A stretch of DNA of 64,000 nucleotides from Stegostoma tigrinum. Taxonomy: Eukaryota. The notes under the pieces were generated by a model. It made no database searches. It had not been told where the DNA came from and worked only from the letters and a program-made list of their open reading frames with translations. The position numbers were made by a program, and so were the translations under genes. The DNA is taken from positions 10,750,421 to 10,814,420 of the forward strand of contig NC_081397.1 in assembly GCF_030684315.1 (NCBI RefSeq), written 5' to 3'. This document shows positions 1 to 64,000 of this stretch, piece after piece. Each line of letters opens with the position of its first letter. Position 1 is the first letter of the stretch.

Positions 1-81
1 CTGGAAATTGAGATCACCGTGTCTCTGACTCAAACTGCTCGACGCCTGTGGAAATGATCCATTCTGACAGCGGTAACATAC

Positions 82-163
82 CTGCTGTTTGTGAGAAGCA
101 GCTGCTCACACTTGGCTTTGCACCAAGGAAATGATACACTGTCTTGGTCCTTCATGTATTTGC
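82..163 (-). other. Cryptic 82-nt exon, copy A, of an unidentified multicopy cassette
   Basis: Minus strand reads ctcttctgttttaatccAG|GCAAATAC...AACAGCAG|GTATGT. Open in phase 1 (KYMKDQDSVSFPWCKAKCEQLLLTNS). Homologous to 5451, 11542, 18347 and 41388. Confidence 0.55.
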
Positions 164-1744
164 CTGGATTAAAACAGAAGAGAAACATTCTGTAAATCAG
201 CATCAGCCAGGTTTGACAATCTCAAACAGATTAACGTACATTCAGTTGATAATTATTAGGATGTTTCTTTTCTTCAACTTCACCTGACAATGCAGCAGAG
301 CTCCAAAAGCTTGAGATTTTAAAATAAGCCTATTGGACTATCACACAAATCGTGAGACTTCGGCCTTTTCTTTGAAGCCATCAATTCAAACACAGGTCTA
401 ACTCAGCGAGGTCCAGAAACTGAACAATTGCACAGCTGCATCTAAAGGTGCTACCTGAGGATGCTGTAATATTGACACAGTTTGTGTTACCAGATCCCAA
501 CACACTAACTGTTGTAAAGAAGCACAACAGACACTATTTCAAATGTTTTTGCTCGAGACATATAATCTATTGACTCCAATCTGCGTCCTTTACAGGATTC
601 TTATATTTCCACCATCTTGCCTGTGTTTCCACTATTCTTTGCACAATGACGATAAACAGTGTGAAACAGTAGCCAAACAAGCAGCATTTGGGGCAGGGCC
701 ACCAATGGCATGGACTGCTTTTCCCAATAATTCCCAACAACAAACATCAATGGGTCATTCCCTAATTCCCTTCTCTCCCACTGTGAAGAAAGCAACTGGG
801 GCTGTGGGGAAAAGGGCAGAGAATGCTTCAACCTGAGGCGTCGGCCCTTTGTGGAGCAATAATAGAGCTCTTTCCCAGGTCATGTTAATAACTCCCTGCC
901 TCCAGCTATCTCAGAATTGAATGAGCAATGTTCGGGCTGCCCAAGTCGAAGAGACACCAAATGGCTGGCAGCTAAGCTGTTCCTCTAGCCCTGCTGCCTA
1001 TGACTGACACGTGGTTAAACAGAACGAATGAAGAAAGCCTGCTCCAGCATTTAACAAAGACACAATGGTACTTTTGAGAAGAGGTTATTCCGAGGCAAAA
1101 GGGAGCATTGCACAAACAACAGCTGCAAGATTTGTTGGAGACAGTTTGAAGGTTTGCAACAAAGATTGAAGGGGACAGTAAATTCTGCAAGAAACAAACA
1201 GTTGAACTCATGGGATTATGGCTCATAAAAAAATCTACAGAATCAAACAAGTTCATTAAAATTGATAAGCAATTGACTTCAGTCCCTTTAATGAAAGGAT
1301 GTTGTCCCATTAGATGAATATAGTTAGTTAGGACGAGGGGTGTCAATCATCCCAAAGACAGCTGGCCTAGCTAATCATGAAAACAGCAGATAACTCCATC
1401 TTGCAGCAATATTCACGCTATTAAGAAATTGGTTCCAGTTAAAGATCCTTCAGATGGATTTCAATGTAATTCTAAATCTATATATAAGCATTAGGGGAGA
1501 AGATTCAAACATGGGTATGAAAGTTAATTAGTCACCAGAAGGTTTCCTATGTCACTAAAGGAATGCCTGGTGCATCCAATAAGAAGCAAATGGCTCACAA
1601 TTCATTAGCTCCATCAGAGCTAAGAGTAGGGTAAGCATAATGCTTCAAATAAAACTCACTTTAGAATACAATTAATATCATGAATCTCACAGCAAGTCGT
1701 AAGAATCAACTCAGCAATAGTAAGCCCTGCCAATGCTGCAGTTG

Positions 1745-1890
1745 GAGATAACACAATGTGGAGCTGGAGGAACACAGCAGGCCAGGCAGCATCAGAGGTG
1801 CAGGAAAGTTTAAGTTGTGGGTCAGGACTCTTCTTCAGAAGCATCAACTTTCCTGATACTCTGATGCTGCCTGGCCTCCTAGTAGGAGTC
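1745..1890. mobile_element. Fold-back Penelope pLTR-derived short repeat
   Basis: gagctggaggaacacagcaggccaggcagcatcagag is followed by its reverse complement ctctgatgctgcctggcct; same family as the 28610-29718 termini. Confidence 0.7.
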
Positions 1891-1984
1891 AACTGTCTGT
1901 TTTATTATAATTCAGACAGTGGGAAAATAAGAGGAGTAACAGAATTTAATAGAGACACAAAATTAATACAATTGACTGCAGAAT

Positions 1985-2560
1985 TCAAGCTAGCCTGATA
2001 GGTAAGCGATTCTGGGGCATGACTGAAGGTGTACAGCCAGTAACTTTGAAAAGCGAATTAATAGATGCATGGAAAGATCCCATGGCCTGGTGATTACATT
2101 GTCTGTTAAACATTATGTGATTGTGGCGACTCTTGGCCTGGCTAATAGAGGGCCCATCTTCAGTTAGGAGTTTCAAAGGATTTGTTGTATAGAATAAGGG
2201 GAAAGGCACAGTGATCCCGTTGCATTGAATCACTGCAACAAAATGTATAATACTGTATTCCACTGTGAGAATCAGAGTGTCATCAATCGCTTTCCAATCT
2301 GAGCTAAAAATTAATGATGTAACTGCATCTTCAAGAGGGGTGGCTGTGGCCCTCTCCCCGCTTGATCTGGTGACTGGTTGACGAAATACTGCCACGGGCC
2401 TGAATTCTGCCTGCCCCGAGTCTTTGTCCAAGGTCTGGAGTTTCACTCCTGCAGGGAATCAAAGAAGTGGATTGAAAATTTGGCCCATTCAATTTGCTCC
2501 ACTGTTCAATGACAATATCTGATCCAAGTGAGCTGTTAACTATCGTATTCATTCACCTTG
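1985..2560 (-). mobile_element. Possible decayed LTR-retroelement RNase H fragment
   Basis: ORF 1985..2446 contains FRPVAVF and YTTNPLKLLTEDGPSISQA, loosely resembling RT-RNase H motifs (RPVAY; T.H.PL.LL). Weak similarity only. Confidence 0.25.
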
Positions 2561-2679
2561 AAGTTTATCCCATAAGTATTAATTCAATGTTGAAAGAACA
2601 TACAGAGAAATGAAAGAAATGGGACATTCTCACTGAAGCAACACATAAGTATTGGATGACACCCTGTGTCACAGTGGTA

Positions 2680-3030
2680 TCTAGATGGAAGTGGTCGTGG
2701 GCTTGGAAGGCACTGTCTATGGAGCATTGGTGAATTCCAGCTGTGCATCTTCTGGAAGGCACACATTGCTGCTTGAGTATTGGTGTCTGAGGGAATGGAC
2801 GTTTGCGGATGTGGAGCCAATCAAGTGTTTCTCTCCTGGATGGTATCTTGCTTCTGGTGTGTTTGTGAAGCTGCACTCATCCGGGTAAGTGGGGCTAAAC
2901 CATCACATTCCTGACTTGATCACATTAGATGTTGGACAGGATTTGGGGAAGCAGGAGACCAGACACTCACTGCAGGATACCCAGAGTCTGACCTGTCCTT
3001 GCAGTATCTGTATTTATGTACAGAATCAGT
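2680..3030 (-). mobile_element. Decayed Penelope-like (GIY-YIG region) fragment
   Basis: Degenerate sequence resembling a PLE endonuclease region; no intact ORF. Confidence 0.4.
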
Positions 3031-3049
3031 TCGAGCATCACAGCGTCCA

Positions 3050-3790
3050 TGAGTGAAACAGAATGGGAACAGACCCTTTCATCCAACTGGTCTGCAATAG
3101 ATTAACATCCCAATCTGACCTCGTCCCATTTGCCAGCATTTTGCACATATCCCTCTCATGTCGACCTGTTCATCTACCCGTCCAATGGTGTTTAAAACTT
3201 ATCATTGTACCCTCCACAAGGCGTACCTCTGTCAGCTTGTTTCAGACATGCCCCACACTCTGCACTAAAGAAATCTCCCTCAGGTCTCTTTTAACATTGA
3301 CCCTCTCACTGTAAACCTATGCCCTTAAGGTTTCGGCTCCACCACCCGAGAAAAAGAGACCATGGCTATTCACCCTATCCATGCCCCTCATGACTTTATA
3401 AACCTCTACAAGGTCACCCCTCGGTCTCTGACGCTGCAGGGGAGAACGCCCGAGCCTGTTCACCCTCTCCAAACAGTTCACACCATCTGGTCCAGCTAAC
3501 ATCTCTGTAAATATTTGCTGCGCCCTCTCCAGTTCAACAACTTCCTTCCGACAGCAGTTTGGCCAGAACTTTAAGCAGTAAAAGTGGACCCAAAACATTT
3601 CCTGTACAGCCACAACATGACATCTCAACTCCTATTCTCAATGCATTGACCAATGAAGGCAAACACTTGCTTCACCACCTTATCTACTTGCGACTCCACT
3701 TTCAATGAACTACGCACACAAACACCTTGGCGTCTTTGTTGGGGAACACTTCCCACGGCCCTCCTATTAACTGTCAAACCCCTCTCCTGT
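3050..3790 (-). mobile_element. CR1-like LINE 3' fragment
   Basis: ORF 3317..3628 LERAQQIFTEML...RGDLVEVYKVMRGMDRV matches the CR1 ORF2 C-terminus. Confidence 0.85.
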
Positions 3791-3799
3791 TTTGAACAA

Positions 3800-4060
3800 T
3801 GAGAATGTGAGAGTTATTATCATTCTTTTCTTGTCAGTTACTGCAACGTGAACAAGAGCAACTATTAATGTATGCCTTTCCGTTTCTGTTATGTCCATTT
3901 GTGAGTTTAGTAATTGTTGCAAACACCAGTTTTTGCTGTGTGACTGTGAGAGTGAAGTTCTCAATCCAAAATAATCAATTTCTACTCTTGTGCATCAAAA
4001 TAGTTTTATTCTCTGGCCACCAGTGATATTCTGTGACTGTGCTTCAATCTGAGAGAATAG
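3800..4060 (-). repeat. ~49-bp degenerate satellite, reverse orientation
   Basis: Reverse complement contains cacagcaaaaactggtg and acagaaacgg units matching AGCAGAAACTGACAGG. Confidence 0.5.
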
Positions 4061-4599
4061 TTATGAGGGCGTAGAGAGTGAGCCTTAACCCCATTTCCAT
4101 TTGCAGTTTATGAGCTTTCTGTCAGTCTGAGGGGGTAAGGAGGTGGAGAGCAGATTATATTCCCAACAATTTGTGGAAACAGTTGAAGAGTACAAATGTT
4201 CTAGAGCAAGCACAATGGGCTGAATGGCCTGCTTCTGACATGTACTTGGTCTGTATTTCTGAGGCATTTTCATGAATCCAAGTGTTGGATAGTGCGTCAG
4301 TGTAAAGATATCATGTAGAAATGGACAGACAAGCTTATTTTTCTTTTAAAAAAGCTGGCCCTGTGAGTCAGTGTAGGCTGTTTCCAGTTTTACTGAGATA
4401 CTTAGTTTCACTTTGTGTACTGGGATATTGAGTTTTTTTTTCATTTATTTATTTGGAGAATTTTATTCTGTATCTGACAGACCATGCTGCATTCTCTACT
4501 TGTCAGGCTTTGGCAGAGAAAGTGCATTTGCATTTCACATTATTTAATTTCTGTGTCTTTGTATGGGACATCATTCATCAAAAGATAATTTTAGTCCTA

Positions 4600-4830
4600 A
4601 ATAAAAACTCAAAAAACTTCAGGTGCTGCAAGTCAGAAACAAACATGGAATTTGCAGGAAACGCAAAGCAGGTCTGGCAGCACGTGAAGAGAAATCATGG
4701 TTAACTTTTCAAACACTTCCTCAGTTCTGCGCAAAGGTCACTGGATCCGAAACATTATTTCTGATTTCTCTTCACGCATGCTGCCAGGCCTGCTGAGCTT
4801 TTCCAGAAAGTTCTGTTTTTGTTTACTATT
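4600..4830. mobile_element. Fold-back pLTR-derived repeat (second family)
   Basis: gcaggtctggcagca...tgctgccaggcctgc inverted arms with a degenerate hammerhead-like centre (ggtcactggatccgaaac). Confidence 0.65.
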
Positions 4831-4939
4831 TCTGTCCTCAGTCACTGATAAACATCAAAAGTTTCCATCTATATTTGTACTCAATACCTACTCCATATAA
4901 TGGTCATTGTAACAACTTGATCTGTTTGTATCAGACTTA

Positions 4940-5130
4940 AATGGAACTGCAGATGCTGGAGAATCCGAGATAACAAGGTGTGGAGCTGGATGAAGACAGC
5001 AGGCCAAGCAGCATCTCAGGGGCAGGAAAGCTGACATTTTGGGCCTAAAGTTTTCATCAGAAACATCAGCTTTCCTGCTCCTATGATGCTGCTTGGCCTG
5101 TTGTGTTCATCCAGCTCTAAACCTTGTGAT
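4940..5130. mobile_element. Fold-back Penelope pLTR-derived short repeat
   Basis: ggaactgcagatgctggagaatccgagataac...cagcaggccaagcagcatc followed by its inverted copy gatgctgcttggcctg. Confidence 0.75.
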
Positions 5131-5450
5131 CAGGTTGTATACCTGGATTATAACTATAAAAATACCCTCGCTTAATGTGAATTCAATGTAGTTATTGAGA
5201 GTATATTTGTGACATAAATTCAATCTATTCTCTTCAAATGCTGTGAATGACAATGGGCTGTCAAAGATAAACTTTACTGGAACTGGGTTAGTTTATATTG
5301 AGAAGAGGGAAAAAAAGGTTACATTTTGTATTTTGTTGGTGGCATTTGTTCGCTGGTTTAATTGTTTCTTTATGGAAATTGCGTTCAATGCGAGTCTTAC
5401 TTAAACCGCGACTGTGGAAAGCAGTCTCCGCTCTGACAGTGGGAACATAC

Positions 5451-5531
5451 CTGCTGTTAGTAGGAGCAGCTAGTCACACTTGGTGTTGCACCACGGAAAC
5501 GTGACATTGTCTTGACACATCAGATAATTGC
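5451..5531 (-). pseudogene. Cryptic exon 2, copy B (81 nt, in-frame TAG and 1-nt deletion)
   Basis: tttctccAG|GCAATTATCTG...AACAGCAG|GTATGT; aligns to copy A. Confidence 0.55.
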
Positions 5532-6147
5532 CTGGAGAAAGACAAAAGAGAATTCTCCCGTAAATCGACATCTACCGAGTTTCAAAATATCAAAGCTCAT
5601 CAATAGAAAATTTCGTGAATACTCATGATAATTCCTTGTTTTAAAGCCAACGAGTCGAACAGAAAAGGGTCCGGTTACACAACTAACCCGGGTTCCTCCT
5701 CTTTCTTTTAGCGAAATTCTAAAACAATTTACTAAGATACAAAAGCTAACCAGATCCACGAATGGAATGCTGACACGGTTCAATATCCAGCTCCCAATAC
5801 ACGAACTATTGAAGGGAAGCACAACAGGCACGATTTCAAATATTTTGCTGGAAACTCTTAATCCGGTGACTGCCATGTTTCTCCTTCGCGGGATGAGCCC
5901 GTTTGCACACACTGCTTTGTTTTATTCACGGTTCAATGCAAACTCGCAACTAACAGCGTGAAACAGCAGCCAAACAATGAATTTCCATCAGTGTTTAGAA
6001 GACTAAAAGCTACAAGCCTGACCCCCAGCAGCAGCTTCTTGCCGCTGCGTCTCCCTCAGCAGGCCCACACACAGCCCGAGAAAGGCCTCCCTCTCCCCGC
6101 CCCCAGGCCGCTCACTCCAAGTTCCGGGACCAGTTCCTGCTCCGCTC

Positions 6148-6238
6148 TCTGATAAAGGGTCTCGGCCCGAAACGTCAGCTTTTGTGCTCCTGAGATGCTG
6201 CTTGGCCTGCTGTGCTCATCCAGCCTCACATTTTATTA
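6148..6238 (+). mobile_element. Solo Penelope pLTR insertion with 13-bp TSD
   Basis: TCCTGCTCCGCTC at 6135-6147 and 6239-6251; the paralogous site near 10845 is empty. Confidence 0.85.
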
Positions 6239-6337
6239 TCCTGCTCCGCTCGGCCTCTTACCAACAGTCCCCGGGTCTCCCTGAACTGAGCCCGAATCAA
6301 TGCCGGTCTCGGAGCCCACTCTGTGTCCCAGACTCAC

Positions 6338-6401
6338 ATCTCGATGCGCTGCTGGAAGGAGCCTGCTGTTCCCTCGCTTCCCTGGGCGCTGGTCTCTCCA
6401 T
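6338..6401 (-). other. Cryptic exon 1 coding part, copy B (MERPAPREAREQQAPSSSASR + 1 nt)
   Basis: gccgcaATGG start context, ends AT|GTGAGT. Phase-1 donor compatible with the phase-1 exon 2. Confidence 0.5.
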
Positions 6402-6475
6402 TGCGGCCTGTTTCAAACAAACCTCTTCCACTCACTGACTCAATGCCCCTCAATAGCGGCTCAGCGGAAAGCTTC

Positions 6476-6542
6476 ACGCATGCGCTCCTCTGGTCAGCAA
6501 CAAGCAGCTTTTTGGTGGGCATAGCAAGGATCACGCATGCGC
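6476..6542 (-). promoter_or_regulatory. Two NRF1-type sites (GCGCATGCGT) upstream of cryptic exon 1
   Basis: ACGCATGCGC at 6476-6485 and 6533-6542 in CpG-rich sequence. Confidence 0.6.
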
Positions 6543-6929
6543 TGCTTTCCCCGCTGTGTCCCAGAAACAAACATCAATTGGTTACTTCCCCAATTCCCTT
6601 TCCTCCCAGTTTAAGCAAAGCGAATGGAGGCTGTGGGGGAAATGGCATAAAGTGTTTCAAACTGGGGCATTGGCCCTTTGTGAAGCTCCAATGGAGCTCA
6701 TTCCCGGGTCATGTTAATATCTGCCTCCCCCCGGCTTGCTCACAATCTGGTGGGGAAGCGGAGAAGCTGGCAGCCGTTCGGCCCATTTAATATTCTCCAC
6801 TATTCAATAAAATCACGTCTGATCTCATGTTAACTGTGATATTTAATTCTGCTGGCCTTCGTCCCATATTGACTCACAGAGCGATGGAATAAATGCGACA
6901 TTATGACGAAGGCAGAATGTAACTGCTGT

Positions 6930-7450
6930 GGGGAGTCTTGCAGCGCAGAGGTAGTTTCCCTATTTCTGGGTCAGGTGGGCCGTGCTAAAGCCACACCCGG
7001 ACCAGAGGAGTGTAATAATATCCCTGGGCCCGATGCAAATACCAGTTTGGAATTGATGACTGATTTTATTCTCAGTATGCTGCAGGCAGAAACCTTGTGA
7101 TGAATGGGTTACCGCAACGAATGACCCACCTGTTTTTTCTGGTTTGCGCATTCCTGGGAAGAGGACGTCTCTGGCTTGGTCCAGCATTTATTGCGCGTCC
7201 CTAGTTTCCCCCGTTGAGAAGTTGGTGCTGAGCCACCTTCTAAAATAGTTCTGGTCCATGTGCTGCCCACATTGCAGTTCGCAGGTAGATCCAGGGTCTT
7301 GATTTTTAGACAGTGAAGGCAAGGGGACGTATTTCCAAGTTAGGATTGTGGGTGATTGGAGGGGAACGTGGCTAGTATCAAGGTGGTGTTCCTCCACATC
7401 AACTGCCCAAGCCCTTTCAAATGGATATATTCGTGAGTATGGATGGTGGT
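6930..7450. mobile_element. Decayed SINE / LINE-tail fragments
   Basis: tRNA-like head gcagcgcagaggtagtttcc at ~6940 and ccagcatttattgc...gagccaccttc tail-like sequence at ~7180. Confidence 0.4.
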
Positions 7451-7499
7451 CTTTTTACAGTCTACAAAACTGTCATTTTAGAGGGCTATTTAACACCGT

Positions 7500-8070
7500 T
7501 TTTGAAATTTGAGAAGAGATTCACTAGTATTTGCAGAGTATGTAAGGCTCGAGTCATATAGAAAGGATGGATAGGGGTCAAGATCCATAACGTTTCCTGT
7601 CCCTAAGATGCTGCTTGACCTGCTGGGTTCATTCAGTTCCACACCGTGTTTTCATGGATAGGCTGGGGCTTTTTTTCACTGGAGAGTAGGATGTTGAGAA
7701 GTCACCTTCTCACAGTTTGTAAAATACTGATGGGGTGAGACAGAGTTAATGGTCGTTGAACTTTGTTTGGGATGGAGGGAATAGAAAACCAGGGCGGACA
7801 TTTTAATGTTACAGGCGAGAGATTGAAAAAAAAAGACACGAGGGGCGTTTTTTAAACATAGAACACGGAAGGATGTGGAATAAACTACCTGTCGAAATGG
7901 TCGACGTGGCTATAATGACATTAAAACGACATTTGGAGAAGTGCATAAACACGACAGTTTTGAAAAGAAATAGGTCAGGGACAGGTAGATGGAACGAATT
8001 CAATTTGGTATTATACTCGGCCTCTACTGATTGGACTGAACGGTCTGTATCCTCACTGTATGACTCTGTG
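7500..8070 (+). mobile_element. Old CR1 3' fragment interrupted by a pLTR piece
   Basis: ggataggctggggctttttttcactggagagtaggatgttgaga is CR1 C-terminal sequence; an inverted paralogue lies at ~31690-32240. Confidence 0.7.
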
Positions 8071-8531
8071 GGAGAAAAAAAAAACAGAGACAAGCCATTG
8101 AGTTGGATGATCTGCCATTTTCATGGTGAGTGGGAGGAGAGGTGTGAAGGGCTGATGGGTGTTATTTGCCCAGTTGCTATTCTTTACGTTTATATGAGTG
8201 TGATTCCCAGAAACGATGTTGAGTATTGTCACTGCAATTGAAAAAAAAACTGATCTCGGTGATCAATGTAACTTCAAACCAGATGATTGGCTCTTGCAGC
8301 TGAATATGCAGCAGAACGAATCTCCGGCGCACAGACCTCGGAGAGTTTCACAATGACTGAGGAGAAAAACTACAACTAATTCCCTGGGTACCGGAGCACA
8401 GGCTGAAAGGGGGAGAAAGTACATCCTCCCACAGGTACATTTAGAGATATTTCTGCCCTGTGACTGTATGGATGTGAATATTGAGTCAGAGAGACTGTAG
8501 GAAAAGGGCGGGCGGGTTAGTCACACGTAAA

Positions 8532-8958
8532 TGTGCTTGTGTGTCCGCTCATATCATGATATTTCCACGTCTCTCTTGTGCAAATCAAAAAGATTTTCAT
8601 TTCAAATCATCCCCCTGCTCCTCCACTAAACCTCAAAGATAGAATTCAAGGCAATATATTTGTTGATTTCAAGATTTCAGTCTAAAAATGATGATAATGC
8701 CAGCGCTCAGCTCAGACAGCGCGATCAGTGCAGCAGCAAAATGCGGTAAAATCGACTACGGAGCCGTCAATTCGAGTGAAAACCTTTCAGCCGCAAACCT
8801 TCCCGTGTCAGGGTCAGGAACGATCGAGCCTGGCTCTCTGGAGATGCGGAATTGCAGAGGAATTGGAGAGTTTCTGCCGAGAGAGAAACACAGACAGGCA
8901 GCAGGAGCAGGGAGCTGAGGGCAGGTTGTCTCCGCGCCGTCCGCTCGCTGCCTTTAAG
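8532..8958 (+). promoter_or_regulatory. H1 promoter: TG box, AC (H1) box, CGTCCGC, TATA-like
   Basis: TGTGCTT 8532-8538, AAACACA 8886-8892, CGTCCGC 8938-8944, TTTAAG 8953-8958. Confidence 0.75.
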
Positions 8959-9038
8959 TTGCTCAGTGCCGCCACCAGCAGCTTCATTGCTGACCCAGTT
9001 CAGTCTGACAGAGAGAGATTCAGCGCAGAGTTCCCGAC

Positions 9039-9677
9039 ATGAGCGACAGTGCAGCCGCCGAAACGGCTCCTCCAGCCTCCGGCAGCACCAAACCCAAGTC
9101 TCCAAAGAAGAAGAAGGCGGCGGCTCCCAGGAAGAAACCAGCCGGTCCCGGGTTGGGCGAGCGGATTGTGAAGATTGTCGGGGAGAACAGCGATCGGAAG
9201 GGGACGTCTCTGGTCGCTATAAAGAAGGCGCTGCAGAGAAGCGGGGTCAATGTGGAGAAGCAAAATGCACAAATCAGGATGGCGACCAAGAGGTGCCTGG
9301 CGAAAGGCTCCCTGGTTCTGGTGAAGGGCCAGGGCGTCTCCGGCTCCTTCAAACTCGCAAAGAATCCAGTCAAGGCAAAAGTGGGAAAGAAGGCGAGACC
9401 AGCAGCAGCCGCCAAGAAAGCAGCCGTGAAGAAAACAACGGCCAAGAAGGTGGCAGCGAAGAAGTCCCCAGCCAAGAAAGCAACCGGCAAGAAAGCGGGC
9501 GGCAAGAAGGCAGCAACGCCGAAGAAACCGGCGAAGAAAGCAGCGCCGAAGAAAAAGACTCCCGTGAAGAAGGTGATAAAGACCAAGAGCCCCAAGGCCG
9601 CAAAGCCGGCCCCGAAATCGAGGAAACCGAAGGCCAAGCCCAAAGCGAAAGTGACCAAGAAAGCAGCAAAGAAATGA
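9039..9677 (+). CDS. H1: Histone H1, replication-dependent type, 212 aa
   Basis: Globular domain GTSLVAIKKAL...VKGQGVSGSFKL, K/A/P-rich tail, intronless, downstream stem-loop. Confidence 0.97.
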   Translation: MSDSAAAETAPPASGSTKPKSPKKKKAAAPRKKPAGPGLGERIVKIVGENSDRKGTSLVAIKKALQRSGVNVEKQNAQIRMATKRCLAKGSLVLVKGQGVSGSFKLAKNPVKAKVGKKARPAAAAKKAAVKKTTAKKVAAKKSPAKKATGKKAGGKKAATPKKPAKKAAPKKKTPVKKVIKTKSPKAAKPAPKSRKPKAKPKAKVTKKAAKK

Positions 9678-9713
9678 AGCAGTCCGTGTAACATGTAACA
9701 AACTGAACCCAAA

Positions 9714-9750
9714 GGCTCTTCTCAGAGCCGCCACATCTTTCAGGAGAGAG
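9714..9750 (+). terminator. Histone 3' stem-loop and HDE
   Basis: GGCTCT-TCTC-AGAGCC 9714-9729; purine-rich CAGGAGAGAG 9741-9750. Confidence 0.93.
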
Positions 9751-9775
9751 CTGAGCCTGGATCGAATGATCCCTG

Positions 9776-9958
9776 AAATAACATGGTGCAGAGCTGGATG
9801 ACCATAACAGGCCAAGCAGCATCAGAGGAGCAGGAAAGCTGACGTTTCAGGCCCAGATCCTTCTTCCTGCTTCTCTGGTGCTGCTTGGCTTGCTCTGTCC
9901 ATCCGACTCTACACCTTGTTATTTCAGATTGTCCAGCATCTGCAATTCCGTCTATCTC
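9776..9958. mobile_element. Fold-back pLTR insertion with 14-bp TSD
   Basis: TCGAATGATCCCTG 9762-9775 and TCAAATGATCCCTG 9959-9972; absent from the paralogous H1 flank at ~30030. Confidence 0.85.
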
Positions 9959-10604
9959 TCAAATGATCCCTGTCCCGGATCCGAGTGCAGACACAGCATA
10001 AACTTGAATTGATTCGAGTAACTTAAATATCACATTTCCGAGAGCAGAAACTGAGAATGGGGATGGTATCACATGGGGAGAGTCACTGGAACTGCATCTG
10101 GCTATTTCATACCGCGACTTGTAATTCTGCCCAGACACAAATCTTACATAATGCAGGAAATGCATCTCATTAACCCTTCCAGGAATGTTAATTTGTTTAA
10201 TTTTGATGATAGGACCTCTGGCGATGTTTTAACGGTGTATTCCTCCCATTTACCTGCGAAAGACATTTCAGGCAGTAATTACAAATTGTGTTCGGAATGT
10301 TTACAATCTGGGAGAAATAAACATGTCCCGAAAAAAAGGGATTTTGCAATTAATCTCTTTGAAGATGTTTAATTCGGCGTGTTTGATAAGATTGATTACC
10401 CACGGTTACACGGCTGGTTGATCAGTTTGCCTGGGCTGTATCAATATCCGCGCTTCCCTCCTGCCTGTTGCAGACAGATCAGGCAATGATCCCGTGTCCT
10501 GTCCGCGCTGTGGGCAAGGTCGGTTTCAAGCAAATTGGTGTGTTAGCAGCGCAGGGGTGTTCCTTACTCCCAAACCACCAAGACGCCGGCAGCCGATGAA
10601 AGGA

Positions 10605-10753
10605 GCGCATGCGTGAGACCCTCCCCCAGTGATGGCATTGAGGAGTGTTGACTCAGTGAATGGAAGAGGTTTGTTTGAAACAGGCCGCAATGGAGAGACC
10701 AGCGCCCAGGGAAGCGAGGGAACAGCAGGCTCCTTCCAGCAGCGCATCGAGAT
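10605..10753 (+). other. NRF1 site and cryptic exon 1, copy C
   Basis: GCGCATGCGT 10605-10614; ATG 10690; same 64-nt coding segment as copy B; donor GTGATT. Confidence 0.5.
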
Positions 10754-11541
10754 GTGATTCTGGGACACAGAAGGGGCTCCGAGACCGGCACTGATTCGCG
10801 CTCAGTTCAGGGAGAACCGGGGGCTGTTGGTCAGAGGCGGAGGGGAGCAGGAACTGGTCCCGGAACTTGGAGTGAGCGGCCTGGGGGCGGGGAGAGAGAG
10901 GCCTTTCTCGGGCTGTGTGTGGGCCTGCGGATGGAGACACAGCGGCAAGAAGCTGCTGCTGGGGATCAGTCTTGTAGCTTTTAGTCTTCTAAACACTGAT
11001 GGAAATTCATTGTTTGGCTGCTGTTTCACGCTGTTAGTTGCCAGTTGTGGGGCTTCCGATAAAGGACGTAGATTGGAGTTAACAGATTATACGTCTCGGG
11101 GGGAAAAAACACATTTGAAACAGCGGCTGCTGTTCTTTTCAACAGTGTGTTGGGATCTGGTAACATGAGCTGTGTCAACAGTGTAGCATCTTCAGGTCGC
11201 ACCTCAGATGGAGCTTTGCAATTATTGCTCAGTTTCTGAATCTCACTCCGTTGGTATCGAATTACATATTTGAAAAACAATTCCTCAGACAAGGAGCAGC
11301 TCGATGTAAGAATGGAATCAGACTTGTGTTTGAATTGATGCCCTTTAAAGAAAAGACTGTGTCAAGAGAATTCTATGCTGTGGTCCAACAGGTTTATTTT
11401 GGAGTTCTGTTGCTTTGGGAGGTGAAGTTCAAGAAACGAAACACCCTAAAAACTGTTCACTGAATATATGTTAATCTGATTGATATTGTCAAATTTGGCT
11501 GATGTTGATTTACAGGAGATAACTCTTCTGTCTTCCTCCAG

Positions 11542-11613
11542 GAAAGTACTCGAAGAAACAATATTTCCTTGTTACAAAGCCAAGTGTGAGCAGTTGCTTC
11601 TAACTAACACCAG
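11542..11613 (+). pseudogene. Cryptic exon 2, copy C (72 nt, 10-nt deletion, GC donor)
   Basis: tcttcctccAG|GAAAGTAC...IFPCYKAKCEQLLLTNT...CAG|GCATGT. Confidence 0.5.
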
Positions 11614-11929
11614 GCATGTTCCTGCGATCAGAATGGAGAATATCTTTTCCAGAGTCAGAGTGGATTGGATCAGACTTGTTTTGAGCTCAATTTCCAGAAA
11701 CTTGTCCAAGGAAACAACTAACCAAGCACAACTGAGGAAAGGCAAGTTTATTTTTTTTGTTTTCATTGTCAATTGACATCATGCTCGTTCCAATTAATAT
11801 CATTTGTCACCCATTAACATTCACATCATGTTTGAAATGTTAACAGCTAACTCCTTGTTGAAAGTACTGAAAACAGGAACTGAATCAAGTTTGCATTTAG
11901 GAAAGGTATTTTATAATATCTCAAACCGG

Positions 11930-13735
11930 ATAGAGAGACTCCTCCTACCACCCCCTTTGATCATGACCCTGCCCCAATCGCCAAAACAATATCAACTCCC
12001 AGACCATCCACAACCTCAGCACCTCAGGTGCTGTCCTGCCAACAGCCTCTGACCTCATCTTTCCCCAACGCCATGTTAACTGTTTCTGCCTTATCCCCAA
12101 AATCCACATACCCGACTGCCCCGTTGATGCACACTGTCTCTCACGCTCCCACTTTCTGCAGTCAAATTGGGTGGCCACGGGTACCCGCATGGGCCCAAGC
12201 TATTCCTGCTTCTTGTAGGATACATGGACCAGCCCCTCTTCTGCAGCTACACTGTCCCCACCCCCACCTCTTCCTCTGTTATTTCAATGACTGTATCGGT
12301 GCCACCTCGTACTCCCTCAAGGAACTCACAGTTCATCCACTTTACTAACAGCTTCCACCCCAAGTTTAACTTCACCTGGACCATCTTAAGTACATCTCTC
12401 TCCTTCCTGGACAACTCTGTTTGTTTGCATTTCTGGAAACTGGTAACTAATTCAAGCCAACCGACTGTCACAGCTACCTAGAATACACCTCCCCTCCCCT
12501 ACCTTCCTGCAAGAATGCCATCCCCTATTCCCAATTCCTTCCTCTGTTTCATCTGCTCCCGAGATGAGGCATTCCAATCCCGGTCATTGCAGACGTCCTT
12601 GTTTTTCAAGGACTGCCATTTCCACTCCACAGTGGCTGAATATGCCCTTGACCTCATCGCTCTCATTTCTGCAACTTGCCCCTTAGACACCCTCTTCACA
12701 ATAACAAAAAAGACAGAATCTCCTTTGTCATCACGGATCACTCCAACAAACTCAGGATTCAACGCATCTTCCTCCGCCACTTCTGCCACCTTCAATCTCA
12801 CCCCACTCCCAAGGACACTTTTCCCTCCCCAACCCTATCAACCTTCCAGAGGGACCGCTCTCTCTGACTCCCTCGTCCACTCCACACTCCCCATAGCCCC
12901 ACCGCCCCTGGCACATTTCACTGGAACCACAGGAAGTGCTACACCTGCCCCAATATCTCTCTCCCCTTATCTCCATCCCAGGTCCCAAGAAAACCTTCCA
13001 TGTTAAACAGATGTTCATCTGTATGTCCAGTAATACATTGTGTTGTGTCCACTGTTCCCGATGTGGCCCCCTCTACATTGGGGAAACCAAGCGGAGGCTT
13101 GGAAACCACTTTGAACACCTACGCTCACATCGTGACAAACGACTGCACCTCCCCAGTCATGAACCACTTCAACACCCCCTCCCACTCGTTGGACGACATG
13201 TCCATCCCAGGCCGCCTCCAGTGCCACAACATTGCCACCGGTAGGGTGCACGAGCAGCAGCTCGTATTTCACTTGGGAGCCCTGCAGCACAATGTTCTCA
13301 ACAAGGGCGTCAAAATCTGTCCACCCCAAACCCATCCCTGCCTCCTTGACCTGTCCATCTTTTCTCCAACCAATCTGCTTCTCCCACCTCACTGATCAAC
13401 CCCCACTGGCACTTTGGCCTACTAACCTTAGCCCTGCCTCCTTGACCTGTCAGCCTTCCCTCAACCCACATCTGACCTCCCTCCCTACACTTACCGTTAC
13501 TGGCTCCAGCCCTGCCTCCTTGACTGGCCATCTTTTCTCCACCTATCTGGTCCTTTTATCCACCTTTCGTCATCATCTCCTCACTTCTCTCTATTTATTG
13601 CAGAGTCCCTTTCTCTTCTCTTCCCTTCCCCACCCCCCCCCCATTTCTGACAGAAGGGTCCAGTCCAAAAATGTCAGCTCTCCTGCTCCTCTGCTGCCTG
13701 ACCTGCTGTGTTCATCCAGCTCTACACCTTGTTAC
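11930..13735 (+). mobile_element. Penelope-like retroelement (decayed RT + GIY-YIG + pLTR)
   Basis: CSRCGPLYIGETKRRL (GIY-YIG), FIHFTNSFHPKFNFT (RT thumb), pLTR at ~13645-13735. Confidence 0.9.
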
Positions 13736-14849
13736 CCCCTCAAAGGAAGACATCATGTTACATAGTTTGAACAACCACGTCTGACAAGTAGCAAATCACT
13801 ACTGAGCACATGCAAACACATAGACAAAGCTGCTGACTGAGTCCCAAATATGCTCATTGTATCAACACATAACATACAAAGACTGGGTATACATTGTTGT
13901 CATACACACTGCAGGGAACAGAAGCAAATACATAGAAAATGTTTACAGCTCTGTTTTAAGAAAAGCAAGAGAGTCTACCAGACAGAAAAAAATACCTTTC
14001 AGCCCATGGGGTTGATAGTAGACAAAAACAAGCACCTGACATTTCTGATCCCGTTCAGCCAGCATTCCATTTCAATAAGTGTGCCATGGCAGTATACGAT
14101 TTGCCAATCTACCTTATCACAGCGTGATTCTCAATGTGTTCACCTTCAGGAATAGAAACCATATTTTCCGTCTGTCTTGCAAAATTTCTTTTTTTTGTGT
14201 GGGGTGAAGCATTGAAGTGAATTTGGCAACTAAGTTAAACAGTTTTCTAGTGTCACTTGTCCCTCCCAATGAAATATTCCAGAAACACGCAAGAAAACAG
14301 AATGCTGTTTCTTCACGTTAGTGATGTAATCATCATTTAAAGCAACGAAGAATGATCCATTTAACTAAATCTTGTAATTGTCAAATTTTACTTTCTCACA
14401 GTTTGACCATATTCAATAAGGTTAAATCTTCTCCACTGTAAGACAGAAAATACAATTCCTTTTTCTTTCTTCATACCCACGACAGCGCATTGTCAGTGTA
14501 TTGCCGATGCCATGTGCCATTGCACAACAGAGCAGGGTTCTGTTATATCCGTGGTAGTATAATTTAAGTGAATTAGCCGATACCCTTCCCTGTAGAAGGA
14601 ACCTCGTGGTCATTCAGCTGAATACAGTTGATTTGTTCATTGCCCTTTTCTTTAGACTCAAAGAAAGGAATGCCACATCAATCTATTCCCTCAGCATTAT
14701 TCACAAAATTCTGTTCCTGTGTACACAGAAAAGCTGATGTCACCTTGAAGAACAGCCCTTGATACAATTTCTGTCAGTTAGACTCTGCTCTCTTGGAGTT
14801 ACAAAACCTTTTTGCTTTTACATCACACAATCCATTGCACAAAACAAAT

Positions 14850-17800
14850 GCATGGAGCAATAACTGACAGGCACAGGCTGATAACTGCACTCCTGCGTTC
14901 TTAAAGCAGAAACTGACAGGCTTGGGCTGATAACTAAACTCGGAGGTTCACAAAGCAGCAGCTGGCATGTACAGATTGATAACTATACTTCGATATTCAC
15001 AGAGCAGAAACAGACAGAGAAAGATTGACATCTGTACTCTTATTCATGTGGTATAAACATTATAGGTACAGATTTCTAACTCCACTCATTGACACACCGA
15101 GCAGAAACTGACAAGGAGAAATTATTTATATTTCAATACCAGGACTGGCAAATCCAAATTGCTAAGCACATTCACAGCACACTCACTGGCTGATAGGGAA
15201 CGATTGATAAATGTCCTGAAATAGTCATGTAACAGAGACTACCAGTTACAGATTTATAACTGCACACTCAGACACACAGCTGAAACTGACAGGGACTGAC
15301 CGGTAAATGGACTCGGACATTCGTCTGGTAGTTAATGACAAAACATAGAACGTAGAACATTACAGCACAATACAGGCCCTTTGGCCCTCGATGTTGTTGT
15401 GCCGACCTGTCATACCGATCTCAAGCCCATCTAACCTACGCTATTCCATGTACATCCATATACTTATCCAATGACGCCTTAAATGTACCCAAAGTTGGCG
15501 AATCTACTACCGTTGCAGGCAAAGTGTTCCATTCCCTTACTACTGAGTCAAGAAATTACCTCAGACATCTGTCCTATATCTTTCACCCCTCAATTTAAAG
15601 CTATGCCCCCTCGTGCTCACCGTCACCATCCGAGGAAAAAGGTTCTCCCTATCCACCCTATCTAACCCTCTGATTATTTTATATGTTTCAAGTCACCTCT
15701 CAACCACCTTCTCTGTAATGTAAGTCCCTCAGCCTTTCCTCAAGACCTTCCCTCCATATCAGGCAACATCCTAGTAAATCTCCTCTGCACCATTTCCAAA
15801 GCTTCCACATCCTTCTTATAATGCGGTGACCAGAACTGTACACAATGCTCCAAGTGCAGCCGCACCAGAGTTTTGTATGGCTTCACCATAACCTCTTGGT
15901 TCCAGAACTCGATGAATAAAAGCTGAAACACTGTATGCCACCTTAACACCCCTGTCAACCTGGGTGGCAACTTTCAAGGATCTGTGTACATGGACGCCGA
16001 GATCTCTCTGCTCATCTACACTACTAAGAATCTTACCATTAGCCCTGTACTTTGCCTTCTGGTTACTCCTACCAAACTGCATCACCTCATACTTGTCTGC
16101 ATTAAAATCTATTTCCCACCTCTCAGCCCAGCTCTGCAGCTTATCGATGACTCTCTGCAACCTACAGCATCCTTCGTCACTATCCACAGCTCCACCGACC
16201 TTTGGTGTCGTCTGCAAATGTACTAACCCATCCTTCTACGCCCTCATCCAGGTCATTTATAAAAATGACAAACAGCAGTGGACCCAACAGCGACCCTTGC
16301 GGTACACCATTAGTAACTGCTCACCAGGATGAACATTTCCCATCAACTACCACCCTCTGTCTTCTTTCAGCAGGCCAATTTCCGATCTAAACTGCTATAT
16401 CTCCCACAATTCCATTCCTCCGCATTTTGCACAATAGCGTCTTGTGGGGAATCTTATCAAATGCCTTGCTGAAATCGATGAACACCACATCAACCGGTTT
16501 ACTCTCATCTACCTGTTTGGTCACCTTCTCAAAGAACTCTAAGGTTTGTGAGGCACGACCTTCCGTTAACAAAACCATGCTGACTATCCCTAATCAATTT
16601 TATTCTTTTCTAGAATATAAATCCGATCCCTTATAACCTTTTCCAACACTTTACCAACAACTGTGGTCAGGCTCAGTGGTCTATAATTACCAGGGTTGTC
16701 TCTACTCCCCATCTTGAACAGGGAAACCACATTTGCTACCCTCCAGTCATCTGGCACTATTCCTGAACTTTTGATCACAAATCTATCATATCCACACAGC
16801 AAAAACTGACAGAAACGGATTAATAATAAAACTCCCAGTTTCATATTTGTTTAAACTGACAGGTACGGTTTGATAACTGTCAGATTTTCACAGCAGAATC
16901 TGACAATAACTGATCGATTACTAAACTCAGATTGACAAGCAAATACAAAACAGGTATAGACGTGACAACTACACTCATGCATTGACCACCAGCAACTGAT
17001 GTGTAGGTGCACAGCTACACTCATTCACATGGCAGTAACAGAGAGCTACAGCTTAATAACTACAGTCACCCACCTGCATTACAGTAACTGTCAGGGGCAG
17101 GTTGATAACACTCACACATTGATGTGACAGAAACTGACATGTACTGATAATAACTAAACCCATCTATGGATACAGCAGAAACTGATGGAGACTGATAATT
17201 GCACTTCCATTATCATTGCAGAAACTGAGATTTATAACTGCACCCTCTCATTCACATGACAAAAACTGAGTGTACAGATTTGATAACCATAGGCACACAT
17301 TTGCTTTGCAATATGTGACAGGGATGGGATAATCCTTCCTGCAAAATGTTACAAGAAAGCAAGAGAACTAATTAATTAATTAATAATTCACAGCAGAAAC
17401 CTAGAGGTATAATCCTGATAATTACACAAGAATATTCACTGGGGAGACACTGACAAGGTTCAGATTGATAATGACAATCTCATTCATACAACAGAAATTG
17501 GTTGGTACGCACTGAAAAGCACAGTCTCATAATTACAGAACAGAAACTGACAATCACAGACGGATAACTACATTTTCATATTCACATGTCTGAAAATGAC
17601 TGTTAGGATTGAATGAATATGGTGCATTTTTACAAGCAGAAACATTCAAGGTTACGCTAACAACTGCACCCACACATTCAAAGCTCGGAACTGACAGGTA
17701 AAGATGAAAAGCCAAGCTCACGTGTTGACATAGCAGAAACTGAGAAGCACAGTCTGAAGCCTGCTCTCCGACATTCAGATAGCAGAAAACGACTGGCACA

Positions 17801-18060
17801 GATGGATAAGTATACTCACCTTGCAGACACTGACACGAACATTCCCACATCACCAACAATCAGGTAAAGACTTACAACGGCATTCTCATATTCACAAAGG
17901 GGGGAAAAAAAATAATCACAGTCAAGTCCAATTTGATAACTTCTCAAATAAACACAGGGCAGAATCTCACAGGTGCCCGTCAGTCTCTGCTGTGTGAATA
18001 CATAAGTAATTTAACAAAGGCTCACCAATGTGTGAGACATGAATAGATCAACAAATAAAC
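14850..18060 (+). repeat. ~49-bp degenerate satellite array, interrupted by a CR1
   Basis: GCAGAAACTG-like heads at 14906, 14955, 15004, 15101; consensus approximately AGCAGAAACTGACAGGTACAGATTGATAACTACACTCTCATATTCACAT. Confidence 0.85.
15341..16765 (-). mobile_element. CR1/HER1-like LINE, 5'-truncated
   Basis: DFSKAFDK, GNYRPLSLT, LEHCVQFWSPHY; short tandem 3' tail (acatagaacgtagaac on + strand). Confidence 0.93.
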
Positions 18061-18346
18061 TCATATCCACAGACCCACTCACATTGTGTAGTCCCATTCA
18101 TGGATCTGGACACTTAGTTTGTTTCTGGACTTCACTCAATTGGGATGGAATTAACAAAAAGAAAAATCACAAGACAAAGAAGCAGCTCAGATCAAGAGTG
18201 GAAACAAACACCTAATTCTGTTCAGATTCCTGGCTTGAAATTAAATATTGTAATGATTATTAACTGAACATTGCATCCAATAATGAAATATCACTGAACT
18301 TGGCTGATGTTGACTTGCAGGAGGGTTTTCTTCTGTCTTCCTCCAG

Positions 18347-18428
18347 GCAAATACGTGAGGGACTAAGAGAAAGTAATATTCCCTCGGCACAAAGCCAAGT
18401 GTGACCAGCTGCTTCTAACAAACGGAAG
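18347..18428 (+). pseudogene. Cryptic exon 2, copy D (82 nt, CAA>TAA)
   Basis: ttctgtcttcctccAG|GCAAATACGTG...AACGGAAG|GTATGT. Confidence 0.55.
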
Positions 18429-18619
18429 GTATGTTACCGCTGTCAGAGCAGAGAGCATCCTTTCCACAGTCACAGACCAGATTGAGTCAGACACACATTG
18501 AGGTCAATTTCCAGTGAGATTTGTTCCAACAACACAGAGGAAATAGAAGTTTTGTTTTTTTCCACCATTCACAATGCACACCTGCCCAGTTCGAACAAAT
18601 TTCAGCATTTCAAGTGTTT

Positions 18620-19478
18620 TGCGAGATCTGCAGCTCGGATAGCGGATAATGTTGAGCTGGCTTGCTTTTCTTCATATATTTCATCACCATGCTCAGTGGT
18701 ATCATCAGTGGAGCCTCCAATGAGTCAATGTTATTCCACGCCCTGTGGAATTTATACTGTATGGTCCATTATGGAGACTACTATCACTTCTGGTTTTGAT
18801 CTGTCTGAGTTTTCATTTTTGGGGTCCGATTCTATAATCTTGTTGATTGAAGTATGCATGGAAAACCATGCCTCTCGGAATTGCTGTGTGTCTGTGTTTG
18901 GCTTGGGCTACCATGGTTACTTTGTCCCATGTTAACCTGATGGCCTTTATTGTCTGAATATGTGATACATTCAGACAACCAAGGCCATCAGTTGAAATGG
19001 GGCAAAGTTACCATATTAAAAAGAAAGAACTGTGGATGCTGTAAATCAGGAACAAAAGACAGACTTGCTGGACAAGCTCTGCAGCTCAGCAGTAACTGGT
19101 TCTGAGGAAAGGTTACTGGACCCGCAAGGCTAACTCTCTGTTTTTCCCTTCACCGATGCTGCCTGACCTGAGCTTTTTCCAGCACCTTTTATTTTTGTTG
19201 TGTAAGGTAACCATAGCAGCCTAAGCCAAACATAGACATGTTAAGGAATTCCTAGAGACATTGTTCTCCACACAAACAAAGAATTGGACCCCATGTATAA
19301 ACCCATATAGATCAAAACTGAAATGACAGTACTCAGCATAACAGACCTGACAGTGCAAATTCCAAGCAGAGGAGAATCACATTGCATCAGCAGAGGCTCC
19401 ACTGATGATGTCACCTAGCATGGTGGCAAAACGTCCGAACAAAAACATGACAGCTCACTGACCAAGTCAACAACATCA
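18620..19478. mobile_element. Old Penelope fold-back with a nested pLTR hairpin (19018-19200)
   Basis: Inverted arms centred near 18962 (ttgtctgaat...attcagacaa); hammerhead-like CTGATGAtgtcacctagcatggtggcAAAACGTC at 19402-19435. Confidence 0.75.
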
Positions 19479-19649
19479 CATTTCTGCATTCACAGCCCAT
19501 TGACATTTACACCGTTTTTGAAGATGGACAGACTGAATACTTGTCCAAAATACACACTCAAACTGAATATAATCTGCATTAAATGACTCTGATAACAGCT
19601 ACCACATAACAAATTGCATCGTCACAGAGAATATTACTGGCTGCCAAAG

Positions 19650-20530
19650 TTCAGCCGTGTTGTCAAATAGAAACTGACAAGCATGTGTTGATTCCTCTGC
19701 TCAATCATTCACCCTGTAGAAACAGGCAAAAAACAGGTTGACACTCTCTCATATATGGAAAAAAAGTTTGCTATACCATTCTCAAATTCACATTTGAAAA
19801 ATGATATGTACAAATTAATATTTATGCTCACATATCAAACTACATGTACCCAAATGATAACTACGCTTATATATCCACAGCATATCAACAATCCGTTCTT
19901 CTCTGTTGCTAACACTCCAGTTTCACAGCATAACTTCACAGGTCCAATTTTATAAATGCATTTAAATATCCACAGACTTAACAGTTTTTTTTAGGTGCAG
20001 TGTGATAATGGCAGTAGATTCACCAACTTTAGGTACATTTAAGTTGTCATTGGATTAGCATGTGGACATACATGGAATAGTGTAGGTTAGATGGACTTCA
20101 GATCGGTATGACAGGTTGGCATACTATTGAGGGCTGAAGGGCCTGTACTGTGCTGTAATGTTCAATGTAACTACACTCCAATTTTCACAAGCAGATTCTC
20201 ATAGGTACGTACTGATCATGAACTTCACGTATCCATGAAGCAGAAATGGACAGGAACAGCTTGGTAATAACCCTCCCAATGTCATACAGCTTGAACTGAC
20301 AGGTACACTTTGATAACTATATGCATATCAACAGTGCAGTATCTGACACCTATGTATTGGTAACTACACACATACACACTCTCACACACACACTCTCACG
20401 GAGCAGAAAATGAGAAATATAAATGGATAACTAAACAGACATATTGACATTGCAGAAATTGACAGGCTACATGGATAACTACACTCATATCTTGCAGCAG
20501 AAACTGATAGTGACACTGATTGGAGAGCCG
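19650..20530 (+). repeat. ~49-bp degenerate satellite array (CR1 tail inserted ~19990-20170)
   Basis: Repeated gcagaaactga...gataactacactc units. Confidence 0.8.
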
Positions 20531-21074
20531 AAGTGGGAGAGAGAGTAAAATTTGTCAAATCAACAGAAAGCAAAAAGCACTGGTCACAGCACGTCAGCAC
20601 TCGTCTGTGACCAAGGTAATCCGAGTAAAACTGATACCAAGACACGCTGGCAGGTGTCTGAGGAATGTACGAATAGTTTGGGCCTCGATATATTGGAGAT
20701 TTGAAGAAGGACGTCAAACCTTTCGAGGAAACAAAAAGTAAAGGGTCTTGACGGAACAGGCAATTTAAAATAGTGTCTAAAGATGGTGCGCACGATTAAT
20801 GCTCTCTTTCAGGGAAAAAAAAGTTATCGTTTGGTTTATTAACATATCGAGGTGTTTTTGAAATGTGAAATGAATATGCAGGTGCAGAGTGCAGATTTCG
20901 GCCCCTTTTTGCCGCTTGCATTTAAGTTTTTGAAAATCCGATTCAAGGTCAGAAATGGACATTCCACTCGGTTCGGGAATGCGGGAAAGGGAGATGAAGT
21001 CAAATATACATTCATAATCTAAAAGTAAATGTATTCGCGCATTCTGTTCTGTTCAACGTCCGAGTTTTCGTTAA

Positions 21075-21722
<648 letters not shown>

Positions 21723-21752
21723 AGAGACCGTTCTGTAACTTGACAATCCAAA

Positions 21753-21792
21753 GGCTCTTTTCAGAGCCACCCACAACATCAGTGAAAGAGTC
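21753..21792 (+). terminator. Histone 3' stem-loop and HDE
   Basis: GGCTCT-TTTC-AGAGCC-ACCCA 21753-21773; AAAGAG 21785-21790. Confidence 0.96.
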
Positions 21793-22229
21793 TCAGACCT
21801 CGTTTTTGTTCGATTGATTTAATTTTAAATATACAGAGCCTGGGACTTCGCAACGTCAAATTTCAATCACATCATTCATTGATCCTGTAGTTGTCACAGT
21901 TCGATAGAAAATGAAATCCATCCTGCTGCTCCTGATTTCGGTAATATTTCCATTCAGAGCTGGCAGCCGATGAGCAGGAAGAAGTTATGATGAGCTTATA
22001 AATTACAATGTATGACATAATTGGAGAACAGAATAATCGTTTTGCAAATACGTTTTCCAGTCCCACTGCTTGTTGTTCACTGCCAATTTCACATCTCCCT
22101 TCATCGCATTAGAGAAAGCGAAAGTGACCCGGGACAGCACGTTGCAGGGTCATTTGCTTCTCATAATGAACGGCCGCTGACCCTCTGCGCATTAATCTCA
22201 GGTGCAGCTCATTTTCCTGCCTTTGATAT

Positions 22230-22450
22230 TATCGAGTCCTCACAGTGTGGAAGCAGGCCATTCGGCCCATCGAGGCCCGACTGACCCTCTGAAGAGCATC
22301 TCTCACAAAGTGCCCTTCCATATCCCTGTCACTCTGTCTTTCTCTGGACACACTGGGCCCATAGCATCGCCATGCCACATAAAGTGCACATCTTTGGACT
22401 ATGGAGGAAACCAGAGCACCTAGAGGAAATCCTCAAAGACACGAAGGCCA
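22230..22450 (-). mobile_element. HE1-like SINE
   Basis: caggccattcggcccatcgag (CR1-derived tail) plus catctttggactatggaggaaaccagagcacc core. Confidence 0.7.
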
Positions 22451-22539
22451 CCCACCAGCCTACCTTTTATCCTGGGAGAAGTAGCCCTGGCCTGTACAGC
22501 TTCTCCCTGAAGCTGAGCCCCTTACAAATCTTTTATGAA

Positions 22540-24375
22540 TGTTTAAGCTTAAAGTTAAAAACAAAAGCTTCTCGTCAATCTGGCTGTTCATCATCTTGAA
22601 ACCTTGGATGAACTGTCTAATCCATTCCCTACGGCAGACCAGGAGTGCAGCATCAAAAGGGGACGACCAGGGCTGTTTCAGAAAATTCAGCGGAGAAGGC
22701 TTCAGCAAATCCATCAAAGATACCAAGGGGCAGGACTGGAACAGTTTAGTGGCCCCAACCAACCAAACTGAGCAAAGCAAGATCGTGGACAAAGACAGTT
22801 CCCACCCTGATGCTGTCTATGCTTGGTTGACACAGAATGCCAGCAGCGTGGTGTCCACTGCCCCGCCAGGCCTCAACGCACCTGTTCTATCGGTCACTGC
22901 AGTTGTCAGATCCGTCTTCCTGGTGAGAACACCCAAGGAAAGTAACAGACCTGGACTGAAGCACCAACTCTGCATGTAATTCCTGTGGGGAGGTACTCTC
23001 TGACATCTTTGTCTCCCTCTGACAAGCTGTACTCTGCACCTGCTTGAGAAGACCACCATTATCCCAGTCCTAAAATCTACATGCAATATGACTTCATCTG
23101 TACTGCCCAGTGGCTCTGGCATCCAAAATCATGAAGTGCTCAAAGATGCTGGTCATGGCCCACTTGAACTCTCGACTTTCAGCCTGCCTCAATCCCTTGC
23201 AATTTTCCCACTAATGCAACAGGCCCACAGCAGATGCCCTTTTCCCAGCCCTGCAATCATCCCTGGAACATCTGGGCAACAAGGCCACCTACAATCAGGC
23301 TTCTGCTCATCAACTACAGCTCAGTCTTCAACACCATTATCCCTGCAAGACGGAACTCAAAACTAACACCTCAGGCTTGGCTCCTCCCTGTGCAACTGAC
23401 TCCTCAGCTTCCTGAAACACAGACCACAAATCAAGAAGATAGGCAACTGAATCTCCTCTGCGAGGACATTCAAACACTGCAACCCTCAAGAATGCATTGT
23501 CAGGTCCCTACTGTACTCCTTGTATACTCACTATTGTTGTCAAATTCTGAATGAATGCCACCTATAAGTTTGCTGTTGATAACACTATGATGGGATGGAT
23601 AATAAATAATGATGATTCAGATGACAGGAAGGAGATGGAGGGTTTGGTGACGTGGTGCAATTATAAAAAGAAAACTGAATGGTCACAAAACAAAAGAACT
23701 TATAATTGGTTTCAGAAGGAAAAGAGCAGAACACACCCTCAGGTCCATCAACAGAGCAGGGTGCTGAGAGTGTCAATTTCCCAAGAGTTACAATAACCAA
23801 CAACCTTCATGGGACTTCCCACATAGATGCAATGGTAATGAAGGCACAAAAAGGCCTCGTCTTCCTGAGGCTGCTCATGTATTTGGCATGTTACTCATGC
23901 ACCATAGAAAGCATACTGTCTGGGTTCATCAAGGCCTGATATGGAACCTGCTCTGTCCTGTTCCACGAGCAACTATGGAAGGTTGTGTTCACACCCCACA
24001 CCGTCACGGCACCCAACTTCCCAACCATGGGCTCTCATTGCTGTGCAAAGCCTGAGACATCAAAATCCATCCAACCCCAATGGTGCCCTCCTACAACCTC
24101 TTGCATCAGGCAGAAGATACAGAAGCTCGAACACCCACACCAGCAGGTTCAAGAACAGATTCTTCCCTGTCATTGTCAGACTGACGAATGGAATCTTAAA
24201 TTTCAAAAGTGTTGATCTTGCCTGCATACATCCTGTGGAGTGTAACTTGTATGCCTTATCATTTCCATTTTTCACATTATGACCTGTATGTGCTTACTGA
24301 CTATGATCTGGCTATACTGCTCGCCAACAAAACCATTCACTATTTAGGAACATGTCACAATAAATCTAACTAAAT
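22540..24375 (+). mobile_element. Decayed Rex1/Babar-like LINE RT fragment
   Basis: KTTIIPV, LLINYSSVFNTII, YKFAVD, SGRRYRS...RFKNRFFP. Confidence 0.75.
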
Positions 24376-25352
24376 TCCTGTAGCAGAGAGACCAGAATTG
24401 AATGCATTATTCCAAGTGTTCTAATCCATGTCCTGTAAAGCTGCAACTTGTCCTCCCAACTACTGTTCTCAATATACTGGCCAAATTTTCCGAAGGATAC
24501 CATCAGCAACAAATGTTGAAACAGAAGTTAAACAAGATACAACCTTATTTTCAAAAGGCTGAAAAAGCCACCCCAGTGCCCCCTGAAAGAAGTTTTGTAC
24601 AAGATGTGATAATGTGATAATGGGCCAGTTGGAGGTTTCAGTTCAGTGGTGGTTAATGCAGCTAAATTGTACGTGTTCAAATATCATGAAATAAAAACAA
24701 AAACGGCAACTTCTGATCAGGTTCCAGTTTCACAACTGATTTTTCTTTTTGTGAAGAGAAGGTGTGTGGCCAAGATATTGTCAATTCACACATTCTTTCC
24801 AAGCAGTTTTAAAAGGCAATCATTTCACGTTGAACATCTGTCTCTGCCTCAATTATATGAAAAGAGCACGTCCTTAAAAACAAGACACATTGCTGAATTT
24901 ACCTTCACCCATTTGTTCAAAATGTGGGAAACTGGCATATTTACTGTCAACCCCTCATGCCTCCAGTAGCTTGTGAGCAGGTGTCAGCACTAGAAACATA
25001 TTCAACCCTAATCATCAAAGCCCTGAAGCCTGCATGCATGTTACATTTATTATAAATACAGAGGTTAAAGCGGTTTGAATTTGTTCATCAGATTATTAGC
25101 ATCACTGGCTCGGCTAAACCACCTGTAATTGCCATAGAGCCATGATATATAAGTCAATATCAGTGATGGGAGTGTGGAGTCACACCTAAAAGGGAGAGAG
25201 AACATAATAAACTCCAGTAACTCATTGTTCAGCCACTTCCATTTGCTCAAGTTGCTTTTTTTGACTCCATTTCCAGGGTGACAAGCCTTAGTGGGGTATG
25301 GATCATGTGCTTCACCCCTGGCAAACAAAGCAATTACCATCTATTTCAGTCA

Positions 25353-26470
25353 GAGAAAATGGGAACTGCAGATGCTGGAGAATCTGAGATAACAAAGTGT
25401 GGGGCTGGATGAACACAGCAGGCCAAGCAGCATCTTAGGAGCACAAAAGCTGATGTTTTGGGCCTAGCCCCTTCATCAGAAAATGGGGGCTGGGGAGGCA
25501 ATTCTGAAATAAATAGGGAGAGAGTGGGAGGCAGACTGAAGATGGATGAAGGAGAAGATAGGTGGAGTAGCGAGTATAGGTGAGGAGTTAGAGAGGGGAT
25601 AGATCAGCCTGGGGAGGATGGACAGGTCAAGGGGGGGAGATAAGGTCAGTAGGTAAGAAATGGAGATGTGGGTGGGAGGAGGGGATAGGTGAGAGGAAGA
25701 AAGGGTTAGGGAGACAGGGTGGGGGCGAGCTGGGCTGGTTTTGGGATGCAGTGGGGAGAGGGGAGATTTTGAAGCTGGTGAAATCGATAGCACTAGGCTG
25801 CAGGGTTCCCAAGTGGAACATGAGTTGCTGTTCCTGCAACCTTCGAGTGGCATCATTATTGCACTGCAGGAGGCCCAGGAGGGACATTTGCCTAAGAAGT
25901 GGGAGGGTGAGTTAAAATGGTTCACGACTGGGAGGTGCAGTTGTTTATAGCAAACCGAGTGTAGGTGTTCTGCAAAGCTGTCCCTAAGCCTCCACTTGGT
26001 TTCCCCAATGTAGAGGGAGCCACAACGGGTACAGTGGATACAGAATAACACATTGGCAGATGTGCAGGTGAACATCTGCTAGATGTGGATCATCTTGGGG
26101 CCTGGGATGTAGTTGAGGGAGGAGGGGTGGGGGGCAAGTGGAGCACTTCCTGCAGTGGCAGGTGAAAGTGCCAGGTGTGGTGGGGGTGGAGGGGAGTGTG
26201 GAGTGGACAAGGGAGTCGCAGACAGAGTGGTCTCTCCGAAAGGTAGATCAGAGTGGGGATGGAAAAAATGTCTTGTGGTGGGGTCGGATTGTAGATGGTG
26301 GAAGTGTCAGAGTTCACCTCCCACTCATGAACTATTTTAACTCCCACTCCCATTCCTCAGACGACATGTCCAACCTGGGCCTCCTGCAATGCCATAGTGA
26401 TGTCACCCATAGGTTTCAGGAACAGCAACTCATTCTCCATTGGTGCCCCATTGATACATTGACAGGGATG
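25353..26470 (-). mobile_element. Penelope-like element with inverted internal piece (~26310-26470)
   Basis: CIHCTRCGSLYIGETKWRL; pLTR at 25353-25482. Confidence 0.9.
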
Positions 26471-26539
26471 AACTTTCGTGGAATCTCGACACAGCAGGAA
26501 ATGGCCTTTCGAGCCTGATCGATCCTCCGAAGAACATGG

Positions 26540-26770
26540 AAAGAACAGCTGATGCTATAAATCAGGAACAAGACCAGAAGTAGCTGAAAAAGCTCAACAG
26601 GTCTGGCAGTCGTGCAGAAAATAAAATCCAGAGTTGACGTTTCAGCTCCGGTCACCCTTGCAGTTCTGAGGAAAGCTCACGGGACCCGAAAACTTAGCTC
26701 TGATTTTTTTTCTTCTTCAGAGATGTTGCCAGACCTGCTGAGCTGTTTCAGCAACTTCTGGTTTTGCTGC
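26540..26770. mobile_element. Fold-back pLTR-derived repeat (second family)
   Basis: agctcaacaggtctggcag...tgccagacctgctgagct arms; CTGAGGA...CCCGAAA centre. Confidence 0.7.
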
Positions 26771-27189
26771 GACAAGCATCAACCGAAACAGGCTGGGGCC
26801 TGAGGGAAAGTGTGATGTCTGGTCTGAACCCCCTACATATTGGCGGGCTTTTCAGATTTGAAATAAAAGCGGTTGATGATTTGGCGCCAATTATTTCTCC
26901 CGCCCAACTTCCCAGCCGTGTTCAGTTCGAGTGGGGTAACACCAAGGGATGCATAGGCAGGGAGGTGCTTTCCTGTCACTCAAATCTCCAGCACACTGGG
27001 AGGCTTCAATTGTGTACTGCCATCAATTTATATCTTCCCCACAGCAATGTCCGTTTTGTCTTCTAATTAACGTGACAAATCCACTTCTCGGCCAGATTGA
27101 AATTGTTTAATAACAGACGAAACGACACAATACAACAGCAGAAAAAAACTGGGCGCATAATAAAGTAACCAACATTGCCAATCGATTGC

Positions 27190-27227
27190 TGCTCTCTCGG
27201 GACAGTTTAGTGGCTCTGAAAAGAGCC
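27190..27227 (-). terminator. Histone 3' stem-loop and HDE
   Basis: Minus strand GGCTCT-TTTC-AGAGCC 27227-27212, followed by GAGAGAGC. Confidence 0.93.
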
Positions 27228-27271
27228 GTTGCGTTTCTCGGGGTGAATGTGCAGGGCCGGGCACGCTCCGT

Positions 27272-27688
<417 letters not shown>

Positions 27689-27750
27689 TCAACTCTCTAC
27701 AACACACACACAAGCTGCTGCTGTCAATGCCGACGCCGCTGCTGCGCTGC

Positions 27751-27920
27751 CTATTTAAGGGAATGGAGAGCCCGCCCTAGAGCTGGGATTGGATACAGTC
27801 CCGTCCCTCAATCCCCTGAGAAACAGCTCCGGAAGGGACAGAAAAGGCCGAATAATATTTTTTGGAGGCTGATTGGTTAACTTGAAATGACAGTTGGCCT
27901 CTTTCAAAAAGCCCGCCGAT
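27751..27920 (-). promoter_or_regulatory. H3 promoter: TATA-like, GC box, two CCAAT, CDE-CHR
   Basis: Minus strand: TTAAATAG ~27758, GGGCGGG 27771-27777, CCAAT 27788 and 27872, GGCGG-gctt-TTTGAA 27917-27903. Confidence 0.75.
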
Positions 27921-28671
27921 TTTACCCTCGCGATCCTGAGTTTAAAGTAAATATTTAAAAGGATAATAAAGTCCGCCTCCGATCAAATCGTGTACTTTGC
28001 AAACTAAGTTTTTTGAACAAACTCTACATCAGCGGAGACAGGACGACAGGACTGCCTCATCTGTCTGTAACAGGCGTGAGGAAAGGGGGAGGGCGTGTAA
28101 TACAGCCGGACAAACATGATGAACGGAACGTATAACTGCCGTTAATGCATCTAAATACCGCCGAATAAAGCATTTTAAAAGCTAATATGGTGCAACACAG
28201 TGTAACGAATAAAGTTACACAAACTCAATTTAGCGGCATTTCTACCTTTCGCCTAGGTTATAATTAGTCCCAAGATAATTTGGCGTTGCTTCCTGCAACA
28301 GGCTGATGGAAAGTAAATTAAAACTTTCACAGTTGTCCCAGAATCAAAACTGAAAGAAATATCATTCCTGTAACGGTTAATGAAATACAAATACAGCAAT
28401 ATATGCTAACTCCAGCCCCCAACTGGATCTGTAAATAAAACTATTCTCCACAATGCAGTGAACACAATTTTCGGCAAAAGAACTGCGATCTCGAGCTTCA
28501 TGTTCGAAGCAGATAAAAACAGGGACTTTTTTTCAAAGCAGTTGTGATACAATTAAACGCCCATGATCAGGCCTTTCTTAACAAGACAACACGGTTTCTT
28601 CCATTTCTAGATAATAAAATGTGAGGCTGGATGAACACAGCAGGCCAAGCAGCATCTCAGGAGCACAAAAG

Positions 28672-28703
28672 CTGACGTTTCGGGCCTAGACCCTTCATCA
28701 GAG
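28672..28703 (-). ncRNA. Minimal hammerhead ribozyme motif (pLTR)
   Basis: Reverse complement: ct-CTGATGA-a-GGGtctaggCCC-GAAA-CGTC-ag. Confidence 0.7.
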
Positions 28704-29589
28704 AGGGGGATGGGGGGAGGGAACTGGAATAAATAGGGAGAGAGGGGGAGGCGGACCGAAGATGGAGAGCAAAGAAGATAGGTGGAGAGGGTGTAGGTGG
28801 GGAGGTAGGGAGGGGATAGGTCAGTCCAGGGAAGATGGACAGGTCAAGGAGGTGGGATGAGGTTAGTAGGTAGCTGGGGGTGCGGCTGGGGTTGGGAGGA
28901 AGGGATGGGTGAGAGGAAGAACCGGTTAGGGAGGCAGAGACAGGTTGGACTGGTTTTGGGATGCAGTGGGTGGGGGGGAAGAGCTGGGCTGGTTGTGTGG
29001 TGCAGTGGGGGGAGGGGATGAACTGGGCTGGTTTAGGGATGCAGTGGGGGAAGGGGAGATTTTGAAACTGGTGAAGTCCACATTGATACCATATGGCTGC
29101 AGGGTTCCCAGGCGGAATATGAGTTGCTGTTCCTGCAACCTTCGGGTGGCATGGTTTGAAACCATTGTTTCAAAATCTCCCCTTCCCCCACTGCAGTTTC
29201 AAAATCTCCCCTTCCCCCACTGCAGTTTCAAAATCTCCCCTTCCCCCACTGCATCCCTAAACCAGCCCAGTTCATCCCCTCCCCCCACTGCACCACACAA
29301 CCAGCCCAGCTCTTCCCCCCCACCCACTGCATCCCAAAACCAGTCCAACCTGTCTCTGCCTCCCTAACCGGTTCTTCCTCTCACCCATCCCTTCCTCCCA
29401 CCCCCAGCCGCACCCCCAGCTACCGACTAACCTCATCCCACCTCCTTGACCTGTCCGTCTTCCCTGGACTGACCTATCCCCTCCCTACCTCCCCACCTAC
29501 ACCCTCTCCACCTATCTTCTTTGCTCTCCATCTTCGGTCCGCCTCCCCCTCTCTCCCTATTTATTCCAGTTCCCTCCCCCCATCCCCCT

Positions 29590-29621
29590 CTCTGATGAAG
29601 GGTCTAGGCCCGAAACGTCAG
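29590..29621 (+). ncRNA. Minimal hammerhead ribozyme motif (pLTR)
   Basis: ct-CTGATGA-a-GGGtctaggCCC-GAAA-CGTC-ag with intact core and palindromic ACGT stem III. Confidence 0.7.
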
Positions 29622-30050
29622 CTTTTGTGCTCCTGAGATGCTGCTTGGCCTGCTGTGTTCATCCAGCCTCACATTTTATTATCTTGGAATCTCCAGCATC
29701 TGCAGTTCCCATTATCTCTTCTTCCATTTCTACGTCAGTTTCTATTCCCCCAGCTGAATGAGACAAAATCATTTCTTGAGGATTGTGTGGTGAAGAGGGG
29801 TTTCAGAGCCTGTGTTTGACTCTTTGAGACTCTCTCCCTGCATGTGTGACAAGCAGACTGACATGAACTGACAAAGCACTAGAGCCTATGGTCTATGTGA
29901 GCAGGACCTCACACTCACATATTGTAGAGTATGGAAGAGGGGCTGAGTGTAAATCCGATAGGTAAATACGGAACGGTTATTCACATAAATCAGTGTCTAA
30001 ATTATTCCTGCACTCGGAGCTAGGACAGGGATCATTTGATCCGGGCTCAG

Positions 30051-30087
30051 CTCTCTCCTGAAAGATGTGGTGGCTCTGAGAAGAGCC
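30051..30087 (-). terminator. Histone 3' stem-loop and HDE
   Basis: Minus strand GGCTCT-TCTC-AGAGCC-ACCAC then CAGGAGAGAG. Confidence 0.93.
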
Positions 30088-30123
30088 TTTGGGTTCAGGT
30101 TGTTACATGTTACACCGACTGCA

Positions 30124-30747
30124 TCATTTCTTTGCTGCTTTCTTGGTCACTTTCGCTTTGGGCTTGGCCTTTGCCTTCGCCGATTTCGGGGCCGGCTTTG
30201 CGGCCTTGGGGCTCTTGGTCTTTTTCACTTTCTTCACGGGAGTCTTTTTCTTCGGCGTTGCTTTCTTCGCCGGTTTCTTCGGCGTTGCTGCCTTCTTGCC
30301 GCCCGCTTTCTTGCCTGTCGCTTTCTTCGCTGCCACCTTCTTGCTCGTTGTTTTCTTCACGGCTGCTTTCTTGGCGGCTGCTGCTGGTCTCGCCTTCTTT
30401 CCCACTTTTGTCTTGACTGGATTCTTTGCGAGTTTGAAGGAGCCGGAGACGCCCTGGCCCTTCACCAGAACCAGGGAGCCTTTCGCCAGGCACCTCTTGG
30501 CAGCCATCCTGATCTGTGCATTTTGCTTCTCCACATTGACCCCGCTTCTCTGCAGCGCCTTCTTTATAGCGACCAGAGACGTTCCCTTCCGATCGCTGTT
30601 CTCCCCGACAATCTTCACAATCCGCTCGCCCAACCCGGGACCGGCTGGTTTCTTCCTGGGAGCTGTCGCCTTCTTCTTCTTGGGAGACTTGGGTTTGGTG
30701 CTGGCGGAGGCTGGAGGAGCGGTTTCGGCGGCTGCACTGTCGCTCAT
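30124..30747 (-). CDS. H1: Histone H1, 207 aa, paralogue of 9039-9677
   Basis: Near-identical globular domain; 5-aa (SPAKK) deletion in the tail; stem-loop present. Confidence 0.97.
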   Translation of the reverse strand: MSDSAAAETAPPASASTKPKSPKKKKATAPRKKPAGPGLGERIVKIVGENSDRKGTSLVAIKKALQRSGVNVEKQNAQIRMAAKRCLAKGSLVLVKGQGVSGSFKLAKNPVKTKVGKKARPAAAAKKAAVKKTTSKKVAAKKATGKKAGGKKAATPKKPAKKATPKKKTPVKKVKKTKSPKAAKPAPKSAKAKAKPKAKVTKKAAKK

Positions 30748-30827
30748 GTCGGGAACTCTGCGCTGAATCTCTCTCTGTCAAACTGAACTGGGTCAGCAAT
30801 GAAGCTGCTGGTGGCGGCACTGAGCAA

Positions 30828-31254
30828 CTTAAAGGCAGCGAGCGGACGGCGCGGAGACAACCTGCCCTCAGCTCCCTGCTCCTGCTGCCTGTCTGTGTTT
30901 CTCTCTCGGCACAAACTCTCCAATTCCTCTGCAATTCCGCATCTCCAGAGAGCCAGGCTCGATCGTTCCTGACCCTGACACGGGAAGGTTTGCGGCCGAA
31001 GCGTTTTCTCTCGAATTGACGGCTCCGTTGTCGAGTTAAACGCATTTTGCTGCTGCACTGATCGCTCTCTCTGAGCTGAGCGCTGGCATTATCATCACTT
31101 TTGGGCTGAAATCTAGAAAGCAACAAACACGTTGCCTTGAATTCTAGCTTTGGGGTTTAGTGAGGGAGCAGGGGGATAAGTTGAATCGAAAATCTTTTTA
31201 ATTTGCTCAAGACAGACTGGGAAATATCATGATATGAGCGGACACACAAACACA
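30828..31254 (-). promoter_or_regulatory. H1 promoter: TG box, AC box, CGTCCGC, TATA-like
   Basis: Minus strand TGTGTTT 31254-31248, AAACACA 30900-30894, CGTCCGC 30848-30842, TTTAAG 30833-30828. Confidence 0.75.
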
Positions 31255-31689
31255 GTTACGTTAAACTCTCCCGACCGCCCTTTACCTACAGTCTCTCTGG
31301 CACAATATTCACATCCATACAGTCGCAGGCCAGAAATATCGCGAAATATAAATGTGGGCGGATATAATTTATTTTCCTTTCAGCCTTTGCTCCGATACCC
31401 AGGGAGTTCGTTGTAGTTTTTTTCTCTCTCCTCAGTCACTGTTAAACTCTCTGAGGACGGAGCGCCGGAGATTCGCTCTTCTCCTGATTCAGCTGCAAGA
31501 GCCAATCATCTGGTTTGAAGTTACATTGATCACCCAGGTCAATATTTTTCTGGGAATAAACAGGCAGAGAAACACAAATAATAGCAACTGAAACTAACAA
31601 ATCAGCCCTTCAAACCTCTCCTCCCAGTCCTCATGAAAATGGCAGGTCATCCAACTCAATAGCCTGTGTCCGTTTCTCTCTCATATCGA

Positions 31690-33450
31690 ATCATTCAGCA
31701 TATCTTCAGTCCAGACATAACATGCCGAATTTAATGCCGAACTGAACTAGTTCCACCCACCTGACCCTGGCCTGTTTCCTTTCAAACCTGTCATGTTCAC
31801 GTACTAATCCAAATGCCGTTTTAATGTTGTAATTGTAGCCACATCGACCATTTCGTCAGGAAGTTCATTCGACTTGCATCAGGCTCTGTGATAATAAAAC
31901 CCTCGCGTATATTTTTTTGATCTTTCTCCTGTCAGTTTAAAAATGTTCATGCCGCTCTTCAATTCCCCCCTTCCCAGGCAAAGGACAGCTACCATTGTGT
32001 CTAGGCCCGAAATGTCAGCTTTTGTACTCCTCAGAGGCTGCTTGGCCTGCTGTGTTCATTTAGCTCAACACTTTGTTTTCTTGGATTCTCCAGCATCTGC
32101 AGTTCTCATTATTTTATGAACTTCTATAAGCTGACTTTCAACATGCTACACTCGAGTGAAAAAAAAGACTCGCAGTCTATCCATCCTTTCCTTATAACTC
32201 GAACCTTACATACTCGAAATATTGGTGAACTTAATCTGAACCGTCTCCACCTTAATCCTGTCCTTCCTCTAACTGGCCGACCAGAACTGTTGGCAGTATT
32301 TCAGAAGTGGCCTCACCCAATGCCCTGTGTAACGTCAATGTGAATGCCACCTCCTAAACACAAAGGACTGAGCAGCGAAGGAAAGCGTGCCAAACACCTT
32401 CTTAACCATCCTGTTGAGGTGTGATGCAGACTGAAAAGAATTCTAGGTCCTTCTCTTCTACAACACTACCCATTAATTGTACAGGGCCTACCCTTGATTG
32501 TTGCACCAAAATGCAACACCTCACAGTTATCCAGTTGAACTCCATTTTGCAGCCCAACCGATTGGGTTATGATCCCTTTGTAATCTCAGAAAACCTTCTC
32601 CATTCACTATGATAATAACTTTGCGAGCATTCACAAACATGCTTACCATGCCTTCTATATTCTGATCCACATCATTTTTATAAATGACAAACAAAAACAG
32701 AGCCAGTACAAATCCCTGTGGAAACCACTGGTGACAGGCCCCCAGACTGAAAACAAAACAGCCCTCCACTTTCACTCTCTCTCTATTGCCATTAAGCCAA
32801 TTATACCTTGATTCTATTTCTTCACAATTGCTGCACACAATAACATTTTGAAATCATATAGTGTGTTGGATGGAGCTGATTTCTGCGGTCGAGAATTCCA
32901 GAGGCATACCGTTCTCTGAATGAAGAAAGCTCTCACTTTCTCAGCCCTAAATGTCCTATCCTATTTCCGAAACATGTAATTCCTACCATCAGGAATATTT
33001 TTCCAGCATTTATATTGTTTAAGTCTGCCAGTGGCTAACAGGTTTTTACAAAAATCCCTCATTTTTCTGAACTTTAGCACAGAAGTTCACAAACAGTTCA
33101 ATCTCTCCTTCCATCCCAGCAATCTGCCCACTAAAACTACCTTTATAGTAACACCATCCTTCCTCAGATAAGGAGGCCACACCTGCTGTCAGTATTCGAG
33201 ATGTTGTCTCACAGATACCCTGTTAAATTGCCACAATTTCTACTTTTCTCCTGTACTCTAATTACCTCTCCATGAAGGAAAACATGCCAGTTACCTTCCT
33301 CACTGTCTGCTACACCTACATGCTTAATTTCAGTGATTGGTTTGTGAGGACACCCAGATCTCATTGCAAATTCCACTGTGTCCAACTATCGACATCCAGA
33401 AAATAAAGTGCCTTCCTTTTATTTTGCTACCAACGTGTATAACCTTATAT
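31690..33450 (-). mobile_element. Decayed CR1 fragments with a pLTR piece (~32000-32112)
   Basis: WLNGNRERVKVEG, PQGFVL..LFVIYKND; partly the inverted paralogue of 7500-8070. Confidence 0.7.
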
Positions 33451-33469
33451 TATACAGTGCATTCCTGGG

Positions 33470-34388
33470 TCAAATTGAGGACACATTGATGGGAGGGGGA
33501 GTTGAACTGGTTCGCAACTGGGAGGTGCGGTTATTTACTGCGAGTGTAGGTGTTCTGCAAAGCAGTCTGTAAGCCTCCACTTGGTTTCCCCAATGCACAG
33601 AAGGCCACACCATGTACAGCGGATGCAGTATAACACATTGGCAGATGTGCAGGTGACTATCTGCTTGATATGGAAAGTCATCTTGGGGCCTGGGATGGGG
33701 GTGAAGGAGGTGGTGTGGGGGCAGGTGTAGCACTTCTTGCAGTTGCAGGGGAAAGTGCCGGGTGTGGTGGGGTTGTAGGGGAGTGTTGAGTGGATGAGGC
33801 AGTCGCGGAGAGAGTGGTCTCTCTGGAAGGCAGGCAAGGGTGGGGATGGAAAAATACCTTTGGTGGTGGGGTCGGATTGTAGATGGCAGAAGTGTCGGAG
33901 GATGATGTGTTGTTTCCGGAGGTTGGTGGGGTGGTATGTGAGAACGAGGGGGATTCTATTGGGGCAGTTATTGAGAGGGTGGGGTGTGAGGGATGAGGTA
34001 CAGGAAATGCGGGAGACACGGCCGAGGGTGTTCTTGACCACTGTCGGGGGAGGGTGGGGTGGAATGTTGCGGCCCTTGAAGAACGAGGACATCTGGGTTG
34101 TGCAGGAGTGGAATGCCTCATCCTGGGAGCAGATGCGGCAGCGGTGACGGAATTGGGAATAGGGGATGGAATTTTTGCAGGAAGGTGGTTGGGAGGAGGT
34201 GTATTCATGGTAGCTGTGGGAGTCGGTGGGCTTGAAATGGGCATTGGTTTATAGGTCAGAGATAATGGGAACTGCAGATGCTGGAGAATCCAAGACAACA
34301 AAATGTGAGGCTGGATGAACACAGCAGGCCAAGCAGCATCTCAGGAGCACAAAAACTGACGTTTCGGGCCTAGACCCTTCAGCAGAGA
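33470..34388 (-). mobile_element. Penelope-like element fragment plus pLTR (34257-34388)
   Basis: VLYCIRCTWCGLLCIGETKWRL; pLTR with CTGCTGA...GAAACGTC. Confidence 0.9.
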
Positions 34389-34894
34389 GCTCTCTGGCAC
34401 AATATTCACAATCTCTCTACACCAACCATACATCTAGCAGATAATGAGGACAGATATGGAGGAAAACATTGACATTATTATCAGTAACAGAGCAGGACAG
34501 CATTAATCTTTTGTCAAATAGATGTCCCAGGCACAGCCAGAACAATTAAATAATGTGCCTTCAAAATGCACATCCTGTCCCAAAGCCTAACGTAGAATGC
34601 CAGCAGTGTGTGTGTGCACACTTTCTGGCACACACGCACTCCGCTGAGTTGTAAATATATACACTATCCCCATCACATGTGTTACACCATCTAACAGCCA
34701 TGAAGATCATGTATATTGCAAACCTCAGAATGTGTAATATTGAAGATGACTTCCACTCACGGATTTCAGGTCAGAGAGGTAGCCTTTCATGATAAGAGAC
34801 AAATAGAACAGAATGTGAGCTAAATACTTCAATCCTCATGTGTACATGCACTCCCGTGTTCATAATGTGAATATCACTCATTCATTATATGGGG

Positions 34895-35720
34895 GGGAAA
34901 AAAAATTGGACAAATTTTGTGGAGTTCAGTTCAGGCAAATGCGAGGTGATGCATTTTGGAAGATCCAATTCAAAAGTGAACTATACGGAAAATGGACAAG
35001 CCCTGGCAAAAATTGATGCTCAGAGATCTGGGTGTTCAGGTCCATTGTACCCGAAGGTGGCAACACAGTTCGATAGAATGGCCAAGAAGACATGTTGCAT
35101 TCTTTGCTTCATCAGATGGGTCGTTTAGTGCAAGAGTTGGCAGGTCATGTTACAGTTGTATCGGACTTTGGTTTGTACACACTTAGAATCCTGTATACAG
35201 TTCAGGTCGCCACATTACCAAAAGGATCTTGATGCTTTGGAGAAGGTTGCAGAGGGAGTTAACAAAGATGTTGCCTGGTATGGAGGGTGCTAGCTCTGAA
35301 TAGAGTTTGAGTACATGAGGATTATTTACATTAGAAAGATGGAGGTTGAGGGGGGACTTGATTGAGGCCTACAGAGTCATGAGTTGCAACAACAGGGTGG
35401 ATAGCAAGAAGCTTTTTCCTCGAGTGTGGAACTCGATGACTAGGGGTAATGATTTCAAGGTGAGGGGGGACAAGTATAAGGATGATATGCATGGAAAATT
35501 CTTTACACCGAGGGCGGTGGGTGCCTGGAAAACTTTGCCAGCGGAGGTGGTAGAGATGTGCGTGATAGTGTCACTTTAAGATGTATCGAGACAGACACAA
35601 GACTGGACAGGGAGCAGAGGGATACAGATCCTTGGAATATAGGCGACAGGTTTCGGCAGAGGATATGGATCGGCGCAGGCTTGGAGGGCCAAAGGGCCTG
35701 TTCCTTTGCTGGAATTTTTT
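34895..35720 (+). mobile_element. CR1 LINE 3' fragment
   Basis: KCEVMHFGRSN, RGDLIEAYRVM...FFTPRAVGAW. Confidence 0.88.
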
Positions 35721-36199
35721 TTTTGTTCTTTGACACACTGAATTCCCAAGAAGTAGTCCAAGAAATATATCGAGCAAGAGATTAATTTCACCTCTCTACG
35801 TGTTACCATCTCATCGACTTAGAGGTAATTAATGTGTCATTTCCTTTTCTACAAACTGGAGAAATTGCACATCAGGACAGGTTTCAGATTGAAATTGACA
35901 TTGACATTGCATTTGTTTGCATAAAACTACAAACTGAATAGTGAAAACCATCTGAAACACTTCTACTGTATATAAACTTTGCTATTTAAATAGACCAGAA
36001 GGAAATCAAATATTGACCTGAAATGATACAGAAAATAACCTACATTCAGGCAGATAACCTAGATTGTTGACTATACAATTAATAATGTCTCATACAGTGA
36101 GCTTGCAACAACAAATGAACATTAAACTCTAAATGTGTCCAGACCAGAGACAGACCAAGCCGGAATAAGACATAAACCCGACCCTAGAAATTATACAGG

Positions 36200-36790
36200 G
36201 AGAGAATGATAAATGCATTCACACATTCACAAACCAGATAGCTTCAGGCATAGCCTAATAACTCATCTGTCAGATTTACAGGACAGGATTTGACAGGGCC
36301 AAATGGGTAAATACACTTGCACAGCCATAGAGAAGAAACTGACAGGCACATATTGATAACAGTACACTCATTCACACATCAGAAAGTGACAGGGACAGTA
36401 AGATAATTACACACACATTCAGACTGCAAAAACTGACAGGTACAGGCTGATAAATACATCCACACATGACAGGAAAGCAAAAGCATAAGCATATGTAGAT
36501 TGATAACAACATTTGCATATTCACAGAAGATTTTGACTAGGACATATTTGTAACACTTTTGCATTCATGAGAGAGGAATTGATGGATATAGATTGATAAC
36601 TAAACTCTCATATTTCACAGCAGAAACTGAGAGGGACAGTTGGATGGTTACGCTTATATCTTCACGTGACAGCTACCAACAAGTACGGATCAATGCTTAT
36701 CACTCACACACATATATTCATAGATGTCTGCAGCACAGCAAACAGACCTTTCTCTCATTGAACCTGCACTGTTTAGAAACAACCAGCCGA
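36200..36790 (+). repeat. ~49-bp degenerate satellite array
   Basis: gaaactgacagg...ttgataac units. Confidence 0.75.
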
Positions 36791-39159
36791 CAATTCTACA
36801 TCAATTCAGCCAGTATTCAAATTCCATAAATGTGTCATGTTGGCAGATGAAGTATCATCCTCACCTTTATCAGTTGTCAATTGCTTCACCTGGCATGATT
36901 AGAATATCTTTTATTCTATCTTAAGCAAGAGGACTTTATAATCATAGACCTTTTGTTTTCAAATTAGCTTAAATTTTGTTCAAATAGCCCTGTGTTCCTC
37001 TTGACATTCCATCTGAATTTTTACATCAAACACAAGGACGCTTCATGCCATTTTTTTCAAACAAGCAATATAACTACATAACCGTCCTCATTTATATTTT
37101 GCAAAGAGGGTTCAACAGTGTTTATTCTTCAGTAAATTCAGTTTGACGGCCCCAGTTTTACCCACTACATGACAGAAAACAAAAGTTCAACACCGAGCAT
37201 GTTAATGTCTGTGCCATAAAACAAAATCGAAGTGAAAAAGCTAATTTTCTTTCCTGCACAAGCAACATTGTGGTCAGTCAGCCGCAATGCAGTTCATTTG
37301 TTCATTGCACTTCATCTTTGGCAATAACATACTAAATTAACATCTTTAGTTTAGCAGCATTCCAAGACTTGTGCCACTATGCAATGTTGAATGATATTAA
37401 TATCATCCTGAAAATATCCTTTGATATCACCACAGCGATTAGTCTCTGCAATGTATCCTTTACAAAGATCCATTTATTTTCTGTCCTCAACTCTTGAGGA
37501 AAAGCACAGACGCATTTCAGTTGCAATGTCTTGCATTTTCACTTGCTTATAAATGTTGTAGGCACAAACAACTGAAGAACATAGGCTGTTTCCCATATGC
37601 GAAAGGAGAGATGAACTGAAAACTCTGTCCTCTGCCATGGTGGTAATTGGCTGCCCACTTTCCAAGAAATACTTAATCTGCTCAGTAACGCAATACAGGA
37701 AGATGGAAATAGGATCAATTGAGTGTATCTGTCTGTCTTGTTTCATAACAGCAGCTCCTGTGCCAATGCACGGTGGGTACAGAATAACTTACAAAGCACG
37801 GAGATGCTGCCAGGTTAGTAGATACCCAGGCGAAAACAAAAGAAAATGCCATTTCTCTTAAATATCACCTGGGTGGGAGAGCTCCTCTTTCATTCAGCAT
37901 TCATAGGACAGGGTAAGAGTGAAGTACTTCAATCCCGGTATGTGAATGCTCTCCTTTAGGATTAAGTATGAGGTATCAGCTTGGCATAAAGTAAATTAGT
38001 CATGTTCACTACATTAGAAAATACTGAAGCTATTGCATGATCAATGATGAATTCTACTGAAACAGCTCAAGAAGTAAATTGAAAGCCAGATTAAATATGC
38101 CTCCAAATATCGCACCATGTCTTAGATTTGGACATGTAACTAATGTATCAATTTCCTTTGTTGGAACTGAACTATAGTAGGCCAAGTCTCAAATGAAATA
38201 AACATTACAATGTAATTTGCCTCCAAAGAGGTACAAATTAAAAAGCAGCTCTCATCTCGTACAGAAGTACTGCATAAAGGTGTTATTAAATGGACCAAAG
38301 AAGAAAGCAAATAGGGTCGTGAACAGATACAGATGCAAACAGATAACTGGAGATTATTGGCAATGGATTGAAGAAACGCTCACATAATGATCTTGTTACA
38401 GGAGGAATAAATTTGAAATACACAGTCAGATGAGTGACTGCCCAATCCAGAACCAAACTTACTATCATAACCTGTACAGAGACTCAATATTTGTGGACAT
38501 TAACCAAACTGCATCTACAGAGTCAGAGACTGACAAAGGTATTAAAACAGTTTCATTTACATGATCTGATTCATAGGGCATTGGGTAAAATCTCATTCAT
38601 GTTGAGCAGCAGAGATTTGAACAACAGAAGGATGTCAGCAGTTCCGACAAGTAACATGTTCAATGCAACATTACCCATTTGAACATTACCCACAACATTA
38701 CCCATTCGTTATCCGTGTGAAATATGATGACAAAGCATGAGGAACACATTGACACACAATGCCAGACACTGAATTGATCCCATGGTGAACGTCAGCCCGA
38801 TGCTGATGAAACTAACAATAACCACACTTGCAATCTCAGTGGGAGACTGACTATTTCAGAGAATTCTTACACTCTCTTTATGATTAATGTGTTATAAGTT
38901 AGTGCTATGATGATTTTATAATACACCTCACCAAGGGTATCAGATCATACATGCCGAGCTAGAAACCCAAACAGACATTTAAAGGACAGTGTGACTTAGA
39001 CCAATACCTATCTTTAATTCAGATTGGCAGCTCATTAGAAAACTCTCTCTCATACAACAAACAGATGCTGAAAGGAAAGGAATGAAATTGATGCCTGTGG
39101 TCATCATGGACTGTTGGACCAAAGGTCTGTTTCGCAGCTGTATGACTCTTTGACAATAT

Positions 39160-39800
39160 TACTACCCTCAAATTCACAAAGCAGAAACCGATCGGAAGAA
39201 ACTTGCAGTAACACTCCCAAGCCTCATGTGGCATAACGAGGCACTTGTATTCACAGAGCGGAATCTGACAGGGGGAAATAATAATTATATTTCCATATTC
39301 ACATCACAGAAACTGAGTGGAAAAGGTTTTCAATTGCACTTCAACATTCACACAGCAGGTAATGACAGGGACAGATTGATCACAATGTCCGTATATGCAC
39401 ATAGCCAAGAATGATCGGTAGAAATAGATAACTGTATTCTCGTATTCGCGTAGAGGAAACTGAGTTATAAATTCATAACTACATTTATATATTCACATCA
39501 CAGAAACTGATAGTTGCAGATGAATAACTACATTCTCAGGTTCCCAGAGCAGACGTGGACAGGTACGGATTGAAATTTGCACCCAAATATTCATGTTGCA
39601 TGTTCACACATCATTATCAACAGATTAATAAGAAAACTCACATCTAAATAACAGAAACAGATACTGATTGCTGTGTGAAGATGCAGTTGTATTTTTCAAT
39701 CAGTCCCTGCCAGTTTTCACAATGTGGATGTGTGATTTTAGTTGTCAATCGATACCTGTCAGTGACTGCCTCGTGAATGTGAGGGTAGTGTAATGCATGT
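39160..39800. repeat. ~49-bp satellite array that switches strand at ~39660
   Basis: Forward units to ~39660, then reverse units (atacctgtcagt, aatgtgagggtagt). Confidence 0.7.
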
Positions 39801-40960
39801 TAACTACATGGATTTTAGTAAGACATTTGATAAAGTACCATGCAGCAGATGAATCAGAAATAGAAAGGCTCATGGGATACAGAGCAATGTGTTAAATTGG
39901 AAGCAAAGTTGGCTCAGCAACAGGAATCAAATGGTCAATGGCTGCCCTTGTAAATGGAAAGCTGTTTCAAGTGGTGTTTCGCACAGCTCAGTGTTGGGAC
40001 CGCTGCTGTTTGTTTTATATGGTAACAACTTGGACTTGAACGTGTGGGTTACGATTGGGAAATTTTCAGCCAACACAAAAATTTATCAGTGTACTGGTAG
40101 TGCAGAGGATAACTGTCAGCTCCAAAATGATAGAGAAGGTTTGGTGGAAGGGGCAGATGAGTGGCACATGGAGTTCAACTCTGATAAATGTGAGGTAATG
40201 CATTTCAAGAGGTGAAAGGACATGAAATGGGAATACATGAGGTGGTGTGGAAATTGTAGATAAAGTGAGTGGTCTTGGTGTGCAAGTGTACTGGAGTGTG
40301 ACAATAGCAGTACAGGTGGATAAGGTTGTTAAACTAGGTATATAGAATGCTGTCCTTCTTTGACAGAGGTATGAAGCACGCAAGTAGGGCCAGAACGATG
40401 AAACTATATAAGACACTGGTGAGGCTGGAACTGATGTATTGTGTGCTGCTATGGTCACCACATTACAGCAAGATGTTATTGCTCTGGGTATATTGCAGAG
40501 AAGATTTACTGGAATGTTGCCAGGGCTGGAGAGTTGTAGCTATGAGGAATAATTGTAGAGGTTGAAGCTGTATTATTTTGAACAGTGAAAGCTGGGAGTG
40601 CCATGTTTGAGGCAATTGGGATGGGCAGAGATAGAGTCGACAGGGGGAATCTGTTTCCCTTGGCATAGAGTTTAAAACCATCGGGAGTTGATTAAGTGAA
40701 GTGGCAAGAGGATGAGAAATGATGGGAGAAAAACCATTTTTATGAGAGGGTGCTTATCTCAAATATGCTACCTGAGTTGCTGATAGCAGAGATTCTCAAC
40801 TCTTGTAAGAACATACCTGGACCTCCACATTAACTCTGTAAGCTGCAGGGCTATGGGATGTATGCAAGAAGATCGGATTATGATGGCCATTTTGGGGTGT
40901 TTGGGTCAGCATGGAGATGATGAGCTCAATGGCCACCTTCTGTGCTGTATAATTTAAATT
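39800..40960 (+). mobile_element. Decayed CR1 LINE
   Basis: MDFSKTFDKVP, SVLGPLLFVLY, LYKTLVRLELMYCV. Confidence 0.85.
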
Positions 40961-41387
40961 GATCAATAGTTCCTTATCATTTTGTCCCTGCCATTCTCTG
41001 CTGTGTAATTCATGAGTAATTACCAAAGACTTAGAGGGACACATTGATAACTACAGTCACACATTCACTAAGTAGGAACTAACATGAATAGATCAATAAC
41101 TAAACTCATATCCACTGACAAGCTTCCACTGGGGAGTTCCAGTCATGGAGCTGTACAGGTATCATTTACTTTGAGGACCTCATTCAAATGGTGTTGAAGT
41201 TTTTAGAAATGATCAGACAAGGAGCAGCTCAGGGCTAGATTGGACCAAGACCCATAGTTATGTCAGAATTCCTAGTGATATTAAAATATCCAAATGATTA
41301 TTAACTAAATGTTGTGTTGATCAGTTAAACATTGTCAAACCCAACTGATGCTGGTTTACACGAACTATCTCTTCTGTTTTCCTGCAG

Positions 41388-41469
41388 AAAAACACTTGAA
41401 GGACCAAGACAAAGTAAGATTTCTTCAGTACAATGGCAAGTGTGACCAGATCCTTCTGACAAACAGCAG
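41388..41469 (+). other. Cryptic 82-nt exon, copy E (open frame)
   Basis: cttctgttttcctgcAG|AAAAACAC...AACAGCAG|GTATGT; KHLKDQDKVRFLQYNGKCDQILLTNS. Confidence 0.55.
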
Positions 41470-41799
41470 GTATGTTCCCACTGTCAGAACATCCTTTCCA
41501 CAGTCACAGAGCAGATTGAGTCAGACACACAGTGAGCTTAATTTCCAACAGATATGTTCAAACAAACAGTAAAACGACGTCGAGGAAACGAAACTTTATT
41601 TTTCTTATCTCTCCATTCCAAATGCACAGTTCCAACAAATTTCAGAATTCATCACCCATTGACTTTTACACCATTTTGAAGATGGATAGACTGAAATTAT
41701 ACACTCAGTATCTGAATGAAATCCACGTAAAATTACTCTCATAGCAACTATCACATAATGAGTCACACCTCCACCGATAATATTCCAGGCTGCTGACAA

Positions 41800-42590
41800 T
41801 TAAGCCAGTTTTACAAGTAGAAAATGACCGGTATGGATTGATACCTAACCTCACTCATTTGTATTGCAAATGCTTATGAAAAAAAAATGATGACGAGACT
41901 CACATTGACATTGCAGAAACGGACAGCTAAAGATTAATAAAGATATTCACACATTCACATCATAGCAACTGGTATGCACACGTTCGTAAACAACACTCAC
42001 ATTCACATAGCAAACTGACAGCAACTTAACGGTAACTACTTTCACATATCCACATAGCAGAAACTGGCAGCTCCATATTGATGACAACTCCCAATTTCAT
42101 AGACCACAAAGTGACAGGTACAGATTTGTAACTGCAATCACATATCCACAGATTAAAAAAATACTGACTGTTACAGTTTGATGACTATACTCAAATATTC
42201 ACAACGTATATTCCCACAGGTACACATTGATAACTTTACTGGCAAATTATGAGGTACTGACAGGTACAGGTGCTCGACATGCACATATCCATACGTAAGA
42301 AATTGATAGGAACTGATTGACGATAACCTTAGAGATAGCAAGAGCTGCAGATACTGGAGTCAGCCTTCCCAGTTTTACAAAGCATTAGCTGACAGGTACG
42401 GTTTGGTAACTACTCTCATATTCACAGAGTAGAAGCCGACAGGCTGTTATTGATAGCTGCACACATGGTCACCAAGCAGAAACTCAGAGATTGATAACAG
42501 TGACATTGAAATTGCAGAAACTGGCGGCTACCCATTGATAACTGCTGTTACACTTGCATTGCAGGAACCGTTGGGGTCAGATTAATAACC
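41800..42590 (+). repeat. ~49-bp degenerate satellite array
   Basis: Repeated gcagaaactg...gataac...cacattcaca. Confidence 0.8.
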
Positions 42591-43245
42591 ATGCTGTTGT
42601 TGAATTGCTTGACAAGCTTGTTGTTGCTTGTTTACAGACATTTTGTCACCATACGACATAATACCTTCAGTGCACCTCTGGTGATGCATTGCTGTTGTGT
42701 CCTGCTGGCTGTTTATGTGCCGCAGTTTGCTGGGGTGGCTGACATCACTGCCGGATTTGTTTCTCAGTGGTTGGTATATGGGATCCTGCTCTATGCATTT
42801 GCTAATGGCATTCCAGTTTGAATATCAGGCCTCCAGGAATTCTCATGCATGTCTTTGGTTGACTTGTCCTCAGATGACTATGTTGTCCCAGTCAAATCGG
42901 TGTCCCACTTCGTCCATGTGTATTGAGATGAGTGATAGTTGGCCATGTCTCTTGGTAACTAGATGGTGTTTATGAATTGTGATGTCTAGCTTCCTACCAG
43001 TTTGGCCTTTGTAATGTTTTTGGCATCTGTCCACGATATCTCGCAAATAACGTTGGTTCTGTCAGTTATGGTTGTTGGATCGGGGTAATATGGTGGTCAT
43101 TTCTGATATGTTTTTCATGTATGGTGGGGAGACCAGTGTCTCTGGATGTGTTGTGTTATCCATTTGTCGTCTGTTGTGCAGGTGTTGAAGGACTACGCTT
43201 TTCAGGTAACCCCGTCATTTCTGTAGACACTGTATCAGTGTTCTT
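42590..43245 (-). mobile_element. Decayed Penelope (GIY-YIG C-terminus) fragment
   Basis: Minus strand HYKGQTGRKL and EFLEA...DPIYQPLRNKSG; same family as the 58340-58450 spacer. Confidence 0.7.
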
Positions 43246-46200
43246 ACATAGAACATTACTGCACAGTACAGGCCCATCAGCCCTCGATGTTGTGCCAACC
43301 TGTCATACCGATCTGAAGCCCATCTAACCTACAATATTCCATGCACGTCCATATGTTATCCAATGATGACTTAAATGTACCTAAAGTTGGCGAATCTACT
43401 ACCGTTGCAGGCAAAGCGTTCCATTCCCTTACAACTCTCTGAGTAAAGAAACTACCTCTGACATCTGTCCTGTATCTTTCACCCCTCAATTTAAAACTAT
43501 GCCCCCTCATGCTCGCTGTCACCATCCTAGGAAAAAGGCTCTCCCTATCCACTCTATCTAACCCTCTGATTATTTTATGTGTTTCAATTAAGTCACCTCT
43601 CAACCTTCTTCTCTCCAATGAAAACAGCCTCAGGTCTCTCAGCCTTTCCTCGTAAGACCTTCCCTCCATACCAGGCAACATCCCAGTAAATCTGCTCTGC
43701 ACCCTTTCCAAAGCTTCCACATCCTTCTTATAATGCGGTGACCAGAACTGTACTCAGTACTCCAAGTGCGGCTGCACCAGAGTTTTGTGCAGCTGCAGCA
43801 TAACCTCTTCGTTCCAGAACTCGATCCCTCTATTAATAAAAGCTAAAACACTGTATGCCTTCTTAACAGCCCTGTCAACCTGGGTGGCAACTTTCAAGGA
43901 TCTGTGTACGTGGACACCGAGATCGTTCTGCTCATCGCCACTACCAAGAATCTTACCCCAGTACTTTGCCTTCTGGTTACTCCTACCAAAGTGCATCACC
44001 TCACACTTGTCTGCATTAAACTCCATTTGCCACCTCTCAGCCCAGCTCTGCAGCTTATCTATGTCTCTCTGCAACCTACAGCATCCTTCGTCACTATCTT
44101 CAACTCCGCCGACCTTGGTGTCGTCCGCAAATTTACTAACACATCCTTCTACGCCCTCATCCAGGTCATTTATAAAAATGACAAACAGCAGTGGACCCAA
44201 CACCGACCCTTGCGGTACACCTCTAGTAACTGCTGTCCAGGATGAACATTTCCCATCAACTACCACCCTCTGTCTTCTTTCAGCAGGCCAATTTCCGATC
44301 CAAACTGCTATATCTCCCACAATTCCATTCCTCCGCATTTTGTACAATAGCCTACTGTGGGGAACCTTATTGAATGTCTTGCTGAAATCCAACACATCAA
44401 CAGGTTTACTCTCATCTACCTGTTTGGTCACCTTCTCAAAGAACTCAATAAGATTTGTGAGGCACGCCTTTCCCTTCACAAAACCGTGCTGACTATCCCT
44501 AATCAATTTATTCTTTTCTAGATGATTATAAATCCTATCCCTTATAATCTTTCTAACACGTTGCCAATACCTGAGGTAAGGCTCACTGATCTATAATTAT
44601 CAGGGTTGTCTCTACTCCCCTTCTTGAACAGGGGAACCACATTTGCTATCCTCCAGTCATCTGGCACTATTCCTGCAGACAATGACGAGTTAAAGATCAA
44701 CGTTAAAGGCTCGGCAATCTCCTCCCTGGCTTCCCAGAGGATCCTCAGATAAATGCCATCCGGCCCAGAGGACTTATCTATCGTCACCCTCTGTAGGATT
44801 TCTAATACCTCTTCCTTGTGAACCTCAATCCCACCCAGTCTAATAGCCTGTATCTCAGTATTCTCCTCGACAACATTGCTGTTTTCAGGAGTGAATACTG
44901 TTGAAAAATATGCATTGAGTGCTTCCCCTATCTCCTCTGACTCCCCACACAATCTACCGCTACTATCCTTGATTGGCCCTCATCTTACTTTTGTCATTCT
45001 TTTATTCCTTAAATACCTATAGAAAGCCTTAGGGCTTACCCTGATCCTATCCGCCAACAACTTCTCATGTCTCCTCCTGGCTCTTCTGAGCTCTCTCTTT
45101 AGGTCTTTCCTGGCTACCCCGTAGCCCTCAAGCACTCTAACTGAGCCTTCACATCTTATCCTAACATAAGTCTTCTTCTTCCTCTTTACCAGAGATTCCA
45201 CCTCCTTCATAAACCACGGCTCCCGCGCCGTACAGCTTCCTCCCTGACTGACAGGTACATACTTATGTAGGACACACAGGAGGTTTTCCTTGAATAAACT
45301 CCACATTTCTAATGTGCCCATCCCCTGCAGTTTCCTTCCCCATCCTATGCTCCCTAAATCTTGCCTTATCTCATCGTAATTGCCTTTCCCCCAGCTATAA
45401 CTCTTGCCGAGTGGTATACACATATCCTTTTCCATCACTAAAGTAAACATAACAGAATTGTGATCGCTATCACTGAAGTGCTCACCTACTTCCAAATCCA
45501 ACACCTGGTCGGGCTCTTGCCCAGTACCAAATCTAATGTGGCTTCGCCCCTTGTTGGCCTATCTACATACTGTGTCAGGAAGCCCTCCTGCACACACTGG
45601 ACAAAAACTGACCCATCTATAGTAATTGAACTATAGTGTTCCCAGTCAATATTTGGAAAGTTGAAGTCCCCCATGACAACGACCCAGTCTCTCTCACTCC
45701 TATCGAGAATCATCTTTGCTATCCTTTCCTCTACATCTCTGGAACTATTCGGAGGCCTATAGGAAACTCCCAACAGGGTGACCTCTCCTTTCCTGTTTCT
45801 AACCTCAGCCCATACTACCTCAGTTGATGAGTCCCCAAACATGCTTTCTGCAACTGTAATCCTTGACCAACAATGCCACACCTCCCTCATTTTACCATCT
45901 TCTCTGTTCTTACTGAAACATCTAAATCCCGGAACCTGCAACAACCATTCCTGTCCCTGCTCTATCCATGTCTCTGAAATGGCCACAACATTGAAGTCCC
46001 AGGTACTAACCTATGCTGCAAGTTCACCCACCTTATTCCGGACGCTCCTGGCGTTGAAGTAGACACACTTCAAAGCAACTTCTTGCTTGCCGGCGCCATC
46101 TTGCATCCCTGAAACTTTATTTCTGACCTCCCTACTCTCAACCTTTTCTATCCTCAACCTACAATTTTGGTTCCCATCCCCCTGCTGAATTAGCTTAAAC

Positions 46201-46530
46201 CCACCCGAATAGGCTGAGCAAATTTTGCCCCCAGGAGATTGGTACCCCTCTGGTTCAGGTGAAGACCATCTTCCTTGTAGAGGTCCCACCTACCCCAGAA
46301 AGAGCCCCAATTATCCAAGAATCCAAAACCCACCCTCCTGCACCATCCCTGTAGCCACGTGTTCAACTCCTCTCTCTCCCTATTCCTCGCCTCACTAGCA
46401 CATGGCACGGGCAACAAACCAGAGACGACAACTCTGTTCGTCCTAGCTCTCAGCTTCCATCCTAGCTCCCTGAATTTCTGCCTTAAATCCCCATCTCTCT
46501 TCCTACCTATGTCGTTGGTGCCAATGTGCT
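43246..46530 (-). mobile_element. Long CR1/HER1-like LINE: ORF1 esterase end, APE endonuclease, RT (disrupted)
   Basis: DGLHLNQRG (SGNH esterase), ISETW, YRPP, MGDFN, GVPQGSVLGP, KFADD. Confidence 0.95.
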
Positions 46531-46729
46531 TCCTCGGCTTTACGCAGCTCTGGATGCTGCAGTGTGTTATGGCTCACTTGAACAGTGTTTTGATGCAGCT
46601 CCATTAGTGGGGATTGGCGTGATTGCAGTTGTAGTTGAGTACCTGATCAGTATGTATTAAAAACTGTAATAACTGCACTGTTAAGACTCTTGTAACTGAA
46701 ACTGACAGATACAGCTTGATGTGGAGTGC

Positions 46730-49700
46730 CTCCAAGATGGATTCTTGGAACAGCTGGTACTGGAACCTACCAGGGAGAAGGCAATTCTGGGTCTGGTGTT
46801 GTGCAATGAACCAGATTTGATGAGGGACTTCAAAGTAGAGGAGCCATGAGGAAGTAGTGACCATAACATGATAAGTTTTAATCTGCAATTTGAGAGGGAG
46901 AAGGGAGAATCGGAAGTGTCAGTATTGGCGTTGAACAAAGGGAACTATGGAGCTATGAGGGAGGAGCTGGCCAAAGTTCAATGGTTCAATACCCTCGCAG
47001 GGATGGCAGTGGAACAACAATGGCAGGTATTTCTGGATATAATGCAGAAGGTGCAGGATCCATTCATTCCAAAGAGGAAGAAAGATCCTATGGGGAGGCA
47101 GGGCCGGCCGTGGCTGGCAAGGGAAGTTAAGGACTGTATAATGATAAAAAAGAAGTAGTATAACATAGCAAAGATGAGCGGGAAGCCGGAGGACTGGGAC
47201 AGTTTTAAACACCAACAGAGGGTAACAAAAAAGGCAATACATGGAGAAAAAAATGAGGTACGAAGGCACACTGGCCAAAAATATAAGAGGATAGTAAAGG
47301 ACATCTGCCAATGTGGTATACTGCATCCACTGTACCCGGTGTGGCTCCCTCTACATTGGGGAAACCAAGCGGAGGCTTGGGGACCGCTTTGCAGAACACC
47401 TCCGCTCAGTTCGCAACAAACAACTGCACCTCCCAGTCGCAAACCATTTCCACTCCCCCTCCCATTCTTTCGATGACATGTCCATCATGGGCCTCCTGCA
47501 GAGCCACAATGATGCCACCCAAAGGTTGCAGGAACAGCAACTCATATTCCGCCTGGGAACCCTGCAGCCTAATGGTATCAATGTGGACTTCACTAGTTTC
47601 AAAATCTCCCCTTCCCCCACCGCATCCCTAAACCAGCCCAGTTCGTCCCCTCCCCCCACTGCACCACACAACCAGCCCAGCTCTTCCCCTCCACCCACTG
47701 CATCCCAAAACCAGTCCAACCAGTCTCTGCCTCCCTAACCTGTTCTTCCTCTCACCCATCCCTTCCTCCCACCCCAAGCCGCACCCCCATCTATCTACTA
47801 ACCTCATCCCACCTCCTTGACCTGTCCATCTTCCCTGGACTGACCTATCCCCTCCCTACCTCCCCACCTATACTCTCTCCACCTATCTTCTTTTCTCTCC
47901 ATCTTCGGTCCGCCTCCCCCTCTCTCCCTATTTATTCCAGAACCCTCACCCCATCCCCCTCTCGGATGAAAGGTCTAGGCCCGAAACGTCAGCTTTTGTG
48001 CTCCTGAGATGCTGCTTGGCCTGCTGTGTTTATCCAGCCTCACATTTTATTATCTTAATACAGAGGATAGTAAATGTTTTTTTAGGAATGTGAAAAGAAA
48101 AAAAATGGTTCAGACTAAAATTGGGCCCTTGAAGTCAGAAACGGGTGTATTTATTATGGGGAACAAGGAAACGGCAGAAGTTGAGTAGGTACTTTCCTTG
48201 TGTCTTCCCTAGTGAAGACAGATCGAATCTCCCAGATGTTATAGTGGCTGAAGGACCTAAGGTAATGGATGAACTGAAGGGAATTTATATTAGGCAGGAA
48301 ATGGTGTTGGATATATTGTTAGGTCTGAAGGCTGATATGTCCCTGAGACCTGATGGTCTGCGTCCCAGGGTACTTAAGGTGGTGGCTCCACAAATCGTGG
48401 ACGCATTGGTAATTATTTTCTAATATTCTATAGATTCAGGATCAGTTCCTGTGGATTGGAGGGTGGCTAATGTTGTCCCACTTTTCAAGAAAGGAGGGAA
48501 AGAGAAAATAGGGAATTATAGACCGTTAGCCTGAAGTCAGTGGTGGGAAAGATGCTGACGTCAATCATTAAGGAAGAAATTACGAACTATATGGATAGCA
48601 GTAACAGGATAGGGCAGAGTCAGCATGGATTTACAAAGGGGGAAATCGTGCTTGACTAATCTTCTGGACTTTTTTGAGGATGTAACTATGAAGATGGACA
48701 AGGTAGAGCCAGTGGATGTAGTGTACCTGGACTTTCAGAAGGCCTTTGATAAAGTCCCACATAGGAGATTAATGAGCAGAATTCGGGCACATGGTATTGG
48801 GGGCAAAATACTGGCTTGGATTGAAAATTGGCTGGCTGACAGGAAGCAAAGAGTAGTGATAAACGTGTCCCTTTCGGAATGACAGGCAGTGACCAGCGGC
48901 GTTCCACAAGGTTCGGTGCTGGGACCGCAGCGGTTTACAATATACATTAATGATACAGATGAAGGCATTAAAAGTAATATTAGCAAATTTGCTGATGACA
49001 CAAAGCTGGGTGGCAGGATGAAATGTGAGGAAGATGTTATGAGAATACAGGTGACTTGGACAGGCTAGGTGAGTGGACGGATGCATGGCAGATGCAGTTT
49101 TATGTGGATAAATGTGTGGTTATCCACTTTGGTGGCAAGAACAGAAAGGCAGATTACGATCTAAATGGAGTCAAGTTAGGTAAAGGGGAAGTTCAACGAG
49201 ATCTGGGTGTTCTTGTACATCAGTCAATGAAAGCAAGCATGCAGGTGCAGCAGGCAGTGAAGAAAGCTAATAGCATGCTGGCCTTCATAACAAGAGGAAT
49301 TGAGTATAGAAGCAAAGAGGTCCTTCTGCAGCTGTACAGGGCCCTGGTGAGACCGCACCTGGAGTATTGTGTGCCGTTTTGGTCTCCAATTTTGAGGAAG
49401 GACATTCTGGCTATTGAGGGAGTGCAGCGTAGGTTCACAAGGTTAATTCCCAGAATGGCAGGACTATCATATGTTGAAAGATTGGAGTGACTGGGCTTGT
49501 GTACACGAGTTTAGGAGGATGAGAGGGAATCTGAGTGAGATGTATAAAATTATTAAGGGTTTGGACACTCTGGAGGCAGGAAACATGTTTCTGTTGATGG
49601 GGGAGTCCAGAACCAGAGGACACAGTTTAAAAATAAGAGGTAGGCCATTTAGAACAGAGTTGAGGAGAAATGTCTTCACCCAGAAAGTGGTGGATGTATG

Positions 49701-49915
49701 GAATGCTCTGCCCCAGAAGGCAGTGGAGGCCAAGTCTCTGGATAGTTTCATGAAAGGGACAGATAGAGCTCTTAAAGATAGTGGAATTAAGGATTATGGG
49801 GATAAGGCAGGAACAGCATACTGATTGTGGATGATCAGCCATGATCATAATGAATGGTGGTATTAGCTTGAAGGGCCGAATGGCCTACTCCTGCACCTAT
49901 CGTCTGTTGTCTAAA
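46730..49915 (+). mobile_element. CR1 LINE (ORF2, disrupted) with a nested Penelope
   Basis: SDHNMI, YLDFQKAFDKVPH, KFADD, LVRPHLEYCV. Confidence 0.93.
47299..48056 (+). mobile_element. Penelope 3' fragment inserted in the CR1, with TSD
   Basis: AGAGGATAGTAAA at 47286-47298 and 48062-48074; VYCIHCTRCGSLYIGETKRRL. Confidence 0.92.
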
Positions 49916-52740
49916 CATTCACACAGCAAAAGAGTGTCGTGGATAGACTGATAATTTCAGTCACATATTCACTTAGTAGAAACTGACTGAAAGAGAATGA
50001 CATCTATACTCAGGTACCCAGAGAGCAGAAACTGACAGGAACAGGTTGATGATAACACTGACATGTATAGGGTGATCCCTACACTCTCTCATTCCAATTG
50101 CATTAACTGAGTGGTACAGATTGATTCCTGCACTCTCACATTGACACAACAGAAAGTGGCAGAGACAGACAGATAACTGCATTCATTCACGCAGCACAAA
50201 TTGTGAGGACGAGGTTGACAACATACACTGTCACATTCACAGAGCAGAAACTGACAGCTGCAAAGTAAATCTGCTCTCAGACATTCACAAAGCAGAAACT
50301 GAAAGGCCCATTTAGATACCCTCACTCTCCGTTTCACACAGCTTAAATGGACAAAATAAAAATGGAAAGAACTACGGATGCTCCCCCCGCAGTGGTCGAG
50401 AATGACCTCATAGCCTCACCCTGCCCCCGCAATAACTGCCAAAAGAGAATCCCCCTTCGTCCTCACTTACCACCCCACCAACGTCTGGATACAATACATC
50501 ATCCACTGACACTTGCACCATCTACGATTCGACCCCACCACCAAAGACATTTTTCCTTCCCCACCCTTGTCTGCCATCCGGAGAGACCACTCTCCGCGAC
50601 TCCCTTGTCTGCTCCACACTCTCCTCCAACCCCACCAGACCTGGCGCTTTCCCCTGCAACAGCAGGAAGTGCTGCACTTGCCCCCACACATCCTCCCTCA
50701 CCCGCATCCCAGGCCCCAAGATGACCTTCCGCATCAAGCAGATGTTCACCTGCCCATCCGTCAATGTGGTATACTGCATCCGCTGTACCCGTTGTGGCTA
50801 CCTCCACATTGGGGAAACCAAGCGGAGGCTTGGTGGCCGCTTTGCAGAACACCTACACTCGGTTTGCCAATAACAACTGGACCTCCCAGTCGCAAACCAT
50901 TTCAACTCCCCATCCCAATCCTTAGACAACACGTCCATCCTGGGCATCCTGCAGTGCCATAACAATGCGTAGGTTGCAGGAACAGCAACTCATACTCCGC
51001 TTGGGAACCCTGCAGCCTAATGGTATCGATGTGGATTTCACCAGCTGCAAAATCTCCCCTCCCCCCACTATATCCGAAACCAGCCCAGCTCATCCCCGCC
51101 TGCCGAACCTGTTCTTCCTCTCACCTATTCCCTCCTCCTACCTCATGCCGAACCTCCATTTCCTACCTCCTAACCTCATCCCGCCCCCTTGACATGTCCG
51201 TCCTCCTCAGACTGACCTATCCCCTCCCTACCTCCCCACTCAAACTCTCCTCTCCACCTATCTTCTCCTCTGTCCATCTTCAGTCCACCTCCCCCTCTGT
51301 CTCCCTATCTCTTTCAGAATCCTTCTCCCTCTCCCCCTTTTTCTGATGAAGGGTCTAGGCTCGAGATGTCAGCTTTCATGCTCCTAAGATGCTGCTTGGC
51401 CTGCTGTGTTCATCCAGCCCCACACCTTTTTATTTGCGGATGCTGTAAATCGGGAACAAAAACCAAGCTGCTGGAAAAGCTCAGCAGGTCTGGCAGCATC
51501 TGTGAGGGAGAAAATAGAGTTAACATTTCAGGTCCAGTGGACAGATCGATAACTAAACTCACATCTTCACATTGAGGAATCTTTGAGCAAGAGTCTGATA
51601 ATTACAGTCATACATTCACAGAACAGGAACTCACAGGCATAGATTGATAACTAAACTCATATTTTAACATAGCAGAAACTGACTGGCATAGATTGGAAAC
51701 TGCATTCACATTATCTTGTCAGCTGCATCTAACATGTACAGATAGATAACTACACTCATACATTCACACTGTAAATACTGACAATGACAAACAGATAGCT
51801 TCAATCCCACCTATTGCATAGCAGAAACTGTCAGGAACAGATTGATAACTGCACTCAAATGTTGACACATCAGAAGCTGACCAGCACTGTTTAATATCCA
51901 AACTCTCATAATCACATACCAGAAAATGGCAGGTACAAATTGACAACCACACTCTCGCATCCACAGTCACAGAAACTGACAGGGAAAGAACTGATAAAAG
52001 CATTCAGACATTCACATCGCAGACCCTGGCAGAAATAGAGTGACAACTAAACTCTCACATTCTTATAACAGAAACTCATGGATAGACTTAAAATTTATTC
52101 ATCAAGCAGAACCTGACAGATACAGAGTGATAACTGCTGCCAAACATTCGCAGAGCACATATGAAAATAAACAAGTTGATAACTAAACACCCATTTTCAC
52201 GTGACAGGAGACTGATGGGGAAAAAATAGCACATACACTCACACATTCACGAGGCAAAGACAGATATGGACAGAATGATAACTACAATTACACGTTCATG
52301 CAGCAGAATCTTTCAGGAATGTGCTGATAATTGTACAAACAAACTGACTTAGGAGAAACTGACAGTCACAGATTTAAAACCACACTCTCGTTTTCACAAA
52401 CTAGAAAAACTGGCAGGTACTGCGTGACACCTGAACTCAAATAGTCACAGAACAAAAGTCTCCCAGGTACAGTGTGATAACTACATTCTCACATCTGCCG
52501 AACGGAAACTAAACTCACGTATTGACAGAGCAGAAATTGGCAGGTCCAGAGTACTGCCTGCACTCTTACATTGATACCACCGAATGGACATTTAGGTACG
52601 AGTAACAACACTCATGCATTTTCTTGGAGAAACTGTCAGGCATGGATTGAGAACTACACCCACACATTCACAGAGCACAGATTGAAAGGAACAGACTAAT
52701 AATGTCACACTTTCAGACAACAGAAATGATAGAGGCAGAT
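49915..52740 (+). repeat. ~49-bp degenerate satellite array interrupted by a Penelope
   Basis: Many gcagaaactgac...gataact...ctcacattcaca units at 49915-50350 and 51540-52740. Confidence 0.85.
50375..51540 (+). mobile_element. Penelope-like element 3' part plus pLTR pieces
   Basis: VVYCIRCTRCGYLHIGETKRRL; pLTR with CTGATGA at ~51343. Confidence 0.9.
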
Positions 52741-53585
52741 GACCTGAAATATCAAGGGACATTGAGGATCTGGTCAGGAAAGGGAAGAAGGCATACATTG
52801 GGTTTAAACTATCAGGCTCAAGTGAATCTGTAGATAACTATAAAGAGTGGAGAAGCACACATCAGAGGGAAATCAGAAGAGCAAAAGATGGCATGAAATG
52901 GATCTGGCAGAAAAGGTTATAGAGGCTCCATGGCTATATTAAGACTAAAAGCTTGGCTGGGGAAAGGAGGTCCCCTTAAAGATCAGGTTGGTAGTCCATG
53001 TGTGAAGCCACAGCAGAAGGGGAGGATTTTTAACGAATATTTCTCCTCAGTGTTTGCTGAGGAGAGAATCATGGATACTGAGGAAATAAGGGAAGGAAGT
53101 GGAGATATTTTGTACCGCACATATATGACCAGAGAGTGAGTGTTTGCAGCCTTAGATCATATTTAAGATGGATGAATTCCCAAGGCCTGATAAAGTCCAT
53201 CCTCAGATTTTGTGGGAAGCTCAGAAAGAAATTGCAGATGCCCTTCCCTTGCTGAGATTTTAGCCTCATTTTTAGCCACTGCTGAAGTTCTGGATACTGG
53301 AGGGTGGCTAATGTTTTCCATTGTTTAAGAGATGGAGCTAAGACAAGCCAGGGAACTTCCAGCCAGTGAGCCTAACATCAGCAGTAAGCAAGTTATTGGA
53401 GAGGATTCCGATTGACAGGATCAATGAACACAGTCAAGGTATGATTATGGATAGTCATCACGGATTTGTGTGCGGGAAGGCACATCTGACAAATTTTTGA
53501 GCTTTTCAAAGAGGGAACCAAGTGGAGGGCAGTGGATGTACTCTGTATGGACTTTAGTAAGGCCTTTGACAAGGTCCTGCACGGC
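52735..53585 (+). mobile_element. CR1 ORF2 fragment, 3'-truncated at the Tx1 junction
   Basis: Ends in MDFSKAFDKV. Confidence 0.8.
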
Positions 53586-56500
53586 AGAGCCCCTCTCACC
53601 GCCAGCCAAGCAATGTCCTTGTGCTTGTTTTTAAAATTCTGGTGATGACGCATTCTGCTGAACGACTTTGGCAGTCAGCGTGGGCAACGACACGACGGGA
53701 TCCACATTCTCCTTTTCCCGAAGGGTCTCGAGGATATTACGTGCTGACCACTGCCTGGCGGCCTTGTGGTCAAAGGTGTTTCAAAAATTTCTCCACGAAG
53801 GACAGGTGGTACGGGACGGTCCAACTACGCAGAGCGTTCTGCGGCAACGAAGCCAGGCCCATCCATCGCAACACAGGGGACAGGTAGAACCTTGGTATGC
53901 AGTGACACTTGGTGTTTGCGTACTGAGGATCTACGCACAGCTTGATGCAGCCACACACAAAGGTAGCCATCAGGGCGAGGGTGGCGTTCGGTACACCCTT
54001 TCCCCTGTTTTCCAGGTCTTTGTACATGGTGTCCCTGCGGACCTGGTCCATCCAGCCTCGACCCCCAAATGAAGTGGAAGACGGCCCGGGTGACTGCAGC
54101 GGCGCAGGTCCAGAGAATAGGCCAGGCCTGCGCCACATAGAACAGTACCCAAAGCCCCTCTCACCTGACAAACAGGTTCTTACCCGTGATGGAGGGGGAC
54201 CGGAGCGTCCACCTGTCCAGCTTCTGCTTCAGTTTGGTGATATGCTCCTCCCAAGTCTTAGTGCACACCTCACCTCCACCGAACCAAACACCCAGCACCT
54301 TCAAGTAGTCTGTCCTGACGGTGAAGGGGACGTAGGAGCGGTCGTCCCAGTTCCGGAAGAACATGGCCACGCTCTTACCCCTATTGACTTTGGCACCCGA
54401 GGCCAGTTCAAACTGGCCGCTGATGTCCAACAGCGTACTCACCGACCGAAGATCGGTGCAGAAGACGGCGACATCGTCCATGTACAGGGAGGTTTTGACC
54501 TGAAGGCCTCCGCTGCCTGGGATAGTCACGCCCTTCAGGCTCACGTCCTCCCTGATGTGGCCAAGGGCCCAATACTGCGCACAAAAAAGGCAGGAGAGAG
54601 CGGGCAGCCCTGCCTGACTCCAGATCTGACGGGAAAACTGTCTGATTCCCACCCATTGATCAAGACTAGGCTAAAGATGTTGGTGTAGAGCAGCCGGATC
54701 CAATTGCGGATGCCCTCCCCGAACCTCAATTTGGAGAGCATGTCCCTCATGTAAGCATGAGAGACCCTGTCGAAGGCCTTCTCCTGGTCCAGGCTGACAA
54801 GGCAGGTGTCCACCCTCCTGTCCTGCACGTAGGCGATCATATCCCTGATCAGCGCGACGCTTTCAGCGATCTTCCTGCCCGGCACAGCACAGGTTTGGTC
54901 AGGGTGAATCGCCGACTCCAGGACAGACCTAACCCGGTTGGCTACGACCTTGGCCAGGATTTTGTAGTCCACGTTCAATAATGAAATGGGACGCCAATTC
55001 TTAATTTCTTCCCTCTCCCCCTTCCTCTTGTAAATGAGGGTGATGATGCTCTTCATCATGGACTGGCACATTTCCCCTGCCCGAAGCGCACTATCGTACA
55101 CCTCCAGCAGGTCCTGGCCGACCAGGTCCCACAGAGCGGAATACAGCTCGATCGGTAAGCCATTGCTCCCAGGAGTCTTATTCCACAACAAGGAATTGAG
55201 GACTCTAGTCAGCTCATCCAGGGATATCGGCTGGTCCAGCCACTCCGTCGTGCCGTTGTCTAAGGCCTCTGCGATAGATCACAGGAACGACTTGGAGGCC
55301 GTGCTGTCTGTCGGCTTCACGTCGTGCAGTCCGGCATAGAAGGATCTGCTGATCCTCAAAATGTCGGGCCGAGAACGACGTCACCGAGCCATCATCCTCC
55401 TTCAGCCGGCTGAGCACAGAGCTTTCCTGGTGCACCTTCTGAAAGAAGAAATGCGAGCACGTCTCGTCCTGCTCCACGGAACAGACCCTGGACCGGAAGA
55501 TTATCCTGGAGGCCTCCGCGGCGAAGAGCGAGACTTGCTGGCCCCTCACCTCGGAGGTCCTCCGTGACTTCGACTGCCATCGACTGCAGAAGGAGCAAGT
55601 TCTGCACCCTTTTCTGGAGTAGCGACAGCTTTCCCCACCTCTCTCTCGCCTTCCGAACACCCTTGAGGACAAAGAACCTCTTGATGTTCTCCTTCACTGT
55701 CTCCCACCAGTTGCCCGGAGTCTCAAAGAGGGGTTTCACGGTTCTCCAACTGGCGTACTCCCTCTTAAGCTCCTTGACATTCTCTGGGGTCAACAGAGTC
55801 GTGTTGAGCTTCCACGTTCCCTTGCCGGCCTGCTGGTCATCCTGTAAGTGACAGTCGGCCAGCAGGAGGCAGTGGTCAGAGAAGAACACCGGCTCGATGT
55901 CGGTGGAGCTGAGCGAGAACGCCCGTGACACAAACAGGAAGTCTATCCTTGAGCGGATAGACCCGTCTGGCCGTGACCAGGTGCATCTCCGCTGGGCTCC
56001 GTCAGCAGGGGTGCAGAAGACGTCGAGCAGATTGGCGTCATTCATCGTGCCCATCAGGAATCTGGACATGACGACCAGTTGACTCCCCCCACCCGCTATC
56101 CCCACGCCGGATCTTCCATCTGCATCAATGATGCAGTTGAAGTCTCCGCCTAGGATGACCGGCCTGGACGTCGCCAGCAGGGGTGGAAGCCACTGCAGGA
56201 CGGCCAACTGCTCACTCCGTACCGCTGGGGCGTACACATTGATCAGCCTCCGGAGAGCGTTCCTGTCGGTGACATCAACCACTAGGTGGCGACCCCCCAT
56301 CACCTCCTGAACTTGAGAGATGGCGAAGTCGCGCCCCCGCAGCAGAATAGCCAGGCCCGAGGAGCGACAGTCGTTACCACCCTACCAGATCAAAGGCCCA
56401 CAGGTCCAGGCGCTGGACCATTTCCCTGTGCCTGCTGAGGTGCAGTATCCCACAGTCCTGTAGAAACAGGAGGTCCGCCTTGACGGTGGTCAGGTAGGCC

Positions 56501-58206
56501 AACATGGACACACATCTTGCGGTGGACTTGACGCTGCGCACATTAATGCTCGCAACTCATACCCCCATTGTGGGCAGTGACCACAGTACCCTCCCCAAGT
56601 TCAAGGTCCAGCCCATCCATCTGTCCCTTCATGCCCATTGCCCGGGATAACTGCTGGACGCTCTCCAGGCTCAGGAATCCGTGTGTGCTGTCTTCTGGGT
56701 GGCATCCACCCGGCGGGGGTTGGGAGGCAGGAGAGTCTGGCTCTGGGTCAGGCTGGGGACATGCTGTTTCCTTCTGCCCACCTGAAAATTCCAGGGGGCC
56801 CTCCAGGGCGCCAGCGGCACGTGGCTGGGTGTCGGAGAGAGCCTCAGGACGCCTCCCATCATCTGGAAGCGGGGTGCTGCTTTCCTTCTCCCTTGAGATC
56901 TATAGCTTCTGCTTTGGGCGGGCCGCCTCCGAATCTCCCTCGTCAGACGAGCTCTTATAGCCCCCCTGCAGCTGTCTCTTTCCGCCTGATGGTTGCGGTG
57001 ACTGGGCCTGCAGGCGCGCCCTCCTCCTTGCTTTCCGGACCGTCGCCCATCCCTGGGTCACCTGACGCCTCCTCCATCGACTCCGGGTTGTCGGGGTCGG
57101 GGTCGGGGTGGGGCGGTGTCTACAGGGGCGCTTTGCTGGCCTCGGGTCCGTCCTGCGGGGCTGGGCCCTCCTGCACGGCCTGGCCCTCCTGCACATTTGG
57201 AGGGGGGTGGGGGGGGCCTTGCAGGGCCCTGGTGCCTTCCTCTCCTCCGGGGGGGTGGGGAGTTGGGGGCTTGCCCTGCAATGCCCCTGCCGGCGACCTG
57301 GGCGTAGGTGGACCCCGCCGCAGGCATGCCCTATAGTGCTGGCCCGCTTCCCCACAAAGGTTGCAGCTTTTTTCTTGTGGGCAATCCTTTGCAAGGTGTC
57401 CCTCCTCCCTGCAGTTCCTGCAGATGGTGGCTTTGCAGTCGGCAGCCACATGACCTGACCTACCACAGGCATGGCAGACTCTGGGTTGCCCTGCGTAGGT
57501 CAGGTAGCCCTTGCTCCTGCCGATCGCGAAGCTGGACGGTGGGTGTACGATGTTCCCGTCCACACACCTGTCCACAGTGTCACCTTGACCTGCCTCTTCC
57601 TGGTCCAGATCCCAAAGGGGTCCATGATGTTGGTGAGGTCCCCTTCCACCTTCACGTACCTTCCAAGGAAGGTCAGGACATCAACAGCTGGCACATGCGG
57701 GTTGTACATGTGTACAGTCACCATACGGCTCCTCTGCGCCGGCATCACGAACAGCGGGACAGCAGTCAGTACAGAGAGGGGGCCCTCACCTCCATTCTCC
57801 TTGAAAACCTGCAGGAAGCGCTCGCAAAGCTTGGCACTCCTGAAGGTTACATCGTAAAAACCTCCTCCGGGGAAACCCTGCAGGCAGCAAATGTCCGCAG
57901 CAGCGAACCCACAACAGTCCAACAGGACCCTCTTCATGAAGAAGGTGCGGTCCACAGGTGCACCTTCATCCACCTTCTTCACAGAAACACGGATGGTGTT
58001 CTGGACCCCCAGACCTGGGGCACGAGCACTCGCCGCAGCCATCGTTGCAGGTTGGCTGCTCCCCTGAACCAGCGTTAGGCTGAAGCCAGCATTAAGATCC
58101 ACCGGTTGCAAGGGTGCACAGCCAACGAGACGTCTTCCTTCCACCTCCAACACAGTCGCGCTCTCCTCTTCTCGGTCCACAAAAGAGTGGGTCTTTATTT
58201 TGCCCC
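53584..58206 (-). mobile_element. Tx1-clade LINE, left copy (5'-complete, 3'-truncated, frameshifted)
   Basis: ORF1 from ATG 58042 with three CCHC knuckles; ORF2 from 56568 (INVYAP, GGDFN, SDH, NWRPISLLNVDYKI, LDQEKAFDRV, GVRQGCPLSP, LYMDD). Confidence 0.95.
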
Positions 58207-58584
58207 GGATGTAAGCTGGTTCACTGAGCGGGAAGGTTCGTTCCCAGATGTTTTGTCACCATTCTAGGTAACATCATCAGTGAGCCTCCAGTGAAGCGCT
58301 GGTGTGATGTCCCGCTTTCTATTTATCTGTTTGGGTTTCCTTGGGTTACTGATGTCATCTCCTGCATTGGTGATGTCATATCCTGTTCTTTTTCTCAGGG
58401 GATGGTAGATAGGCTCCAAACCAATGCAACTCAATCCAAACAAACGCAGCCTAAACCTAAACAGATAAATAGAAAGCGGGAAATAACACCAGTGCTTCAC
58501 CGGAGGCTCACTGATGATGTTACCTAGAATGGTGACAAAACATCTGGGAACGAACCTTCCCGCTCAGTGAACCAGCTTACATCC
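58207..58584. mobile_element. Penelope fold-back pLTR with two decayed hammerhead motifs
   Basis: Inverted arms around a spacer encoding LEPIYHPLRKRTG; tca-CTGATGA-tgttacc-tagaat-ggtgac-AAAACATC-tg at 58508-58546 and its mirror at 58245-58283. Confidence 0.85.
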
Positions 58585-61500
58585 GGGGCAAAATAAAGAC
58601 CCACTCTTTTGTGGACGGAGAGGAGGAGAGCACTGTGTTGGAGGTGGGAGGAAGACGTCTCGTTGGCTGTGCACCCTTGCAACCGGTGGATCTTAATGCT
58701 GGCTTCAGTCTAACGCTTGATCAGGGGAGCAGCCAACCTGCAACGATGGCTGCGGCGAGTGCTCGTGCCCCAGGTCAGGGGGTCCAGAACATCATCCGTG
58801 TTTCTATGAAGAAGGTGGATGAAGGTGCACCTGTGGACCGCACCTTCTTCATGAAGAGGGTCCTGTTGGACTGTTGTGGGTTCGCTGCTGCGGACATTTA
58901 CTGCCTGCACGGTTTCCCCGGAGGAGGTTTTTACGATGTAACCTTCAGGAGTGCCAAGCTTTGCGAGCGCTTCCTGCAGGTTTTCAAGGAGAATGGAGGT
59001 GAGGGCCCCCTCTCTGTACTGACTGCTGTCCCGCTGTTCGTGATGCCGGCGCAGAGGAGCCGTATGGTGACTGTACACACGTACAACCCGCATGTGCCAG
59101 CTGTTGATGTCCTGACCTTCCTTGGAAGGTACGTGAAGGTGGAAGGGGACCTCACCAATATCATGGACTCCTTTGGGATCTGGGCAAGTAAGAGGCAGGT
59201 CAAGGTGATGCTGAGGACAGGCGTGGACGGGAACATCGTACACCCACTGTTCATCTTCGCGATCGGCAGGAGCAAGGGCTACCTGACCTACGCAGGGCAA
59301 CCCAGAGTCTGCCATGCCTGTGGTAGGTCAGGTCACGTGGCGGCCGACTGCAAAGCCACCATCTGCAGGAACTGCAGGGAGGAGGGACACCTTGCAAAGG
59401 ATTGCCCACAAGAAAAAAAGCTGAAACCTTTGTGGGGAAGCGGGCCGGCTCTATCGGGCATGCCTGCGGCGGGGGACCACCTACACCCGGGTTTCTGGCA
59501 GGGCCGATGTGGGGCAAGCCCCCACGGAGGAGAGGAAGGTACCAGGGCCCTGCAAGGACGCCCTAACGAGCAGGAGGGCCCAGCCCTGCAGGATGGACCA
59601 GAGGCCAGCAAAGCGCCCCTGCAGGCTCGGCTCCCCTGCAACAACCCGGAGTCAATGGAGGTGGTGACAGGTGACCCAGGGGAGTGGACCCAGGTGAGAA
59701 GGAAGGGTTGGCGAGGGCCCCGGCACTGCAAACATCAGGCAGAAAGAGGCAACTACAGGCGGACTATAAGAACTCTTCTGACGAGGGGGATTCAGAGGAG
59801 GCCCGCCCAAAGCAGACGCTAAAGATCAAGGGAGAAGGAAAGTAGCACCCCGATTCCTGGTAACGGGAGGTGTCCTGAGGCTCCGTCCGACACACAGCCA
59901 CGCTCTGCTGGGGCCCTGGAGGCCGCTGCGGAACCTTCAGGCAGGAAGCAGGAAACAGCGTGTCGGCAGCCTGACCCAGAGCCGGACTCTCCTCCCTCTG
60001 TACCCCCGATAGGGGGACGCCACCCAGAAGGCAGCAAAGATGGTTTCCTGAGCCTAGAGAGCGCCCAGCAGTTCGCCCGGGCAATGGGCATGAAGGGACA
60101 GATGGCTTGCTGGACCTTGGACTTGGGGAGGGTAATGCGGTCACTGCCCACAATGGGGGTATGGGTTGCGAGCATTAATGTGTGCAGCGTCAATTCCACC
60201 ACAAGATGTGTGTCCACGTTGGCCTACCTGACCACAGTCAAGGCAGACCTCCTGTTTCTGCAGGAGTGTGGGATACTGCACCTCAGCAGGTACTGGAAAT
60301 GGTCGGGCGCCTGGACCTGTGGGCCTTCAATCTAGTCGGGGGGGTAACGACTGTCGCTCCTCGGGCCTGGCTATTCTGCTGCGGGGGCGCAACTTCACCA
60401 TCTCTCAAGTTCAGGAGGTGGTGGGGGTGGCACCTCCGTGTGGTTTATGTCAGCGACAGGAACGCTGCCCTGAGGCTGATCAACGTGTACGCCCCAGCGG
60501 TACGGAGTGAGCGGTTGGCCGTCCTGCAACGGCTTCCATCCCTGCTGGCTACGTCCAGGCCGGTCATCCTAGGCGGAGACATCAACTGCATCATCGATGC
60601 AGATGGAAGATCCAGCGTGGGCACAGCGTGTGGGGGGGAGTCAACTGGACGTCACATCCAGATTCACGATGGGCACGGTGAAGGACGCCAAGCGGCTCGG
60701 CATATTCAGCACCGCTGCAGACGGAGCGCAGCGGAGATAGACCCATCTGGCCGCGACCAGGTGTATCCGCTCAATGATAGACTTCCTGTTTGTGTCACGG
60801 GCGTTCTCGCTCAGGTCCACCGGTGTCGAGTCGGTGTTCTTCTGACCACTGCCTCCTGCTGGCCGACTGTCACTTACAGGATGACCAGCAGGCCGGCAAG
60901 GGGACATGGAAGCTCAACACAACTCTGACCCCAGAGAACGTCGAGGAATACGCTGGTTAGAGAACCGTGAAACCCCTCTGAGTCTCCGGGCGACTGGTGG
61001 GAGACAGTGAAGGAGAACATCAAGAGGTTCTTTGTCCTCAAGGGTGTCTGGAAGGCGAGAGAGAGGCAGGGAAAGCTGTAGCGGCTCCAGAAAAGGATGC
61101 AGAAGTCGATGGGGGTCGATGTCACGGAGGACCTCCGTGAGGTGAGGGGCCAGCAAGTCTCGCTGTTCGGCGCGGAGGCCTCCAGGATAATCTTCCGGTC
61201 CAGGGTCCGCTCCGTGGAACAGGACGAGATGTGCTCGCATTTCTTCTTTCAGAAGGTGCACAAAGAGAGCTCGGTGCTTAGCCGGCTGAAGGAGGATGAT
61301 GGCTCGGTTACGTCATCTCGTCCCGACATTTTAAGGATCAGCAGATTCTTCTATGCCAGACTGTAGGACGCGAAGCCCATGGACAGCATAGCCGCTGCGT
61401 TGTTCCTGTCGTCTATCACGAAGATCTTGGACAACAGCACAAAGGAGTGGCTGGACGGGCCAATATCACTGGACGAGCTGACTAGAGTCCTCAATTCCTT

Positions 61501-63828
61501 GGTGTGGAATAAGACTCCTGGGAGCAACGGCTTACTGGTCGTGCTGTATTCCGCTCTGTGGGACCTGATCGGCCAGGACCTGCTGGAGGTGTACGATAGT
61601 GCGCTTCGGGCAGGGGAAATGTGCAAGTCCATGAGGAAGGGCATCATCACCCTCATTTACAAGAGGAAGGGGGAGAGGGAAGAAATTAAGAATTGGCGTC
61701 CCATTTCATTATTGAACGTGGACTACAAAACCCTGGCCACGATCATAGCCAACCGGGTCAGGTCTGTCCTGGAGTCGGCGATTCACCCTGACCAAACCTG
61801 TGCTGTGCCGGGCAGGAAGATCGCTGAGACCCTCGCGCTGATCAGGGATATGATCGCCTACATGCAGGACAGGAGGGTGGACACCTGCCTTGTCAGCCTG
61901 GACCAGGAGAAGGCCTTCGACAGGGTCTCTCATGCTTACATGAGGGACATCCTCTCCAAATTGAGGTTCGGGGAGGGCAGCCGCAATTGGATCCGGCTGC
62001 TCTACACCAACATTGTTCGCGCAGTCTTGATCAATGGGTGGGAATCAGACAGTTTTCCCGTCAGATCTAGAGTCAGGCAGGGCTGCCCGCTCTCTCCTGC
62101 CTTGTTCGTCTGCTGTGTGGAGCCCTTCGCCGCATCCATCAGGAAGGACGTGAGCCTGAAGGGCGTGACTATCCCAGGCAGCTGAGGCTTTCAGGTCAAG
62201 ACCTCCCTGTACATGGACGATGTCGCCATCTTCTGCACTGATCGTCGGTTGGTGAGGTCGGCTGTTGGACATCTGCGGCCAGTTTGAACAGGCCTCGGGT
62301 GCCAAAGTCAATCGGGGTAAGAGCGAGGTCATGTTCTTCGGGAACTGGGACGACCGCTCCTTCATCCCCTTCACCGTCAGGACAGACTACCTGAAGGTGC
62401 TGGGTGTTTGGTTTGGTTGAGCTGGGGCGTTCACTAAGACTTGGGAGGAGCGTATCACCAAATTGAAGCAGAAGCTGGGCAGGTGGACGCTCCGGCCCTT
62501 CTCCATCGCGGGTAATAACCTGGTTGTCAGGTGCGAGGGGCTTTCAGGACTGTTGTATGTGGCGCAGGCCTGGCCTATTCCCTGGACCTGCGCCGCTGCG
62601 GTCACCCAGGCCATCTTCCACTTCATTTGGGGATCGAGGATGGACCAGGTCCGCAGGGACACTATGTACAAAAACCTGGAAAATGGGGGAAAGGGCGTAC
62701 CGAGCGCCACCCTCGCCCTGATGGCTACCTTTGTGTGCGGCTGCATCAAGCTGTGCGTAGATCCTCAGTATGCAAACGCCAAGTGTCACTACTTACTGAG
62801 GTTCTACCTGTCCCCTGGTGTTGCGAAGGATGGGCCTGGCCTTGTTGCCGCAGAACGCTCCGAGTCGTTGGACCGTTCCGTACCACCTGTCCTTAGTGGA
62901 GAAATTTTTGAAAGGAAACACCTTTGACCACAAGGCCGTCAGGCAGTGGTCAGCATGTAGTATCCTCGGGACCCTTCGGGAAAAGGAGAGGGTGGATCCC
63001 GTCGTGTGGTTCCCCACGCAGACTGCCAAAGTCGTTTGGCAGAATGCCTCATCACCATAACTTTCAAACAAGCGCAAGGACATTGCTTGGCTGGCAGTGA
63101 GAGGGGCTCTGACAGTGAGATCCTTTATGCATGCCCAGAATCTCTGCACCACCGCATGCTGCCCTCGAGATGGCTGCCGGGGTGGGGGGGGGACGAGACC
63201 GTCGATCACCTCCTTCTGGAGTGTGCCTATGCCCAGGAGGTCTGGAGGGGGATACAGTGGTATTTGTCGAGGTTCGTCCCGAGCAGCTCCGTGACACTAG
63301 ACTCCGTGCTCTACGGGCAGTTTCCCAAGACGCACACCGAGACCAACATCAACTGCGCCTGGAGGACCATCAATGCGGTGAAAGATGCTGTTTAGTCTGC
63401 CCGCAACTTGCTGGTCTGCCAGCTGAAAGAACTGACCCCGACCGAGTGTTGCAGACTGGCGCTCTCCAAGGTCCAGGACTACGTGCTGAGGGACGCTCTA
63501 AAGCTTGGGGCAGCCGCCACCAAGGCGCGGTGGGGAAAGACCACCGTATGAAACCCCTCGTCCAGAATGTGAAAAAGGGCCCTATCTGGTAACTGGGCCC
63601 AGCTGGTGCCTTCCTCAACTGGTCAGGGGCCAATGGGGACTGTGCGGGTGGACGACTGCCGGGGCATTTTCTTTGCTTTGTTTTTTTTCTTCTTTGTTTG
63701 TTTTTTTCCTTTAGTTGGTGTATGTACCCCCTGGGTAACCCGAAGCGGTCTGCATGACTGGGTAGGTGTGTAAATGTTTTATTTTTTGTACATCTTATGA
63801 ATAAAGTATATTTTTTTAAATAAAAAAA
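58585..63828 (+). mobile_element. Tx1-clade LINE, full-length but disrupted
   Basis: ORF1 ATG 58746 (ZCCHC3-like N-terminal domain plus CCHC knuckles); ORF2 60153-63551 (APE, RT, ETVDHLLLEC zinc motif); AATAAA 63800; A-tail to 63828. Confidence 0.96.
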
Positions 63829-63920
63829 TGGTGACGAAACGTCTGAAAACTAACCTTCCAGCTTAGCGAGCAAACTCACATTCAGAACCTCAAACTGAGC
63901 TACAAATCTTCTCAAAACTC
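63829..63920 (+). mobile_element. Penelope pLTR 3' half directly after the Tx1 poly(A)
   Basis: TGGTGACGAAACGTCTG...cagaacctcaaactgagctacaaatcttctcaaaact; homologous to 58530-58584. Confidence 0.8.
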
Positions 63921-64000
63921 ATTATGAGATTGTGTCAAACCTTGGCCTGGCTATTGGTGGGTCCATCTTCAATTAGGAGTTTCAAAGGATTGATCATATA

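What the first reader, a model, noticed from the sequence alone, without database searches (positions are those of the whole stretch)
53584..63920. Tx1 LINEs apparently targeted to the hammerhead region of Penelope pLTRs (a retrotransposon of a retrotransposon)
Seen: two diverged Tx1 copies point away from each other, and both begin at the same pLTR nucleotide (cttacatcc|ggggcaaaataaagacc at 58584/58585 and 58207/58206). After the right copy's poly(A), pLTR sequence resumes within the hammerhead stem II region (TGGTGACGAAACGTC, 63829), about 55 nt upstream of the 5' junction point. That 55-nt segment therefore flanks both ends but differs at about 13 positions, too many for a simple recent TSD. 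Known: Tx1-clade elements are often sequence-specific for repeats or snRNA genes; PLE pLTRs carry minimal hammerheads; R2 uses a ribozyme and target-derived leader. Inference: this family inserts into Penelope pLTRs and may borrow their promoter or ribozyme to define its 5' end.
Basis: partly seen in the sequence, partly recalled or inferred. Interest (0 to 1): 0.8.

Follow-up and report, generated by a model that had tools for sequence, protein, structure and literature searches.

The report
Tx1 LINE targeting Penelope hammerheads
A jumping gene with about two thousand copies in this vertebrate genome inserts almost only at one spot inside the ribozyme of another jumping gene, and it carries a mutated copy of that spot on its own front end, probably to attach itself cleanly; a new target for a family already known for precise targeting.

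Summary
Confirmed and extended genome-wide. The two copies are a Tx1-clade LINE (5.3 kb). The pair is not two independent events: it recurs seven times on one contig and its arms share rare variants. Dispersed copies prove the targeting: 1,840 of 2,158 tails are followed by the same Penelope sequence, with the junction at AT|GG or ATG|G, the start codon inside hammerhead stem II. The 55-nt repeat is no ordinary TSD: the 5' copy is an element-borne leader with fixed variants (1,778 matches on Tx1, 2 on Penelope). Leader variants reach upstream of the ribozyme cut and break its core (intact in 5 of 54), so the borrowed-ribozyme idea is not supported; co-transcription plus leader/target annealing, as in earwig R2, fits better. 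Most copies are 5'-complete (33 of 39). Truncated ones sit in Penelope-like head-to-head pairs, so occasional copying by Penelope's machinery is possible. Tx1 families that target other transposons are published; this target was not found in print by my searches, but this scan noted Penelope-targeting Tx1 in two other genomes.

The parts
53585..58201 (-). Left Tx1 copy, body; 3' part missing, frames broken
58202..58261 (-). Left copy: element-borne leader derived from the Penelope target (mirror of 58530-58589)
58243..58284 (-). Left minimal hammerhead motif (CUGAUGA, stem II, worn GAAAC-GUC)
   Evidence: read from the sequence; no Rfam hammerhead match
58262..58426 (-). Left arm of a head-to-head Penelope insertion, upstream half of the target
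58427..58452 (.). Spacer at the centre of the head-to-head Penelope insertion
58453..58529 (+). Right arm of the Penelope insertion, upstream half of the target
58507..58548 (+). Right minimal hammerhead motif: stem I 58507-58510, CUGAUGA 58511-58517, stem II 58519-58536, AAAACAUC in place of GAAACGUC, cut position after 58544
   Evidence: sequence; motif layout from PMC6765202 passages and recall
58530..58589 (+). Right copy: element-borne leader; 9 of its 13 differences from the 3' flank are family-wide leader sites. In the family the leader reaches at least the position equal to 58514
58590..63828 (+). Right Tx1 copy, body, full length, ending in a short A tail
58746..59822 (+). ORF1, open part: two ZCCHC3-type RNA-binding domains and CCHC knuckles
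60153..63551 (+). ORF2 (APE endonuclease, RT, zf-RVT), broken here; open over 1,138 codons in copy L136
63829..63920 (+). Downstream half of the Penelope target, from the insertion point to the long Penelope tail

Best explanation
A Tx1-clade LINE whose APE endonuclease nicks the bottom strand of a Penelope pLTR at AT|GG or ATG|G, the putative Penelope start codon in hammerhead stem II, and reverse-transcribes its RNA there (TPRT). Its RNA begins upstream, in pLTR sequence, so it carries a leader: a fossil duplication of the target (about 60 nt downstream of the nick plus at least 17 nt upstream) that has drifted from Penelope. The cDNA of this leader anneals to the target's top strand and primes the second strand; the switch point varies, so each 5' flank is a target/leader mosaic and almost only 5'-complete copies are joined. 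The leader rebuilds the site, so younger copies insert in front of older ones. The ribozyme in the leader is mostly broken, which would keep the homology from being cut off. Shown: fixed 3' junction, element-borne leader, its extent, rarity of truncation, tandem and one-arm insertions. Inferred: the nick, the promoter, annealing, and any benefit of the broken ribozyme. The window pair is one head-to-head Penelope insertion with Tx1 in both arms, later copied with its segment.
For: 1,840 of 2,158 tail motifs have GTGA 2-8 nt later; 30 of 30 tails picked by tail motif alone are followed by the pLTR. Junctions fall in two classes one base apart with A tails mostly 7-10 nt (78 distinct ends), mixed within the youngest clade. 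Leader variant followed by Tx1: 1,778; followed by Penelope: 2. Leader-type alleles: 55 of 55 at three downstream sites, 50 of 55 at the GG site, 35 of 55 at GUC-2 (3' flanks 12 of 73, p 5e-8), 26 of 50 at CUG(U)UGA (empty sites 1 of 50). CUGUUGA sites are leader-type in 90 of 100 listed, CUGAUGA sites in 7 of 100. Empty sister arms show the target allele where the filled arm shows the leader allele (L133, L138, L166). Two different subfamilies sit in the two arms of one Penelope insertion (M158, L144). 7 of 78 tails run into another Tx1 leader. 33 of 39 sampled copies are 5'-complete. Precedent: earwig R2 carries a diverged 22-bp downstream target duplication through co-transcription (PMC3774820).
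Against: No RNA or biochemical data. Both arms are filled in 12 of 22 sampled tails with an inverted arm, against about 12% site occupancy (occupancy is a rough figure from exact-match counts that favour young empty sites). None of 6 truncated copies is joined to the upstream target half, as ordinary TPRT truncation would give. The allele gradient could reflect several source leaders instead of variable switch points. Part of the core damage is CpG decay (intact ignoring CpG changes: 13 of 54, against 10 of 16 empty sites).
Confidence: 0.8

Rival explanations
1. Second route, for a minority of copies: Penelope's own RT/GIY-YIG protein copies read-through RNAs that contain Tx1 plus the downstream pLTR, giving head-to-head pairs truncated inside Tx1 (hitchhiking).
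For: 7 head-to-head loci have an arm that starts inside Tx1 with no upstream target half (M143, M145, M149, M072, L153, L154, L165). M143, M145 and L165 show one short and one long Penelope tail with 10-14 bp outer TSDs, like 7 of 9 empty pairs. Arms share rare variants above the 99th percentile of background in 7 of 7 such pairs but only 2 of 6 pairs with both upstream halves. Penelope RT starts at the tail sites downstream of the hammerhead (PMC11167929).
Against: Empty pairs span a median of about 600 bp for both arms (16 pairs), whereas truncated Tx1 arms are 1.1-5.1 kb and none of 30 tails had under 1.1 kb of Tx1. Arms of M145 and M149 are not tree sisters and M145 arms differ in junction class. 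Long inverted repeats are known to suffer central deletion and arm conversion (established knowledge), which gives the same picture.
Confidence: 0.35
2. All or most copies descend from one old insertion amplified as a Penelope-Tx1 composite; there is no continuing target choice.
For: Both flanks are nearly invariant; no ordinary truncated insertion among 39.
Against: Filled arms beside empty sister arms (10 of 22), different subfamilies in sister arms, tandem inserts with different leaders, two junction classes inside one young clade, and ORF2 open in young copies.
Confidence: 0.05
3. One reading: the rebuilt hammerhead cuts the co-transcript at GUC and so makes the Tx1 5' end.
For: The leader's AA to GG change adds a pair to stem I (C-G in 49 of 54 against 1 of 51). 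6 of 55 5' flanks are target-type up to GUC-2 and leader-type just after the cut.
Against: Element-borne alleles lie upstream of the cut; both core boxes are intact in only 5 of 54 5' flanks; even Penelope does not need the cut in vitro and shows no RNA ends there (PMC11167929).
Confidence: 0.12
4. The 55-nt repeat is a long true TSD that has decayed, or the pair is an assembly artefact.
For: The segment does flank both ends.
Against: The differences are the same in all copies and directional. The pair occurs in 7 slightly different segmental copies.
Confidence: 0.02

Closest known systems
Tx1L of Xenopus laevis, and crocodilian Tx1-Mar, Tx1-8_Crp, Tx1-4_AMi, Tx1-9_AMi (PMC4494074, passages)
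   Same: Tx1-clade LINEs that insert into another transposon (piggyBac-type Tx1D, Mariner-N4, LTR elements, Harbinger); tandem inserts occur; transcription from the flanking target was proposed.
   Different: Target here is a Penelope-like retroelement; one site at one-base precision where Tx1-Mar uses two broad regions; a diverged target-derived leader. 'Penelope' does not occur in that paper's main text.
Kibi, Koshi, Keno (Tx1 clade; PMC4494074)
   Same: Sequence-specific APE LINEs of vertebrates. ORF2 here is 36% identical to BAD04856.1 and BAC82621.1, which I recall, untested, as deposits of that survey.
   Different: Their targets are microsatellites or U2 snRNA genes. This ORF2 groups with amphibian proteins (45-47%) apart from those fish proteins.
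R2 elements with target-derived 5' sequence, above all earwig R2 (PMC3774820, passages)
   Same: Works like it: a diverged duplication of downstream target is carried in the RNA, and cDNA/target annealing is proposed to give uniform 5' junctions.
   Different: R2 has a restriction-like endonuclease, one ORF, an rDNA target and an active HDV-like ribozyme of its own; here the ribozyme belongs to the target and is mostly broken in the leader.
Penelope/Poseidon elements such as PAc of Anolis (PMC11167929, first two of four parts read; PMC8557442, passages)
   Same: The target: C-terminal GIY-YIG, hammerhead with the ORF start in stem II, two tail end points, inverted truncated arms.
   Different: No full-length Penelope copy was fetched, so the clade and the start codon are inferred.

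Membership tests
Tx1 clade (L1 group) LINE | ORF1 with RNA-binding domains and CCHC knuckles | tested here: met
   PF23057, PF23058, PF00098
Tx1 clade (L1 group) LINE | ORF2 with N-terminal APE endonuclease, RT and C-terminal zinc-binding domain | tested here: met
   PF03372, PF00078, PF13966 in L136; best solved relative is human L1 ORF2
Tx1 clade (L1 group) LINE | RT phylogeny inside the Tx1 clade against named reference families | tested here: inconclusive
   Tree of 28 proteins has no named Tx1L, Keno or L1 reference and is the quick tree; hits include one named 'transposon TX1 uncharacterized 149 kDa protein', 37% over 80%
Tx1 clade (L1 group) LINE | A-rich 3' end and target preference (over 20% of flanks by the criterion of PMC4494074) | tested here: met
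   1,840 of 2,158; A tails
Tx1 clade (L1 group) LINE | Endonuclease nicks the target site | not testable with these tools
   needs an in vitro assay
Penelope-like element (target) | RT followed by C-terminal GIY-YIG | tested here: met
   GIY-YIG frame ends at the pLTR, weak Pfam hit E 0.0026 below cut-off; RT E 9e-9 upstream in L092
Penelope-like element (target) | Inverted truncated arms and optional 30-40 bp tail | tested here: met
   described in PMC8557442
Minimal type I hammerhead | CUGAUGA, stem II, GAAA, palindromic stem III, UH cut site, stem I | tested here: met
   Met by motif in empty sites (40 of 63 with both boxes, partly selected by pattern; 7 of 16 unselected); no Rfam hammerhead model matched
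Minimal type I hammerhead | Core intact in the Tx1 leader | tested here: not met
   5 of 54; the window's two copies read AAAACAUC
Minimal type I hammerhead | Self-cleavage | not testable with these tools
   needs an RNA assay
R2 clade | Restriction-like endonuclease and rDNA target | tested here: not met
   APE domain; Penelope target. Analogy of mechanism only

The most novel reading that the evidence does not exclude
A two-way hyperparasite: the LINE aims at the start codon and ribozyme of a Penelope element, keeps a deliberately disarmed copy of that ribozyme as a homology arm that lets almost only full-length copies integrate, and, because it sits just upstream of Penelope's RT start sites, is also carried to new loci by Penelope's own machinery.
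Probability: 0.25. Interest if true: 0.75.

Novelty: new variant of a known kind. Interest (0 to 1): 0.52.

Why it matters
It adds a Penelope-like retroelement to the targets of Tx1-clade LINEs and gives a natural experiment on the least understood step of LINE insertion, 5' joining: thousands of copies with marked leader alleles record where cDNA met target, and empty sister arms supply the pre-insertion sequence. A young copy with an open ORF2 makes an APE-type, near base-precise, mostly full-length inserter testable. An insertion at the start codon of a full-length Penelope would silence it; whether that happens was not seen.

Tried and rejected
Rfam: no hammerhead match in the window at gathering score or in an empty site by E-value; the motif is read by eye. 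RNA: no RNA holder listed. Contigs of three DNA runs laid on the pair's centre: no piece spans it, uninformative. 'Locked hairpin' idea (leader changes pair the two core boxes: U-A at one core position in 22 of 54 against 1 of 51): folding energy did not differ (median -11.7 against -12.0, p 0.69), so kept only as a lead. One search's pattern missed the usual body start and served only to count leader-plus-Penelope; one search gave the other count. One empty-arm comparison (L169) failed to align. Literature: (listings) showed no paper on Tx1 in Penelope; Repbase, Dfam and subscription journals were not searchable, and no supplements were read, so a named family may exist there. Look-up of earlier findings by place and by sequence found nothing. 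No full-length Penelope or further empty sites could be fetched.

Full report
OBSERVATION. The window is G000:C56:10750421-10814420 of a 3.2 Gb genome; I take the host for a vertebrate, probably a shark, from recall of its repeat content and without a test. Two copies of one LINE lie back to back, 53585-58206 (-) and 58585-63828 (+), 88% identical. The stated junction words and the resumption of pLTR sequence at 63829 are there, and the two 55-nt segments differ at 13 positions. The right copy has an ORF1 with ZCCHC3-type RNA-binding domains and zinc knuckles and a broken ORF2; a young copy elsewhere (L136) has ORF2 open over 1,138 codons with APE, RT and zf-RVT domains. Its nearest proteins are amphibian (45-47%) and fish (36-38%), one named as TX1 149 kDa protein; a quick tree without named references groups it with the amphibian ones.

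THE PAIR IS NOT THE EVIDENCE. The same back-to-back pair occurs at 7 places on C56, with the 378-bp centre 98-100% identical: segmental copies. The arms are tree sisters (support 0.99) and share 18 variants absent from other sampled copies. The centre is a head-to-head Penelope insertion with arms of about 200 and 130 bp, the usual form of this Penelope here and in print (PMC8557442, passages).

THE TARGET. An uninterrupted 29-mer across the site occurs 7,920 times. Upstream of it are GIY-YIG and RT frames, so it is the end of a Penelope-like element. It holds a minimal hammerhead by motif: CUGAUGA, stem II, GAAAC-GUC, stem I; Rfam has no matching model. In the Anolis element the ORF starts in stem II and RT starts at two tail sites downstream (PMC11167929, first two of four parts read); here an ATG lies in stem II and copies end at two tail points, so the site is by inference the start codon.

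TARGETING. 30 of 30 best 3' matches and 30 of 30 tails chosen by tail motif alone are followed by the pLTR. Genome-wide 1,840 of 2,158 tail motifs have GTGA 2-8 nt later; the rest were not inspected, and point changes would remove some. Among 78 distinct ends outside C56 the junction is almost always GGTGA or GTGA after an A tail of 6-12 nt. Independent insertion is shown by filled arms beside empty sister arms, by different subfamilies in the two arms of one Penelope insertion (M158, L144), and by 7 of 78 tails that run into another Tx1's leader, mostly young copies in front of older ones.

THE 55-NT SEGMENT IS A LEADER. Its differences are directional: the 5' copy has one allele set, while 3' flanks match empty sites. 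9 of the window's 13 differences are such sites, 1 is a CpG change, 3 are private. The leader word is followed by Tx1 1,778 times and by Penelope twice, so it is no living Penelope subfamily. Leader alleles are in 55 of 55 flanks far downstream, 50 of 55 just after the GUC cut, 35 of 55 two bases before the cut (3' flanks 12 of 73) and 26 of 50 in the CUGAUGA box, 17 nt upstream of the insertion point (empty 1 of 50). Genome-wide, CUGUUGA sites (628) are leader-type in 90 of 100 listed and CUGAUGA sites (9,479) in 7 of 100. In L133, L138 and L166 the empty sister arm has CUGAUGA and the filled arm CUGUUGA. So the element's RNA starts upstream of both the nick and the ribozyme cut. Both core boxes are intact in 5 of 54 5' flanks against 7 of 16 unselected empty sites; ignoring CpG changes, 13 of 54 against 10 of 16. 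This speaks against a 5' end made by the hammerhead, though 6 of 55 flanks fit a switch near the cut and the leader adds a pair to stem I.

FULL-LENGTH BIAS. Of the first 43 tails on C1 I fetched upstream DNA for 39 (the other 4 are tandem or sister partners of sampled tails). 33 are 5'-complete with leader and upstream Penelope; 6 are truncated, none joined to the upstream target half. Exact 5' and 3' words are about equally common (1,778 and 1,704).

MECHANISM. Best reading (0.8): TPRT at a fixed nick, RNA co-transcribed from the pLTR, and 5' joining by annealing of leader cDNA to the target, with a variable switch point. The published parallel is R2: target sequence left on the RNA gives uniform junctions, and earwig R2 propagates a diverged 22-bp downstream duplication (PMC3774820, passages). 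The nick, promoter and annealing are inferred.

AN UNEXPLAINED EXCESS. Among sampled tails with an inverted arm, 12 of 22 have Tx1 in the sister arm too, against roughly 12% occupancy. Seven head-to-head loci (six from the sample, plus M072) have an arm that begins inside Tx1; three show Penelope's short/long tails and 10-14 bp TSDs, and in 7 of 7 the arms share rare variants above the 99th background percentile, against 2 of 6 pairs with both upstream halves. Copying of a composite RNA by Penelope would give this (0.35 as a second route). Against it, empty pairs span only about 600 bp, no short Tx1 fragments were seen, and two of these pairs are not tree sisters; deletion and conversion in long palindromes is the alternative.

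WHAT IS KNOWN. Tx1-clade families that target piggyBac, Mariner, LTR and Harbinger elements are described (PMC4494074, passages; PMC4640811, passages). Six searches (listings only) showed none aimed at Penelope; Repbase, subscription papers and supplements were out of reach. This scan noted Penelope-targeting Tx1 in two other genomes, unchecked, with no DNA look-alike to this family.

VERDICT. Real, and stronger than the window alone shows: a new target and an R2-like leader in a clade known for targeting. New variant of a known kind; interest 0.52.

Noticed in passing
L089-L097, L100; M143, M145, L144, L165: Head-to-head Penelope insertions have one short and one long tail in 7 of 9 empty pairs, with 8-14 bp outer TSDs in several. 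This suggests one RT start site per DNA strand; the tail at one end only is already described (PMC8557442).
   Followed up: partly
L158 (- strand tail): A Tx1 tail is followed by a leader-type segment that continues as Penelope tail: probably a solo leader left by recombination between leader and 3' flank. Two exact cases genome-wide.
   Followed up: partly
window 21748-21793 (+), 30048-30092 (-): Histone 3' stem-loops; 7748-9775 and 30026-31996 form an 86% inverted repeat. The window seems to lie in a duplicated histone cluster.
   Followed up: no
window 19380-19435 (+), 42635-43100 (-): Older, diverged Penelope ends with worn hammerheads and no Tx1 insert.
   Followed up: no
window 52900-53584: The left Tx1 copy stops against an RT fragment of another LINE, CR1-like by recall.
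   Followed up: no
L176:2049-7236: In another segmental copy the left arm carries a 5.2-kb insertion with a frame open over 1,002 codons.
   Followed up: no
L065, L066, L070, L071, L074, L144, L147, L151, L152, L155, L160, L165, L169: Large internal deletions are common in these Tx1 copies although 5' truncation is rare.
   Followed up: no
L167: A truncated Tx1 whose 3' flank stops right at the hammerhead GUC and continues into a different Penelope-type sequence; its inverted arm is an empty Penelope.
   Followed up: no
L096:3-990: A 329-codon frame of a second, different GIY-YIG Penelope-type family.
   Followed up: no
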